From Candidatus Thorarchaeota archaeon (lineage in GTDB: Archaea; Asgardarchaeota; Thorarchaeia; Thorarchaeales; Thorarchaeaceae): a stretch of DNA of 22,304 nucleotides. Of the stretch, positions 1 to 22,304 are shown one piece after another. The translations under genes were made by a program, and so were the position numbers. How positions within the stretch are numbered: position 1 is the first letter of the stretch; the number at the start of each line of letters is the position of its first letter. The notes under the pieces were generated by a model, which saw only the letters and a program-made list of their open reading frames with translations, was not told where the DNA came from and did not search any database. The stretch spans positions 1-22,304 of the forward strand of contig RDNZ01000031.1 of the NCBI GenBank assembly GCA_011364905.1, in the 5' to 3' direction.

Positions 1-52
1 CAATGAAAACTGCAATCCAGATTCTTAGCTTTGTCTGGTAGTTTCTAGGAAT

Positions 53-316
53 CTATGCGATGTTCGATTGAGATGCAGCTTTGATAATGTAATAAAGTCC
101 AAGACCAAGTAGGATGAAAGTCACTACCCCACCAAAGATTACGGCGGGGAACATGAGCAATTCTTCCAAAGGCGTATAGGTCAGGGGAGGTGCATTACTC
201 CTGATAGCAATCACATAGACTGCGTATGCCAGAAGTCCCCCGCTGGTCCCCAGATAGACCAAGCCCTTCCGGAACCAAGCCTTGTGCAAATCTTGACTCA
301 ATTTTGAATCCCCCAA
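53..316 (-). CDS. Hypothetical small membrane protein (2 predicted TM helices)
   Basis: 87-aa ORF with TTG start and two hydrophobic stretches (GLVYLGTSGGLLAYAVYVIAI; LLMFPAVIFGGVVTFILLGLGLYYII); no family recognised. Confidence 0.55.
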   Translation of the reverse strand: MGDSKLSQDLHKAWFRKGLVYLGTSGGLLAYAVYVIAIRSNAPPLTYTPLEELLMFPAVIFGGVVTFILLGLGLYYIIKAASQSNIA

Positions 317-445
317 TTAATCCTGAACAATAATAGATGAAGGTCTGCATTAAAACCTTGGTTTGCAAATCGCAGGAAACTGAATTTTTCTTCTTCAATA
401 TTGTTATTTCAATCCTGCGGAGAAACAAGAATTTCTGGATTGGAG

Positions 446-877
446 TTATCTTTCAGATTCGTCATTAGTTCCCATTTCTTCTTGGACGAAATCAACAGCC
501 TGTTTCATCTCGGATGCTAGGTCAGACACATCCTTGACCACTAGAGTATCAACTATTTGCTCAACAAAGATTTCTTCAGATGATACTACTTTCTTGGAAG
601 ATCCCTCGTCCATGTATGGAAAGTATCTCTTTCGGATTCTCTCGTCTAGTGCATCTTTCTGAAAACTTGGAGTCTTGTGACGTTTTAATCGAGACGCCCT
701 CTTTCTCCTTTCTATTACCCTCTGCTTATCTTTTGCAAGCATCATCCTGATGTAGTCTTCATCAGTCATCTTATTTACAGGCTTTCCACTAGCTTCAGTC
801 TTAGTACCGAGGAATTCATCAAGTAGTTGTGAAACTGTAAAATCGTCAATGATTCTCTGTTTCTTTCCGTTCCGCAT
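446..877 (-). CDS. Hypothetical charged soluble protein
   Basis: 143-aa ATG ORF with a basic central segment (RRKRASRLKRHK) and acidic C-terminus; no family recognised. Confidence 0.6.
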   Translation of the reverse strand: MRNGKKQRIIDDFTVSQLLDEFLGTKTEASGKPVNKMTDEDYIRMMLAKDKQRVIERRKRASRLKRHKTPSFQKDALDERIRKRYFPYMDEGSSKKVVSSEEIFVEQIVDTLVVKDVSDLASEMKQAVDFVQEEMGTNDESER

Positions 878-1121
878 AATCTAGTACGACCTGTCATGTA
901 CTTCCGGGAATGAAGAAATAAAACACCTTTGGAATGGATTTGAAAAAACCGCACATTTCAGGCAAGCATCGGGTAATGAAACGCAAGCTTTGCCTCGATT
1001 GCGGGCCTCTCAAGGATAATCTGTCCAAAATTTGGCTAAATTAGTGAAGTGTTCTTCCAAGCCTCAATCCTGCAAAGAAGCAAGAGTTCCTTTATGGATA
1101 CAGGTATTCTCTGTAGGATTT

Positions 1122-1937
1122 TCAAGGAGGTCCTTTCCCAATTTTTTCAAGATACTTATCAAATTCATCTCCCATCATGACTTCGACATACCAAGTCATA
1201 CCAAGAGCCTCGGATTCCTTAATCCATGAGTCTTTTTCCGGATCTCCACTGGATATTCCCATAATTACAATGTCATAGTCCTTCATAGACTCTCGATGCT
1301 TTTTGACATAGTTTGTTACATCGGAATATTCCTCCAGAGACATGTCTTCACTCATCGATAATGGAAACACACCATCGTATCTTGCCGCTCTTCGGAATGG
1401 AGCTTTTATTGGCCAGGTTCCTGCACACCATATCGGCACACGTGGTCGTTGAATGGGGCGAGGGTTGAATGTGACATCATCAATAGTGTAGTGTTTTCCA
1501 GAGAATGAGAATGGCTTGCCAGACCAAAGACCCTCAAGAATTGCTAAAGACTCGTCCAGTCTCTCTGCTCTCTCTTTGAGAGTAGTGTCTTCTCCAAACT
1601 TTCTATAATCATTATCACGAGAACCTCCCAATCCAACTCCTAAAATGAACCTTCCCTTAGAGAGAATATCTAAAGCAGCGACCTCCCTTGCTACCACCTG
1701 TGGGCGGCGTCTTGGTAGAGGTGTCACTGTTGTACCAATTCGAATCTTTTCAGTGCATGCTGCTACGGCTGCAAGTGTGATCCATGGATCTGCAATCAAT
1801 TGTTCTTTTCCTGCATAATTGTGGTCCCACATAAAGAACCCATCCCACCCTGCATCTTCAGCAGCAACTGCCAATTCAAGGAATTTATTGGGATCTCCTT
1901 GAAGTGCAAAATTTGAGATATAGACTCCATATTTCAT
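1122..1937 (-). CDS. LLM-class flavin-dependent oxidoreductase (luciferase-like)
   Basis: AEDAGWDGFFMWDH, DPWITLAAVAACTEKIRIGTTVTPLPRRRP, LDILSKGRFILGVGLG, PRPIQRPRVPIW; ends in GPP. Confidence 0.92.
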   Translation of the reverse strand: MKYGVYISNFALQGDPNKFLELAVAAEDAGWDGFFMWDHNYAGKEQLIADPWITLAAVAACTEKIRIGTTVTPLPRRRPQVVAREVAALDILSKGRFILGVGLGGSRDNDYRKFGEDTTLKERAERLDESLAILEGLWSGKPFSFSGKHYTIDDVTFNPRPIQRPRVPIWCAGTWPIKAPFRRAARYDGVFPLSMSEDMSLEEYSDVTNYVKKHRESMKDYDIVIMGISSGDPEKDSWIKESEALGMTWYVEVMMGDEFDKYLEKIGKGPP

Positions 1938-2056
1938 CCCAGTTCACCAATGAATGAGCTGAGTACCCTAGTGATATTATGTTCACTCACTTTTTCTGAG
2001 TGTTTTTTCAGAGGTTATCTGCAAACCCTTTCGAACTGTCATCATGATTCTTGAAA

Positions 2057-2959
2057 TCAAGTTAAGTGCATAACAGCTTCTGAAACTGCCTGCTCGAACT
2101 CGAGACCCTCGAATAGAATACGTTTAGGATTCTTCACGATGTAAGCAAATGAGTATGTGATACCATATAGTTGATTGTAAGAGAAGATGTATTCGGGTTT
2201 CTCTATGAAGTGCGACGAGAACTCTTCGCATAGATCGTCAAACCTAGCTCGTGCCTTCATACTATCAAAATTGATGTTGACATTAACATCAAATGTGCGT
2301 CGGTAGATTTCTTCACCTTTTGTAAGACTACGCAGAGTACTAACCGCTGAGTCTAACCTTCTAGACTTGTGATTCTCCTTGTCTTCCTCAACTTCAAGCT
2401 CACGCTCAGCAATATAATCGTCCACTCGTACTCTGAAGTTCTTCACATTCGATGTCACAACTTTGCTGTTTGGGACATTCAGTCTGGTGTGGTTTTTTTG
2501 TAACAGCCGCGTATAATTCAGAGTGATTTCTAACACAAGTCCCTCTGCATCACCAATCACAACATAGTCTCCGACTCTAAATGGACGTGCTCCCAGCACA
2601 TAGATGCCACCAAGAAGATTTGACATAGCTTGTGAGAAAGCAAGGCCAATTGCAGTTCCAAGAAGGGCGCCTAGTGCTACAACTCCAGTACTAATCGCAT
2701 TTGTTAGGCTTAAGATAGCTACTAGAGCTATGGCAAAGAAAACCAAACGGATTCCAAAAATAACACCGGATGATGCTTCTCTTGATATGCCCGCTTTTCG
2801 AAAGGATATTTTCACCGCTCGGACCACAACTAAGTATACTATATAGATGATAGCCAAAAAAGGAATGATTGCAACGAATATTGCATAGTTTCCTAATCCA
2901 AACGGATTTAGGAAATCGCCTATTATTTTTACAAATTCTGAAAACGGATCGAATTGCAC
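2057..2959 (-). CDS. mscS: Small-conductance mechanosensitive channel (MscS family)
   Basis: Three TM segments, then GLAFSQAMSNLLGGIYVLGARPFRVGDYVVIGDAEGLVLEITLNYTRL...VPNS; GTG start preceded by GAGGG. Confidence 0.88.
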   Translation of the reverse strand: MQFDPFSEFVKIIGDFLNPFGLGNYAIFVAIIPFLAIIYIVYLVVVRAVKISFRKAGISREASSGVIFGIRLVFFAIALVAILSLTNAISTGVVALGALLGTAIGLAFSQAMSNLLGGIYVLGARPFRVGDYVVIGDAEGLVLEITLNYTRLLQKNHTRLNVPNSKVVTSNVKNFRVRVDDYIAERELEVEEDKENHKSRRLDSAVSTLRSLTKGEEIYRRTFDVNVNINFDSMKARARFDDLCEEFSSHFIEKPEYIFSYNQLYGITYSFAYIVKNPKRILFEGLEFEQAVSEAVMHLT

Positions 2960-3205
2960 TTGAGTCCCTCGTTGTTGTTGTTTTTTGTGGCATCAAACTC
3001 TTTGGTTCTTGGTTTTTAATCTAGATGTTTTCAACTCTTGGCCTCAAAAAAAGGAATCTCTCAACAGATGCAAAAGGACGGTAGTGCTTTTTGAAACAAA
3101 AAGCTATGAAACATTGTTTCATTTCTCCGATCGTTAAATTCAGCTCTTTCTGAATTGATGAGATGAGCACAGTTAAAATGAAGCCTCTATAACCTGTTTT
3201 CTAGA

Positions 3206-3826
3206 ATGACGAACATCTTCCGAAAAACCATACTCGATAAATTTGCAAAACAAGTGCCAGAGCTCGAGAGTTCATTACGAAAGGCAAAGATGAAGCTTGA
3301 ACCAACACTTCAGCCTCCGTTCAATATGCTCATGAGGTCAATCCTCTATCAACAACTAGCATACAAAGCAGCGAAAACAATCCATGACCGTTTTCTTGCT
3401 CTCGTAGGCAAACTCACACCAACCAATGTATTGTCCAAGACGCAAGAAGAGCTACGTTCCGTCGGTCTCTCAAGACAAAAGGCATCCTATATGCATAACG
3501 TGGCTGAAGCTTTTGGCAAGGGTGGTTTTCTCTGGAAGTATCGCAAGATTGAGTCTCTCTCGAACCTATCTACAAAGGAAATCATTGACCTATTCATTCA
3601 GATTAAGGGTGTGGGCATATGGACTGTTCAGATGTACTTGATCTTCTCGCTTGGTCGTTTAGATGTCCTCTCTTCAGGAGACCTTGGTGTTAGAAAAGGC
3701 GTTATGAAACTCTATGGTCTTGATAAGATGCCTACGCAAAAAGAGGTTGATGCTCTAGCTGAACCTTGGCATCCCTTGGAAACCGTAGGAACTTTCCTAG
3801 CATGGCGTGTTCTCGACGAAACGTGA
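3206..3826 (+). CDS. alkA: DNA-3-methyladenine glycosylase II family (HhH-GPD, AlkA-like)
   Basis: LMRSILYQQLAYKAA, LRSVGLSRQKASY, HhH motif IKGVGIWTVQMYLIF, catalytic Asp in GDLGVRK, and W-x-P near the C-terminus. Confidence 0.9.
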   Translation: MTNIFRKTILDKFAKQVPELESSLRKAKMKLEPTLQPPFNMLMRSILYQQLAYKAAKTIHDRFLALVGKLTPTNVLSKTQEELRSVGLSRQKASYMHNVAEAFGKGGFLWKYRKIESLSNLSTKEIIDLFIQIKGVGIWTVQMYLIFSLGRLDVLSSGDLGVRKGVMKLYGLDKMPTQKEVDALAEPWHPLETVGTFLAWRVLDET

Positions 3827-3843
3827 ATGACTGGGGCGTCGCT

Positions 3844-4866
3844 TTATCCAGCCTCCATTATCCAATTATATTCATGATTGAAGATGTCTGTCAATGCGTT
3901 CTTTCTTGATTCGTCAATGAAAGCCATCCCTACTCCGTTCAATGAGATTTGGAACAACTCCTGAATCGAGAAGTCAAGATGTTTGTGAATCTGAATATAC
4001 TCGTTATTCAGATCAGTGTGAAAGAGTGATGGATCATCAGAACCTACAGTGACTAAGAGTCCCCTGTCATAGAATTCTCTGATCGGATGCTCTCTGATTG
4101 ATTTGACAACACCAGTCCTAAGATTACTAACGGGATTCATTTCAATTCCGATTTGTTTCTCCTTGAGATAGTTGAGCAGCTTCGGGTCTTCGCGTGCAGT
4201 TACACCATGACCTATGCGTTCAACGTCAAGATATTTTATGGCATCCCAGATAGATTTGGGTCCTGCTGCTTCTCCAGCATGTGCAACAAGATGCAGTCCC
4301 ATCCCATATGCTCGTTTGTATGCCTCCGCAAATGGTCTTGGTGGAAATAGAGGTTCATTCCCTCCAATGTCTACCGATACGATGTTCTGTGGATTTTCTT
4401 CAATCAAGTCCAAAACTTCCATTGCTTCATCCTGGGTTGAGCTTCGAACGAGGTCAATCCGAATGTTGGATTCAATCCCAAAAGAGGTTCTGGCACGATT
4501 TATTCCTCGATTGATTGCCTTCACCATCCTAGAAAAATCAAGATTATGTTGGAGATGATCTCTAGGCGAAAAACTCGCCTCAACATAATGAGTGTTGCAT
4601 TCGGCGCATTTCTTGAGCATGTCGTAAGTGATGCGCTCGAAATGCTTCTCATTCGTTATGTACCCTATGATTTCCATATACACCTCAATGAAATGTGCGA
4701 AGTCTGAATACCGGAATCGTCGAGTGATATCTTCTACTGTTTCATACGGTGCATCCAACCCATCCTCTCTAATAATCGATAGTAGCGTCGAAGGCTGTAA
4801 TGAACCGAGTGTATGAACATGGAGCTCGACTTTCGGAAGCGCTCTGATTGCATCATTGATATTCAT
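3844..4866 (-). CDS. add: Adenosine/adenine deaminase family protein
   Basis: LPKVELHVH, AHAGE, ERIGHG, PVSN, GSDDP metal-binding and catalytic motifs. Confidence 0.9.
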   Translation of the reverse strand: MNINDAIRALPKVELHVHTLGSLQPSTLLSIIREDGLDAPYETVEDITRRFRYSDFAHFIEVYMEIIGYITNEKHFERITYDMLKKCAECNTHYVEASFSPRDHLQHNLDFSRMVKAINRGINRARTSFGIESNIRIDLVRSSTQDEAMEVLDLIEENPQNIVSVDIGGNEPLFPPRPFAEAYKRAYGMGLHLVAHAGEAAGPKSIWDAIKYLDVERIGHGVTAREDPKLLNYLKEKQIGIEMNPVSNLRTGVVKSIREHPIREFYDRGLLVTVGSDDPSLFHTDLNNEYIQIHKHLDFSIQELFQISLNGVGMAFIDESRKNALTDIFNHEYNWIMEAG

Positions 4867-4996
4867 TGCTGTATATTTTCACTCCAGGTCATTTATGTAA
4901 ATAACGATGTGAAATCGCCTGTCTAGGTATTGCCTTTTTGCACCTATCTATAAATCTCAAAAGGCGGATTGTATCTAGTTCATTACTCAATTTGGT

Positions 4997-6184
4997 GTGA
5001 GCATTATGAGCGATAGGAAGAGAAAACCTGCTACACTCTGTGTACAAGGTGAAAACTCACAGACATCAGGTCCTGCAGTTGCTCCCATAGTACAGGCATC
5101 GACCTTTGTATTCGAGAATCAACAGCAAATGCTGGATTCGGTGCAAGGGAAGACAGGAAAAGATGTGTATACTCGATGGAGCAATCCCACAACCAAGAAT
5201 GTCGAGGAAAAACTGAATGCTCTTGAAGGTACAGAAGATACTCATGTTGTAGCTTCGGGGATGGCAGCCATTGCCTCTGCCATAATGGGCCTTGTAAAGA
5301 ATGGAGAGAGAGTTCTATCGAGTGATTCGATTTATGGTGGGACATTCAATCTCTTCAATAAAATACTCTCGCAAATTTGCATGGAAATTGATTATGTTGA
5401 TACTGATGCGGTAGCTGATACTCTTGAAGACTCTGGTTCCAAGTACAAGCTGTGTTTCTTTGAAACTCCGACCAATCCCACTCTGAAAATCATCGATATT
5501 AAGAAAGTTGCAGATGCCGCACAGAGTACTGGGACAATCAGCCTTATTGACAGTACCTTTGGCTCACCAATCAATCAGAGACCCTATACCCTAGGCATTG
5601 ATCTCGTCATGCATAGCGCTACTAAGTATCTTGGCGGCCATAGCGATATCATTGCTGGAACCATTTCAGGGTCAAAGGAACTGATGAGTGAGGTTCGCTC
5701 AGCCGCAAAGCTCCTCGGAGGCACGATGGACCCATTTGCCTCGTTTCTGCTTGATCGAGGGATCAAGACTCTTGAAGTCCGAGTTGCCAAGCACAATTCG
5801 AATGCAAGTTACCTTGCTGAGAATCTCTCTCGAGACTCTAGGGTTAGAGAGGTCCACTACCCAGGTCTCCCGAGTCATCCCCAGCATGATATTGCAAAGA
5901 AGCAAATGTATGGTTTTGGCGGAATGATGGCTGTGACCCTAGACACTGATCTGGCAGGCACGAGTAGGTTTGTAGACTCGCTTAAGATCTTCCTAAATGC
6001 AGTGTCACTTGGCGGAGTGGAAAGCCTTGCGAGTATCCCTGCACTCACGACACATTATGGTATTGATGAGAAGTCACTCAACGAGATGGGGATCTCAAGC
6101 TCAACAGTCCGTCTCTCAGTCGGGATAGAGGATCAAGAAGATTTACTGGATGATTTGATGGCTGGCCTAGACGTATTGTCCTGA
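4997..6184 (+). CDS. Cys/Met metabolism PLP-dependent enzyme (cystathionine/methionine gamma-lyase or gamma-synthase family)
   Basis: YTRWSNPT, SGMAAI, YGGT, ETPTNP, HSATKYLGGHSD (PLP Lys intact), SLGGVESL, VRLSVGIED; start may be the ATG at 5006. Confidence 0.92.
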   Translation: MSIMSDRKRKPATLCVQGENSQTSGPAVAPIVQASTFVFENQQQMLDSVQGKTGKDVYTRWSNPTTKNVEEKLNALEGTEDTHVVASGMAAIASAIMGLVKNGERVLSSDSIYGGTFNLFNKILSQICMEIDYVDTDAVADTLEDSGSKYKLCFFETPTNPTLKIIDIKKVADAAQSTGTISLIDSTFGSPINQRPYTLGIDLVMHSATKYLGGHSDIIAGTISGSKELMSEVRSAAKLLGGTMDPFASFLLDRGIKTLEVRVAKHNSNASYLAENLSRDSRVREVHYPGLPSHPQHDIAKKQMYGFGGMMAVTLDTDLAGTSRFVDSLKIFLNAVSLGGVESLASIPALTTHYGIDEKSLNEMGISSSTVRLSVGIEDQEDLLDDLMAGLDVLS

Positions 6185-6390
6185 TGATATCTAGGCAATA
6201 TGGCCATTTGTTAAGGTGTACATTTCTTGGTCTTACGGACTTCAAATGAAATTGACAAGTCATAGGTGATTTTACTTGGTTCATCAACGCAGCTAGGCAC
6301 AGAGTTAAGCTAGGAGGCTTCTCGAGGCAATCTAGATACGGTCAGTTTGGTCAGACCGGTTATATTCAGATTTGATAATGTGTCCATTGA

Positions 6391-6747
6391 TTGGGAATGA
6401 CAGTAGAACAGGAATCAACATTCATATCATATAATACAAACAGGACTGATTGCGGCCGATGTGCCTGCATTATTCTATATAGCAGTGAACAGTGTGTCCT
6501 TTGTGACGCCGCGCTTGAGATCATGTATAGCGTCCTTTCGGACTTTGGCCTGTCTCATTCTGTCATTCGTGAAGTGGACATTGCTAAAGGCGATGAAGAC
6601 GGTTGTGGACTTCCAGCTCCGGTTGGATTGCCTGCAATGAGAATATGTGAGGAGTTCATTAGTGGCTTGCCTGACATGGATGAAGCCCGAGGCGCAGTCA
6701 TGCATGCAGTTCTAAAGAATTGTTTCTGTAGCAATGATTCACAATAG
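6391..6747 (+). CDS. Thioredoxin/glutaredoxin-fold protein, Cys-rich
   Basis: beta-strand IILYSSEQ, then CVLC, helix, IREVDI, cis-Pro-like GLPAMRI, ISGLP; start TTG 6391 or ATG 6397. Confidence 0.7.
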   Translation: MGMTVEQESTFISYNTNRTDCGRCACIILYSSEQCVLCDAALEIMYSVLSDFGLSHSVIREVDIAKGDEDGCGLPAPVGLPAMRICEEFISGLPDMDEARGAVMHAVLKNCFCSNDSQ

Positions 6748-6802
6748 CTTCTCAAAAGAGTGTAATGCAGCCCAACTGGCACTACTAAATTTCCGCTTCG
6801 CA

Positions 6803-7117
6803 CTATCTTATGGCAGCATGGATATGAGCGACGGATCGCCAAATCTCCGCATTTCTTCTGTATTCCCTTAGTTTTTCTGAATCGATATGGTAGAGAGGCT
6901 TTCTCATATCTGAGAGATTCGGAGTCCTTCTACAGAGTTTACCAGTCAAGAGTGTTTTGAGCGCAAGCGTCACTGTTCTCATTGCAAGACCGGATGTCTT
7001 GGCCAAGTCCTGCGGACACATTGGTCCCTCCTTGTCCAACTTATCAAGCACTATCAATGTACTCTTTGTCAGATTGATTGGTGTACTCATGTTGACCACG
7101 CTTTCTAGTTGATGCAT
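6803..7117 (-). CDS. Winged helix-turn-helix transcriptional regulator (MarR/ArsR-like)
   Basis: LTKSTLIVLDKLDKEGPMCPQDLAKTSGLAMRTVTLALKTL followed by wing PNLSDMRKPLYHI; start may be the second Met (MSTPINL). Confidence 0.8.
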   Translation of the reverse strand: MHQLESVVNMSTPINLTKSTLIVLDKLDKEGPMCPQDLAKTSGLAMRTVTLALKTLLTGKLCRRTPNLSDMRKPLYHIDSEKLREYRRNAEIWRSVAHIHAAIR

Positions 7118-7145
7118 GCACTATTTGGTAAATTCAGCTATCGAA

Positions 7146-7254
7146 ATTGCCAATGTACATACAATGTGCGCATTTCTGGCAAGATTCTTTATATATATTG
7201 CCAATAACGTAATAATGCAGTTGCTTAGAAACCAACCTTAATTGTATAAAAAAG
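7146..7254. promoter_or_regulatory. Divergent promoter region with TATA-like boxes and a repeated ATTGCCAAT element
   Basis: TTTATATATA at about 7188-7197, TATAAAAA at about 7245-7252; ATTGCCAAT at 7146-7154 and 7197-7205; lies between two divergent HTH genes. Confidence 0.5.
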
Positions 7255-7278
7255 CACAGATTCTCAAGGTGAACTCCA

Positions 7279-8367
7279 ACGACTCGAATAGACCCCAAGG
7301 ATGTTAGAATCATTGGTGCCCTTGATAAACTTGGTCCTAAGGTGTCTACAGAGGAGATTGGTGCATTTTTGGATCTACCACCTAGAACCGTGAGATATCG
7401 TCTACAAAGACTTCGAGAAACAGGAGTTCTAAAATCAACACGAGTGGTGGCCATTGAGCGAAAGCTTGGTCTTGGTGAGTGCATCTTTCTTGTGAATGCG
7501 ACAGCTCATGGTGCTGAGGTATTGCCGGAAGTCTTCCAATCCATTGACACGATATATCACAACAGTCCCACCTATGGGAAATACAATGGATTCATTGGGT
7601 ATTCTCTCTACTCTCTCTCCTCTACAACAATAACAGATAGAATCCTTGAAGAACTCCGAAAATTCGAACTGATCTCTGATTTTTTTATTTTCCACATTAT
7701 TGATTTTGATGTTAAGCTCGCTGATTATCGTGAATTTAATCCTGCTCTTGGCTGGACCTGGGACTGGAGTGAGTGGCGCGACAAGATTCCAAAGACTCTC
7801 AAATCAAAGAAGAAATTCGCCCTCCCGATGGACGAAGTGCAATCTCTTGTGGACTTCGACACTATCGATGTGCTCATCTTGAAGCACCTATTCGACGACG
7901 GAGATAGCACTCAGAGGAAGTTGGCGGAGGTTTTGTCACTCTCTGAAGCGCAGGTGAACAAAAGGATTCGTCGCCTTGAAGATGAAGGGATAATAAAGGG
8001 CTACAGGTCCGTAGTAAATACATCTGCCAATGAAATGAGCATAATCTGTTTTATAATTCTGAAAGAACCTAAGGATCAGATTCTCTCTGTATTCTATCAA
8101 CTTCCTTTTCCAGCTACAATCACCATGAACTCTCGCACTAGATTCGCAATCCAGTTGTCTCTCAATTCACAAGATATGACTGGATTTCTAAAAGGTCTAG
8201 ATGTTCTGCGGCCTCATCTTGCTTCCTGCTTTGTACAAACCCTTCATGATGCGAGAATGAGTGTAGACTCTCACCCATACGACCTCTACAATGAGAAGAC
8301 ACACCGATGGGAAACGCCAGAAAGCATGTATCTACAAGCCATACGAAATGTGATGGAGCGTAAATAG
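7279..8367 (+). CDS. Lrp/AsnC-like regulator with two HTH modules
   Basis: HTH1 IDPKDVRIIGALDKLGPKVSTEEIGAFLDLPPRTVRYRLQRLRETGVL begins upstream of the ORF-track start (7342); HTH2 FDTIDVLILKHLFDDGDSTQRKLAEVLSLSEAQVNKRIRRLEDEGIIKGY. Start placed at ACG 7279 behind an AGGTGA SD (uncertain). Confidence 0.85.
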   Translation, partial: TTRIDPKDVRIIGALDKLGPKVSTEEIGAFLDLPPRTVRYRLQRLRETGVLKSTRVVAIERKLGLGECIFLVNATAHGAEVLPEVFQSIDTIYHNSPTYGKYNGFIGYSLYSLSSTTITDRILEELRKFELISDFFIFHIIDFDVKLADYREFNPALGWTWDWSEWRDKIPKTLKSKKKFALPMDEVQSLVDFDTIDVLILKHLFDDGDSTQRKLAEVLSLSEAQVNKRIRRLEDEGIIKGYRSVVNTSANEMSIICFIILKEPKDQILSVFYQLPFPATITMNSRTRFAIQLSLNSQDMTGFLKGLDVLRPHLASCFVQTLHDARMSVDSHPYDLYNEKTHRWETPESMYLQAIRNVMERK

Positions 8368-8373
8368 TTCAAC

Positions 8374-9060
8374 TCACATAACATCATGAAGAATAGCATT
8401 TCCATCCTTACCCACTTTCCTCAGAGTCCTCATTATTCGTAGGCAGTACGTCAGTCTCTGAGAGAGTCGTCGAGAGATTCCTAATGCCTCAGCAAGGTCA
8501 GAGTTTTTGAAAGGCTTTTCAAGCGAGTCCGGGATGAAATGCAGGAAGTCAGTTGGCTTTTCATAGAGCCTTCTATCTGTGACCTCGAGCAGTCTGTGGT
8601 CCACAATGCTCCACCCCCTCCTTCGCCAACTTCCCTTTCCATCTTGATGGCGGATTTCTTCCTCTTCGATCAATAGGACTTCTATTGAGAAGTTGGAGTG
8701 CGTTATGAAATTAGGAATTCTCACAAGCTCATCGAATAAGTCCTCAAAAGCTCCTCTCTTTGGTGACAATCTGCGACTTAATTGAGTCGTTCCATCTAAG
8801 GTTTCTTTCAGAATCCATTTTTTCTTTGGTATTGGATAGACGAGTCTGATTGGATGGTTTTTCATTAAGGTGCGAAGCTTGTCCTTGATTGCTGCGAAAT
8901 TCCGGGTTTGGATTTCAATTAGTAGGTTGTTTCTGACGACATCTACGACGTATCCTTCCACCACAACCTCAGCTTTAGCGCCACCTGTCGTATAGAGGTC
9001 TTTCAGACTGGCGTGAAGAGACCCCTCCTGCAAAGTTCCTATGACTGGGCTATTTGACAT
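8374..9060 (-). CDS. Putative PD-(D/E)xK nuclease-fold protein with C-terminal wHTH
   Basis: EGSLHASLK...E...VVDVVRNNLLIEIQ (D...EIQ pattern); C-terminal FKNSDLAEALGISRRLSQRLTYCL; GGTGA SD upstream. Confidence 0.65.
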   Translation of the reverse strand: MSNSPVIGTLQEGSLHASLKDLYTTGGAKAEVVVEGYVVDVVRNNLLIEIQTRNFAAIKDKLRTLMKNHPIRLVYPIPKKKWILKETLDGTTQLSRRLSPKRGAFEDLFDELVRIPNFITHSNFSIEVLLIEEEEIRHQDGKGSWRRRGWSIVDHRLLEVTDRRLYEKPTDFLHFIPDSLEKPFKNSDLAEALGISRRLSQRLTYCLRIMRTLRKVGKDGNAILHDVM

Positions 9061-9079
9061 TCAGCTTCACCAAAGCAAA

Positions 9080-9541
9080 TCAGAGGTGTTTCGTCCAAAT
9101 AGATGCGTCACTACTGGGATAGAGTGACTCTATAGATGCAACCTCTTTGAACTTGTTTGCAATGTAGAATTTGCGCGCGATTTCATTATTGTGCTCCATA
9201 AAAAGTAGAATTACACGTAATTGATACCCCTGAGTTTTGTAGTATTGTGTAGCTTCATCTATCATTGCCTGAACTAGTTGTTTCCCAACTCCTTGACGCC
9301 TAAAATCAGCAGTGACACCCAAGCCAATCATCTCCACGACGCCATCATCTAAACCACCACGCGCCTCCCAGCTGGCAGTTCCGCAAATCACATTATTTTC
9401 AACTGCAAGCAGCGTGTTATACCTAAGTACCAGATCATTTGCGAATTGCTGGGCGCGCTCCGCATGATTCTCAATCTCGGTTCTATACATCGTTTCGAGT
9501 GATGGGATGTCAGCTCGTTTGGCAGTTCTGATTCTCATCAA
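9080..9541 (-). CDS. GNAT family N-acetyltransferase
   Basis: IRTAKRAD start, motif A LGVTADFRRQGVGKQLV, motif B NEIARKFYIANKF. Confidence 0.92.
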   Translation of the reverse strand: MMRIRTAKRADIPSLETMYRTEIENHAERAQQFANDLVLRYNTLLAVENNVICGTASWEARGGLDDGVVEMIGLGVTADFRRQGVGKQLVQAMIDEATQYYKTQGYQLRVILLFMEHNNEIARKFYIANKFKEVASIESLYPSSDASIWTKHL

Positions 9542-9591
9542 TACAACCTGACAGACTCTCTCAAGTCACTCATATCTGTTGTTCGCTTTTA

Positions 9592-10371
9592 CTACTCGAT
9601 AATCAAAATTGCATCGACATAGAGATCGTATTTCTCATCCTCATCGATGTTGTAGATTTTCGCCTTTTCTACCTCGCCCTCTCCAAGAACCTCAAGTAGT
9701 CTGGATTGATACAGAACCTTGACATTAGAGCCGGATAGTCGTTCAGCAAGCTCCGGACTTATTACGAGTGTTTCATCCGGGGTCAGCAGAATCACTCGGT
9801 CCGTAACCTCTGTCAAATTAATAGCAGCATCTACTGATTCATCCCCTGAATAGAGCACTATAGTCCGTTTGTTCTTGAAATCATTGGGATCTTTTACAGT
9901 GAGATAGACGCCTTTGCTGAGAAACTCATCCTTCCCAACGAGGCATTCGATTTCCTCTTCTACTTCTTTCTTGTCATCAGGAACTTCTTCGCCTTTCCTT
10001 CTACGGTAGCTCTTGATTGCCTCATGCAGAGCATCAGCTGCCAAATTGGAACAGTGCATCTTTATCGGAGGAAGACCATCCAACTCTTCAGCAACATCTC
10101 GACGTGTCAACTTCATAGCCTCATCAAGACTCATACCCTTGACCATCTCGGTTGTCATGCTCGTTGTCGCTATCGCTGATCCACAACCAAAGGTCCTGAA
10201 TTTAGCATCAGTGATGGTGTCACCATCGATGCGGATAAAGACCTCCATGATATCTCCACAAGTTGGATTACCAACCTTGCCTACCGCAACGTCATCTCCT
10301 TCAAGGGTCCCTACATTACGTGGATTGCGGAAGTGATCCAATACTTTTTCACTATATTTTGTTGATTTCAT
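9592..10371 (-). CDS. iscU: IscU/NifU Fe-S scaffold fused to a degenerate thioredoxin-reductase NADPH-binding domain
   Basis: YSEKVLDHFRNPRNVG, GNPTCGD, FGCGSAIA, LPPIKMHCS (three Cys plus His, LPPxK); extra C-terminal domain of about 115 aa with a TrxB-like pattern. Confidence 0.92.
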   Translation of the reverse strand: MKSTKYSEKVLDHFRNPRNVGTLEGDDVAVGKVGNPTCGDIMEVFIRIDGDTITDAKFRTFGCGSAIATTSMTTEMVKGMSLDEAMKLTRRDVAEELDGLPPIKMHCSNLAADALHEAIKSYRRRKGEEVPDDKKEVEEEIECLVGKDEFLSKGVYLTVKDPNDFKNKRTIVLYSGDESVDAAINLTEVTDRVILLTPDETLVISPELAERLSGSNVKVLYQSRLLEVLGEGEVEKAKIYNIDEDEKYDLYVDAILIIE

Positions 10372-10383
10372 TTTCTATCATCT

Positions 10384-11547
10384 TTACTTGGATTTGTATA
10401 TTGGAGACAGTTTTCTTAGTCGCGAGACCACATTTGGCACTGCTTCAAGTGCTTTATCAATGTCATCATCTGTGTTGAATCTGCCCGATGTCAGTTGAAG
10501 TGAGCCATGGGCTTCTTCATGGAGTAGTCCTGTTGCGATGAGTGTGTGTGAAGGCTCAAGAGTCTTTGATGTACAAGCGGAACCCGTTGAAACTGAAACC
10601 CCAAGATCTTTGAATGAAAGCAGAATCGATTCTCCTTCGATTCCATCAAATCTAAAGTGCGCGTTAGAAGCTAAACGGTTCGTTGGATGACCATTGAGAT
10701 GGCTGTCAGGGACTTCTTCTAGAACCTGTTTAATCATCCTGTCACGATAACCCTGTAACCGCTTTACTTCGGAGTCCATTTCCTTCTGCACTATCTCCGT
10801 TGCTAAGCTCATTCCAACTATTCCTGGTATATCCTCACTTCCAGACCTCAAGCCTCTCTCCTGCCCTCCTCCAATAATCATGGGATTGACTCTGTACCTT
10901 TTCTGCATGTACATTACTCCCACGCCTCTTGGTCCATAGAAGTCATTTGATGAGAGTGCCATGAGATTGATGTTGTCTTTTCTCACGTCAATTGGAAGAA
11001 GTGCTTCTGCTGCGACTGCATCAGTATGGAATGCTATCCCTCTCTCAGCTGCGAGTTTTCCAATCTCATTGATCGGTTGAACTGTGCCAATCTCGTTACT
11101 TGCCATTCCGACAGATATCAGAATTGTTTCATCTCTTATTCGTTGTTCAATTTTCCCTACATCTACCATGCCATATTGGTCAACAGGAACCTTTGAAATC
11201 TGGAATCCCTCTCTTTCAAGATACTTGGCGATGTTGTGAATCGAAATGTGTTCTACTTCTGATATGATAATATGATTCCCTTTGGTCTTGTTCCGAAATG
11301 CATAGCCCATTATTCCTAGATTGATTGCCTCTGTGGCTCCTGATGTGAAGATGATTTCATCCTCATCGGCATTTATGTACTTGGCAATTTTCTTTCTGCT
11401 TTCTTCCAGAGCATCGGTTGCTACGTCGCCCACTTTATGCAGAGATGATGGGTTCCCAAAATCCTCCGTGAAGTATCTTGCCATCCCCTCGACTACTCTA
11501 GGATCGACTGGTTTCGCGCTCTGGTAGTCTAGATACACCTGTTTCAA
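10384..11547 (-). CDS. iscS: IscS/NifS-family cysteine desulfurase homolog lacking the PLP Schiff-base Lys
   Basis: YLDY, FGNPSSLH, FTSGATEA, EH, NEIGTVQP, GGGQERGLRSG, STGSACTS (Cys retained); SSNDFYGPRG replaces the canonical S(A/G)HKxYGPKG. Confidence 0.93.
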   Translation of the reverse strand: MKQVYLDYQSAKPVDPRVVEGMARYFTEDFGNPSSLHKVGDVATDALEESRKKIAKYINADEDEIIFTSGATEAINLGIMGYAFRNKTKGNHIIISEVEHISIHNIAKYLEREGFQISKVPVDQYGMVDVGKIEQRIRDETILISVGMASNEIGTVQPINEIGKLAAERGIAFHTDAVAAEALLPIDVRKDNINLMALSSNDFYGPRGVGVMYMQKRYRVNPMIIGGGQERGLRSGSEDIPGIVGMSLATEIVQKEMDSEVKRLQGYRDRMIKQVLEEVPDSHLNGHPTNRLASNAHFRFDGIEGESILLSFKDLGVSVSTGSACTSKTLEPSHTLIATGLLHEEAHGSLQLTSGRFNTDDDIDKALEAVPNVVSRLRKLSPIYKSK

Positions 11548-11575
11548 TTCCCCACAACCTTTGATCTTTTTATGT

Positions 11576-11938
11576 TTAGAACCATTGAGTTGCGTCAGCT
11601 TCTAGGACCAGGTCGTTAAGTGTTGCGGCACCGACAATCTTGAAATTTGGATCAAGTTGGACTTTATCCCATCCCAGCATCTGCTTTGATGCTTCACAAA
11701 CTAAGATTGGAATTCCCATCTCGATGGTCTTCTCAATCATCTCTTTTAGATTTGGGAAGGATCCCAGTTTGATTTTTTCGGCAGCACCGGCTTGTAAAAC
11801 TCTTAGCCCTTGGCCAAGGAAGTAAATCTTTGCGTCAATATCCATTGCTTTCGCGCTTTGTGCTAACACAAACGGAGAGTACTGACGTTCGGGGTCATCG
11901 CTGGTTTGAACAAACAAAATACTTGGCATTTTCTTCAC
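11576..11938 (-). CDS. DsrE/DsrF-like sulfur relay protein
   Basis: PFVLAQSAKAMDIDAKIYFLGQG, GIPILVCEAS (single Cys), IVGAATLNDLVLEAD; GTG start overlaps the tusA stop (or ATG 11929). Confidence 0.85.
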   Translation of the reverse strand: MKKMPSILFVQTSDDPERQYSPFVLAQSAKAMDIDAKIYFLGQGLRVLQAGAAEKIKLGSFPNLKEMIEKTIEMGIPILVCEASKQMLGWDKVQLDPNFKIVGAATLNDLVLEADATQWF

Positions 11939-12177
11939 TCTTTCTTTCTTATGAGAAATCTCTGCACACCATCTTCTAGACGCTCAAAACTCAATAGAAT
12001 ATTTCCAGTTCGCTTGGCGAATCGCTTAATGTCTTCTTCCGCTGCTGGATCATCAGATATCATTTCAAGTACTTCTCCAGGTTTTAGTCGGTCTATTGCT
12101 TCTCTCGTCTGGAAAAGTGGTTGAGGACAGAACAACCCCACACAGTCCAGGCTTTCGGCTGGCTCCATTTCTGACAT
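11935..12177 (-). CDS. tusA: TusA/SirA family sulfur carrier
   Basis: LDCVGLFCPQP (CPxP), LKPGEVLEMISDDPAAEEDIKRFAKRTG; ATG 12177 preferred over TTG 12195. Confidence 0.92.
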   Translation of the reverse strand: MSEMEPAESLDCVGLFCPQPLFQTREAIDRLKPGEVLEMISDDPAAEEDIKRFAKRTGNILLSFERLEDGVQRFLIRKKE

Positions 12178-12300
12178 TGACTTCACAACTAACAATTGTT
12201 AATTGGAGCTTATAAGTTTGATTATGCAACCGAGACTATTCGGACTCGTTTAAATCTGAGTTTGTATAGAATCCTCGCAGAAATCATGGATTGTGGAACT

Positions 12301-13413
12301 ATGGTTAAAACTAGTCGTGCGGCGGTCGTCCTGAAACCAAATGAACCGCTAGTAATTGAAGAATACGAGATTCCGAAATTGGAACCTGGAGCTGTTCTGA
12401 TGAAGGTCGCAAACGCCGGTGTGTGCGGAACCGATGTTCATCTTTGGCATGGCAAACTCGCTGGTGTCCCTTACCCACTTATACTTGGACATGAAGTTGT
12501 GGGCACAATTAATTCAATTGGTCCTAGACCAGTCAAAGATCTTGATGGCAACGAACTCAAGATTGGTGACCGCATTGGCTTCCATGATGTTACAAAGACC
12601 TGCTTCTCTTGCTACTATTGTTTGATTGCCAAAACACCGACGAAGTGCCCAAACAGGAAGGTCTACGGAATCACCATGGATGCAACGAAATTTCCGAAAC
12701 TAGTAGGAGGCTACAGTGAATATCTCTACCTCTCTCCTGGAACACATATGATCAAGATTCCAGACCATGTTAGTTTTGATGGTGCTAGCGCTGTTGGTTG
12801 CGCAATGCCGACTGCTGTTCACACAGTCCTTCGAAGTCCTATGCGTTGGGGATTAAATATAGCAATCCAAGGTGCCGGACCAGTTGGTTTGATGATTTCA
12901 GTTCTAGCGAGTGTTAGTGGTGCTTCCACAGTGACTGTGCTTGATAAGGCAAAGAATCGTCTTGCGATTTCAAAGAAGTTTGGCGTGACGAATACCCTAG
13001 ATATCAGCGAAACAACACTGGAAGAACGCAAGACTGCACTCAAAGAAATCTCGGGTGGTCATGGTCCTGATATTATTTATGAAGCAACTGGTAATCCGCG
13101 TGCAATTCCCGAAGGTATTGAGCTTGTGAAGGATGGAGGAAGTTACACAATCTGCGGCCAATACACAGACCATGGACCTGTTGAAATCAATCCGCACTTG
13201 ATGAACAGGAAACACCTCGATATCAAGACGGTCTGGGGCTCTGAAACTCTCCATGTCTATCGCGGTATCAAGACAGTTGCTGATAACTATGACCGCTTTC
13301 CGTTTGAAGACCTTGTGACTCACCGATTCTCTTTAGATGATGCGCAGAAAGCCCTTGAGGCGCAAGAGAAACAGGTTTCGCTTAAAGCTATAATTCAACC
13401 ACATGGTGATTAA
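12301..13413 (+). CDS. Zinc-binding alcohol dehydrogenase (MDR family)
   Basis: GVCGTDVH, GHEVVG, structural Zn CFSCYYC...C, GAGPVG; true start probably ATG 12301 (or 12286), not the ORF-track 12196. Confidence 0.93.
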   Translation: MVKTSRAAVVLKPNEPLVIEEYEIPKLEPGAVLMKVANAGVCGTDVHLWHGKLAGVPYPLILGHEVVGTINSIGPRPVKDLDGNELKIGDRIGFHDVTKTCFSCYYCLIAKTPTKCPNRKVYGITMDATKFPKLVGGYSEYLYLSPGTHMIKIPDHVSFDGASAVGCAMPTAVHTVLRSPMRWGLNIAIQGAGPVGLMISVLASVSGASTVTVLDKAKNRLAISKKFGVTNTLDISETTLEERKTALKEISGGHGPDIIYEATGNPRAIPEGIELVKDGGSYTICGQYTDHGPVEINPHLMNRKHLDIKTVWGSETLHVYRGIKTVADNYDRFPFEDLVTHRFSLDDAQKALEAQEKQVSLKAIIQPHGD

Positions 13414-13414
13414 G

Positions 13415-14596
13415 ATGTCCTATGAGATAGAAAAAGCAAAAGCTCAACAGGCATGCGACATATTGAAGGAACAGGATATCGATGCCTGGCTTGTTTGGGT
13501 GAGAGAGACCTCTCAAATGGCTGATCCTGTCCTTGACCTCATATTTGGTGGAGACCTAACCTGGCAGTCTGCACTCATATTCACCGAAGATGAGAAGATA
13601 GCTATTGTGGGGAATTTCGATGAGGCTGGCGTAAAAGCCAAGGGCATCTATGATACAGTCATCCCATACACCGCTGGCATTCGAGAAGAGCTCGTAAAAC
13701 AGCTGTCGAGAAAAGATCCCAAGAGAATTGCCATCAATTACAGTGTAGATGATGTTGCTGCAGATGGTCTTAGCGTCGGTATGCATATGCTGCTTCAAGA
13801 GTATCTCAAGAACACACCCTTTGCCACCCGATTCATGTCAGCTGAGAACCACATCCAGAAGTTGCGCGGTAGAAAGACTGCAGAAGAGGTTTCTAGGATA
13901 CGGAGGGCCATCGAGATCACTGAGGAGATCTACGAGAAAGTAAGGAAATTCGTTAAGGTCGGACTCTCCGAGATGGAAATCTACAACTTCTTCCACAAGT
14001 GTATGAAGGAGTACGAGGTCAGTAGCGCTTGGGACGTAGACCATTGCCCAGCTGTGGATGCTGGACCGTACAAGCAGTTTGGACATGCAGGTCCAATAGA
14101 CAATGAGACCAAACAAGGCCACCTTCTCCATTTTGACTTCGGTGTGAAACACAAAGCATACTGTTCCGACATTCAGCGAATGTTATTCTTTGGTGATGAG
14201 AAAGACATTCCTGCTGAGGTACAGGACGCCTTTGAAACGGTAAGAGATGGTATTCAAGCGGCAGCCGACTGGATCAGACCCGGAGCTGTAGGGTATGAGG
14301 TCGACAATATAGCTCGTGATTTCGTAAAAGCAGCAGGATACGAAGAATACCAACACGCATTAGGGCATCAGCTAGGTCGATTGGCACACGATGGTGGCAC
14401 GCTACTCGGTCCAAAATGGGAACGCTATGGCGATAGTCCAATGGGTGTTGTGGAAGTTGGCAATGTGTTTACACTTGAGTTCTATGTGACAACTGAGCAT
14501 TATGGTCAGGTCAGCTTAGAGGAGGACATTCTCATTACCCGACAAGGATGTGAATTCCTCTCCAAACCGCAGAAAGATCTCATCTGTATCAAATAG
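13415..14596 (+). CDS. Xaa-Pro aminopeptidase / M24B metallopeptidase
   Basis: LRGRKTAEE, H, DFG, YCSDIQR, HALGHQLGRLAHD, FTLE, LEEDIL; GGTGAT SD favours ATG 13415 over 13403. Confidence 0.92.
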   Translation: MSYEIEKAKAQQACDILKEQDIDAWLVWVRETSQMADPVLDLIFGGDLTWQSALIFTEDEKIAIVGNFDEAGVKAKGIYDTVIPYTAGIREELVKQLSRKDPKRIAINYSVDDVAADGLSVGMHMLLQEYLKNTPFATRFMSAENHIQKLRGRKTAEEVSRIRRAIEITEEIYEKVRKFVKVGLSEMEIYNFFHKCMKEYEVSSAWDVDHCPAVDAGPYKQFGHAGPIDNETKQGHLLHFDFGVKHKAYCSDIQRMLFFGDEKDIPAEVQDAFETVRDGIQAAADWIRPGAVGYEVDNIARDFVKAAGYEEYQHALGHQLGRLAHDGGTLLGPKWERYGDSPMGVVEVGNVFTLEFYVTTEHYGQVSLEEDILITRQGCEFLSKPQKDLICIK

Positions 14597-14690
14597 ACAG
14601 ACTCGTATCCACGACCTGTTCTATTTCATTGTGCACCCGGATAACATGGGTGAAACAAGTCCTCCATACGATAACAAAGAGTCATTGATT

Positions 14691-16541
14691 TTAGTCATCC
14701 ATGTACGGGTCTTCATCAATATCGATGTCTGCGTAGCCAACATCCCTCAATAGGTCTTCAATCGACTCAGCTCCAGTGACCCATGAGAGTGCCCATTCTC
14801 CATCATCGTGGAGATTCAATTCCACATCCGGGAGGTCTCCGAGCAGGTTGTGGTCCATCTCTATAGTATCTTGATATGCTCCTGCAAGTGCTAGGACAAA
14901 GCAAGATCCTCGAACATTCCCAAGATTACCAACTGGAATCCCATCGCCCATCATGCCCCCGGGTGTTGTCAAGAGCCTATTGTCCTTGGTAAACCATACG
15001 CTATCTGTATGTGGTCGATAAAACTGAGTTATCTCACCATCGGAATCGCATGTTATGTCCACGAGCCGGACAGTGGTTTGTGGTTTCACATGGAGATCAC
15101 TAATAGGAAGAACTGGAAAATGCTGTTGTACCAAGACGTGGTCAGCGACGCTGTTAAAGACACTGAAGTTACCGATTACAATGTGCTCCGGGCGCCAAAA
15201 GTTTCTGAGAAGACCATCAATCTCATAGGACTTTAGATTCAATTCGACAAGTTTCGATCTCACTGCATCCTCAAGAGTCCCTGTTATCATCTCTTGCTCA
15301 AAGATGAATTTCATCCCTTTCAGATTCAAACCGCCATATTTCTCATGGAATTCGTTCCAAATCTCTCGAAGGTTTTCCAAAGTGGAGGCTTCCTTGATTC
15401 TTTCGAGGGTTGGTTTGACATCCTCTTCAGAGACTTCTGAAATGCTTCGTTTCTCAGGCGACGGAAAGATTGATCGCACTTCGAGAGCCTCTACAATGAC
15501 CATGGATGCAAGTGCTGTGACACCTCTACCCGACTCTATCATGATGTTTGGTGGTGGATGTTTTCTCCCTATTTCGGAGAGTTGCGACTTCACTCCCGAC
15601 ACGAGGAGATGTGCATATTGATACATCAGATCTGGTGTAAGCGAGCTTGTATAGTCAATTGCTAAGCCTCCTCCGAAGTCAATACTTGCAAGCTCAGTTA
15701 ATCCGAAATCCCGAAGTTCAGCATAGAATTGCGTTAGAAGCTTTCCAAATCTCTCGAAGGCTTCAATCTCAGTTATTTGTGAACCTGCATGGGCAAGGAT
15801 GGTTTTGACTGAACTGGAGAAACCGCTTTTTTGTAGCAGTTCGACAACATCATAGAGGTCATGAATACTCAGGCCAAACTTGGAGTCTCTTCCAGTGGAA
15901 TGCGACCAATGTCCTTGCACACTCAGATATGGCTTGATTCGCAGCACAAGGTTGGTTTCATCAGGCTTGAAGCGCTCAACAATCAAGCTGAGTTCATGGA
16001 CCGACTCCACCGATATGGCTATGTTGTATCCCTCATCCACACACTGTTTGATCAACTTCAGATACTCGACGTCCTTGGCGCCATTGCATACAATGGGCCT
16101 ATGCTTTTCACTCTCGATGACATGTTTGATGAGGAGGAGCTCCGCCTTTGTCCCTGCTTCCAGCCCATAGTCTGAGTCTGAGCGAATGACTGCAGTGACA
16201 CAGTCTTTCCGTTGATTCACCTTCACGGGATAAATGCCTATGAAACTACCCGCATATTCAAGCTCGCTCATTGCACGATCGAATGCCGCCCTTAGTTTCT
16301 TGATTTGATATGTGATTAGCTGTGGCACACGCAAGGTAAACGACGAGGTATAGCTCGGGGCGTTTCCATTCATTTGCTTTATTCTCTGAATGATTTCTTT
16401 GAAAGTGATGAACTTGTCACCAAGTATTAGAGAGAGGTCTCCATCTTCTGTGATGTCCAGAAAGTGGAGGTCATTACGGTTTACGCCATAAATCCATCGC
16501 GAGTCATCTAGTGACCAAGTTTCTTCTACCAATAGATTCAC
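14691..16541 (-). CDS. speA: Biosynthetic arginine decarboxylase (PLP fold-type III, SpeA-like)
   Basis: YPVKVNQ (PLP Lys), GLEAGTKAEL, CNGAKD, SKFGL, HAGSQI, DFGGGL, ESGR, NFSVF, DITCDSDG, GAYQ, HNLLG; start may be TTG 16532 after AGGTGA. Confidence 0.88.
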   Translation of the reverse strand: MNLLVEETWSLDDSRWIYGVNRNDLHFLDITEDGDLSLILGDKFITFKEIIQRIKQMNGNAPSYTSSFTLRVPQLITYQIKKLRAAFDRAMSELEYAGSFIGIYPVKVNQRKDCVTAVIRSDSDYGLEAGTKAELLLIKHVIESEKHRPIVCNGAKDVEYLKLIKQCVDEGYNIAISVESVHELSLIVERFKPDETNLVLRIKPYLSVQGHWSHSTGRDSKFGLSIHDLYDVVELLQKSGFSSSVKTILAHAGSQITEIEAFERFGKLLTQFYAELRDFGLTELASIDFGGGLAIDYTSSLTPDLMYQYAHLLVSGVKSQLSEIGRKHPPPNIMIESGRGVTALASMVIVEALEVRSIFPSPEKRSISEVSEEDVKPTLERIKEASTLENLREIWNEFHEKYGGLNLKGMKFIFEQEMITGTLEDAVRSKLVELNLKSYEIDGLLRNFWRPEHIVIGNFSVFNSVADHVLVQQHFPVLPISDLHVKPQTTVRLVDITCDSDGEITQFYRPHTDSVWFTKDNRLLTTPGGMMGDGIPVGNLGNVRGSCFVLALAGAYQDTIEMDHNLLGDLPDVELNLHDDGEWALSWVTGAESIEDLLRDVGYADIDIDEDPYMDD

Positions 16542-16570
16542 CTTTGAAGGGCTCTTTTAACAAGGTCTGA

Positions 16571-18049
16571 CTATCCTTCATCTTCACGAATTGAGTCGAG
16601 CATCCCCTGAAAAGCACGGGCAAGCTCGCCAATCTCATCATCTTTTGCGGTATAAGTCGTGTCCACTTGAAGGTCTCCAGTATCAAGAGGTTTGTCTAGA
16701 ATCCTTGCTGCAGCATTTCTTTCTGCCAGGTCAATGAGATACTGTAATGGCCTAGTAATAGTATTCGAAATGGCAACAGCCGCTATGCCCGCTATCAAAA
16801 TGCCTCCGACTGTAACTAGGATAATATAGGTCGCAGCTTGAGTATTCTGGTTGGCGATACGAGCCTGAAGCAGTGGAATACTTTCTAGCACTTCGTTTAG
16901 CGGGACTGATATCACACAGATGTAATCACCCTTGCCTACTTGTGTGAATACTAGAATATGTTCAGTTCCTCCTCGAGTATATCTGAGGGTTCCTGAGGTT
17001 CCAACGGCTACACTAGTGATTTGGTTGATATTGGCATCTGTCAATGCTGAAGTGAAGTCCGGATTGACCTCCACATTACGAAGATCCGGTAGACCACCAA
17101 TGTAATCCTCATCACTAACCTCCGGATGCGCTACTACACCTCCAGCCGAATCGACTAGAAATGCATACCCGCTCTCCAGAATCTTGACATTGATTACTTT
17201 CTCCCTGATGTCTTCTATGGTGATGTCTCCGGAGATGACGGCAAATGGAATACTGTTTCTATATACCACTCTCCCGATTGAGATTAGAAGCACATTATCG
17301 AATTCATCATAGTATGGTTCAACAAACACCACGTCGCCATTTCCCGCCCAGATTGTCTGATACCAATCTTCTCCTCTTGGGTCATAGGGATTTGCCAATC
17401 TTGCTGGATCAGTAAGCTCTCCAAGAATACTACCTGGATAGTTTATGAATAGTCCATCATCAGCAAAAGCGATGTAGAGCCATCTGAACGCCAACTGATT
17501 GTGTATCGCTTTGAAGATGTAGTCCATATTGGATACCCGTCCAAGTTTGTCGGCATTCGCAGGAATGTCCGCATAGCTTGAATTGTAGTTGACGGAAGTT
17601 GTCCCTGCAACATACCAGCTGCTATAGTCCCATGACACATTCAGGCCATAATTGGGATCATAGTGATTATCGCTTGGCGCAGGAGAAACGCTGTCGTCTT
17701 CGAACAAAAGGTCATAGTATACTTCTCGATAGGCGTATGTTGAGCCGGCATCAAATAAAGCCTCGAGTTCTTCTGCTGCAGCCGCAATCATTCCTTCTGC
17801 ACTGGCCAACTTTTGGTTAATCACTAGAGCGGTCTTTTGAGCGGTTTCATTCATATTCGTTTGAATTTGATTCTCCAGAGCCTGTGAACTCTGGTCTCTT
17901 GTTGAGTTACCTATTAGATTCACAAAAGTCAGTGAAACCAGACCGGTTGCAGTTAATGATACAAGTGAGATTACTAAGAAAGTAAGAATCACATTTGTTC
18001 GGAATTTCCCCTTCTTCTTGGTTTGGGTTGTTGACTGTACCATTCTCAT
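16571..18049 (-). CDS. Membrane receptor-like protein TM-dCache_1-TM-HAMP with no output domain
   Basis: TM1 VILTFLVISLVSLTATGLVSL; dCache motifs YDPRGEDWY, EPYYD, ISGDITI, GYAFLVDSAGGVVAHP; TM2 YIILVTVGGILIAGIAAVAI; HAMP ITRPLQYL...DEIGELARAFQGML then stop. GGAGGTG SD at 18052-18058 (ATG 18049 or 18043). Confidence 0.88.
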   Translation of the reverse strand: MRMVQSTTQTKKKGKFRTNVILTFLVISLVSLTATGLVSLTFVNLIGNSTRDQSSQALENQIQTNMNETAQKTALVINQKLASAEGMIAAAAEELEALFDAGSTYAYREVYYDLLFEDDSVSPAPSDNHYDPNYGLNVSWDYSSWYVAGTTSVNYNSSYADIPANADKLGRVSNMDYIFKAIHNQLAFRWLYIAFADDGLFINYPGSILGELTDPARLANPYDPRGEDWYQTIWAGNGDVVFVEPYYDEFDNVLLISIGRVVYRNSIPFAVISGDITIEDIREKVINVKILESGYAFLVDSAGGVVAHPEVSDEDYIGGLPDLRNVEVNPDFTSALTDANINQITSVAVGTSGTLRYTRGGTEHILVFTQVGKGDYICVISVPLNEVLESIPLLQARIANQNTQAATYIILVTVGGILIAGIAAVAISNTITRPLQYLIDLAERNAAARILDKPLDTGDLQVDTTYTAKDDEIGELARAFQGMLDSIREDEG

Positions 18050-18059
18050 CGCACCTCCT

Positions 18060-20933
18060 TTAATAATCGGTAGTGGTTCCTCCAACCTCCATTTGTGCCA
18101 TTAGCACTCCGACTTTCTCAAATGCTCTCTCAATATCTAACCGAACATTTGTGCTATCAACCACAGAGATGTACTGCCCCTCCGGAATCCCTTCACATAT
18201 AGATTGCAGAAGTTCCTCTGTGGTTATTGGTTGCCCTGTGGTGCCTGATCTGATTCTTTTATCAGTGTCCGCTCTATTATTGAGTTCCTGCCCAACACCA
18301 ATGATCAGTAGATTGACATCCAAATGATGGTCTCGAATGAAGCCCTCGATTGTCAGTGGTCTCTTTCTTTTCATTCTGTCCTTTTCTGTGACAATACCCT
18401 CAAGAACATCCAAAGAGTACCTCTTTGAGCTGTTGTCTTGGCCATCAGTCAAAGCGATGACCCATCGATGCTCGCTTGATTCAATCCTCTCAAGCTCTTC
18501 AAGTGCTCGGCCAAGAGCATCATAGAATGCAGTGGCGTAGTTGGGATATTTCAGAGATTTCAATACTCTAACAATTTTATTCTCCTCATCTTCACTCTCT
18601 CCCTTGATTGTCAGCGGAAGCAATTCTCGATAGGATGAGTTGAATACTATCACTGACACTTGATCCTGCGGATTGACTTGAGAATGAAGTATCTCTAGGG
18701 CTCCTCTAACAGCCGCTCTTATCCGATTCTGAGCCTGCATACTGCCTGAATAGTCAATCACGAATGTGACACTCTTTCTGAACATGATTGAGCGCCGCAG
18801 TTTCTCAGCTTTTCGTCTGACTTCATGACTTGGCTCGTTACGCTGGTCAAGAACATCTGCCAGCCGCTGCAACGCATAAACAACCAGCCAGAGCTCATCA
18901 GTGTCTTGACCGAGTCCGATTGCTTCGTTATATGCCCCTTCTGCCTTCTTCCATTTTCCTTGAACCTGATTCAACTCACCTTCATGAAATTGGATATAGG
19001 CAAGGCTTCTGATATAGTCAATCGATTTTGCTATCTCTTTTGCCTCATTGAATCTGGATTGAGCTTGACTGTAACGTCCATCATGCATCAGTACAAGTCC
19101 CATCGCGTCGAAACGTTTTGCTAGACCATACTGATTCTTTAATGTCCGGTCGATGGCTTCAGCATCTTCTAGGAGCTTCATTGCCTTATCGGCGTGTCCA
19201 CGATCCATCTCAACAAGTGCCATGTTATGATAGAGAGAAGCTATTCTTTGCATTGCGTCTCTCTCATCTGCACCCTCTTCCTTAGTTCTCTGTAGAATTC
19301 TCTGTGCGATGGCCATGGATTGTGAATAGTAATCCATTGCATTTCCTGTATCGCCTCTTTGCCTGAACACATTTCCAATGTTGAGGAGCATTGTCTGCTC
19401 TCCAACATCGATTTGAAGTCGTCTACTTATTTCAAGCAAATTCTGGTAGTTTGCCAACGCCCGATTAAGGTCGCCGCGAATGAATGCCTGGTTGCCAAAT
19501 CGCGCTGCTTCTTGAAAACTAAGAAGCGCATCAACCGTGGTACCCACTTCTTCATACATCGCCCCTGCTGCTGTGATTCCTCTCGTGAAGTCTTGACGCG
19601 CCATTTTATTGACAAGACGAGTCATCTCAGTGATTGGCTCAATCACCGCATTGGCTCTTCTATAGGAAGCAGCGGCTACAACTCCTGCGACCATCGCAAG
19701 AACAGCTCCTAAAGCAATAGTTAGAATTAACGTCTGTGCACCCACAAGATGAAGCATATTGCTTGCTGGAGCAATCACATCCGAGTCGGGAACAACAATG
19801 GCTAGTATATACTCCGTATTCGTGATATTGGCAAAGGCCATATGCCATGTTTGTCCATTCTTTTGGAATTCCAGCTGACCTGCTTCATAGACCAGAACGT
19901 TGGAGTTGAGTTGATTATCGAACTCGATAGCCTCAGGACTTGTTGTGCTCCCGAATTCCAAAGTTTCAATGGGGAGGGGATCATCAAAAACACCAAGATC
20001 TGGGTGTGCAACTACGACACCGTTTCTATCAAGTAGATATGAATATCCGTTGTCCAGTACGTCGAGGTTCAACACTTTTTGGTTGATTGTTGCCATAGTC
20101 ACATCTGCAGACACAACGCCAATCAGTGTTCCATCGTCGAATCTGACTGGTCTTCCCATGGAGATGACTAGACCCACTGATGGATCAACATATGGCTCCG
20201 TGAAAACAACGCTGTTATCACTGGGATCTTGTGCTACCACATTTGTGTACCAGTCTTCTGCATTAGGGTCATAATCTTGCGCAGGTGGGACTGGATTTCC
20301 ATCTTCATCCTGCTGGAAATAGATGAGGTTGTCAAATGGATAGTTTCTGAAGAGATGTTGGTCGGATATGTTAAGGTCGAATCCCATGTATAGCCATCTG
20401 TAATCCTCATTCATTTGATGCAGAGACCTGAAGATGTTGACCATGTTGGATGAAACGTCCAGAGCATATTGTGTTCCAGGTGAGAGATCATGCGGGTCGT
20501 TATTGTTCCATGCAAAACGCGGCATGTAATAACAATCAGTTTGAAACGTGATATTATTTGAAAAATAGGCCTCGACAATACTAGGGTCTGTTTCAAAGGT
20601 GAGATCCCCCCAGTTGGGCTCTTCTAGGGGGTCCCAATAATAGCTGTACTGCGCCGTCGCATTTATCCGTTCATTGAACAAGTCTTCGCAGTAAGCCTCC
20701 ATCATATAGACGCCATCTACGTAGTTCTGCCATCTCTCTTCAATGAATAGACTTGTGTCATTAGCAAGTCTCATGAGATTAGCTAATTCTTCTGTCTTCA
20801 GCTCCCCTGCAGCATCGGATGCGTTTGCATTTGACAGGTCGTTTATTGCGAGTATCGATAATGTCGAAATGACCAAAATCGGGATTAGTGCAACGGTGAC
20901 GAATGTGATTACTATTCTTTTTGAAATCCTCAT
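18060..20933 (-). CDS. Membrane receptor TM-dCache_1-TM-HAMP-TPR-VWA
   Basis: TM1 IVITFVTVALIPILVISTLSIL; YDPNAEDWY, TEPYVD, VVSADVT, GYSYLLDRNGVVVAHP; TM2; HAMP VIEPITEMTRLVNKMARQDFT...EEVGTTVDAL; about 5-6 TPRs; VWA with DYSGS, ATAFYDAL and LTDG (complete MIDAS). Confidence 0.9.
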   Translation of the reverse strand: MRISKRIVITFVTVALIPILVISTLSILAINDLSNANASDAAGELKTEELANLMRLANDTSLFIEERWQNYVDGVYMMEAYCEDLFNERINATAQYSYYWDPLEEPNWGDLTFETDPSIVEAYFSNNITFQTDCYYMPRFAWNNNDPHDLSPGTQYALDVSSNMVNIFRSLHQMNEDYRWLYMGFDLNISDQHLFRNYPFDNLIYFQQDEDGNPVPPAQDYDPNAEDWYTNVVAQDPSDNSVVFTEPYVDPSVGLVISMGRPVRFDDGTLIGVVSADVTMATINQKVLNLDVLDNGYSYLLDRNGVVVAHPDLGVFDDPLPIETLEFGSTTSPEAIEFDNQLNSNVLVYEAGQLEFQKNGQTWHMAFANITNTEYILAIVVPDSDVIAPASNMLHLVGAQTLILTIALGAVLAMVAGVVAAASYRRANAVIEPITEMTRLVNKMARQDFTRGITAAGAMYEEVGTTVDALLSFQEAARFGNQAFIRGDLNRALANYQNLLEISRRLQIDVGEQTMLLNIGNVFRQRGDTGNAMDYYSQSMAIAQRILQRTKEEGADERDAMQRIASLYHNMALVEMDRGHADKAMKLLEDAEAIDRTLKNQYGLAKRFDAMGLVLMHDGRYSQAQSRFNEAKEIAKSIDYIRSLAYIQFHEGELNQVQGKWKKAEGAYNEAIGLGQDTDELWLVVYALQRLADVLDQRNEPSHEVRRKAEKLRRSIMFRKSVTFVIDYSGSMQAQNRIRAAVRGALEILHSQVNPQDQVSVIVFNSSYRELLPLTIKGESEDEENKIVRVLKSLKYPNYATAFYDALGRALEELERIESSEHRWVIALTDGQDNSSKRYSLDVLEGIVTEKDRMKRKRPLTIEGFIRDHHLDVNLLIIGVGQELNNRADTDKRIRSGTTGQPITTEELLQSICEGIPEGQYISVVDSTNVRLDIERAFEKVGVLMAQMEVGGTTTDY

Positions 20934-20973
20934 CTATTTTCCACCACTTCCATGAAAATAATCATAATCAATG

Positions 20974-22304
20974 CTAGCTGCTCCAGTTTGCTAACTCCTC
21001 CAACAATTTCCTTTGGAAATCATCGATATCCTGTTTCTCTTCCAGGATAAACTCATCTCCTGAGAGTGATCCCTCTACAGATCCTTCACCAAGAAGAATA
21101 ATTAGTGTCCGCCGCAAGATTCGACGATCCACACCAGTTTCTTGTTCAAGTTGCCGAACATCTAATGAATTCGTACCACGCAGTAGGTTACGAAGAGTTT
21201 CAGGTACCTTCTGAATGCTTTTTCTCGAGGGTGCAGGTATCTTCTTTTTCTTTGTCGATTCTGTTCGTACGAACATGTTTCCATCAATATGTCCCTCTAT
21301 CACATCACTTTGAATCATCGCTTGAAGACTACGCCGCAAGTTGTATGCCGCCGGTCTAGGCAGAGTCCGTCGCAGAATTCGGTCGAGGTCTTTGAGCTTG
21401 ATTCTGTTATGTTTCGATGTTATTGAATCAATGCTCTCTTGGATGTACTCCTCGATCACGTATTCTTCAATCATCTCCAGTTGAGCTCCACATGATGGAC
21501 AAGTAGAAGCTTCTGGTGATGTCGGAGCCCCGCAGTTTCCGCATTTGATTGCTCTTCTGTAAAGAACTGTCTTCGTTGAACTGATCTGTTGGAGAATTAC
21601 TTTGTCAGTCCTTGTGACCTTTCCAGACTCCTGCACTTCCCAAAAGCTGAGTTTTCGATCTTTTGTGCTCAATACAAGAAATGCGACATCCGATATGTCA
21701 TCTGGAACTCCCGTAGCCATGGCTCTTGGTGTATCTCCTATATCTAGTCTATCAACCTCATTTCCGTCAAGGTCCCAGATTCGAAGAGTTGACGTCTGAT
21801 CCCCAGTTATGAATAAAGTCCGGCTTTCAAATGAGAGTACGGCAAAAACTGTAAGATGCGACCCCAACTGCAATTCTTTGAGCTGGTATCCAGCTGCCGT
21901 TAGAACAATCACCAGCCCAGTTTTGTCAGCAACTACAATCTCCAGTTCTGAGTCTTTTGTTATATCCTCTAACCAAACATCTGCAATTGGATTTCGCATC
22001 GTCCTCGTAAAGATTGCATCTGTATCATCATTGTAAAGGATCAATCGGTTGTTTTGTAGCCCTACTGCAACCTCAGCTGCATCATCTCCATCTATATCTC
22101 GCGCATCACATGCCACTACATTGCTCTCCAATCTGATATTCCAGACTGGGGTCCCACGATGATCGACTACCAATACCTTCTTCCCGACGCCCCCTACAAG
22201 GGCATCTTTTCCCTCACCTTCTACATCAGCAACAGCAATACATCGGACTTTGCTGCTCCACTTTCGGGAATCCCTCAACATTCCCTTTGCATCAAAAACC
22301 CTCA
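20974..22304 (-). CDS. Partial (5' end beyond window): FG-GAP-like beta-propeller + Zn ribbon + two PCI-like winged helices
   Basis: Frame stays open to the window edge (..RVFDAKGMLRD); blades ADVEGEGKDALVGG, RDIDGDDAAEVAVG, EDITKDSELEIVVA, TGDQTSTLRIWD, STKDRKLSFWE; CGNC-x10-CPSC; two wH-like segments ending VIEGHIDGNMF and SVEGSLSGDEF. Confidence 0.75.
   Translation of the reverse strand, partial: RVFDAKGMLRDSRKWSSKVRCIAVADVEGEGKDALVGGVGKKVLVVDHRGTPVWNIRLESNVVACDARDIDGDDAAEVAVGLQNNRLILYNDDTDAIFTRTMRNPIADVWLEDITKDSELEIVVADKTGLVIVLTAAGYQLKELQLGSHLTVFAVLSFESRTLFITGDQTSTLRIWDLDGNEVDRLDIGDTPRAMATGVPDDISDVAFLVLSTKDRKLSFWEVQESGKVTRTDKVILQQISSTKTVLYRRAIKCGNCGAPTSPEASTCPSCGAQLEMIEEYVIEEYIQESIDSITSKHNRIKLKDLDRILRRTLPRPAAYNLRRSLQAMIQSDVIEGHIDGNMFVRTESTKKKKIPAPSRKSIQKVPETLRNLLRGTNSLDVRQLEQETGVDRRILRRTLIILLGEGSVEGSLSGDEFILEEKQDIDDFQRKLLEELANWSS

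Follow-up and report, generated by a model that had tools for sequence, protein, structure and literature searches.

In almost all prokaryotic transmembrane receptors known to us, the chain terminates in an enzymatic domain or in one for chemotaxis signalling. A locus in a genome of Thorarchaeota (Asgard) raises the question of how two receptors that carry neither could pass on a signal, and to what. Within the analysed stretch of DNA (22,304 nucleotides, hereafter the window), four genes were found, all on the minus strand and separated by gaps of 40, 10 and 29 nt. They are g1 (20974–22304), encoding a soluble β-propeller/Zn-ribbon/tandem winged-helix protein; g2 (18060–20933), encoding a receptor of 957 aa with the order TM, dCache_1, TM, HAMP, TPR and VWA; g3 (16571–18049), encoding a TM-dCache_1-TM-HAMP protein without an output domain; and g4 (14691–16541), encoding a putative SpeA-type PLP-dependent arginine decarboxylase (ADC). 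The likely start of g3 is the ATG at 18049, 10 nt past the stop codon of g2, which is directly followed by AGGAGGTG and then by this ATG. The four co-directional genes with short gaps described in the initial annotation were confirmed. Its statement that the cluster contains no kinase, response regulator, MCP, GGDEF or cyclase domain also held in Pfam and NCBIfam searches of g1–g4, which gave no MoxR domain either.

Based on the results given below, we suggest, with a probability of about 55%, that the cluster is the Thorarchaeota version of an Asgard receptor module without enzymatic output, in which amine sensing by g2/g3 would act through the TPR-VWA arm and the propeller protein on agmatine and polyamine synthesis.

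Domain organization of the receptor pair

The g2 protein matched the Pfam families dCache_1 (63.9 bits, cut-off 45), TPR_12 (54 bits) and VWA_2 (53.3 bits), and hydropathy placed its TM segments at about residues 7–29 and 400–422. Its paralogue g3 (~29% identity) matched dCache_1 (61.7 bits, cut-off 45) and HAMP (30.8 bits, cut-off 25), has TM segments at about residues 18–47 and 403–432 by hydropathy, and terminates straight after HAMP. In family f12, HEAT repeats are added to g3. According to the hydropathy profiles, the N terminus of g2 and g3 is inside, the Cache domain is outside, and the HAMP, TPR and VWA parts are cytoplasmic.

Along g2 (minus strand), the extracellular dCache_1 domain (19749–20846), whose ligand pocket was mapped against PctA, is followed by the second TM helix and a HAMP-like linker (19500–19748), a cytoplasmic TPR array (18789–19499) and a cytoplasmic VWA domain (18063–18788). 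The initial annotation had assigned a dCache-HAMP architecture to both receptors. This stands for g3, but in g2 of the window Pfam itself calls no HAMP; the domain is called in an orthologue from f14 (E 2.2e-4) and in a Cache-less form of the receptor (35.7 bits), and none of 35 sequences deviates at the HAMP hallmark positions Pro433 and Glu462. The invariant TPR residues R478, N481, N518, N521 and N570 might line a peptide-binding groove. A VWA domain with an intact MIDAS had also been proposed, and the motif (D727-x-S729-x-S731 ... T801 ... D830) was indeed found to be invariant in 35 sequences from 10 families.

Three known systems share parts of this layout. Bacterial dCache_1-HAMP receptors for amino acids and amines (PctA, PctB and PctC of Pseudomonas aeruginosa, and the dCache_1AA and dCache_1AM sensor classes) have the same topology of two TM segments with an extracellular double Cache and then a cytoplasmic HAMP, and the top sequence matches in the PDB included PctA (5LTX, E 6.8e-12). 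Unlike in the Pct receptors, the output here is TPR plus VWA or none, instead of an MCP, kinase, cyclase or phosphatase domain; furthermore, the carboxylate-binding Arg is replaced by Glu, and the paralogues are encoded as an obligate-looking pair. BatA/BatB-type proteins of MoxR/Bat operons likewise combine a membrane-anchored VWA with TPR, and NCBIfam gave a faint BatC TPR match. Unlike in Bat operons, there is no MoxR or DUF58 neighbour here, the partner is a propeller protein, and the two domains come in the opposite order, preceded by a Cache sensor and HAMP. Finally, the alpha2delta calcium-channel subunits and CACHD1 also contain dCache_1 and a MIDAS VWA in one polypeptide, and a sequence comparison of the g2 Cache domain with the PDB retrieved CACHD1 (8S7C, E 2.4e-7). 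In alpha2delta the VWA precedes the Cache and both are extracellular, whereas the g2 VWA is cytoplasmic and comes after HAMP-TPR, with a membrane helix between it and the Cache.

The propeller protein and its predicted docking on g2

The reading frame of g1 continues past the last base of the window (22304) into a scaffold gap, a stretch of N, and comparison with orthologues indicates that only ~39 N-terminal residues are missing. The protein was modelled via an orthologue from the genome G002, which is 85% identical (pLDDT 84.3, pTM 0.79). Hydropathy detected no TM segment in g1, and such segments are absent from all g1-like proteins checked. The β-propeller (21631–22304, minus strand) corresponds to residues 40–263 of the full orthologue. 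It is followed by a Zn ribbon (CGNC...CPSC, 21478–21546; Pfam Zn_Ribbon_1, 24.8 bits, cut-off 25), all four Cys of which are invariant across 29 g1 orthologues, and then, in the structure models, by tandem winged-helix domains and a C-terminal helix (21043–21456).

The propeller model contains 24 strands, which fits six blades. Its Pfam matches were weak (Beta-prop_ACSF4, Beta-prop_CGLA, BBS2_Mid), and Foldseek returned generic propellers; BBS2, BBS7 and ITFG2-type propeller models match as well, some of them above the cut-off in a relative. No FG-GAP match was obtained with Pfam for g1 of the window, and FG-GAP_3 reached only E 2e-4, below the cut-off, in a relative from f25. An integrin-type propeller, to which the initial annotation had drawn a comparison, was rejected on the strand count (six blades, not the seven of integrin-alpha/FG-GAP) and the generic Foldseek matches. 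The PCI-like partner of that annotation fared no better, since g1 has no Pfam PCI match and no helical-repeat half, and a propeller and a Zn ribbon precede its winged helices. The PCI and integrin analogies hold only at the fold level.

The first winged helix of g1 gave fold matches to the winged helices of eIF3-PCI, cullin WHB, CSN7 and UFL1/DDRGK1 at Z 8–9.6 (for the PCI and cullin types, Z 8.3–9.6, rmsd 1.9–3.0 Å and 69–70 aligned residues), while the DNA-binding winged helices of MarR, NiaR and Rok matched at about Z 7. The winged helices of g1 could bind DNA or protein, and the fold matches do not decide between the two. As a sub-variant of the preferred reading, Thorarchaeota g1 might be a membrane-held transcription factor: TPR-VWA would sequester the propeller, the ligand would free g1, and the Zn ribbon and winged helices would bind the ADC or HDAC promoters. 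We regard this as unlikely. The presence of a Zn ribbon with two winged helices, the matches to MarR, NiaR and Rok, an ESM-atlas neighbour cluster with Zn_Ribbon_1 and HTH_24 (score only 0.81) and the divergent placement of g1 and an HDAC-family gene, with ~190 bp between them, are consistent with such a factor. However, the best winged-helix matches are of the protein-binding PCI, cullin and UFL1 types, and no Pfam HTH family was detected in g1. The propeller is the sole part of g1 that is conserved in other families, where the C-terminal regions differ; a Pfam scan of five such g1-like proteins detected neither a winged-helix nor an HTH family, which rules out DNA binding as the conserved mechanism.

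Engagement of the propeller protein by TPR-VWA, the central claim of the initial annotation, was approached by modelling the cognate G002 pair, residues 470–957 of g2 with residues 1–268 of g1. One complex prediction passed, weakly: the median score was 0.58 (runs 0.54, 0.58 and 0.64) against 0.00 for the best control. Without a good prior, a pass in this score range is more likely to be false than true. In these runs the contact agreement was at least 65% and the partner pLDDT at least 83. In the benchmark, 58 of 80 solved complexes and 2 of 110 mismatched pairs reached the pass mark, and scores of 0.60 or lower comprised only 7 of the 80 solved complexes and both passing mismatched pairs; these counts are only roughly valid here, as the alignments were our own. 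The models weakly suggest that the propeller docks on the TPR-VWA arm of g2. An integrin head likewise joins a propeller and a MIDAS VWA-like domain, and here a propeller gene and a MIDAS VWA are genomically linked, with a weakly supported predicted contact. Unlike in integrin, the g1 propeller fits six blades and not seven, has no significant FG-GAP match and lies, as does the VWA domain, in the cytoplasm; the likeness is one of fold.

Genomic neighbourhood and conservation among Asgard archaea

The receptor block sits between the ADC gene and the HDAC-family deacetylase gene from which g1 diverges. In Thorarchaeota genomes without this block, the ADC and HDAC-family genes are directly divergent. 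The upstream flank, in which the initial annotation had suggested looking for a MoxR ATPase or a kinase, was inspected. No MoxR AAA+ (AAA_3) gene was found among the genes scanned on the 31.7-kb contig, nor any MoxR among the neighbours scanned at related loci; AAA_3 matches in the window genome occur only on the contigs C23, C68 and C17. The nearest kinase is encoded by a PAS-HATPase gene 3.4 kb upstream of g1 on the opposite strand, with the HDAC-family gene and a methylase gene in between. It lies near the cluster in only some genomes of the genus, at varying positions, and was not seen at the loci examined in other families.

The order g2 then g3, with a gap of 2–13 nt, was fixed at 28 loci from 10 Asgard families, although such locus counts overstate the support because related genomes are not independent. 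A g1-like propeller gene adjoins the pair in six families in three different arrangements: upstream of g2 in f1; downstream of g3 in f9, f25, f26 and f27; and convergent in f18. This adjacent gene is the only g1-like match at E<=1e-8 in the majority of these genomes, among them that of Ca. Lokiarchaeum ossiferum (6.0 Mb). Among 135 genomes of f9, g2 was found in 18, g1 in 17 and both in 15. The propeller partner postulated by the initial annotation is a member of the cluster in six families, but none was found beside the pair in 4 of the 10 (f14, f20, f12 and f5). The ADC gene adjoins the pair in five families and two arrangements. It is adjacent and co-directional in f1, f14 and f20, follows g3 co-directionally in one f5 genome (G049), and is divergent in f18 and in another f5 genome (G050); it is absent from f26 and f9. 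Neither ADC nor g1 is a universal component. A Cache-less form consists only of a TM-HAMP-TPR-VWA protein, a 148-aa TM-HAMP protein and a propeller protein. What the two receptors have in common in this form is TM-HAMP, which is thus the shared working part of g2 and g3.

The possibility that the cluster is a conserved gene order of the genus without functional coupling was also considered. The whole 20-kb neighbourhood is syntenic within the genus, including the unrelated NifS, ADH and M24 genes, as this would predict. It is contradicted by the other families, where g2-g3, the propeller gene and ADC remain neighbours at 30–40% identity in spite of differing arrangements and flanking genes, and we consider it very improbable. 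The neighbourhood conservation which the initial annotation had proposed to check was found across Asgard families, and because the linkage persists despite rearrangements, it supports a functional unit and not a chance neighbourhood. A pattern scan of 185,579 species genomes retrieved 90 relatives, all of them Asgard records, and a literature search found no paper on this system, in agreement with the earlier remark that no prokaryotic system with this layout was known to have been described.

The Cache pair might also serve as an ordinary front end for sensing, with the signal relayed by a conventional, unlinked histidine kinase, chemotaxis proteins or a MoxR ATPase. TPR-VWA would then dock that enzyme, and the propeller and ADC genes would be loosely related neighbours. 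VWA-TPR proteins work with MoxR in Bat-type operons; MoxR-type AAA+ genes are present on C23 and C68, the PAS-HATPase gene lies 3.4 kb from g1, and among the families with the pair, several lack g1 and several lack ADC. We nevertheless find this rather unlikely. No kinase, response regulator, MCP or MoxR gene adjoins the pair at the loci annotated across the 10 families, and the propeller gene, unlike that of the PAS kinase, stays adjacent through three arrangements.

Arginine decarboxylase, ligand pocket and proposed mechanism

The fourth gene, named an arginine decarboxylase in the initial annotation, encodes a SpeA-like protein. The g4 protein aligned over its full length with solved SpeA structures from C. 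jejuni (3NZP, E 7.6e-59), V. vulnificus (3N2O) and E. coli (3NZQ), with E values from 7.6e-59 to 5.5e-51, and shares their catalytic motifs: the PLP-Lys motif YPVKVNQ, the GGGLA and ESGR motifs and the Cys of CDSDGE. Unlike SpeA, g4 scored just under the NCBIfam equivalog cut-off of NF003763 (351.8 against 369 bits) and also below that of TIGR01273 (345.5 against 624 bits), and its gene is embedded in a receptor operon. It is the only arginine decarboxylase detected in the window genome (80.8% complete); a pyruvoyl ADC was not detected there, and an agmatinase-family gene lies on contig C41.

The g2 pocket residues Y221, E226, W228, Y229, Y248 and D277 correspond to Y121, R126, W128, Y129, Y144 and D173 of PctA, and the g3 pocket also reads Y, E, W, Y, Y, D. 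In amino-acid sensor pockets this Arg binds the carboxylate. The six PctA residues constitute the dCache_1AA motif (Gumerov), which g2 and g3 fail at one position: five of the six residues are kept, and Arg is changed to Glu. The mapping covered the positions that the motif of the dCache_1AM amine sensors shares with this one; the published AM motif further comprises an upstream insertion with a paired Arg and Asp. Among the archaea, the published dCache_1AM set includes only Halobacteriota. At the position of PctA R126, the ADC-adjacent Cache domains examined have Glu or Asp in 19 cases, Gln, Ser or Tyr in 6 and Arg in none. The ADC-less, Lokiarchaeum-type f26 clusters have the canonical Y-R-W-Y-Y-D in 6 of 6 domains, matching the dCache_1AA motif, and Arg is likewise present in g2 of the second copies of G100 and G088, which lack ADC. 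Loss of Arg does not require ADC: it is also seen in the clusters of f9, f25 and f27, which have no ADC. The ADC linkage, of which the initial annotation made little use, and the pocket change together point to amine sensing, and the paired g2/g3 receptor is probably amine-sensing, as judged from one pocket position and the neighbouring gene.

There is another explanation, in which the propeller, the TPR alpha-solenoid and VWA form a membrane-anchored scaffold (for example, coat-like, cytoskeletal or for surface attachment), the Cache domains serve for extracellular binding or anchoring, and ADC is a co-transcribed housekeeping gene, with no signalling from ligand to gene. All cytoplasmic parts (TPR, VWA, the propeller and HEAT on g3 of f12) are protein-protein interaction domains; moreover, there are matches to BBS2, BBS7 and ITFG2-type propellers, some above the cut-offs in a relative, and the first winged helix of g1 resembles those of PCI, cullin and UFL1. 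Such a scaffold appears improbable, as HAMP domains convert signals and their hallmark residues do not vary here. In addition, the Cache pockets keep a near-complete small-ligand motif, which is canonical in the Lokiarchaeum-type copies, and the ADC linkage survives rearrangement in five families, which is unexpected of a passive housekeeping neighbour.

Returning to the preferred reading of a receptor module without enzymatic output, we suggest the following course of signalling. The g2 and g3 proteins would pair via their TM and HAMP segments into one receptor with a single scaffold arm. Ligand binding outside the cell would change the hold of the TPR-VWA arm on the soluble g1 propeller adaptor, which in Thorarchaeota also bears a Zn ribbon and two winged helices. 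A decarboxylated amine (for example, agmatine, putrescine or another polyamine) is the probable ligand, because the pockets keep the amino-group contacts while Glu replaces the carboxylate-binding Arg. The output would be the control of agmatine and polyamine synthesis, either transcriptionally via g1 or directly on ADC.

Asgard archaea are the closest known prokaryotic relatives of eukaryotes. In a bolder and much more tentative form, the module may represent enzyme-free Asgard signalling, in which a heteromeric Cache receptor acts via HAMP on a rigid TPR-VWA(MIDAS) arm that reversibly docks a BBS2/ITFG2-like propeller adaptor with cullin/PCI-like winged helices. It would then rely on scaffold recruitment, as eukaryotic receptors do, and not on phosphotransfer or second messengers, and would have been re-tuned from amino acids to amines for polyamine control in Thorarchaeota and the Heimdall group. 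The receptor family described here has no terminal domains other than protein-docking ones, and a soluble protein serves as its dedicated partner. If the mechanism is true, receptor signalling by recruitment would have a prokaryotic example and, in the regulation of agmatine and polyamine synthesis, a concrete physiological read-out. Ca. Lokiarchaeum ossiferum, which is in culture, carries the module and so allows it to be tested directly, and the ectodomains and cytoplasmic arms are also standard candidates for expression, binding studies and structural work.

Organization of the four-gene operon

Four co-directional genes, g1 to g4, were found on the minus strand at positions 14691–22304 of the window, which covers bases 1–22,304 of a 31.7-kb contig in a 3.08-Mb genome (80.8% complete). 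The intergenic distances of 40 nt (g1–g2), 10 nt (g2–g3) and 29 nt (g3–g4) agree with the closely spaced gene set described in the initial annotation. Based on Pfam, g1 (20974–22304) encodes a beta-propeller and a Zn ribbon. A run of N directly after the window (L002:~1405–1550, on the same contig) is a scaffold gap inside g1; by comparison with orthologues, the N terminus lacks only about 39 residues. The 957-aa product of g2 (18060–20933) contains dCache_1 (63.9 bits), TPR and VWA domains. The product of g3 (ATG at 18049, end at 16571) contains dCache_1 (61.7 bits) and HAMP (30.8 bits), the latter lying near the protein end with only a few residues beyond it. By hydropathy, the receptor topology is classical: the N terminus and the HAMP, TPR and VWA domains are cytoplasmic, and Cache is extracellular. 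The g2 stop codon directly precedes AGGAGGTG and the ATG of g3, which suggests that translation of the two genes is coupled.

The last gene, g4 (14691–16541), encodes an arginine decarboxylase (ADC) of the SpeA type. It scored 351.8 against NF003763 (cut-off 369), and its full-length alignment to solved SpeA structures retained the PLP-binding lysine and the active-site motifs. A scan of the operon for bacterial-type promoters and terminators, a method not applicable to archaeal promoters, gave results close to the shuffle expectation.

Conservation of the module in Asgard archaea

A total of 400 Asgard genomes were searched with ADC, g2 and g1, and 40 loci were read closely. At the genus level the entire region is syntenic, which by itself carries little information; the informative comparison is that across families. 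Gene neighbourhood conservation, a check put forward in the initial annotation, held beyond the genus: g2 followed by g3, with a gap of 2–13 nt, was constant in 28 loci from 10 families, with identity to the g2 of the window as low as 24%. A gene for a soluble g1-like propeller adjoins the pair in six families, lying upstream of g2 in Thorarchaeota (f1), downstream of g3 in families f9, f25, f26 and f27, and after g3 in convergent orientation in f18. In most such genomes, including that of Ca. Lokiarchaeum ossiferum B35 (complete, 6.0 Mb), it was the sole match at E ≤ 1e-8. Within f9, either gene (g1-like or g2) was present in only about 13% of genomes and both in 15; these relatives are non-independent, so the co-occurrence does not amount to a formal test. 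ADC adjoins the pair in five families. In f1, f14, f20 and the f5 genome G049 it follows g3 in the same direction; in f18 and another f5 genome, G050, it stands ahead of g2 in divergent orientation.

Neither of the accessory genes is a constant part of the module. ADC was absent from f26 and f9, and no g1-like gene was found adjoining the pair in f14, f20, f12 and f5, profile search included; the g1 profile gave either no match in f20, f14 and f12 genomes or only partial FG-GAP-like repeat matches far from the cluster. The linkage of g2–g3, propeller and ADC has outlasted inversions and rearrangements of gene order amid changing flanking genes, a pattern that usually marks functionally coupled genes.

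Some neighbours are family-specific. In f20, a small AbrB/MazE-like gene precedes g2 (L030:4945–5310; also L039 and L040). In two f14 genomes, a small RING-finger gene lies closely upstream of g2 (L020:10959–11306 and L041:2441–2716; zf-RING_2 in L041 at 30.5 bits, above the cut-off), co-directional in one genome and divergent in the other.

A pattern scan of one genome per species (185,579 species) returned 90 relatives, all Asgard, although the pattern was narrow and absence elsewhere is not implied. Run against 1.84 billion representative proteins, HMMER gave 47 clusters at E ≤ 1e-30, and among the matches listed a few dozen proteins match as one stretch over HAMP-TPR-VWA. These include distant relatives (L146, L149 and L148; proteins P0377, P0283 and P0296). 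Some lie on low-GC contigs (24–28% GC) in reversed order, with the g3-like gene before the g2-like one, and one of them has a UniRef name derived from a "viral metagenome"; a 1613-aa form (GCA_013565615.1) has two Cache-like regions ahead of TPR and VWA. A search of the literature on Asgard receptors, Cache, VWA signalling and arginine decarboxylase revealed no paper on the module, in line with the initial view that no described prokaryotic system with such a layout was known. The sensor half belongs to a receptor type already known; no description appears to exist of the output half or of the three-part organization.

Receptor gene pair and putative propeller partner

One Lokiarchaeia family has a Cache-less module, in which a 577-aa two-TM-HAMP-TPR-VWA protein is accompanied by a 148-aa two-TM-HAMP protein and a propeller protein of about 600 aa (L025:3224–7292, L029:4054–8238 and L032:3938–7349; about 577 aa, about 150 aa and 354–609 aa across these loci). 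Since this form keeps the two-TM-HAMP protein, TM plus HAMP is the invariably retained portion of g3, and the sensor domain can be swapped. HAMP domains act as dimers; the simplest arrangement would therefore be one in which g2 and g3 pair via TM-HAMP to form a receptor with a single scaffold arm. In 35 g2 sequences, MIDAS residues D727, S729, S731, T801 and D830 of the VWA metal site, Pro433 and Glu462 of HAMP, and R478, N481, N518, N521 and N570 of TPR are invariant, which suggests that a metal-dependent contact is conserved, and possibly a peptide-binding groove in the TPR array. In f12, g3 has a C-terminal Zn ribbon and HEAT repeats (HEAT_2, 116 bits; L044:293–2290 and L045:2700–4655), and a second copy in the genome G100 has a Zn ribbon behind the HAMP (L053:3063–4697).

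The complete g1 orthologue of the genome G002 (85% identical to g1 of the window) was modelled with a pLDDT of 84.3 and a pTM of 0.79. In the model, a 24-strand propeller compatible with six blades is followed by a helix, the Zn ribbon, a pair of winged helices and a further helix at the C terminus. At the sequence level, members of the family match BBS2_Mid, BBS7-propeller and ITFG2-type models; such matches exceed the cut-off in an f25 relative alone. The propeller is not of the integrin (FG-GAP) type. Foldseek with the whole model returned only generic propellers (NHL, WD40, BBS2 and KICSTOR chains) without discrimination. For the C-terminal half, sequence and profile searches against the PDB gave nothing under E 0.09, and the ESM-atlas yielded only sub-threshold leads of 0.81 or lower. 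Modelled alone (pLDDT 76.9), its first winged helix resembles those of eIF3 PCI subunits (Z 9.6), cullin WHB (9.3), CSN7 (8.3) and UFL1/DDRGK1, with DNA-binding winged helices next at Z of about 7; in such models the gap between protein-binding and DNA-binding folds is too narrow to settle the function of g1. The PCI-like assignment was not upheld: there is no Pfam PCI match, and unlike PCI proteins, g1 has no helical-repeat half.

The proposal that the VWA/TPR arm engages the propeller was addressed by one complex prediction for the cognate G002 pair (g2 residues 470–957 and g1 residues 1–268). The median score was 0.58 (runs of 0.54, 0.58 and 0.64) versus 0.00 for the best control, a verdict of "weak support", with at least 65% of contacts in agreement between runs and a partner pLDDT of at least 83. 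Of 80 solved complexes, 58 reached the pass mark, as did 2 of 110 mismatched pairs; only 7 of the solved complexes, along with the two mismatches that passed, lie at 0.60 or lower. For g2–g1 these counts are a rough guide only, since our own alignments were used. Given the strong genomic prior, this weak score nudges upward the odds that g1 docks on the g2 arm, binding itself not being established.

Conventional transducers were not linked to the module: as initially noted for the cluster, no kinase, response regulator, MCP or cyclase gene, nor a MoxR gene, was detected in the loci examined. A rival, less probable explanation is that the signal is relayed by an unlinked transducer. The upstream flank contains a gene for a cytoplasmic PAS-PAS-HATPase histidine kinase (L002:3740–5206, plus strand), on the strand opposite to g1 and 3.4 kb away from it; only some genomes of the genus have this kinase gene close to the cluster, and its position there varies.

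Ligand pocket and polyamine context

The g2 and g3 pockets were mapped via HMMER alignment onto PctA, the dCache_1 amino-acid receptor of Pseudomonas aeruginosa. Both have Y, E, W, Y, Y and D at the positions of Y121, R126, W128, Y129, Y144 and D173, so that, unlike known dCache_1 amino-acid sensors, they carry Glu (E226 in g2) in place of the carboxylate-binding Arg. This Arg was found in none of the 25 ADC-adjacent Cache domains examined (Glu/Asp in 19, Gln/Ser/Tyr in 6). The canonical amino-acid motif was present in all six domains of the ADC-less f26 (Lokiarchaeum and Promethearchaeum), and the Arg also in g2 of the second, ADC-less copies in the genomes G100 and G088. The correlation between Arg loss and ADC is imperfect, because Arg-less and more degenerate pockets were also found in the ADC-less families f9, f25 and f27.

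A search for a pyruvoyl-dependent arginine decarboxylase (PF01862) found none in the genome (80.8% complete), and one arginase/agmatinase-family gene is located elsewhere (C41:11529–12347); on this basis, polyamine synthesis probably begins with g4. Just past the window, divergent from g1, lies an HDAC-family deacetylase gene (L002:1565–2665, plus strand; Hist_deacetyl, 249.5 bits), possibly encoding an acetylpolyamine amidohydrolase. The receptor block is thus situated between ADC and the HDAC-family gene. In Thorarchaeota without the block these two genes are directly divergent (see also L137, L138 and L142), so that the block looks to be placed inside a polyamine-metabolism gene pair.

The C-terminal "D-P-Y-hydrophobic" tail of ADC was considered as a ligand of the TPR groove or MIDAS and dropped as not specific: it is conserved in receptor-linked ADCs and also occurs in the receptor-less G388, G390, G360 and G359b. 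The f5 genome G051, in which the receptor pair was not found, has two tandem SpeA-like ADC genes (L135:5643–8267 and 8645–10402), one extended to 874 aa, both without the "DPY" tail. In f20, ADC is followed by a second PLP decarboxylase of about 480 aa, LysA/ornithine-lysine decarboxylase-like (L030:11585–13027; also L039 and L040).

Taken together, the pocket change, the ADC adjacency and the polyamine gene context would be explained most economically if the ligand were agmatine, putrescine or another polyamine and the output of the receptor were the control of ADC.

Follow-up and report, generated by a model that had tools for sequence, protein, structure and literature searches.

The alpha2delta proteins are targets of gabapentinoid drugs. 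In alpha2delta-1 (CACNA2D1) and CACHD1 (PDB 8x90_B, 7vfs_B, 8if4_A and 8s7c), the first dCache_1 domain consists of the Pfam VWA_N segment, which is its N-terminal half, plus the Cache portion that follows the inserted VWA domain. One study describes this Cache-VWA module as an invention of eukaryotes that built on a bacterial Cache domain (PMC8915833). Bacterial chemoreceptors of the dCache_1AA class, such as PctA/B/C, Mlp24, Mlp37 and CtaA, have domains of ~240 amino acids that keep a carboxylate-binding Arg and use a methyl-accepting signalling domain as output. Among Asgard archaea, Heimdall-group proteins that we call Asgard Cache[VWA], for example P0396 ("hypothetical protein CEE45_10555" of Ca. 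Heimdallarchaeota B3_Heim), carry a VWA inserted straight after a YDPRxRPWY motif in which the Arg is retained, and align collinearly to residues 176-533 of alpha2delta-1 (E 6e-18).

Two adjacent genes in a 22,304-nucleotide stretch of DNA from Candidatus Thorarchaeota archaeon (contig RDNZ01000031.1; hereafter, the window) encode proteins P0001 and P0002, termed receptors A and B (Table 1). Both exceed the gathering cut-off of 45 bits for Pfam dCache_1 (PF02743), with 61.7 bits for P0001 and 63.9 bits for P0002, as the initial annotation had expected, and they are the sole two dCache_1 genes of the genome (64 and 66.4 bits in a six-frame search). Each has a single dCache_1 match in one unbroken stretch with no second dCache_1 in the chain, and each exhibits the dCache_1 layout of a long stalk helix and distal and proximal PDC modules with two transmembrane flanks. 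All sequence strings quoted in that annotation are in place on the minus strand, within ectodomains between two hydrophobic segments (in P0001, YDPNYG begins at 17662 and ...EDWY ends at 17360; in P0002, FETDP begins at 20597 and NYP is at about 20345). The true start of P0001 is likely the ATG at 18049. We think that the two genes probably represent a conserved Thorarchaeota pair of two-TM receptors that are cousins of the alpha2delta Cache module, and neither its forerunner nor a permuted copy of it. Their ectodomains would then belong to a dCache_1 subfamily found mainly in Asgard archaea, with a ~65-residue elaboration in the membrane-distal module.

Table 1. Features of the receptor pair and neighbouring genes, in coordinates of the window
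Feature	Position	Strand	Description
Receptor A (P0001)	16571..18085	(-)	504 aa from TTG; TM1, dCache_1 ectodomain, TM2, HAMP
A ectodomain (residues 56-415)	16841..17920	(-)	long alpha1 helix, distal and proximal PDC modules
A insertion (residues ~111-174)	17564..17755	(-)	between alpha1 and alpha2; contains REVYYD...YDPNYGLNVSWDYSSWY; invariant columns
A alpha2-beta1-beta2 and pocket motif	17360..17563	(-)	LGRVSNMDYIF...FRWLYIAF...LFINYPGS...YDPRGEDWY
Receptor B (P0002)	18060..20933	(-)	957 aa; TM1, dCache_1 ectodomain, TM2, HAMP-like linker, TPR array, C-terminal VWA
B ectodomain (residues 31-398)	19740..20843	(-)	
B insertion (residues ~87-151)	20481..20675	(-)	contains QYSYYWD...AYFSNNITFQTDCYYMP; conserved in family B
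B alpha2-beta1-beta2 and pocket motif	20247..20480	(-)	ALDVSSNMVNIFRSLH...YRWLYMGF...LFRNYP...YDPNAEDWY
B TPR array, predicted cytoplasmic (residues ~479-700)	18834..19499	(-)	TPR_12, TPR_MalT and others
B VWA, predicted cytoplasmic (residues ~722-882)	18288..18770	(-)	DYSGS MIDAS motif; VWA_2 and VWA matches
P0004, upstream neighbour	20974..22281	(-)	beta-propeller, Zn ribbon, helical tail; from profile search
P0003, downstream neighbour	14691..16541	(-)	arginine/ornithine decarboxylase-like PLP enzyme; Orn_Arg_deC_N 87.4 bits

The gene order propeller-B-A-decarboxylase is kept across Thorarchaeota loci: the propeller gene is collinear with B and A in 41 of 49, and the decarboxylase-like gene comes after gene A in 42 of 49. 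P0001 has ~200 homologues, of which every named one is from Asgard archaea, mostly Thorarchaeota, and ~140 homologues of P0002 keep the layout of B. Similar pairs in another Asgard family (f21) have both architectures, the B-then-A order and a propeller neighbour (in one such locus, L064, B is at 3230-5959, A at 1787-3214 and the propeller gene at 592-1728), although their propeller gene is downstream of the pair, whereas that of the window is upstream. A protist transcriptome and a cluster member labelled as a Deltaproteobacteria MAG also show the B layout, and archaeal Cache domains have been ascribed to transfer from bacteria (PMC8915833). Such observations would fit a scenario in which Asgard archaea gained the subfamily horizontally, either from eukaryotes or from bacteria, and in that case its likeness to alpha2delta would be uninformative on eukaryotic origins. 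We consider such a gain somewhat unlikely, because the A/B pair is present in 75 of the 85 genomes of the window's family, with relatives in several other Asgard families, and because its conserved gene order suggests long residence in Asgard archaea.

The initial annotation reported a long Cache insertion in both paralogs, and this is borne out by a conserved segment of ~65 residues between alpha1 and alpha2 in AF2 models, where the B insertion has a pLDDT of 68-91 and the A insertion is of low confidence (pLDDT ~40). Insertion residues such as NVSW.YSSW of family A and ISF..C.YMP of family B do not vary among 22-23 family members with identities as low as ~50%, which argues that the insertion does not reflect chance. 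The insertions of the paralogous families are homologous, and families A and B align to each other through this segment. No solved bacterial dCache contains it; these domains (~237-250 amino acids) cover just ~236-248 of the 360-368 residues in alignments with the window's models.

It was also proposed that the insertion is of the alpha2delta/CACHD1 (VWA_N) type. For both Cache domains this is supported in the N-terminal half, where the likeness is real but indirect. Pfam VWA_N (PF08399; gathering cut-off 34.7 bits) finds no match in P0001 or P0002 at E<=1 and none genome-wide at E<=10, so the suggested VWA_N profile check on the window's own proteins came out negative. Their N-terminal halves alone likewise give no VWA_N match at E<=10, and these halves and the family profiles retrieve nothing relevant from the PDB at E<=10. 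Among family members, VWA_N is nevertheless the Pfam family with the most matches to the N-terminal region (6 of 23 in family A and 4 of 21 in family B), all of them sub-threshold, with other Thorarchaeota members scoring 13-20 bits. It is the alpha2-beta1-beta2/pocket region that matches, at profile positions ~54-126 in family A and 71-124 in the four B-family members (best E 0.0013). The f21 A-type proteins, which have the same architecture as P0001, reach 34.7-42 bits in five genomes, which passes the cut-off there (38.5-42 bits for those of the A/B pairs), with matches spanning profile positions 9-125 at most, and VWA_N has no match in any of 14 control genomes.

Profile comparisons connect these proteins further. 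The N-terminus of family A aligns with that of the f21 A-type proteins (hhalign Prob 99.6, E 6e-24), and the f21 N-terminal profile in turn detects alpha2delta-1 (1.6e-4) and CACHD1 (4.4e-4) in the PDB ahead of all bacterial dCache domains, which score 0.027 or weaker. In this alignment, the f21 stretch "gygaqlvsfdysmyhlapdvy" is paired with a 21-residue stretch of alpha2delta-1, and the f21 counterpart of the insertion motif of A is placed on alpha2delta-1 residues 151-175. The N-terminus of family B aligns with that of Asgard Cache[VWA] proteins, insertion included (Prob 96.9, E 1.9e-10), whose own N-terminal profile has CACHD1 (4e-8) and alpha2delta-1 as its sole PDB matches below E 1. HMMER gives a significant alignment to alpha2delta for the second half of the insertion alone, the first half contributing ~2-3 bits. 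The alpha2delta motifs cited in the initial annotation were compared with the protein sequences themselves, in which the alpha2delta-1 stretch reads ...VVYYNAKDD... and that of CACHD1 reads FDGNFNTNVSRTVS. Common to the window's proteins and to alpha2delta/CACHD1 are VYY[DN], D-x-N-[FY]-G, [IV]-S-[FWY], S-x-[LM]-D-x-[IV]-F, W-x-Y/F-x-G and R-x-Y-P. The YDPxxxxWY motif, which also aligns to PctB, is not diagnostic, being the ligand-pocket motif of dCache_1 domains in general and not specific to alpha2delta (PMC8915833).

Structure comparison favours alpha2delta for one of the two receptors. For the P0002 ectodomain model, alpha2delta-1 is the top match in both Foldseek and VIA, with ~300 residues aligned at an rmsd of 2.8-2.9 and 21-22% identity, compared with ~236 residues for bacterial domains; because AF2 training included alpha2delta structures, this match is not fully independent evidence. 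For the P0001 model, alpha2delta ranks only 14th in VIA and 40th in Foldseek. The window's ectodomains resemble alpha2delta-1 and CACHD1 in the succession of a stalk helix, an elaborated alpha1-alpha2 segment, alpha2-beta1-beta2 and the WY pocket helix, followed by distal and proximal PDC modules. The elaboration, together with the alpha2-beta1-beta2 that follows it, is probably the prokaryotic counterpart of VWA_N. The proteins could instead be prokaryotic dCache_1 sensors of the ordinary kind that have gained a lineage-specific loop, and their likeness to alpha2delta would be that of dCache_1 domains generally; this would agree with whole-domain searches, in which the bacterial amino-acid chemoreceptors Mlp24 and PctA outscore CACHD1 and alpha2delta, with the negative VWA_N result for the window's own proteins and with the generic WY motif. 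We regard it as unlikely, because alpha2delta-1 and CACHD1 lead when the N-terminal half is used alone, with bacterial Cache domains behind or gone, because VWA_N, and not dCache_1, is the Pfam family that the largest number of members match in this region, with the cut-off passed by counterparts of the same architecture, and because alpha2delta-1 aligns over ~65 more residues of P0002 than any bacterial domain at a similar rmsd.

Beyond the Cache domain, P0002 matches TPR_12 (54 bits), VWA_2 (53.3 bits) and VWA (40.9 bits). The initial annotation was right that the dCache is uninterrupted and that the VWA lies C-terminal to it on the same polypeptide. Unlike alpha2delta and CACHD1, the window's proteins have no VWA after the WY motif and no second, nested dCache, and their two TM helices are predicted to feed cytoplasmic HAMP, TPR and VWA regions. 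The VWA of P0002 follows TM2 and the TPR array and is therefore predicted to be cytoplasmic, so that P0002 would lack an alpha2delta-type MIDAS VWA on the outside of the cell. The best PDB match of this VWA among VWA domains is TRAP (1e-5), and a BLASTP comparison with the VWA inserted in P0396 finds no significant similarity (E 48). Cache-TPR-VWA is a widespread receptor type in its own right. In a FastTree phylogeny of 131 non-eukaryotic domains, the A and B clades (support 0.977 and 0.961) include the f21 receptors and are separate from the Heimdall-group clade (0.994) that carries an inserted VWA at the same position as alpha2delta and is sister to its own partner Cache (0.958). The suggestion that P0002 has the same modules as alpha2delta in a different order did not hold: a rearranged module set is contradicted by the predicted VWA topology, the BLASTP result, the unbroken Cache and the Glu in place of the pocket Arg. 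That B is a permuted alpha2delta, with the same Cache and a moved VWA, standing in direct line with the eukaryotic protein as its forerunner or its descendant, is highly improbable, for although a VWA_N-type Cache and an intact-MIDAS VWA share one chain, the VWAs are predicted to be on opposite sides of the membrane, that of B is dissimilar to those of Asgard proteins that are themselves collinear with alpha2delta-1, the B-type clade is distinct from the VWA-inserted one and the layout recurs in the Deltaproteobacteria-named and protist members.

The Heimdall-group proteins belong to the same insertion-bearing dCache_1 subfamily and phylum as the window's receptors and share the two-TM ectodomain. 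It is possible, if doubtful, that this Asgard subfamily, including the pair and its Heimdall-group relatives, is the archaeal lineage that gave rise, by vertical descent, to the first dCache_1 of eukaryotic alpha2delta and CACHD1. If so, the gabapentin-target module would be older than eukaryotes, in contrast to the published origin in LECA by bacterial transfer. With VWA_N-type receptors in Asgard archaea and relatives in the same phylum that carry a VWA at the same residue, phylogeny offers a direct test of where the module came from. The family is also a source of small two-TM archaeal proteins for studying the role of the VWA_N segment.

Families A and B share the pocket motif Y-D-P-x-x-E-x-W-Y (YDPRGE[DY]WY in A and YDPNAE[DE]WY in B). 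Of the AA_motif of dCache_1AA domains (Y-x4-R-x-W-Y ... Y ... D; Gumerov et al. 2022) they retain Y, W, Y, Y and D, with a conserved Glu in place of Arg. The same Glu distinguishes them from alpha2delta/CACHD1 (YxxxxRxWY) and from the f21 pairs, which retain YDPRxRxWY. In dCache_1AM amine sensors, the AM_motif is located in the distal pocket (Cerna-Vargas et al. 2023, PMC10589655). A small ligand probably binds the distal-module pocket, where the amino-group-binding Y, Y and D are kept, as is the Trp of the AA_motif, and the loss of the carboxylate-binding Arg in favour of Glu suggests that the ligand is a cation or an amine, not an amino acid. The signal would pass through TM2 and the HAMP domain or HAMP-like linker and, in B, reach the TPR-VWA scaffold on the cytoplasmic side, where a cytoplasmic partner would be engaged through the intact MIDAS. 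P0001 has a HAMP match (30.8 bits) with no output domain after it, and A is probably a co-receptor of B. The pair adds HAMP-TPR-VWA as a receptor output of uncharacterised type. As a separate observation, the Arg-to-Glu pocket change is present in both partners, and a decarboxylase-like enzyme is encoded adjacent to them.

The genes for receptor A (P0001, Cache-HAMP) and receptor B (P0002, Cache-TPR-VWA) are adjacent on the minus strand, and are the sole dCache_1 genes of a genome that is 80.8% complete. Pfam recognizes dCache_1 in both proteins (61.7 bits in P0001 and 63.9 bits in P0002; cut-off 45), as well as HAMP in P0001 and TPR and VWA_2/VWA in P0002, whose C-terminal VWA carries the MIDAS motif DYSGS. 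Homologues with a named source belong to Asgard archaea, almost all of them Thorarchaeota, and both architectures are kept down to ~50% identity. The gene order propeller/Zn-ribbon, B, A, arginine-decarboxylase-like is collinear in 49 Thorarchaeota loci as far as the contigs extend, with the propeller gene present in 41 of the 49 and the decarboxylase gene in 42. In the window, this order spans positions 14691-22281, and it is kept across loci L001-L049. On a complete Thorarchaeota chromosome (CP070658.1, L027), gene A and the decarboxylase gene are present, and neither a B gene nor a propeller gene was found within 6 kb upstream. At 18049-18085, the longest ORF of gene A begins at a TTG codon and shares 26 nucleotides with the end of gene B. 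Because homologues are 484-492 amino acids long, translation probably begins at or near the ATG at 18049.

Coordinates of the receptors, their ectodomain features and related Cache[VWA] proteins
Feature	Position	Strand	Description
P0001 (receptor A)	16571-18085	-	504 aa; TM, ectodomain, TM, HAMP, then end
P0002 (receptor B)	18060-20933	-	957 aa; TM, ectodomain, TM, HAMP-like linker, TPR array, C-terminal VWA
Insertion of P0001	residues ~111-174		after stalk helix alpha1 (AF2 model)
Insertion of P0002	residues ~87-151		after stalk helix alpha1 (AF2 model)
Pocket site of A	17360-17386
Pocket site of B	20247-20273
P0295	L051:1416-4397	+	metagenomic protein, 993 aa
P0396	L054:1402-3189	+	Asgard Cache[VWA]
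P0397	L056:1366-3162	-	Asgard Cache[VWA]

The initial annotation described a long extra segment in both ectodomains. The strings it quoted occur where it placed them, and AF2 models (pLDDT 77.5 for P0001 and 85.6 for P0002) together with sequence conservation confirm the segment. After the insertion, both models show the standard alpha2-beta1-beta2, then the WY helix and two PDC modules, and solved bacterial dCache domains (237-250 aa) leave all but ~236-248 of the 360-368 model residues unaligned. The insertion is strongly conserved, with NVSW.YSSW invariant in family A and ISF..C.YMP nearly invariant in family B. Since these two paralogous families align with each other through the insertion, it predates the A/B duplication.

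The same annotation likened this region to the N-terminal region of calcium-channel alpha2delta subunits and called the insertion alpha2delta/CACHD1-like, of VWA_N type; in Pfam, VWA_N (PF08399) stands for the N-terminal half of the first dCache_1 of alpha2delta and CACHD1. Several searches were negative. VWA_N had no match in either whole protein at E<=1 or in the whole genome at E<=10; phmmer searches of the PDB with the N-terminal halves of P0001 and P0002 returned nothing relevant at E<=10, and profiles of these halves from both families (A3 and A4) found no Cache, alpha2delta or CACHD1 match at the same threshold. When the whole domain is scored, bacterial amino-acid chemoreceptors are best (Mlp24, 1.6e-12 and 1.6e-16), followed by CACHD1 (3.8e-8 and 1e-13) and alpha2delta-1 (3e-4 and 2.5e-7), and profiles A1 and A2 also match CACHD1 in a second stretch. 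The YDPxxxxWY motif that had been taken as a sign of alpha2delta is present, but is a generic dCache_1 pocket motif that aligns to PctB and is the counterpart of the AA_motif in PMC8915833. These negatives first suggested generic dCache domains, a reading that was revised after per-member Pfam scans, a search of 1.8 billion representatives and an Asgard-wide search for VWA_N.

Among the N-terminal halves of individual members of families A and B, VWA_N is the Pfam family with the most member matches (6 among the 23 members of A and 4 among the 21 of B, scoring 13-20 bits and covering profile positions 54-126 at most), and dCache_1 matched this half in one member only. A profile of both ectodomains retrieved 127 proteins at E<=1e-30 from 1.84 billion representatives; most retain the insertion and its motifs, and many have the A-type layout (~480 aa) or the B-type one (~900 aa). 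In 400 genomes of the phylum, VWA_N matched 62 at E<=0.1, compared with none of 14 control genomes. Matches above the gathering cut-off (34.7-42 bits, profile positions 9-125 at most) occur in five genomes of another Asgard family, f21, all in A-type ORFs that adjoin B-type ORFs. The VWA_N assignment fails for the window's own proteins but holds for A-type counterparts in f21. An f21 locus encodes B, then A (dCache_1, VWA_N at 38.5 bits, and HAMP), then the propeller, which is the same gene set as in the window; in f21 the propeller gene is found on the downstream side of A, not upstream of B as in Thorarchaeota.

In the PDB, alpha2delta-1 (1.6e-4) and CACHD1 (4.4e-4) outrank all bacterial Cache domains as matches of the f21 A-type N-terminal profile, and a single stretch aligns alpha2delta-1 residues 151-244 with the second half of the insertion plus the part that follows it. 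The likeness to alpha2delta is no closer than that of ordinary sensors over the whole domain, but it is closer in the N-terminal half. The window's A family in turn aligns with the f21 profile over 165 columns that include the insertion (hhalign Prob 99.6, E 6e-24). Structural comparison favours alpha2delta for one receptor: alpha2delta-1 is the top Foldseek match of the P0002 model (E 1.4e-12, TMq 0.60-0.65; bacterial domains <=0.55), but is tied and not first for P0001, whose insertion is poorly modelled.

Some relatives carry a VWA at the alpha2delta position. In the first Cache of P0295, a metagenomic match, a VWA is inserted right after YDPTVRPWY; a second Cache comes next, then a TM segment and a Zn-ribbon tail. 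The gene sits in a prokaryote-style operon with 4-nucleotide gene overlaps, and the second Cache passes the Pfam threshold for VWA_N (40.2 bits). A search across the phylum with P0295 revealed proteins of ~600 amino acids in other Asgard families, with the layout TM, Cache[VWA], TM, in which the VWA directly follows the YDPRxRPWY of dCache_1. Each of their genes adjoins one for a second Cache protein. Besides those of P0396 and P0397, such loci include L052-L062; the source names are Heimdallarchaeota, Hodarchaeales and Kariarchaeaceae. P0396, which is annotated as hypothetical in a Heimdallarchaeota MAG and has relatives named Hodarchaeales and Kariarchaeaceae, aligns collinearly with alpha2delta-1 over a single stretch (residues 152-484 onto 176-533, E 6e-18) and with CACHD1 at E 8e-21. 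Below E 1, the Cache[VWA] N-terminal profile finds only CACHD1 (4e-8) and alpha2delta-1 in the PDB, and its alignment with the window's B family includes the insertion (Prob 96.9, E 1.9e-10). Insertion of VWA into Cache has been dated to LECA, and eukaryotic dCache_1 is considered to derive from bacteria (PMC8915833). Among the papers covered by a literature search for Asgard archaea with Cache, alpha2delta or VWA, none connects Asgard archaea to the module.

The Cache domains of P0001 and P0002 are nevertheless cousins only of the alpha2delta Cache module, because their Cache is uninterrupted, the VWA lies behind TM2 and does not significantly resemble the inserted VWA, and the pocket Arg is changed to Glu. 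The initial annotation correctly described an uninterrupted dCache and a C-terminal VWA, but its proposal of the same two modules in another order does not stand. The VWA of P0002 is C-terminal to TM2 and the TPR array, and therefore on the cytoplasmic side, and shows no significant match to the VWA inserted in Asgard Cache[VWA] proteins. In a midpoint-rooted FastTree phylogeny of 131 domains (rows with >=70% profile occupancy, 28 sequences omitted), from which alpha2delta, CACHD1 and eukaryotic Cache[VWA] are absent and whose sole tip of eukaryotic source is a protist B-type protein (P0296), the VWA-inserted clade (9 tips, support 0.994) is sister to the partner Cache domains (13 tips together, 0.958), outside both the A-type (52 tips, 0.977) and B-type (47 tips, 0.961) clades.

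Where members of the set of 127 proteins have a named source, it is a Hodarchaeales MAG, a Promethearchaeota MAG, the transcriptome of a protist (Platysulcus tardus) or, for one cluster member, a MAG named as Deltaproteobacteria. The Deltaproteobacteria-named protein (P0394, MBC8392621.1) is in the B-type cluster represented by P0271, which is Cache-HAMP-TPR-VWA with the insertion, and the insertion-bearing subfamily may therefore not be confined to Asgard archaea. The protist protein (P0296, EukProt EP00753, 1015 aa) has a B-type layout of Cache with the insertion, weak TPR and a C-terminal VWA, and reaches 190.8 bits with the Thorarchaeota ectodomain profile, although it may stem from contamination of the transcriptome.

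The ligand would bind in the distal pocket, where the amino-group-binding Y, Y and D are kept and the carboxylate-binding Arg is Glu in both window families. This replacement hints at a ligand that is amine-like or cationic, an idea with which the conserved gene for a decarboxylase-like enzyme next door is consistent, although it is no proof. The signal would travel through TM2 and the HAMP region to B's TPR-VWA scaffold, and A, which has no output domain, would be a putative co-receptor. Across Thorarchaeota, A and B alike have Glu or Asp in place of the pocket Arg, and f21 A and B both retain YDPRxRxWY (L064 and L067); thus, the two partners appear to have changed specificity together.

What the first reader, a model, noticed from the sequence alone, without database searches (positions are those of the whole stretch)
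17360..20273. Charge-reversed ligand pocket (Arg to Glu) in both Cache domains next to an agmatine-producing enzyme: possible amine/polyamine sensors
Known: the dCache_1 amino-acid motif is YDPRxRPWY...PYxD...D, where Y, R and W bind the ligand carboxylate and the later Y and D bind the amino group. Seen: YDPNAEDWY (20247-20273; Glu at 20256-20258) and YDPRGEDWY (17360-17386; Glu at 17369-17371). Both retain PYxD and the distal Asp (SADV, SGDI) but have Glu-Asp in place of Arg-Pro. The next gene downstream is a SpeA-type arginine decarboxylase. Inference: the pockets favour decarboxylated, doubly cationic ligands such as agmatine, putrescine or cadaverine, so the cluster may make and sense its own signal.
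Basis: partly seen in the sequence, partly recalled or inferred. Interest (0 to 1): 0.72.

Follow-up and report, generated by a model that had tools for sequence, protein, structure and literature searches.

The report
Arg-to-Glu Cache sensors linked to SpeA
Two neighbouring membrane sensors of a Thorarchaeota (Asgard) archaeon have lost the arginine that normally holds an amino acid's carboxylate and carry an acidic residue instead. This sensor pair sits next to an arginine decarboxylase gene in many Asgard lineages, so it probably senses an amine such as agmatine or a polyamine, but no binding has been measured.

Summary
Both motifs lie on the minus strand: YDPNAEDWY (Glu 20256-20258) and YDPRGEDWY (Glu 17369-17371). 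They align to YDPRxRPWY of PctA/PctB, so Glu occupies the Arg126 position, and PYxD and the distal Asp are kept.

Among about 120 Thorarchaeota orthologues of the small receptor the Glu is invariant. The following Asp is not.

Across Asgard archaea the gene pair (dCache-TPR-VWA plus dCache-HAMP) carries E/D, sometimes Q, at this site. It lies beside a SpeA-type decarboxylase in at least six families, in four different gene orders. Paralogous pairs that keep the canonical Arg show no SpeA nearby.

A tree separates the big and small receptors, and both clades hold Arg and acidic forms. The change therefore happened in both partners.

No basic residue appears elsewhere to compensate. The nearest solved structures are amino-acid sensors, not TlpQ/McpU.

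Limits: there are no binding data, there are too few independent evolutionary transitions for a statistical test, the sensors face outward while SpeA is cytoplasmic, and the signalling output is unknown.

Verdict: a new, Asgard-specific variant of the amino-acid dCache sensor, probably amine-sensing.

In passing, I found an alpha2delta-like dCache with an inserted VWA domain in Heimdall-group archaea.

The parts
20974..22304 (-). First gene of the cluster: a cytoplasmic beta-propeller + Zn-ribbon protein, cut at its 5' end by the contig end.
   Evidence: Pfam gives weak beta-propeller hits and Zn_Ribbon_1. No transmembrane segment was found. Orthologues lie directly upstream of the big receptor in all Thorarchaeota-family loci examined, with E 1e-90 to 1e-219.
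18060..20933 (-). Big receptor P0001 (957 aa): TM1, extracellular dCache_1, TM2, HAMP-like linker, TPR array, and a cytoplasmic VWA domain with an intact MIDAS motif (DYSGSM).
   Evidence: Pfam: dCache_1 63.9 bits, TPR_12, VWA_2 and VWA. Transmembrane segments at residues 3-34 and 393-424.
20247..20273 (-). YDPNAEDWY, the N-terminal half of the amino-acid motif in the big receptor, with Glu (20256-20258) at the PctA Arg126 position.
   Evidence: Orthologues carry E, or sometimes Q, at this site.
20103..20195 (-). PYVD (20184-20195) and the distal Asp of SADV (20103-20105): the amino-group-binding half of the motif, retained.
   Evidence: These positions are 88-100% conserved among acidic-type sequences.
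16571..18049 (-). Small receptor P0002: TM1, extracellular dCache_1, TM2, HAMP, then the stop codon, with no output domain. The true start is most likely ATG 18049, which is preceded by GGAGGTG.
   Evidence: Pfam: dCache_1 61.7 bits and HAMP. Orthologues are 484-492 aa. Ribosome-binding site and ATG. Transmembrane segments at residues 30-59 and 416-444. The AlphaFold2 model of the ectodomain has pLDDT 93.3.
17360..17386 (-). YDPRGEDWY in the small receptor, with Glu (17369-17371) at the PctA Arg126 position.
   Evidence: The Glu is invariant in about 120 orthologues of 56-95% identity.
17225..17317 (-). PYYD (17306-17317) and the distal Asp of SGDI (17225-17227), both retained.
14691..16541 (-). 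SpeA-type PLP-dependent (fold III) arginine decarboxylase, 616 aa, cytoplasmic. It is the last gene of the cluster, starting 29 nt after the small receptor's stop codon.
   Evidence: NCBIfam NF003763 scores 351.7 bits against a cut-off of 369, and TIGR01273 scores 345.5 against 624. It aligns end to end with SpeA structures 3NZP, 3N2O and 3NZQ and keeps the catalytic motifs. It is the only Orn_Arg_deC_N hit in the genome.

Best explanation
The window holds a conserved Asgard-archaeal gene cluster: beta-propeller protein, dCache_1-TPR-VWA receptor, dCache_1-HAMP receptor, SpeA.

[quoted passage not shown] Both kept the residues that hold a ligand's primary amino group (the Tyr and Asp of PYxD, and the distal Asp) and the aromatic Tyr/Trp/Tyr. 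Both replaced the Arg that binds the alpha-carboxylate with Glu or Asp. They often also lost the neighbouring Arg124 and gained a second acid at position 127.

The most likely consequence (inferred) is a pocket that rejects amino acids and accepts a primary amine without an alpha-carboxylate. The persistent linkage to arginine decarboxylase makes agmatine, or a polyamine made from it, the best candidate.

The two receptors probably act together as a heteromeric or co-receptor pair. They probably pass the signal without a kinase, through the HAMP, TPR and VWA (MIDAS) parts, to the cytoplasm, possibly onto SpeA itself or its expression. That would couple external amine levels to polyamine synthesis.

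Shown here: motif homology, conservation, parallel substitution in both paralogues, gene linkage, and membrane topology. Inferred: the ligand class, the pairing of the receptors, and the output.
For: 1. Glu sits exactly at PctA Arg126. Arg126, Tyr121 and Trp128 bind the carboxylate, and Tyr144 and Asp173 bind the amino group (PMC8915833). An R126A change lowers affinity 61-fold.
2. The Glu is invariant in about 120 orthologues of the small receptor. Across 43 acidic-type Asgard sequences the site is E 29, D 8, Q 6. Position 127 is D/E in 74%. Arg124 is kept in only 21%, against 100% in Arg-type sequences. No column gains K/R, so there is no compensating salt bridge. W128, Y129, Y144, D146 and D173 are 88-100% conserved.
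3. The big and small receptors form two clades (SH-aLRT 99 each), and both clades contain Arg-type and acidic-type members. The change therefore occurred at least once in each partner. When the small clade is rooted with the big clade, its base is Arg-type.
4. SpeA linkage. In a sample of 151 Asgard genomes, 20 of 20 Thorarchaeota-family genomes with both genes have them adjacent. Other families keep the linkage in different orders: big>small>speA (G123, G015, G148), speA>big>small (L025), a divergent arrangement (G130, G062, G086), a convergent arrangement (L026), and speA 6 kb away (G118). About 30 of 31 genomes with the acidic pair also have SpeA. About ten genomes have SpeA without the pair.
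5. Controls. Pairs of the same architecture with canonical Arg (L029, L030/L031, L032/L033), and the Arg-type Cache genes in L014 and L016, have no Orn_Arg_deC_N gene in the fetched flanks.
6. Precedents. dCache domains of McpU and TlpQ bind agmatine, putrescine, cadaverine and spermidine in a strongly negative pocket. They hold the primary amine with the Tyr/Asp/Asp equivalents kept here (PMC6234866). The amine sensors dCache_1AM evolved from dCache_1AA (PMC10589655).
7. These are the only two dCache_1 domains in the genome.
Against:
- Some linked orthologues carry Q, W, F or Y at the site: family f12, and the big receptors of L004, L008, L011 and L026. Charge is therefore not strictly required.
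- One acidic pair (L028) has no SpeA within 8 kb. Another (L027, small receptor E with big receptor R) shows none in the visible flank.
- The association rests on few independent events: three state changes, and one independent pair on well-supported branches. It is not statistically testable.
- The sensor domains are extracellular and SpeA is cytoplasmic.
- The SpeA gene may simply be the housekeeping source of agmatine. No PvlArgDC was found, though the genome is only 81% complete.
- Tested dCache_1AM domains did not bind putrescine or agmatine.
- TlpQ and McpU belong to a different dCache cluster that lacks this motif region altogether (PMC6974571).
Confidence: 0.5

Rival explanations
1. 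The acidic pocket binds another cationic or hydrogen-bond-donating species: ammonium, a divalent metal such as Mg2+ or Ca2+, ethanolamine, an amino sugar or a guanidino compound. The pair then adjusts polyamine synthesis in response to that cue, for example because polyamines can stand in for Mg2+.
For: A cluster of Asp/Glu plus aromatic residues suits many cations. Gln variants suggest hydrogen bonding rather than a strict charge interaction. dCache_1 domains binding inorganic ions and small amines are reported. The SpeA linkage is equally consistent with regulating SpeA by a different signal.
Against: The complete primary-amine-binding triad (Tyr/Asp/Asp) is kept at 88-100%. This argues for an organic primary amine rather than a metal. 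Nothing in the neighbourhood points to metal or ammonium metabolism.
Confidence: 0.2
2. The distal pocket is no longer a small-molecule site. The two proteins are structural or co-receptor partners of something else, for instance the beta-propeller protein or a surface partner. SpeA adjacency would then reflect shared expression or inherited gene order only.
For: Neither receptor has a canonical output domain. Some orthologues have degraded motifs, for example the big receptors of L028 and L026 and the small receptor of L027 with LHYD. Gene order around the cluster is broadly conserved within Thorarchaeota. The association has few independent events.
Against: The Glu is invariant and the remaining pocket residues are near-invariant over sequences down to about 30% identity. 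That indicates selection on the pocket. SpeA linkage survives four different rearrangements across families, which inherited gene order alone does not explain.
Confidence: 0.15
3. The domains still sense an amino acid, namely the SpeA substrate L-arginine or another basic amino acid. The Glu would contact the side-chain guanidinium or ammonium group in an altered binding pose.
For: Arginine is the substrate of the linked enzyme. Tyr121 and Trp128, which also contact the carboxylate in PctA, are retained. The closest solved relatives include the PctB-Arg and Mlp24-Arg complexes.
Against: Arg126 is the central carboxylate ligand. A Glu there, often with a second acid next to it, should repel a carboxylate. 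In the dCache_1AA survey the Arg is part of the definition of amino-acid binders. Arg-type paralogous pairs exist in the same lineages and are the ones not linked to SpeA.
Confidence: 0.1

Closest known systems
dCache_1AA, the universal amino-acid sensor (PctA/PctB/PctC, Mlp24, Mlp37, Tlp3, CtaA; Gumerov et al. 2022, PMC8915833)
   Same: These are the best sequence and structure matches. The motif scaffold is the same, Y-D-P-x-x-[R]-x-W-Y ... P-Y-x-D ... D, and five of the six motif residues are kept. The topology is also the same, with the domain between two transmembrane helices.
   Different: The carboxylate-binding Arg126 is Glu (E/D/Q in relatives). Arg124 is often lost and position 127 is often acidic. 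The outputs are HAMP alone or TPR-VWA, not MCP, kinase or cyclase domains.
dCache_1AM, the amine-recognising domain (PctD, PacA, McpX, M. mazei 3LIB; Cerna-Vargas et al. 2023, PMC10589655)
   Same: The evolutionary logic is the same: an amine sensor derived from dCache_1AA by replacing the carboxylate-binding residues while keeping the two aromatic residues and the distal Asp. 3LIB is the second-best PDB sequence hit of the small receptor.
   Different: The AM motif does not conserve Tyr121, and Tyr144 is variable there, whereas both are conserved here. The AM-specific insertion with its Arg-Asp pair could not be identified. Among archaea, AM was reported only in Halobacteriota, and tested AM domains did not bind agmatine or putrescine.
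McpU (P. putida) and TlpQ (P. aeruginosa), polyamine/histamine dCache receptors (PMC6234866)
   Same: Their negatively charged pocket holds the primary amine with Tyr/Asp/Asp at positions equivalent to PYxD and the distal Asp. They bind agmatine at 0.15-0.5 uM. This is the proposed functional analogue.
   Different: They belong to a separate dCache cluster that lacks the conserved YDPRxRPWY region. They are absent from the phmmer hits (E up to 1) and from the top 50 Foldseek hits. Whether TlpQ Glu170 is equivalent to the Glu here could not be tested.
Canonical-Arg paralogous pairs in Asgard archaea (loci L029, L030/L031, L032/L033)
   Same: The two-gene architecture is the same (dCache-TPR-VWA followed by dCache-HAMP), often with a beta-propeller gene alongside.
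   Different: They keep YDPRxRxWY and have no SpeA gene in the flanks.

Membership tests
dCache_1 (Pfam PF02743) | Score above the Pfam gathering cut-off, and the double PAS-like fold between two transmembrane helices | tested here: met
   63.9 and 61.7 bits against a cut-off of 45. The AlphaFold2 model has pLDDT 93.3, and all top Foldseek hits are dCache domains. Transmembrane helices flank both domains.
dCache_1AA (amino-acid sensor) | Arg at the PctA-126 position, binding the ligand's carboxylate | tested here: not met
   Glu in both proteins. The site is E/D/Q in relatives.
dCache_1AA (amino-acid sensor) | Tyr121, Trp128 and Tyr129 | tested here: met
   Y..WY is present in both proteins. 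Trp and Tyr are conserved in 42 of 43 relatives.
dCache_1AA (amino-acid sensor) | Tyr144 and Asp173, which bind the amino group | tested here: met
   PYVD and SAD, PYYD and SGD.
dCache_1AM (amine sensor) | The AM_motif: an insertion with a charged Arg-Asp pair above the pocket, an extra cation-pi aromatic residue, a hydrophobic residue plus Ser (PctD M215/S217), two aromatic residues and the distal Asp | tested here: inconclusive
   Only the two aromatic residues and the distal Asp could be mapped (alignment to 3LIB). The full motif is given only in figures that are not held. The retained Tyr121, Tyr144 and Asp146 resemble the AA type more than the AM type.
McpU/TlpQ polyamine dCache class | Common descent, meaning closer similarity to 6F9G/6FU4 than to amino-acid sensors | tested here: not met
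   Not among the phmmer PDB hits at E up to 1 nor the top 50 Foldseek hits. That class lacks the conserved motif region.
McpU/TlpQ polyamine dCache class | Measured binding of agmatine or polyamines | not testable with these tools
   Needs ITC or thermal shift with purified ectodomains.
Biosynthetic arginine decarboxylase SpeA | NCBIfam equivalog score cut-off | tested here: not met
   NF003763 scores 351.7 against 369, and TIGR01273 scores 345.5 against 624.1. This is a divergent archaeal form.
Biosynthetic arginine decarboxylase SpeA | Full-length collinearity with solved SpeA structures, and the PLP-Lys and active-site motifs | tested here: met
   Aligns over residues 3-610 with 3N2O and over 50-603 with 3NZP. 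YPVKVNQ, HAGSQ, GGGLAIDY, ESGR and DITCDSDGEI are conserved.

The most novel reading that the evidence does not exclude
Asgard archaea, including Thorarchaeia, Heimdall-group Kariarchaeaceae and Hodarchaeales, may share a kinase-free two-receptor system. Its paired extracellular dCache domains would have been re-tuned in parallel from amino acids to agmatine or polyamines. Its cytoplasmic TPR-VWA/HAMP parts would act directly on the adjacent arginine decarboxylase. This would be an extracellular polyamine feedback or autocrine signalling circuit in the closest archaeal relatives of eukaryotes. It would be built from the same dCache-plus-VWA parts as eukaryotic alpha2delta/CACHD1 proteins.
Probability: 0.2. 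Interest if true: 0.8.

Novelty: new variant of a known kind. Interest (0 to 1): 0.62.

Why it matters
Ligands of most sensor domains are unknown, and no sequence signature yet exists for polyamine-sensing dCache domains. The 2023 amine-motif paper says this class has not been characterised.

This clade offers a simple, testable signature: the amino-acid motif with Arg126 changed to Glu or Asp. It comes with a genomic pointer to the ligand (SpeA) and built-in natural controls (Arg-type paralogous pairs).

The clade occurs in Asgard archaea, where signal transduction is almost unstudied, and its receptors lack any canonical output domain. It could therefore also reveal a new way of transmitting a signal across the membrane.

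Tried and rejected
- Plus-strand reading of the coordinates gives unrelated peptides. The feature is on the minus strand.
- Searching for an internal compensating basic residue in acidic-type sequences found none.
- I looked for independent bacterial replicates with a degenerate DNA pattern for YDPxxEDWY over 185,579 species genomes. It gave 103 matching stretches, of which 80 were listed and examined. The only listed ones that also have PYxD and the distal Asp are Asgard. Bacterial Cache-like hits (Cohnella, cyanobacteria, Lachnospiraceae, Niallia, Paenibacillus) lack the amino-binding half, and the rest are unrelated proteins. So there is no independent replicate, at least for the 'ED' form.
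- A phylogenetically independent test of the link between the acidic state and SpeA found only 1-3 independent pairs, too few for a sign test.
- Other polyamine genes do not recur in the neighbourhood. I saw one MFS transporter, one second fold-III decarboxylase and a LarE-like PP-loop gene, none of them recurrent.
- The Hist_deacetyl gene upstream in Thorarchaeota loci has no NCBIfam assignment, so a link to acetylpolyamines is unproven.
- The equivalence of TlpQ Glu170 to the Glu here could not be established. No residue-level alignment is obtainable, and TlpQ/McpU are not retrieved by sequence or fold searches.
- Pocket geometry could not be inspected because model coordinates are not exposed.
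- The careful tree search did not finish in the time allowed, so the quick IQ-TREE trees were used.

Full report
**Observation.** The two nonapeptides are real but lie on the minus strand. Plus-strand translation gives unrelated peptides. window:20247-20273(-) reads YDPNAEDWY and window:17360-17386(-) reads YDPRGEDWY. The Glu codons (GAA) are at 20256-20258 and 17369-17371. PYVD lies at 20184-20195 and PYYD at 17306-17317. The distal Asp residues lie at 20103-20105 and 17225-17227.

The motifs sit in two adjacent genes.
- P0001 (18060-20933, 957 aa) contains dCache_1, TPR repeats and a VWA domain.
- P0002 (ORF 16571-18085) contains dCache_1 and HAMP and then stops. Its true start is most likely ATG 18049, which is preceded by GGAGGTG, because orthologues are 484-492 aa.

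Both dCache_1 hits exceed the Pfam cut-off. Two hydrophobic segments flank each Cache domain, so the domains face outward. The next gene (14691-16541) is a full-length SpeA homologue. It keeps the PLP-lysine and active-site motifs but scores just under the NCBIfam equivalog cut-offs. Gaps between the genes are 10-40 nt, so they probably form an operon together with an upstream beta-propeller/Zn-ribbon gene (20974-22304, cut by the contig end).

**Register of the motif.** phmmer against the PDB aligns YDPRGEDWY with YDPRRRPWY of PctB and YDPRSRPWY of PctA. In PctA, Tyr121, Arg126 and Trp128 bind the ligand's carboxylate, Tyr144 and Asp173 bind the amino group, and R126A lowers affinity 61-fold (PMC8915833; PMC6974571). 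Both window proteins therefore keep five of the six motif residues and carry Glu in place of Arg126. An AlphaFold2 model of the small ectodomain is confident (pLDDT 93.3). Its best structural neighbours are amino-acid-binding dCache domains (PscC, Mlp24, PctA/B/C, Mlp37, Tlp3, CtaA) and alpha2delta/CACHD1. TlpQ and McpU are not among them.

**Organism and conservation.** Homologues are named Thorarchaeota. Among about 120 orthologues of the small receptor (56-95% identity), the Glu is invariant. The residue after it varies (Y > D > F > G, P, E). The genome (81% complete) has only these two dCache_1 domains and only this one fold-III decarboxylase. It has no pyruvoyl arginine decarboxylase, one arginase/agmatinase-family gene, and no detectable spermidine synthase.

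**Wider family.** A full HMMER scan of 1.84 billion representative proteins returned 1746 hits. Aligning the best 150 showed that the nearest roughly 35 representatives carry E, D or Q at the Arg126 position, while more distant ones carry the canonical YDPRxRxWY. Both size classes, about 480 aa and about 900 aa, occur with either state. Named acidic-type members are Hodarchaeales and other Asgard MAGs.

**Gene linkage.** I searched a sample of 151 genomes of the phylum with SpeA and with the small ectodomain.
- In the window's family, all 20 genomes that have both genes have them adjacent.
- Outside that family the big and small receptors remain next to each other, and SpeA stays linked in other arrangements:
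  - big>small>speA (G123, G015, G148);
  - small<big< then >speA, divergent (G130, G062, G086);
  - speA 6 kb upstream (G118);
  - speA>big>small (L025);
  - big>small> then <speA, convergent (L026).
- About 30 of 31 genomes with the acidic pair have SpeA. About ten have SpeA without the pair. The pair therefore seems to depend on SpeA, and not the reverse.
- One acidic pair (L028) has no SpeA within 8 kb. One mixed pair (L027, small receptor E with big receptor R) shows none in the visible flank.

As controls, pairs of identical architecture with canonical Arg (L029, L030/L031, L032/L033), and the Arg-type Cache genes in L014 and L016, have no SpeA in the fetched flanks.

**Residues across the linked pairs.**
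- Small receptor: E or D in five families, Q in family f12.
- Big receptor: mostly E. It is Q in three cases, W or F in f12 (with a Glu one position earlier), and Y in L026.
- Over 43 acidic-type sequences, position 126 is E 29, D 8 and Q 6, and position 127 is D/E in 74%.
- Arg124 is kept in 21%, against 5 of 5 Arg-type sequences.
- No column gains Lys or Arg, so there is no compensating internal salt bridge.
- Trp128, Tyr129, Tyr144, Asp146 and Asp173 are 88-100% conserved.

**Phylogeny.** A tree of 53 ectodomains separates the big from the small receptors (SH-aLRT 99 on each side), and both clades contain Arg-type and acidic-type members. The site therefore changed at least once in each partner. 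With the big receptors as outgroup, the base of the small clade is Arg-type. This fits Arg being ancestral, as in bacterial dCache_1AA. The minimum number of state changes among small receptors is three. Only one independent contrast lies on well-supported branches, so the association with SpeA cannot be tested statistically. These are quick IQ-TREE trees, because the careful search did not finish.

**Independent replicates.** I scanned 185,579 species genomes with a DNA pattern for YDPxxEDWY and got 103 matching stretches, of which 80 were listed and examined. Only Asgard sequences among them combine it with PYxD and the distal Asp. Bacterial Cache-like hits lack the amino-binding half, and the other hits are unrelated proteins.

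**Interpretation.** The data support a pocket that has lost carboxylate binding and gained negative charge while keeping the primary-amine site. This happened in two paralogous receptors that are always encoded together. The selected linkage to arginine decarboxylase survives rearrangement.

The best reading is that this is an amine sensor, with agmatine or a derived polyamine as the leading candidate. It works like McpU and TlpQ, which bind agmatine at 0.15-0.5 uM in a negative pocket using the same Tyr/Asp/Asp triad. It is not their relative, however, because they lack this motif region. It parallels the origin of dCache_1AM from dCache_1AA but differs from that motif. The 2023 paper states that a polyamine class of dCache domains has not been characterised. 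I found no paper on this Asgard cluster.

Rival readings remain open: another cation or amine, a non-ligand pocket, or a basic amino acid.

**Side finding.** While classifying Arg-type Cache genes I found P0280 (L138:5042-6829) in a Heimdall-group genome that NCBI names B3_Heim.
- It is a 595-aa membrane protein. A VWA domain is inserted between YDPRTRPWY and PYVD...GAD of a canonical amino-acid motif.
- It aligns in one collinear stretch (152-484) with alpha2delta-1 (176-533, E about 7e-18) and it also matches CACHD1.
- It has at least 24 further cluster relatives in Kariarchaeaceae, Hodarchaeales and other Asgard MAGs.
- Gumerov et al. placed this VWA insertion at the last eukaryotic common ancestor, after transfer from Bacteria.
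- No paper in the library holds 'Asgard' together with alpha2delta, CACHD1 or VWA_N.

This deserves its own follow-up.

Noticed in passing
L138:5042-6829 (+) (genome G119, 'Candidatus Heimdallarchaeota archaeon B3_Heim'); truncated copy at L016:4009-5664 (-): This is a 595-aa Asgard membrane protein. A VWA domain (MIDAS DISGSM) is inserted inside a canonical amino-acid dCache_1, between YDPRTRPWY and PYVD...GAD, and there is a weak VWA_N hit. That is the architecture of eukaryotic alpha2delta/CACHD1. It aligns in one collinear stretch with alpha2delta-1 (E about 7e-18). It has at least 24 further cluster relatives in Kariarchaeaceae, Hodarchaeales and other Asgard MAGs. P0176 (993 aa) may be a double-dCache form. 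Published work placed this VWA insertion at LECA after transfer from Bacteria, and I found no paper linking it to Asgard archaea.
   Followed up: partly
L029, L030/L031, L032/L033 (metagenome and MAG contigs): Paralogous pairs of the same two-gene architecture (dCache-TPR-VWA followed by dCache-HAMP, often with a beta-propeller gene) keep the canonical Arg motif and lack SpeA. The kinase-free receptor pair therefore looks like a general Asgard module with at least two ligand classes.
   Followed up: partly
L001:4492-5580, L002:4502-5581, L004:4471-5550 (beyond the window's contig end): A Hist_deacetyl (PF00850) gene of about 360 aa lies divergently upstream of the beta-propeller gene in all three Thorarchaeota contigs examined. 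The family includes acetylpolyamine amidohydrolases, but no NCBIfam model matched, so any polyamine link is unproven.
   Followed up: partly
window 18047-18085: The mechanical ORF for the small receptor starts at TTG 18085 and overlaps the big receptor's stop codon. ATG 18049, preceded by AAAGGAGGTG, fits the length of the orthologues and leaves a 10-nt gap, consistent with translational coupling.
   Followed up: yes
L008:10567-12024 (genome G123): A second fold-III PLP decarboxylase (486 aa; Orn_Arg_deC_N plus Orn_DAP_Arg_deC) lies directly after SpeA in one Asgard family. An MFS transporter precedes SpeA in L007. Neither recurs in other families.
   Followed up: no
L038, L041, L045, L058, L066, L075, L083, L110 and L035, L046, L054, L062, L073, L080, L081, L087, L109: Two unrelated protein families share the nonapeptide YDPxxEDWY without any Cache similarity. 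One reads 'PTTYDPNAEDWYSFP...' and occurs in Thermoplasmata, Gemmatimonadota and other bacteria. The other reads 'GAGYDPEKEDWY...' and occurs in proteins of about 385 aa from Aminicenantes and Eubacteriales MAGs.
   Followed up: no
G000:C41:11529-12347 (-) (locus L034): This is the only arginase/agmatinase-family gene of the genome. No spermidine synthase and no pyruvoyl arginine decarboxylase were found in the 81%-complete assembly, so the route from agmatine onward is unclear.
   Followed up: no

Follow-up and report, generated by a model that had tools for sequence, protein, structure and literature searches.

The gene at positions 18060..20933 of the window, i.e. the whole 22,304-nt stretch of thorarchaeotal DNA analysed here, encodes a member of a real, uncharacterised receptor class. 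Its product (957 aa) consists of TM1, a dCache_1 sensor, TM2, HAMP, six TPR units and a VWA domain, as judged from the ORF, Pfam, orthologues and an AlphaFold model; this gene and all features described below lie on the minus strand. We lean towards the view that the protein belongs, as long subunit, to a two-subunit receptor conserved in Asgard archaea, in which it would form a hetero-oligomer with a short subunit and act non-catalytically by ligand-dependent capture or release of a protein.

The ORF is open throughout its 957 aa and orthologues from Thorarchaeota share 60-95% identity with it. As more than 100 independent assemblies carry the ORF, closed chromosomes included, it is not a mis-assembly chimera, a concern raised in the initial annotation. 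All sequence strings quoted there are found where they had been placed, and the domain order dCache_1, HAMP, TPR, VWA is recovered in both sequence and model. The whole-protein AlphaFold model has a mean pLDDT of 77.8, the linkers between the cytoplasmic domains comprise 0-2 residues, and the Pfam matches to dCache_1, TPR_12, VWA_2 and VWA all exceed the gathering scores and lie far outside the range of chance. The gene is single-copy in the source genome, and the cytoplasmic half of the protein is far better conserved than the ectodomain.

TM1 (~aa 7-29; 20847..20915), located by a Kyte-Doolittle scan, directly follows MRISKR, and TM2 (~aa 398-423; 19665..19742), identified by hydropathy and part of a continuous helix 383-429 in the model, is followed by RR. 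These flanking charges place the dCache outside and TPR-VWA inside the cell, in line with the cytoplasmic VWA proposed earlier; the topology is thus based on hydropathy and the positive-inside rule alone. The orthologue P0014 is named methyl-accepting chemotaxis protein in GenBank; MCPsignal (PF00015) was not found in the long subunit by Pfam, HAMP, TPRs and VWA filling the entire cytoplasmic part. Moreover, Pfam, NCBIfam and PADLOC revealed no catalytic or defence domain in the long subunit, the PADLOC output being one generic TPR match. This agrees with the suggestion that the protein is not an enzyme, and a non-enzymatic adaptor output of the TPR-VWA arm is plausible but unproven.

The HAMP domain (aa 425-478; 19500..19661) is divergent and contains AS1 with Pro433, a connector and AS2, ending in a family-invariant RFGN junction. 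The Pfam HAMP profile (PF00672) does not match the long subunit, even at E<=10 on aa 382-478. Nevertheless, 20 of 54 family members match this profile (best 1.1e-13) in columns that map to aa 425-478, so that the domain can be assigned to the window protein by homology. Its shape fits as well, as ~50 aa after TM2 form a helix with a conserved Pro (Pro433, >=90% in the 54-sequence alignment), a connector and a second helix, modelled by AlphaFold as helix 433-444, loop and helix 459-486 continuing into TPR1. In the monomer model pLDDT is low over this region, as expected of a dimeric bundle. Hence, the HAMP assignment of the initial annotation stands by homology and by the helix-loop-helix model, although not by a Pfam match in the protein itself. 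The claim of almost no linker between HAMP and TPRs is correct, since in relatives the HAMP profile stops where the TPR profile starts (HAMP 449-500 and TPR_1 from 500 in P0162). At this junction R478, G480 and N481 are invariant across Asgard lineages.

The TPR array (aa 479-717; 18783..19499) comprises six units with a conserved Asn in helix A. It is recognized by Pfam TPR_12 (1.9e-14, 54 bits, cut-off 30.1), TPR_2 (40.4 bits, cut-off 27) and TPR_MalT and by PDB profiles, and 12 helices are modelled between aa 459 and 717, mostly with a pLDDT of 85-95. The repeats include the strings starting with FGNQAF (aa 479-506; 19416-19499), LLNIGNVF (aa 516-543) and YHNMALVE (aa 568-588), and the Asn columns N481, N518, N570 and N610 are near-invariant in the 54 sequences. 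Together with profile matches to KLC1 (7e-41) and GPSM2/Pins (1e-32 to 7e-34) this substantiates the earlier comparison with the long, Asn-bearing TPRs of LGN. TPRs of KLC and LGN/Pins hold extended peptides in their concave groove; both contain the same long TPR_12-type repeats, but as soluble adaptors of eukaryotes they carry neither a receptor nor a VWA on the same chain. By analogy, the TPRs of the long subunit may bind peptides as well.

The VWA domain (aa 718-950; 18084..18782) begins two residues past the last TPR helix and has a complete fold according to Pfam (VWA_2 5e-14, 53.3 bits; VWA 3.4e-10, 40.9 bits), alignment, Foldseek and a domain model (pLDDT 86.7, pTM 0.87), with a lineage-specific insert at ~aa 835-870 and 885-905. 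Foldseek yields generic VWA matches only (E ~1e-10, TM 0.5-0.62), i.e. no informative nearest relative. The MIDAS is intact, as had been proposed: all five ligand residues are present, namely D727, S729 and S731 of the DxSxS motif (DYSGS, aa 727-731; 18741..18755), Thr801 in TAFYDAL (18531..18533; ATAFYD, aa 800-805) and Asp830 in LTDGxDNxS (18444..18446; LTDG, aa 828-831). These residues are the best-conserved positions of the family. Among the 54 sequences, which share 21-40% identity, D727, S729, T801 and D830 never vary and S731 is kept in >=90%, and the DxSxS residues are invariant or near-invariant in three alignments (A2/A3/A4). Past the final VWA helix there is just a short tail (18063..18083) that holds a conserved acidic position, i.e. 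E949 in the window protein and a Glu at the G951 column in >=90% of the relatives. This residue might conceivably serve as intrinsic MIDAS ligand.

The short subunit (16571..18049; 492 aa from the ATG at 18049) is composed of TM, dCache_1 (Pfam, 1e-16), TM and HAMP (3.8e-7), directly followed by the stop codon, and is identified by Pfam, adjacency and a tree. The 10-nt gap in front of its ATG holds a Shine-Dalgarno-like AGGAGGTG. In every related Asgard locus with a contig reaching far enough the long gene is immediately followed by the short one, and this adjacency is found in Thor, Heimdall, Hod, Loki and Hermod, down to 25-30% identity. In a tree of the sensor columns a single branch (SH-aLRT 97) separates long-type from short-type sequences and the two sub-trees match. 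Judged from this tree, long and short sensors are congruent sister clades derived from one ancient duplication. Relatives on virus-like contigs retain both genes, and protist proteins with four TM segments and a length of 1520-1650 aa represent fusions of short and long subunits, one of them on a contig with eukaryote-type genes, others from MMETSP and EukProt. Some short subunits are extended by a Zn-ribbon-like (locus L069) or a HEAT-like region (L065). The acidic C-terminus of the short subunit was considered as a universal ligand for TPRs or MIDAS and rejected, as it is acidic in Thor, basic in Loki and different in Heimdall.

The architecture dCache-HAMP-TPR-VWA had been called unusual, which does not hold: it forms at least about 100 clusters at 50% identity in Asgard archaea, giant viruses and protists. 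Although thus common, it is not described in any published account that we found in the literature, i.e. it is not both common and already characterised, as the initial annotation had considered. The 106 MIDAS-bearing best representatives, taken from the best 150 matches listed, contain no bacterial member. The viral nature of a 650-kb 'uncultured virus' record is based on the depositor's label, the neighbouring genes and relatives in IMG/VR giant-virus MAGs.

The extracellular sensor (~aa 35-392; 19758..20831) is flanked by the two TM segments and matches dCache_1 (PF02743) over aa 211-379 (2.2e-17, 63.9 bits, cut-off 45). The amino-acid-binding motif dCache_1AA, Y..R.WY...Y...D, corresponds to Y121, R126, W128, Y129, Y144 and D173 of PctA. 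Alignment to PctA/Mlp37 and the motif table show Y221..E226.W228 Y229, Y248 and D277 in the long sensor, i.e. Y, W, Y, Y and D are retained and E226 stands where PctA has R126, so that the motif is incomplete. R126 contacts the ligand carboxylate, and conservation of this residue does not extend to amine sensors (10.1101/2023.04.06.535858). In the source lineage this Arg is replaced by Glu in both the long and the short sensor, the two subunits of a locus sharing the same substitution, whereas Loki, virus and protist relatives carry the full motif.

The last gene of the same-strand cluster encodes a SpeA-like PLP arginine decarboxylase (14691..16541; 616 aa; Pfam Orn_Arg_deC_N), which matches the NCBIfam biosynthetic arginine decarboxylase over its full length (7.7e-105), with 351.8 bits being below the cut-off of 369. 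A speA-like gene, placed on one side or the other, adjoins the receptor in Thor and in most Heimdall/Hod loci, and the copies of Loki, L080/L082, viruses and protists have none nearby. In all 52 speA-linked loci (52/52) the long sensor has a non-Arg residue at the R126 position, none of the short sensors called in such loci has Arg there, and the three Arg-bearing loci with room on both sides all lack speA. Since Arg is changed to Glu in both sensors and a SpeA-like gene follows, an amine is suggested: the thorarchaeote ligand is probably a cationic amine, e.g. agmatine or a polyamine, and that of the Loki, virus and protist relatives probably an amino acid. A test for correlated evolution of pocket Arg and speA adjacency comprised two independent contrasts, too few for significance, and as only two independent evolutionary changes are shared the link could reflect inheritance.

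On the other side of the receptor gene lies a gene for a cytoplasmic FG-GAP/BBS2-like β-propeller with a Zn ribbon and two winged-helix-like units (20974..22304), the 5' end of which is cut by the window edge (~37 aa missing). No hydrophobic segment is present in this protein, and protein-atlas scores for its C-terminal half (0.76-0.78; HTH_24-like or PCI-like winged helices) are below the useful level. A propeller homologue, likewise devoid of TM segments, adjoins all Thor loci and 9 of the 17 other Asgard loci, covering Thor, Heimdall, Hod, Loki and Hermod, but is not adjacent in the remaining 8 of 17, some of which have short flanks, and the gene is absent near virus and protist copies. Thus, the propeller cannot be the universal partner. 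In Thorarchaeota a large part of the wider neighbourhood is syntenic anyway. A promoter/terminator scan gave background-level results with models that are of bacterial type and do not apply to archaea.

Based on these findings we propose that long and short subunits most likely assemble into a hetero-oligomer, in which the HAMP units of both would form the usual four-helix bundle, so that each pair has a single TPR-VWA arm. A small molecule from outside the cell would occupy the dCache pockets and the signal would travel through TM2 and HAMP. As AS2 runs into the first helix of the TPR array, the final helix of which abuts β1 of the VWA, the cytoplasmic part may behave as one rigid lever. Its output would be the ligand-dependent capture or release of a protein, held by an extended peptide in the TPR groove with its Asn lining, by an acidic residue at the Mg-dependent MIDAS, or by both. 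In Asgard archaea the best candidate for such a partner would be the co-encoded propeller protein, to which a Zn ribbon and two winged-helix units are added in Thorarchaeota.

Other readings have to be weighed against this two-subunit adaptor. The long protein might be an ordinary homodimer and the short paralogue a sensor in its own right, a decoy or a dominant-negative modulator. To our knowledge, the dCache-HAMP receptors studied to date, i.e. chemoreceptors and sensor kinases, are homodimers, and the small extensions that some short subunits have acquired hint at autonomy. However, the strict adjacency of long and short genes in all lineages, the congruent sub-trees, the natural single-chain fusions and the matching pocket substitution in both subunits all speak for a pair, making a homodimer improbable. 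Similarly unlikely is a scheme in which the TPR-VWA arm binds, sequesters or releases the SpeA-like decarboxylase in an agmatine/polyamine feedback, with the propeller as accessory. It would explain why a speA-like gene closes the cluster and recurs next to the receptor in Thor and most Heimdall/Hod loci, and why the Arg-to-Glu change of the pocket co-occurs with it. Yet this co-occurrence amounts to just two independent changes, and as the speA-less Loki, L080/L082, virus and protist copies keep the invariant TPR-VWA arm and the MIDAS, SpeA cannot be the ancestral target.

Even less probable is a role of the VWA-TPR part as structural or assembly factor of the BatB or MoxR-VWA kind, e.g. for a membrane or cytoskeletal complex, rather than in signalling. 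BatB, which is also membrane-anchored and combines a MIDAS VWA with TPRs, is among the top VWA matches (3ibs 5e-10; Foldseek 1.7e-10), and an AAA+ gene adjoins two virus-like copies. Nevertheless, BatB is bacterial, has the opposite domain order (VWA, then TPR), contains neither Cache nor HAMP and is encoded in an operon with a MoxR AAA+ protein; the window and the Asgard loci L001 and L002 contain no MoxR/AAA+ gene. Moreover, the linker-free fusion to HAMP argues for sensor-driven conformational control. VWA and TPR domains also recur in NTP-dependent conflict systems, so that an anti-virus system with a VWA/TPR sensor that sets off an effector might be envisaged, the generic TPR match in PADLOC being the further point in its favour. 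We regard this as highly improbable, given a single-copy gene in a metabolic neighbourhood that is stable across a phylum, the lack of any effector, NTPase or defence-family match and the presence of an extracellular small-molecule sensor.

The two-subunit adaptor that we favour resembles several known systems in parts. The bacterial amino-acid and amine receptors PctA/B/C, Mlp24/Mlp37 and Tlp3 share the sensor fold, the topology and the TM2-HAMP relay, and the dCache profile of Arg-bearing relatives matches Mlp37 and PctA at ~2e-24 (1e-12 for the window protein). Unlike these dCache_1-HAMP receptors the long subunit has a TPR-VWA output in place of MCPsignal, kinase, cyclase or phosphatase, it carries Glu instead of the carboxylate-binding Arg, and it belongs to an obligate-looking pair rather than being encoded by a single homodimer gene. 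With two dCache_1 units and a single MIDAS VWA the pair has the parts list of α2δ and CACHD1; the family profile matches α2δ-1 and CACHD1 at ~1e-34 (PDB profiles), and Asgard relatives show sub-threshold VWA_N matches. In α2δ, however, the VWA is inserted within a dCache and is extracellular (PMC8915833), whereas here it is C-terminal and cytoplasmic, following HAMP and TPRs, so that the protein falls outside the α2δ definition. A special kinship to α2δ/CACHD1 was rejected, as the VWA matches α2δ at 1.4e-4 versus 1e-14 to 5e-10 for ArnB, ITIH, CMG2 and BatB, and the dCache is at least as near to bacterial amino-acid receptors.

Among PDB sequences, the VWA is matched best by ArnB from Sulfolobus (8s05, 1.9e-14), a cytoplasmic archaeal MIDAS VWA that serves regulated protein binding, not catalysis (PMC12852372). 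ArnB differs in having a β-sandwich and a phosphorylated helical domain, in binding its ZnF-FHA partner away from the MIDAS and in lacking membrane sensor, HAMP and TPRs. In the long subunit the VWA directly follows the TPRs and terminates the protein, and Pfam detects no FHA protein among the neighbours. An ArnA-like grip of a Zn ribbon on the VWA was also discarded, as the ZnF in ArnAB contacts the β-sandwich and the C-terminal domain rather than the VWA. In the integrin head the FG-GAP β-propeller of the α-subunit packs on a MIDAS VWA, and the C-terminal Glu of the αI domain is an intrinsic ligand. Here, too, a MIDAS VWA and an FG-GAP-like propeller are encoded together and a conserved acidic residue lies past the last VWA helix, but all parts are cytoplasmic and sequence kinship is limited to the superfamily level. 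One may speculate that the pair is an ancient transmembrane signalling device that works without a kinase, that a single duplication preceded the split of the Asgard versions from those of eukaryotes/giant viruses, that protists (as single-chain fusions) and giant viruses acquired the pair from an Asgard-related ancestor, vertically or virally, and that the MIDAS grips the FG-GAP propeller in an integrin-like manner, a scenario we consider rather unlikely. If this scenario applies, the family would be an unrecognised receptor class common to Asgard and eukaryotes and would contradict the published view that all eukaryotic dCache_1 proteins carry a sensor-inserted VWA.

The outputs that HAMP domains normally control are kinases, cyclases, phosphatases or chemotaxis arrays. 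In the long subunit, HAMP is joined to a pure protein-interaction module, and the sampled Asgard lineages, i.e. Thor, Heimdall, Hod, Loki and Hermod, all keep this arrangement together with an invariant MIDAS. Should regulated binding be the output, it would constitute a fourth signalling route for prokaryotic receptors, and one that occurs in the closest relatives of eukaryotes. Paired or fused, the subunits would represent a rare obligate heteromeric dCache receptor, comparable to those class C GPCRs that are heterodimers of a ligand-binding and a signalling subunit. Additionally, the occurrence in giant viruses and protists provides a new marker for gene flow around eukaryogenesis and adds eukaryotic dCache_1 proteins outside the α2δ/CACHD1 template. 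As the triad of long subunit, short subunit and propeller is present in the cultured Lokiarchaeum ossiferum (L074), the system is accessible to bench testing.

The long receptor (957 residues; 18060-20933, minus strand) is of a known kind, i.e. a transmembrane dCache-HAMP receptor; new are its predicted non-enzymatic output, its obligate-looking paralogous partner and its unexpected spread over Asgard archaea, giant viruses and protists. Pfam recognizes dCache_1 at residues 211-379 (2.2e-17), TPR families at 479-699 and VWA/VWA_2 at 722-882, all over the curated cut-offs, and no catalytic or defence domain was found with Pfam, NCBIfam or PADLOC. Hydropathy reveals two membrane segments (approximately residues 7-29 and 398-423), with basic residues N-terminal of the first and C-terminal of the second. 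Thus, dCache lies outside and everything beyond residue 425 in the cytoplasm, which agrees with the cytoplasmic VWA proposed in the initial annotation, whose quoted motif strings were all found in place, including DYSGS at 18741-18755. In an AlphaFold model of the whole protein, built from 35 orthologues (mean pLDDT 77.8), a single long helix spans TM2, residues 433-486 form a helix-loop-helix of low confidence, 12 TPR helices extend to residue 717 and VWA strand β1 begins at residue 720.

The HAMP domain is not seen by Pfam in the window protein itself, even at E<=10, but in 20 of 54 relatives with 21-40% identity (best 1.1e-13). These matches correspond to residues 425-478, where the family consensus resembles a textbook HAMP, with Pro433 conserved in at least 90%. 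Moreover, the residue at which the HAMP profile stops in the relatives is also the one where the TPR profile starts, and the R-F-G-N junction motif is invariant across Asgard lineages. Thus, the suggestion that HAMP runs into the TPRs with almost no linker is correct as regards the junction, although HAMP can be assigned to the protein only by homology. HAMP, TPR solenoid and VWA are a single continuous unit.

A confident model of the VWA alone (pLDDT 86.7, pTM 0.87) shows the canonical six-stranded fold, closed by a long last helix (930-950). The MIDAS is intact, as had been noted: in the 54-sequence alignment D727, S729, T801 and D830 never vary and S731 hardly does, and nowhere in the protein is conservation higher than at the MIDAS residues and LTDGxDNxS. 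The VWA matches the solved VWAs of ArnB, ITIH, CMG2, BatB, TFIIH p44, Rpn10 and α2δ about equally, and none of these matches hints at a partner. The nearest matches of the TPRs are kinesin light chain and LGN/Pins, and the same alignment shows that the helix A Asn is retained in successive repeats, which fits, without proving, a peptide-binding groove. In integrin αI domains a C-terminal Glu serves as intrinsic MIDAS ligand; by analogy, one may speculate that the conserved acidic residue immediately beyond the last VWA helix in our family alignments plays this role.

The window protein belongs to the dCache_1, TPR and MIDAS-VWA families and, via homology, to the HAMP family; a description of the dCache-HAMP-TPR-VWA architecture was not found in the literature searched. 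The Thorarchaeota AB_25 orthologue is named 'Methyl-accepting chemotaxis protein McpC' in GenBank, which is misleading, and an MCP identity was rejected, as the MCPsignal domain is absent from the family. The receptor is not of the α2δ/CACHD1 type either, since its VWA is neither inserted in the sensor nor extracellular; BatB- and ArnB-type identities were likewise rejected. VWA_N, the N-terminal segment of α2δ and part of a dCache_1 (Gumerov et al.), is matched below its cut-off of 34.7 bits in the N-terminal dCache part of two Asgard relatives (P0132, residues 120-197, 28.9 bits; P0292, residues 117-192, 27.6 bits).

Orthologues with 60-95% identity form more than 120 clusters, almost all from Thorarchaeota MAGs. 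When 1.8 billion representatives were searched exhaustively and without a profile, 132 matched at E<=1e-30; of those listed, about 100 representatives (50% identity clusters) are 850-950 residues long, and their alignments cover most or all of each protein. In 54 such representatives dCache_1 is present in all, TPR and VWA in 53 each. A species-genome scan yielded 96 relatives, and as these include closed chromosomes the open reading frame, for which a chimera had been considered, is real; the source genome has one copy, and with some 100 clusters listed the family is not rare. All but one of the taxon-named relatives are Asgard (Thor, Heimdall, Hodarchaeales, Hermod and Loki, including the cultured Lokiarchaeum ossiferum). 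The exception, a Bathyarchaeia-labelled MAG (L058, DATKZI010000011.1), has a locus organisation nearly identical to that of Heimdall locus L056, with which it groups in the tree, and probably reflects a problem of binning or labelling, not a true non-Asgard member.

The short receptor gene (minus strand) begins 10 nt downstream of the long gene, preceded by AGGAGGTG, and encodes 492 residues comprising, by Pfam and sequence, a TM segment, dCache_1, a second TM segment and HAMP, followed by the stop. A mechanical ORF list opens it at TTG 18085, overlapping the long gene; ATG 18049, behind that element, is the likelier start. Wherever a related locus has enough sequence, the short gene directly follows the long one, even at only 25-30% identity to the window. 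In a tree of the sensor columns (dCache, TM and HAMP, excluding TPR-VWA) one branch (SH-aLRT 97) separates all long-type from all short-type sequences and the two sub-trees are congruent, indicating an old duplication whose products have stayed together ever since. In some lineages the 'output-less' short subunit has gained small outputs, i.e. a Cys-rich, Zn-ribbon-like end extension in one Heimdall paralogue pair (L069, ~8671-10309) and a terminal HEAT-like repeat extension in one Hermod locus (L065, ~8687-10442).

Of the 106 best representatives, 57 make up a remoter, non-archaeal half of the family, whose split from the Asgard half is fully supported. One member was deposited as an 'uncultured virus' protein in a 650-kb record. 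Its contig and other virus-like contigs carry D5-type primase, RING, ankyrin, aminoacyl-tRNA synthetases, IF2 and numerous ORFans, and on every one of them a dCache gene of ~500 residues adjoins the long gene. Relatives also lie on three IMG/VR giant-virus MAG contigs. Eight representatives, and more from MMETSP and EukProt, are proteins of 1520-1650 residues with four TM segments, whose N-halves cluster with short and C-halves with long subunits; the contig of one bears eukaryote-type genes (ARL2-BART, CCDC81, FAST, RWD, Gβ-like WD40). As Rosetta-stone cases, such naturally fused proteins are evidence that both subunits act together. The fused protist proteins do not obey the rule of a 2022 survey that all eukaryotic dCache_1 proteins have a VWA inserted in the sensor (PMC8915833). 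When each paralogue serves as outgroup to the other, the virus/eukaryote clade nests inside Asgard diversity in both halves, which is a lead only, given a quick tree with long branches. On two virus-like contigs an AAA+ gene (PF00004) lies no more than a few kb from the receptor pair (L086, 11038-13410, minus; P0201 contig, 658-2724); none is found near Asgard copies.

Alignment with PctA shows that Y, W, Y, Y and D of the pocket are retained and that E226 stands in place of the carboxylate-binding R126; a dCache_1AA identity was rejected on this ground. R126 touches the ligand carboxylate and is unconserved in amine sensors (10.1101/2023.04.06.535858). The long sensor has a non-Arg residue, mostly Glu or Asp, at this position in 52 of 52 loci with adjacent speA, an association behind which lie only two independent changes, and none of the short sensors called in these loci has Arg. 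Arg-type loci, i.e. those of Loki, one Heimdall paralogue and nearly all virus/protist copies, lack speA, and the best matches of R-type relatives are bacterial amino-acid chemoreceptors. Thus, judged from sequence, the ligand of the window receptor may reasonably be expected to be an amine, e.g. agmatine, the product of SpeA. The virus/protist pocket motif is YDPRCRxWY, and its Cys is one of two invariant ectodomain cysteines in the alignment of the virus/protist long receptors (P0169 positions 183 and 197). The listed Asgard pocket motifs have no Cys at the second of these positions, and the pair may form a disulfide in proteins using the eukaryotic secretory pathway.

We propose that the long and short receptors would form a heteromeric sensor, in which ligand-induced HAMP motion would be transmitted rigidly into the TPR-VWA arm, which in turn may bind or free a protein via the TPR groove and/or the MIDAS. 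In Asgard archaea the leading candidate for this partner is the upstream propeller protein (20974-22304, minus strand, cut by the window edge), an FG-GAP/BBS2-like β-propeller with a Zn ribbon and two winged-helix-like units, which has no TM segment and is predicted to be cytoplasmic. Every Thor locus has a homologue of the propeller part beside the pair, as do 9 of the 17 remaining Asgard loci, among them loci from Heimdall, Hodarchaeum, L. ossiferum and Hermod; none is found near virus or protist copies. As a lineage-specific alternative the arm may instead bind the downstream SpeA-like arginine decarboxylase (14691-16541, minus strand; 7.7e-105, full length, slightly below the curated cut-off), whose gene is a direct neighbour in Thor and in the majority of Heimdall loci and not in Loki. 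The window stops short of the position at which, in two distant Thor-type loci, the propeller gene is immediately preceded by a histone-deacetylase-family gene on the opposite strand (L001, 5340-6422, minus; L002, 5369-6448, minus).
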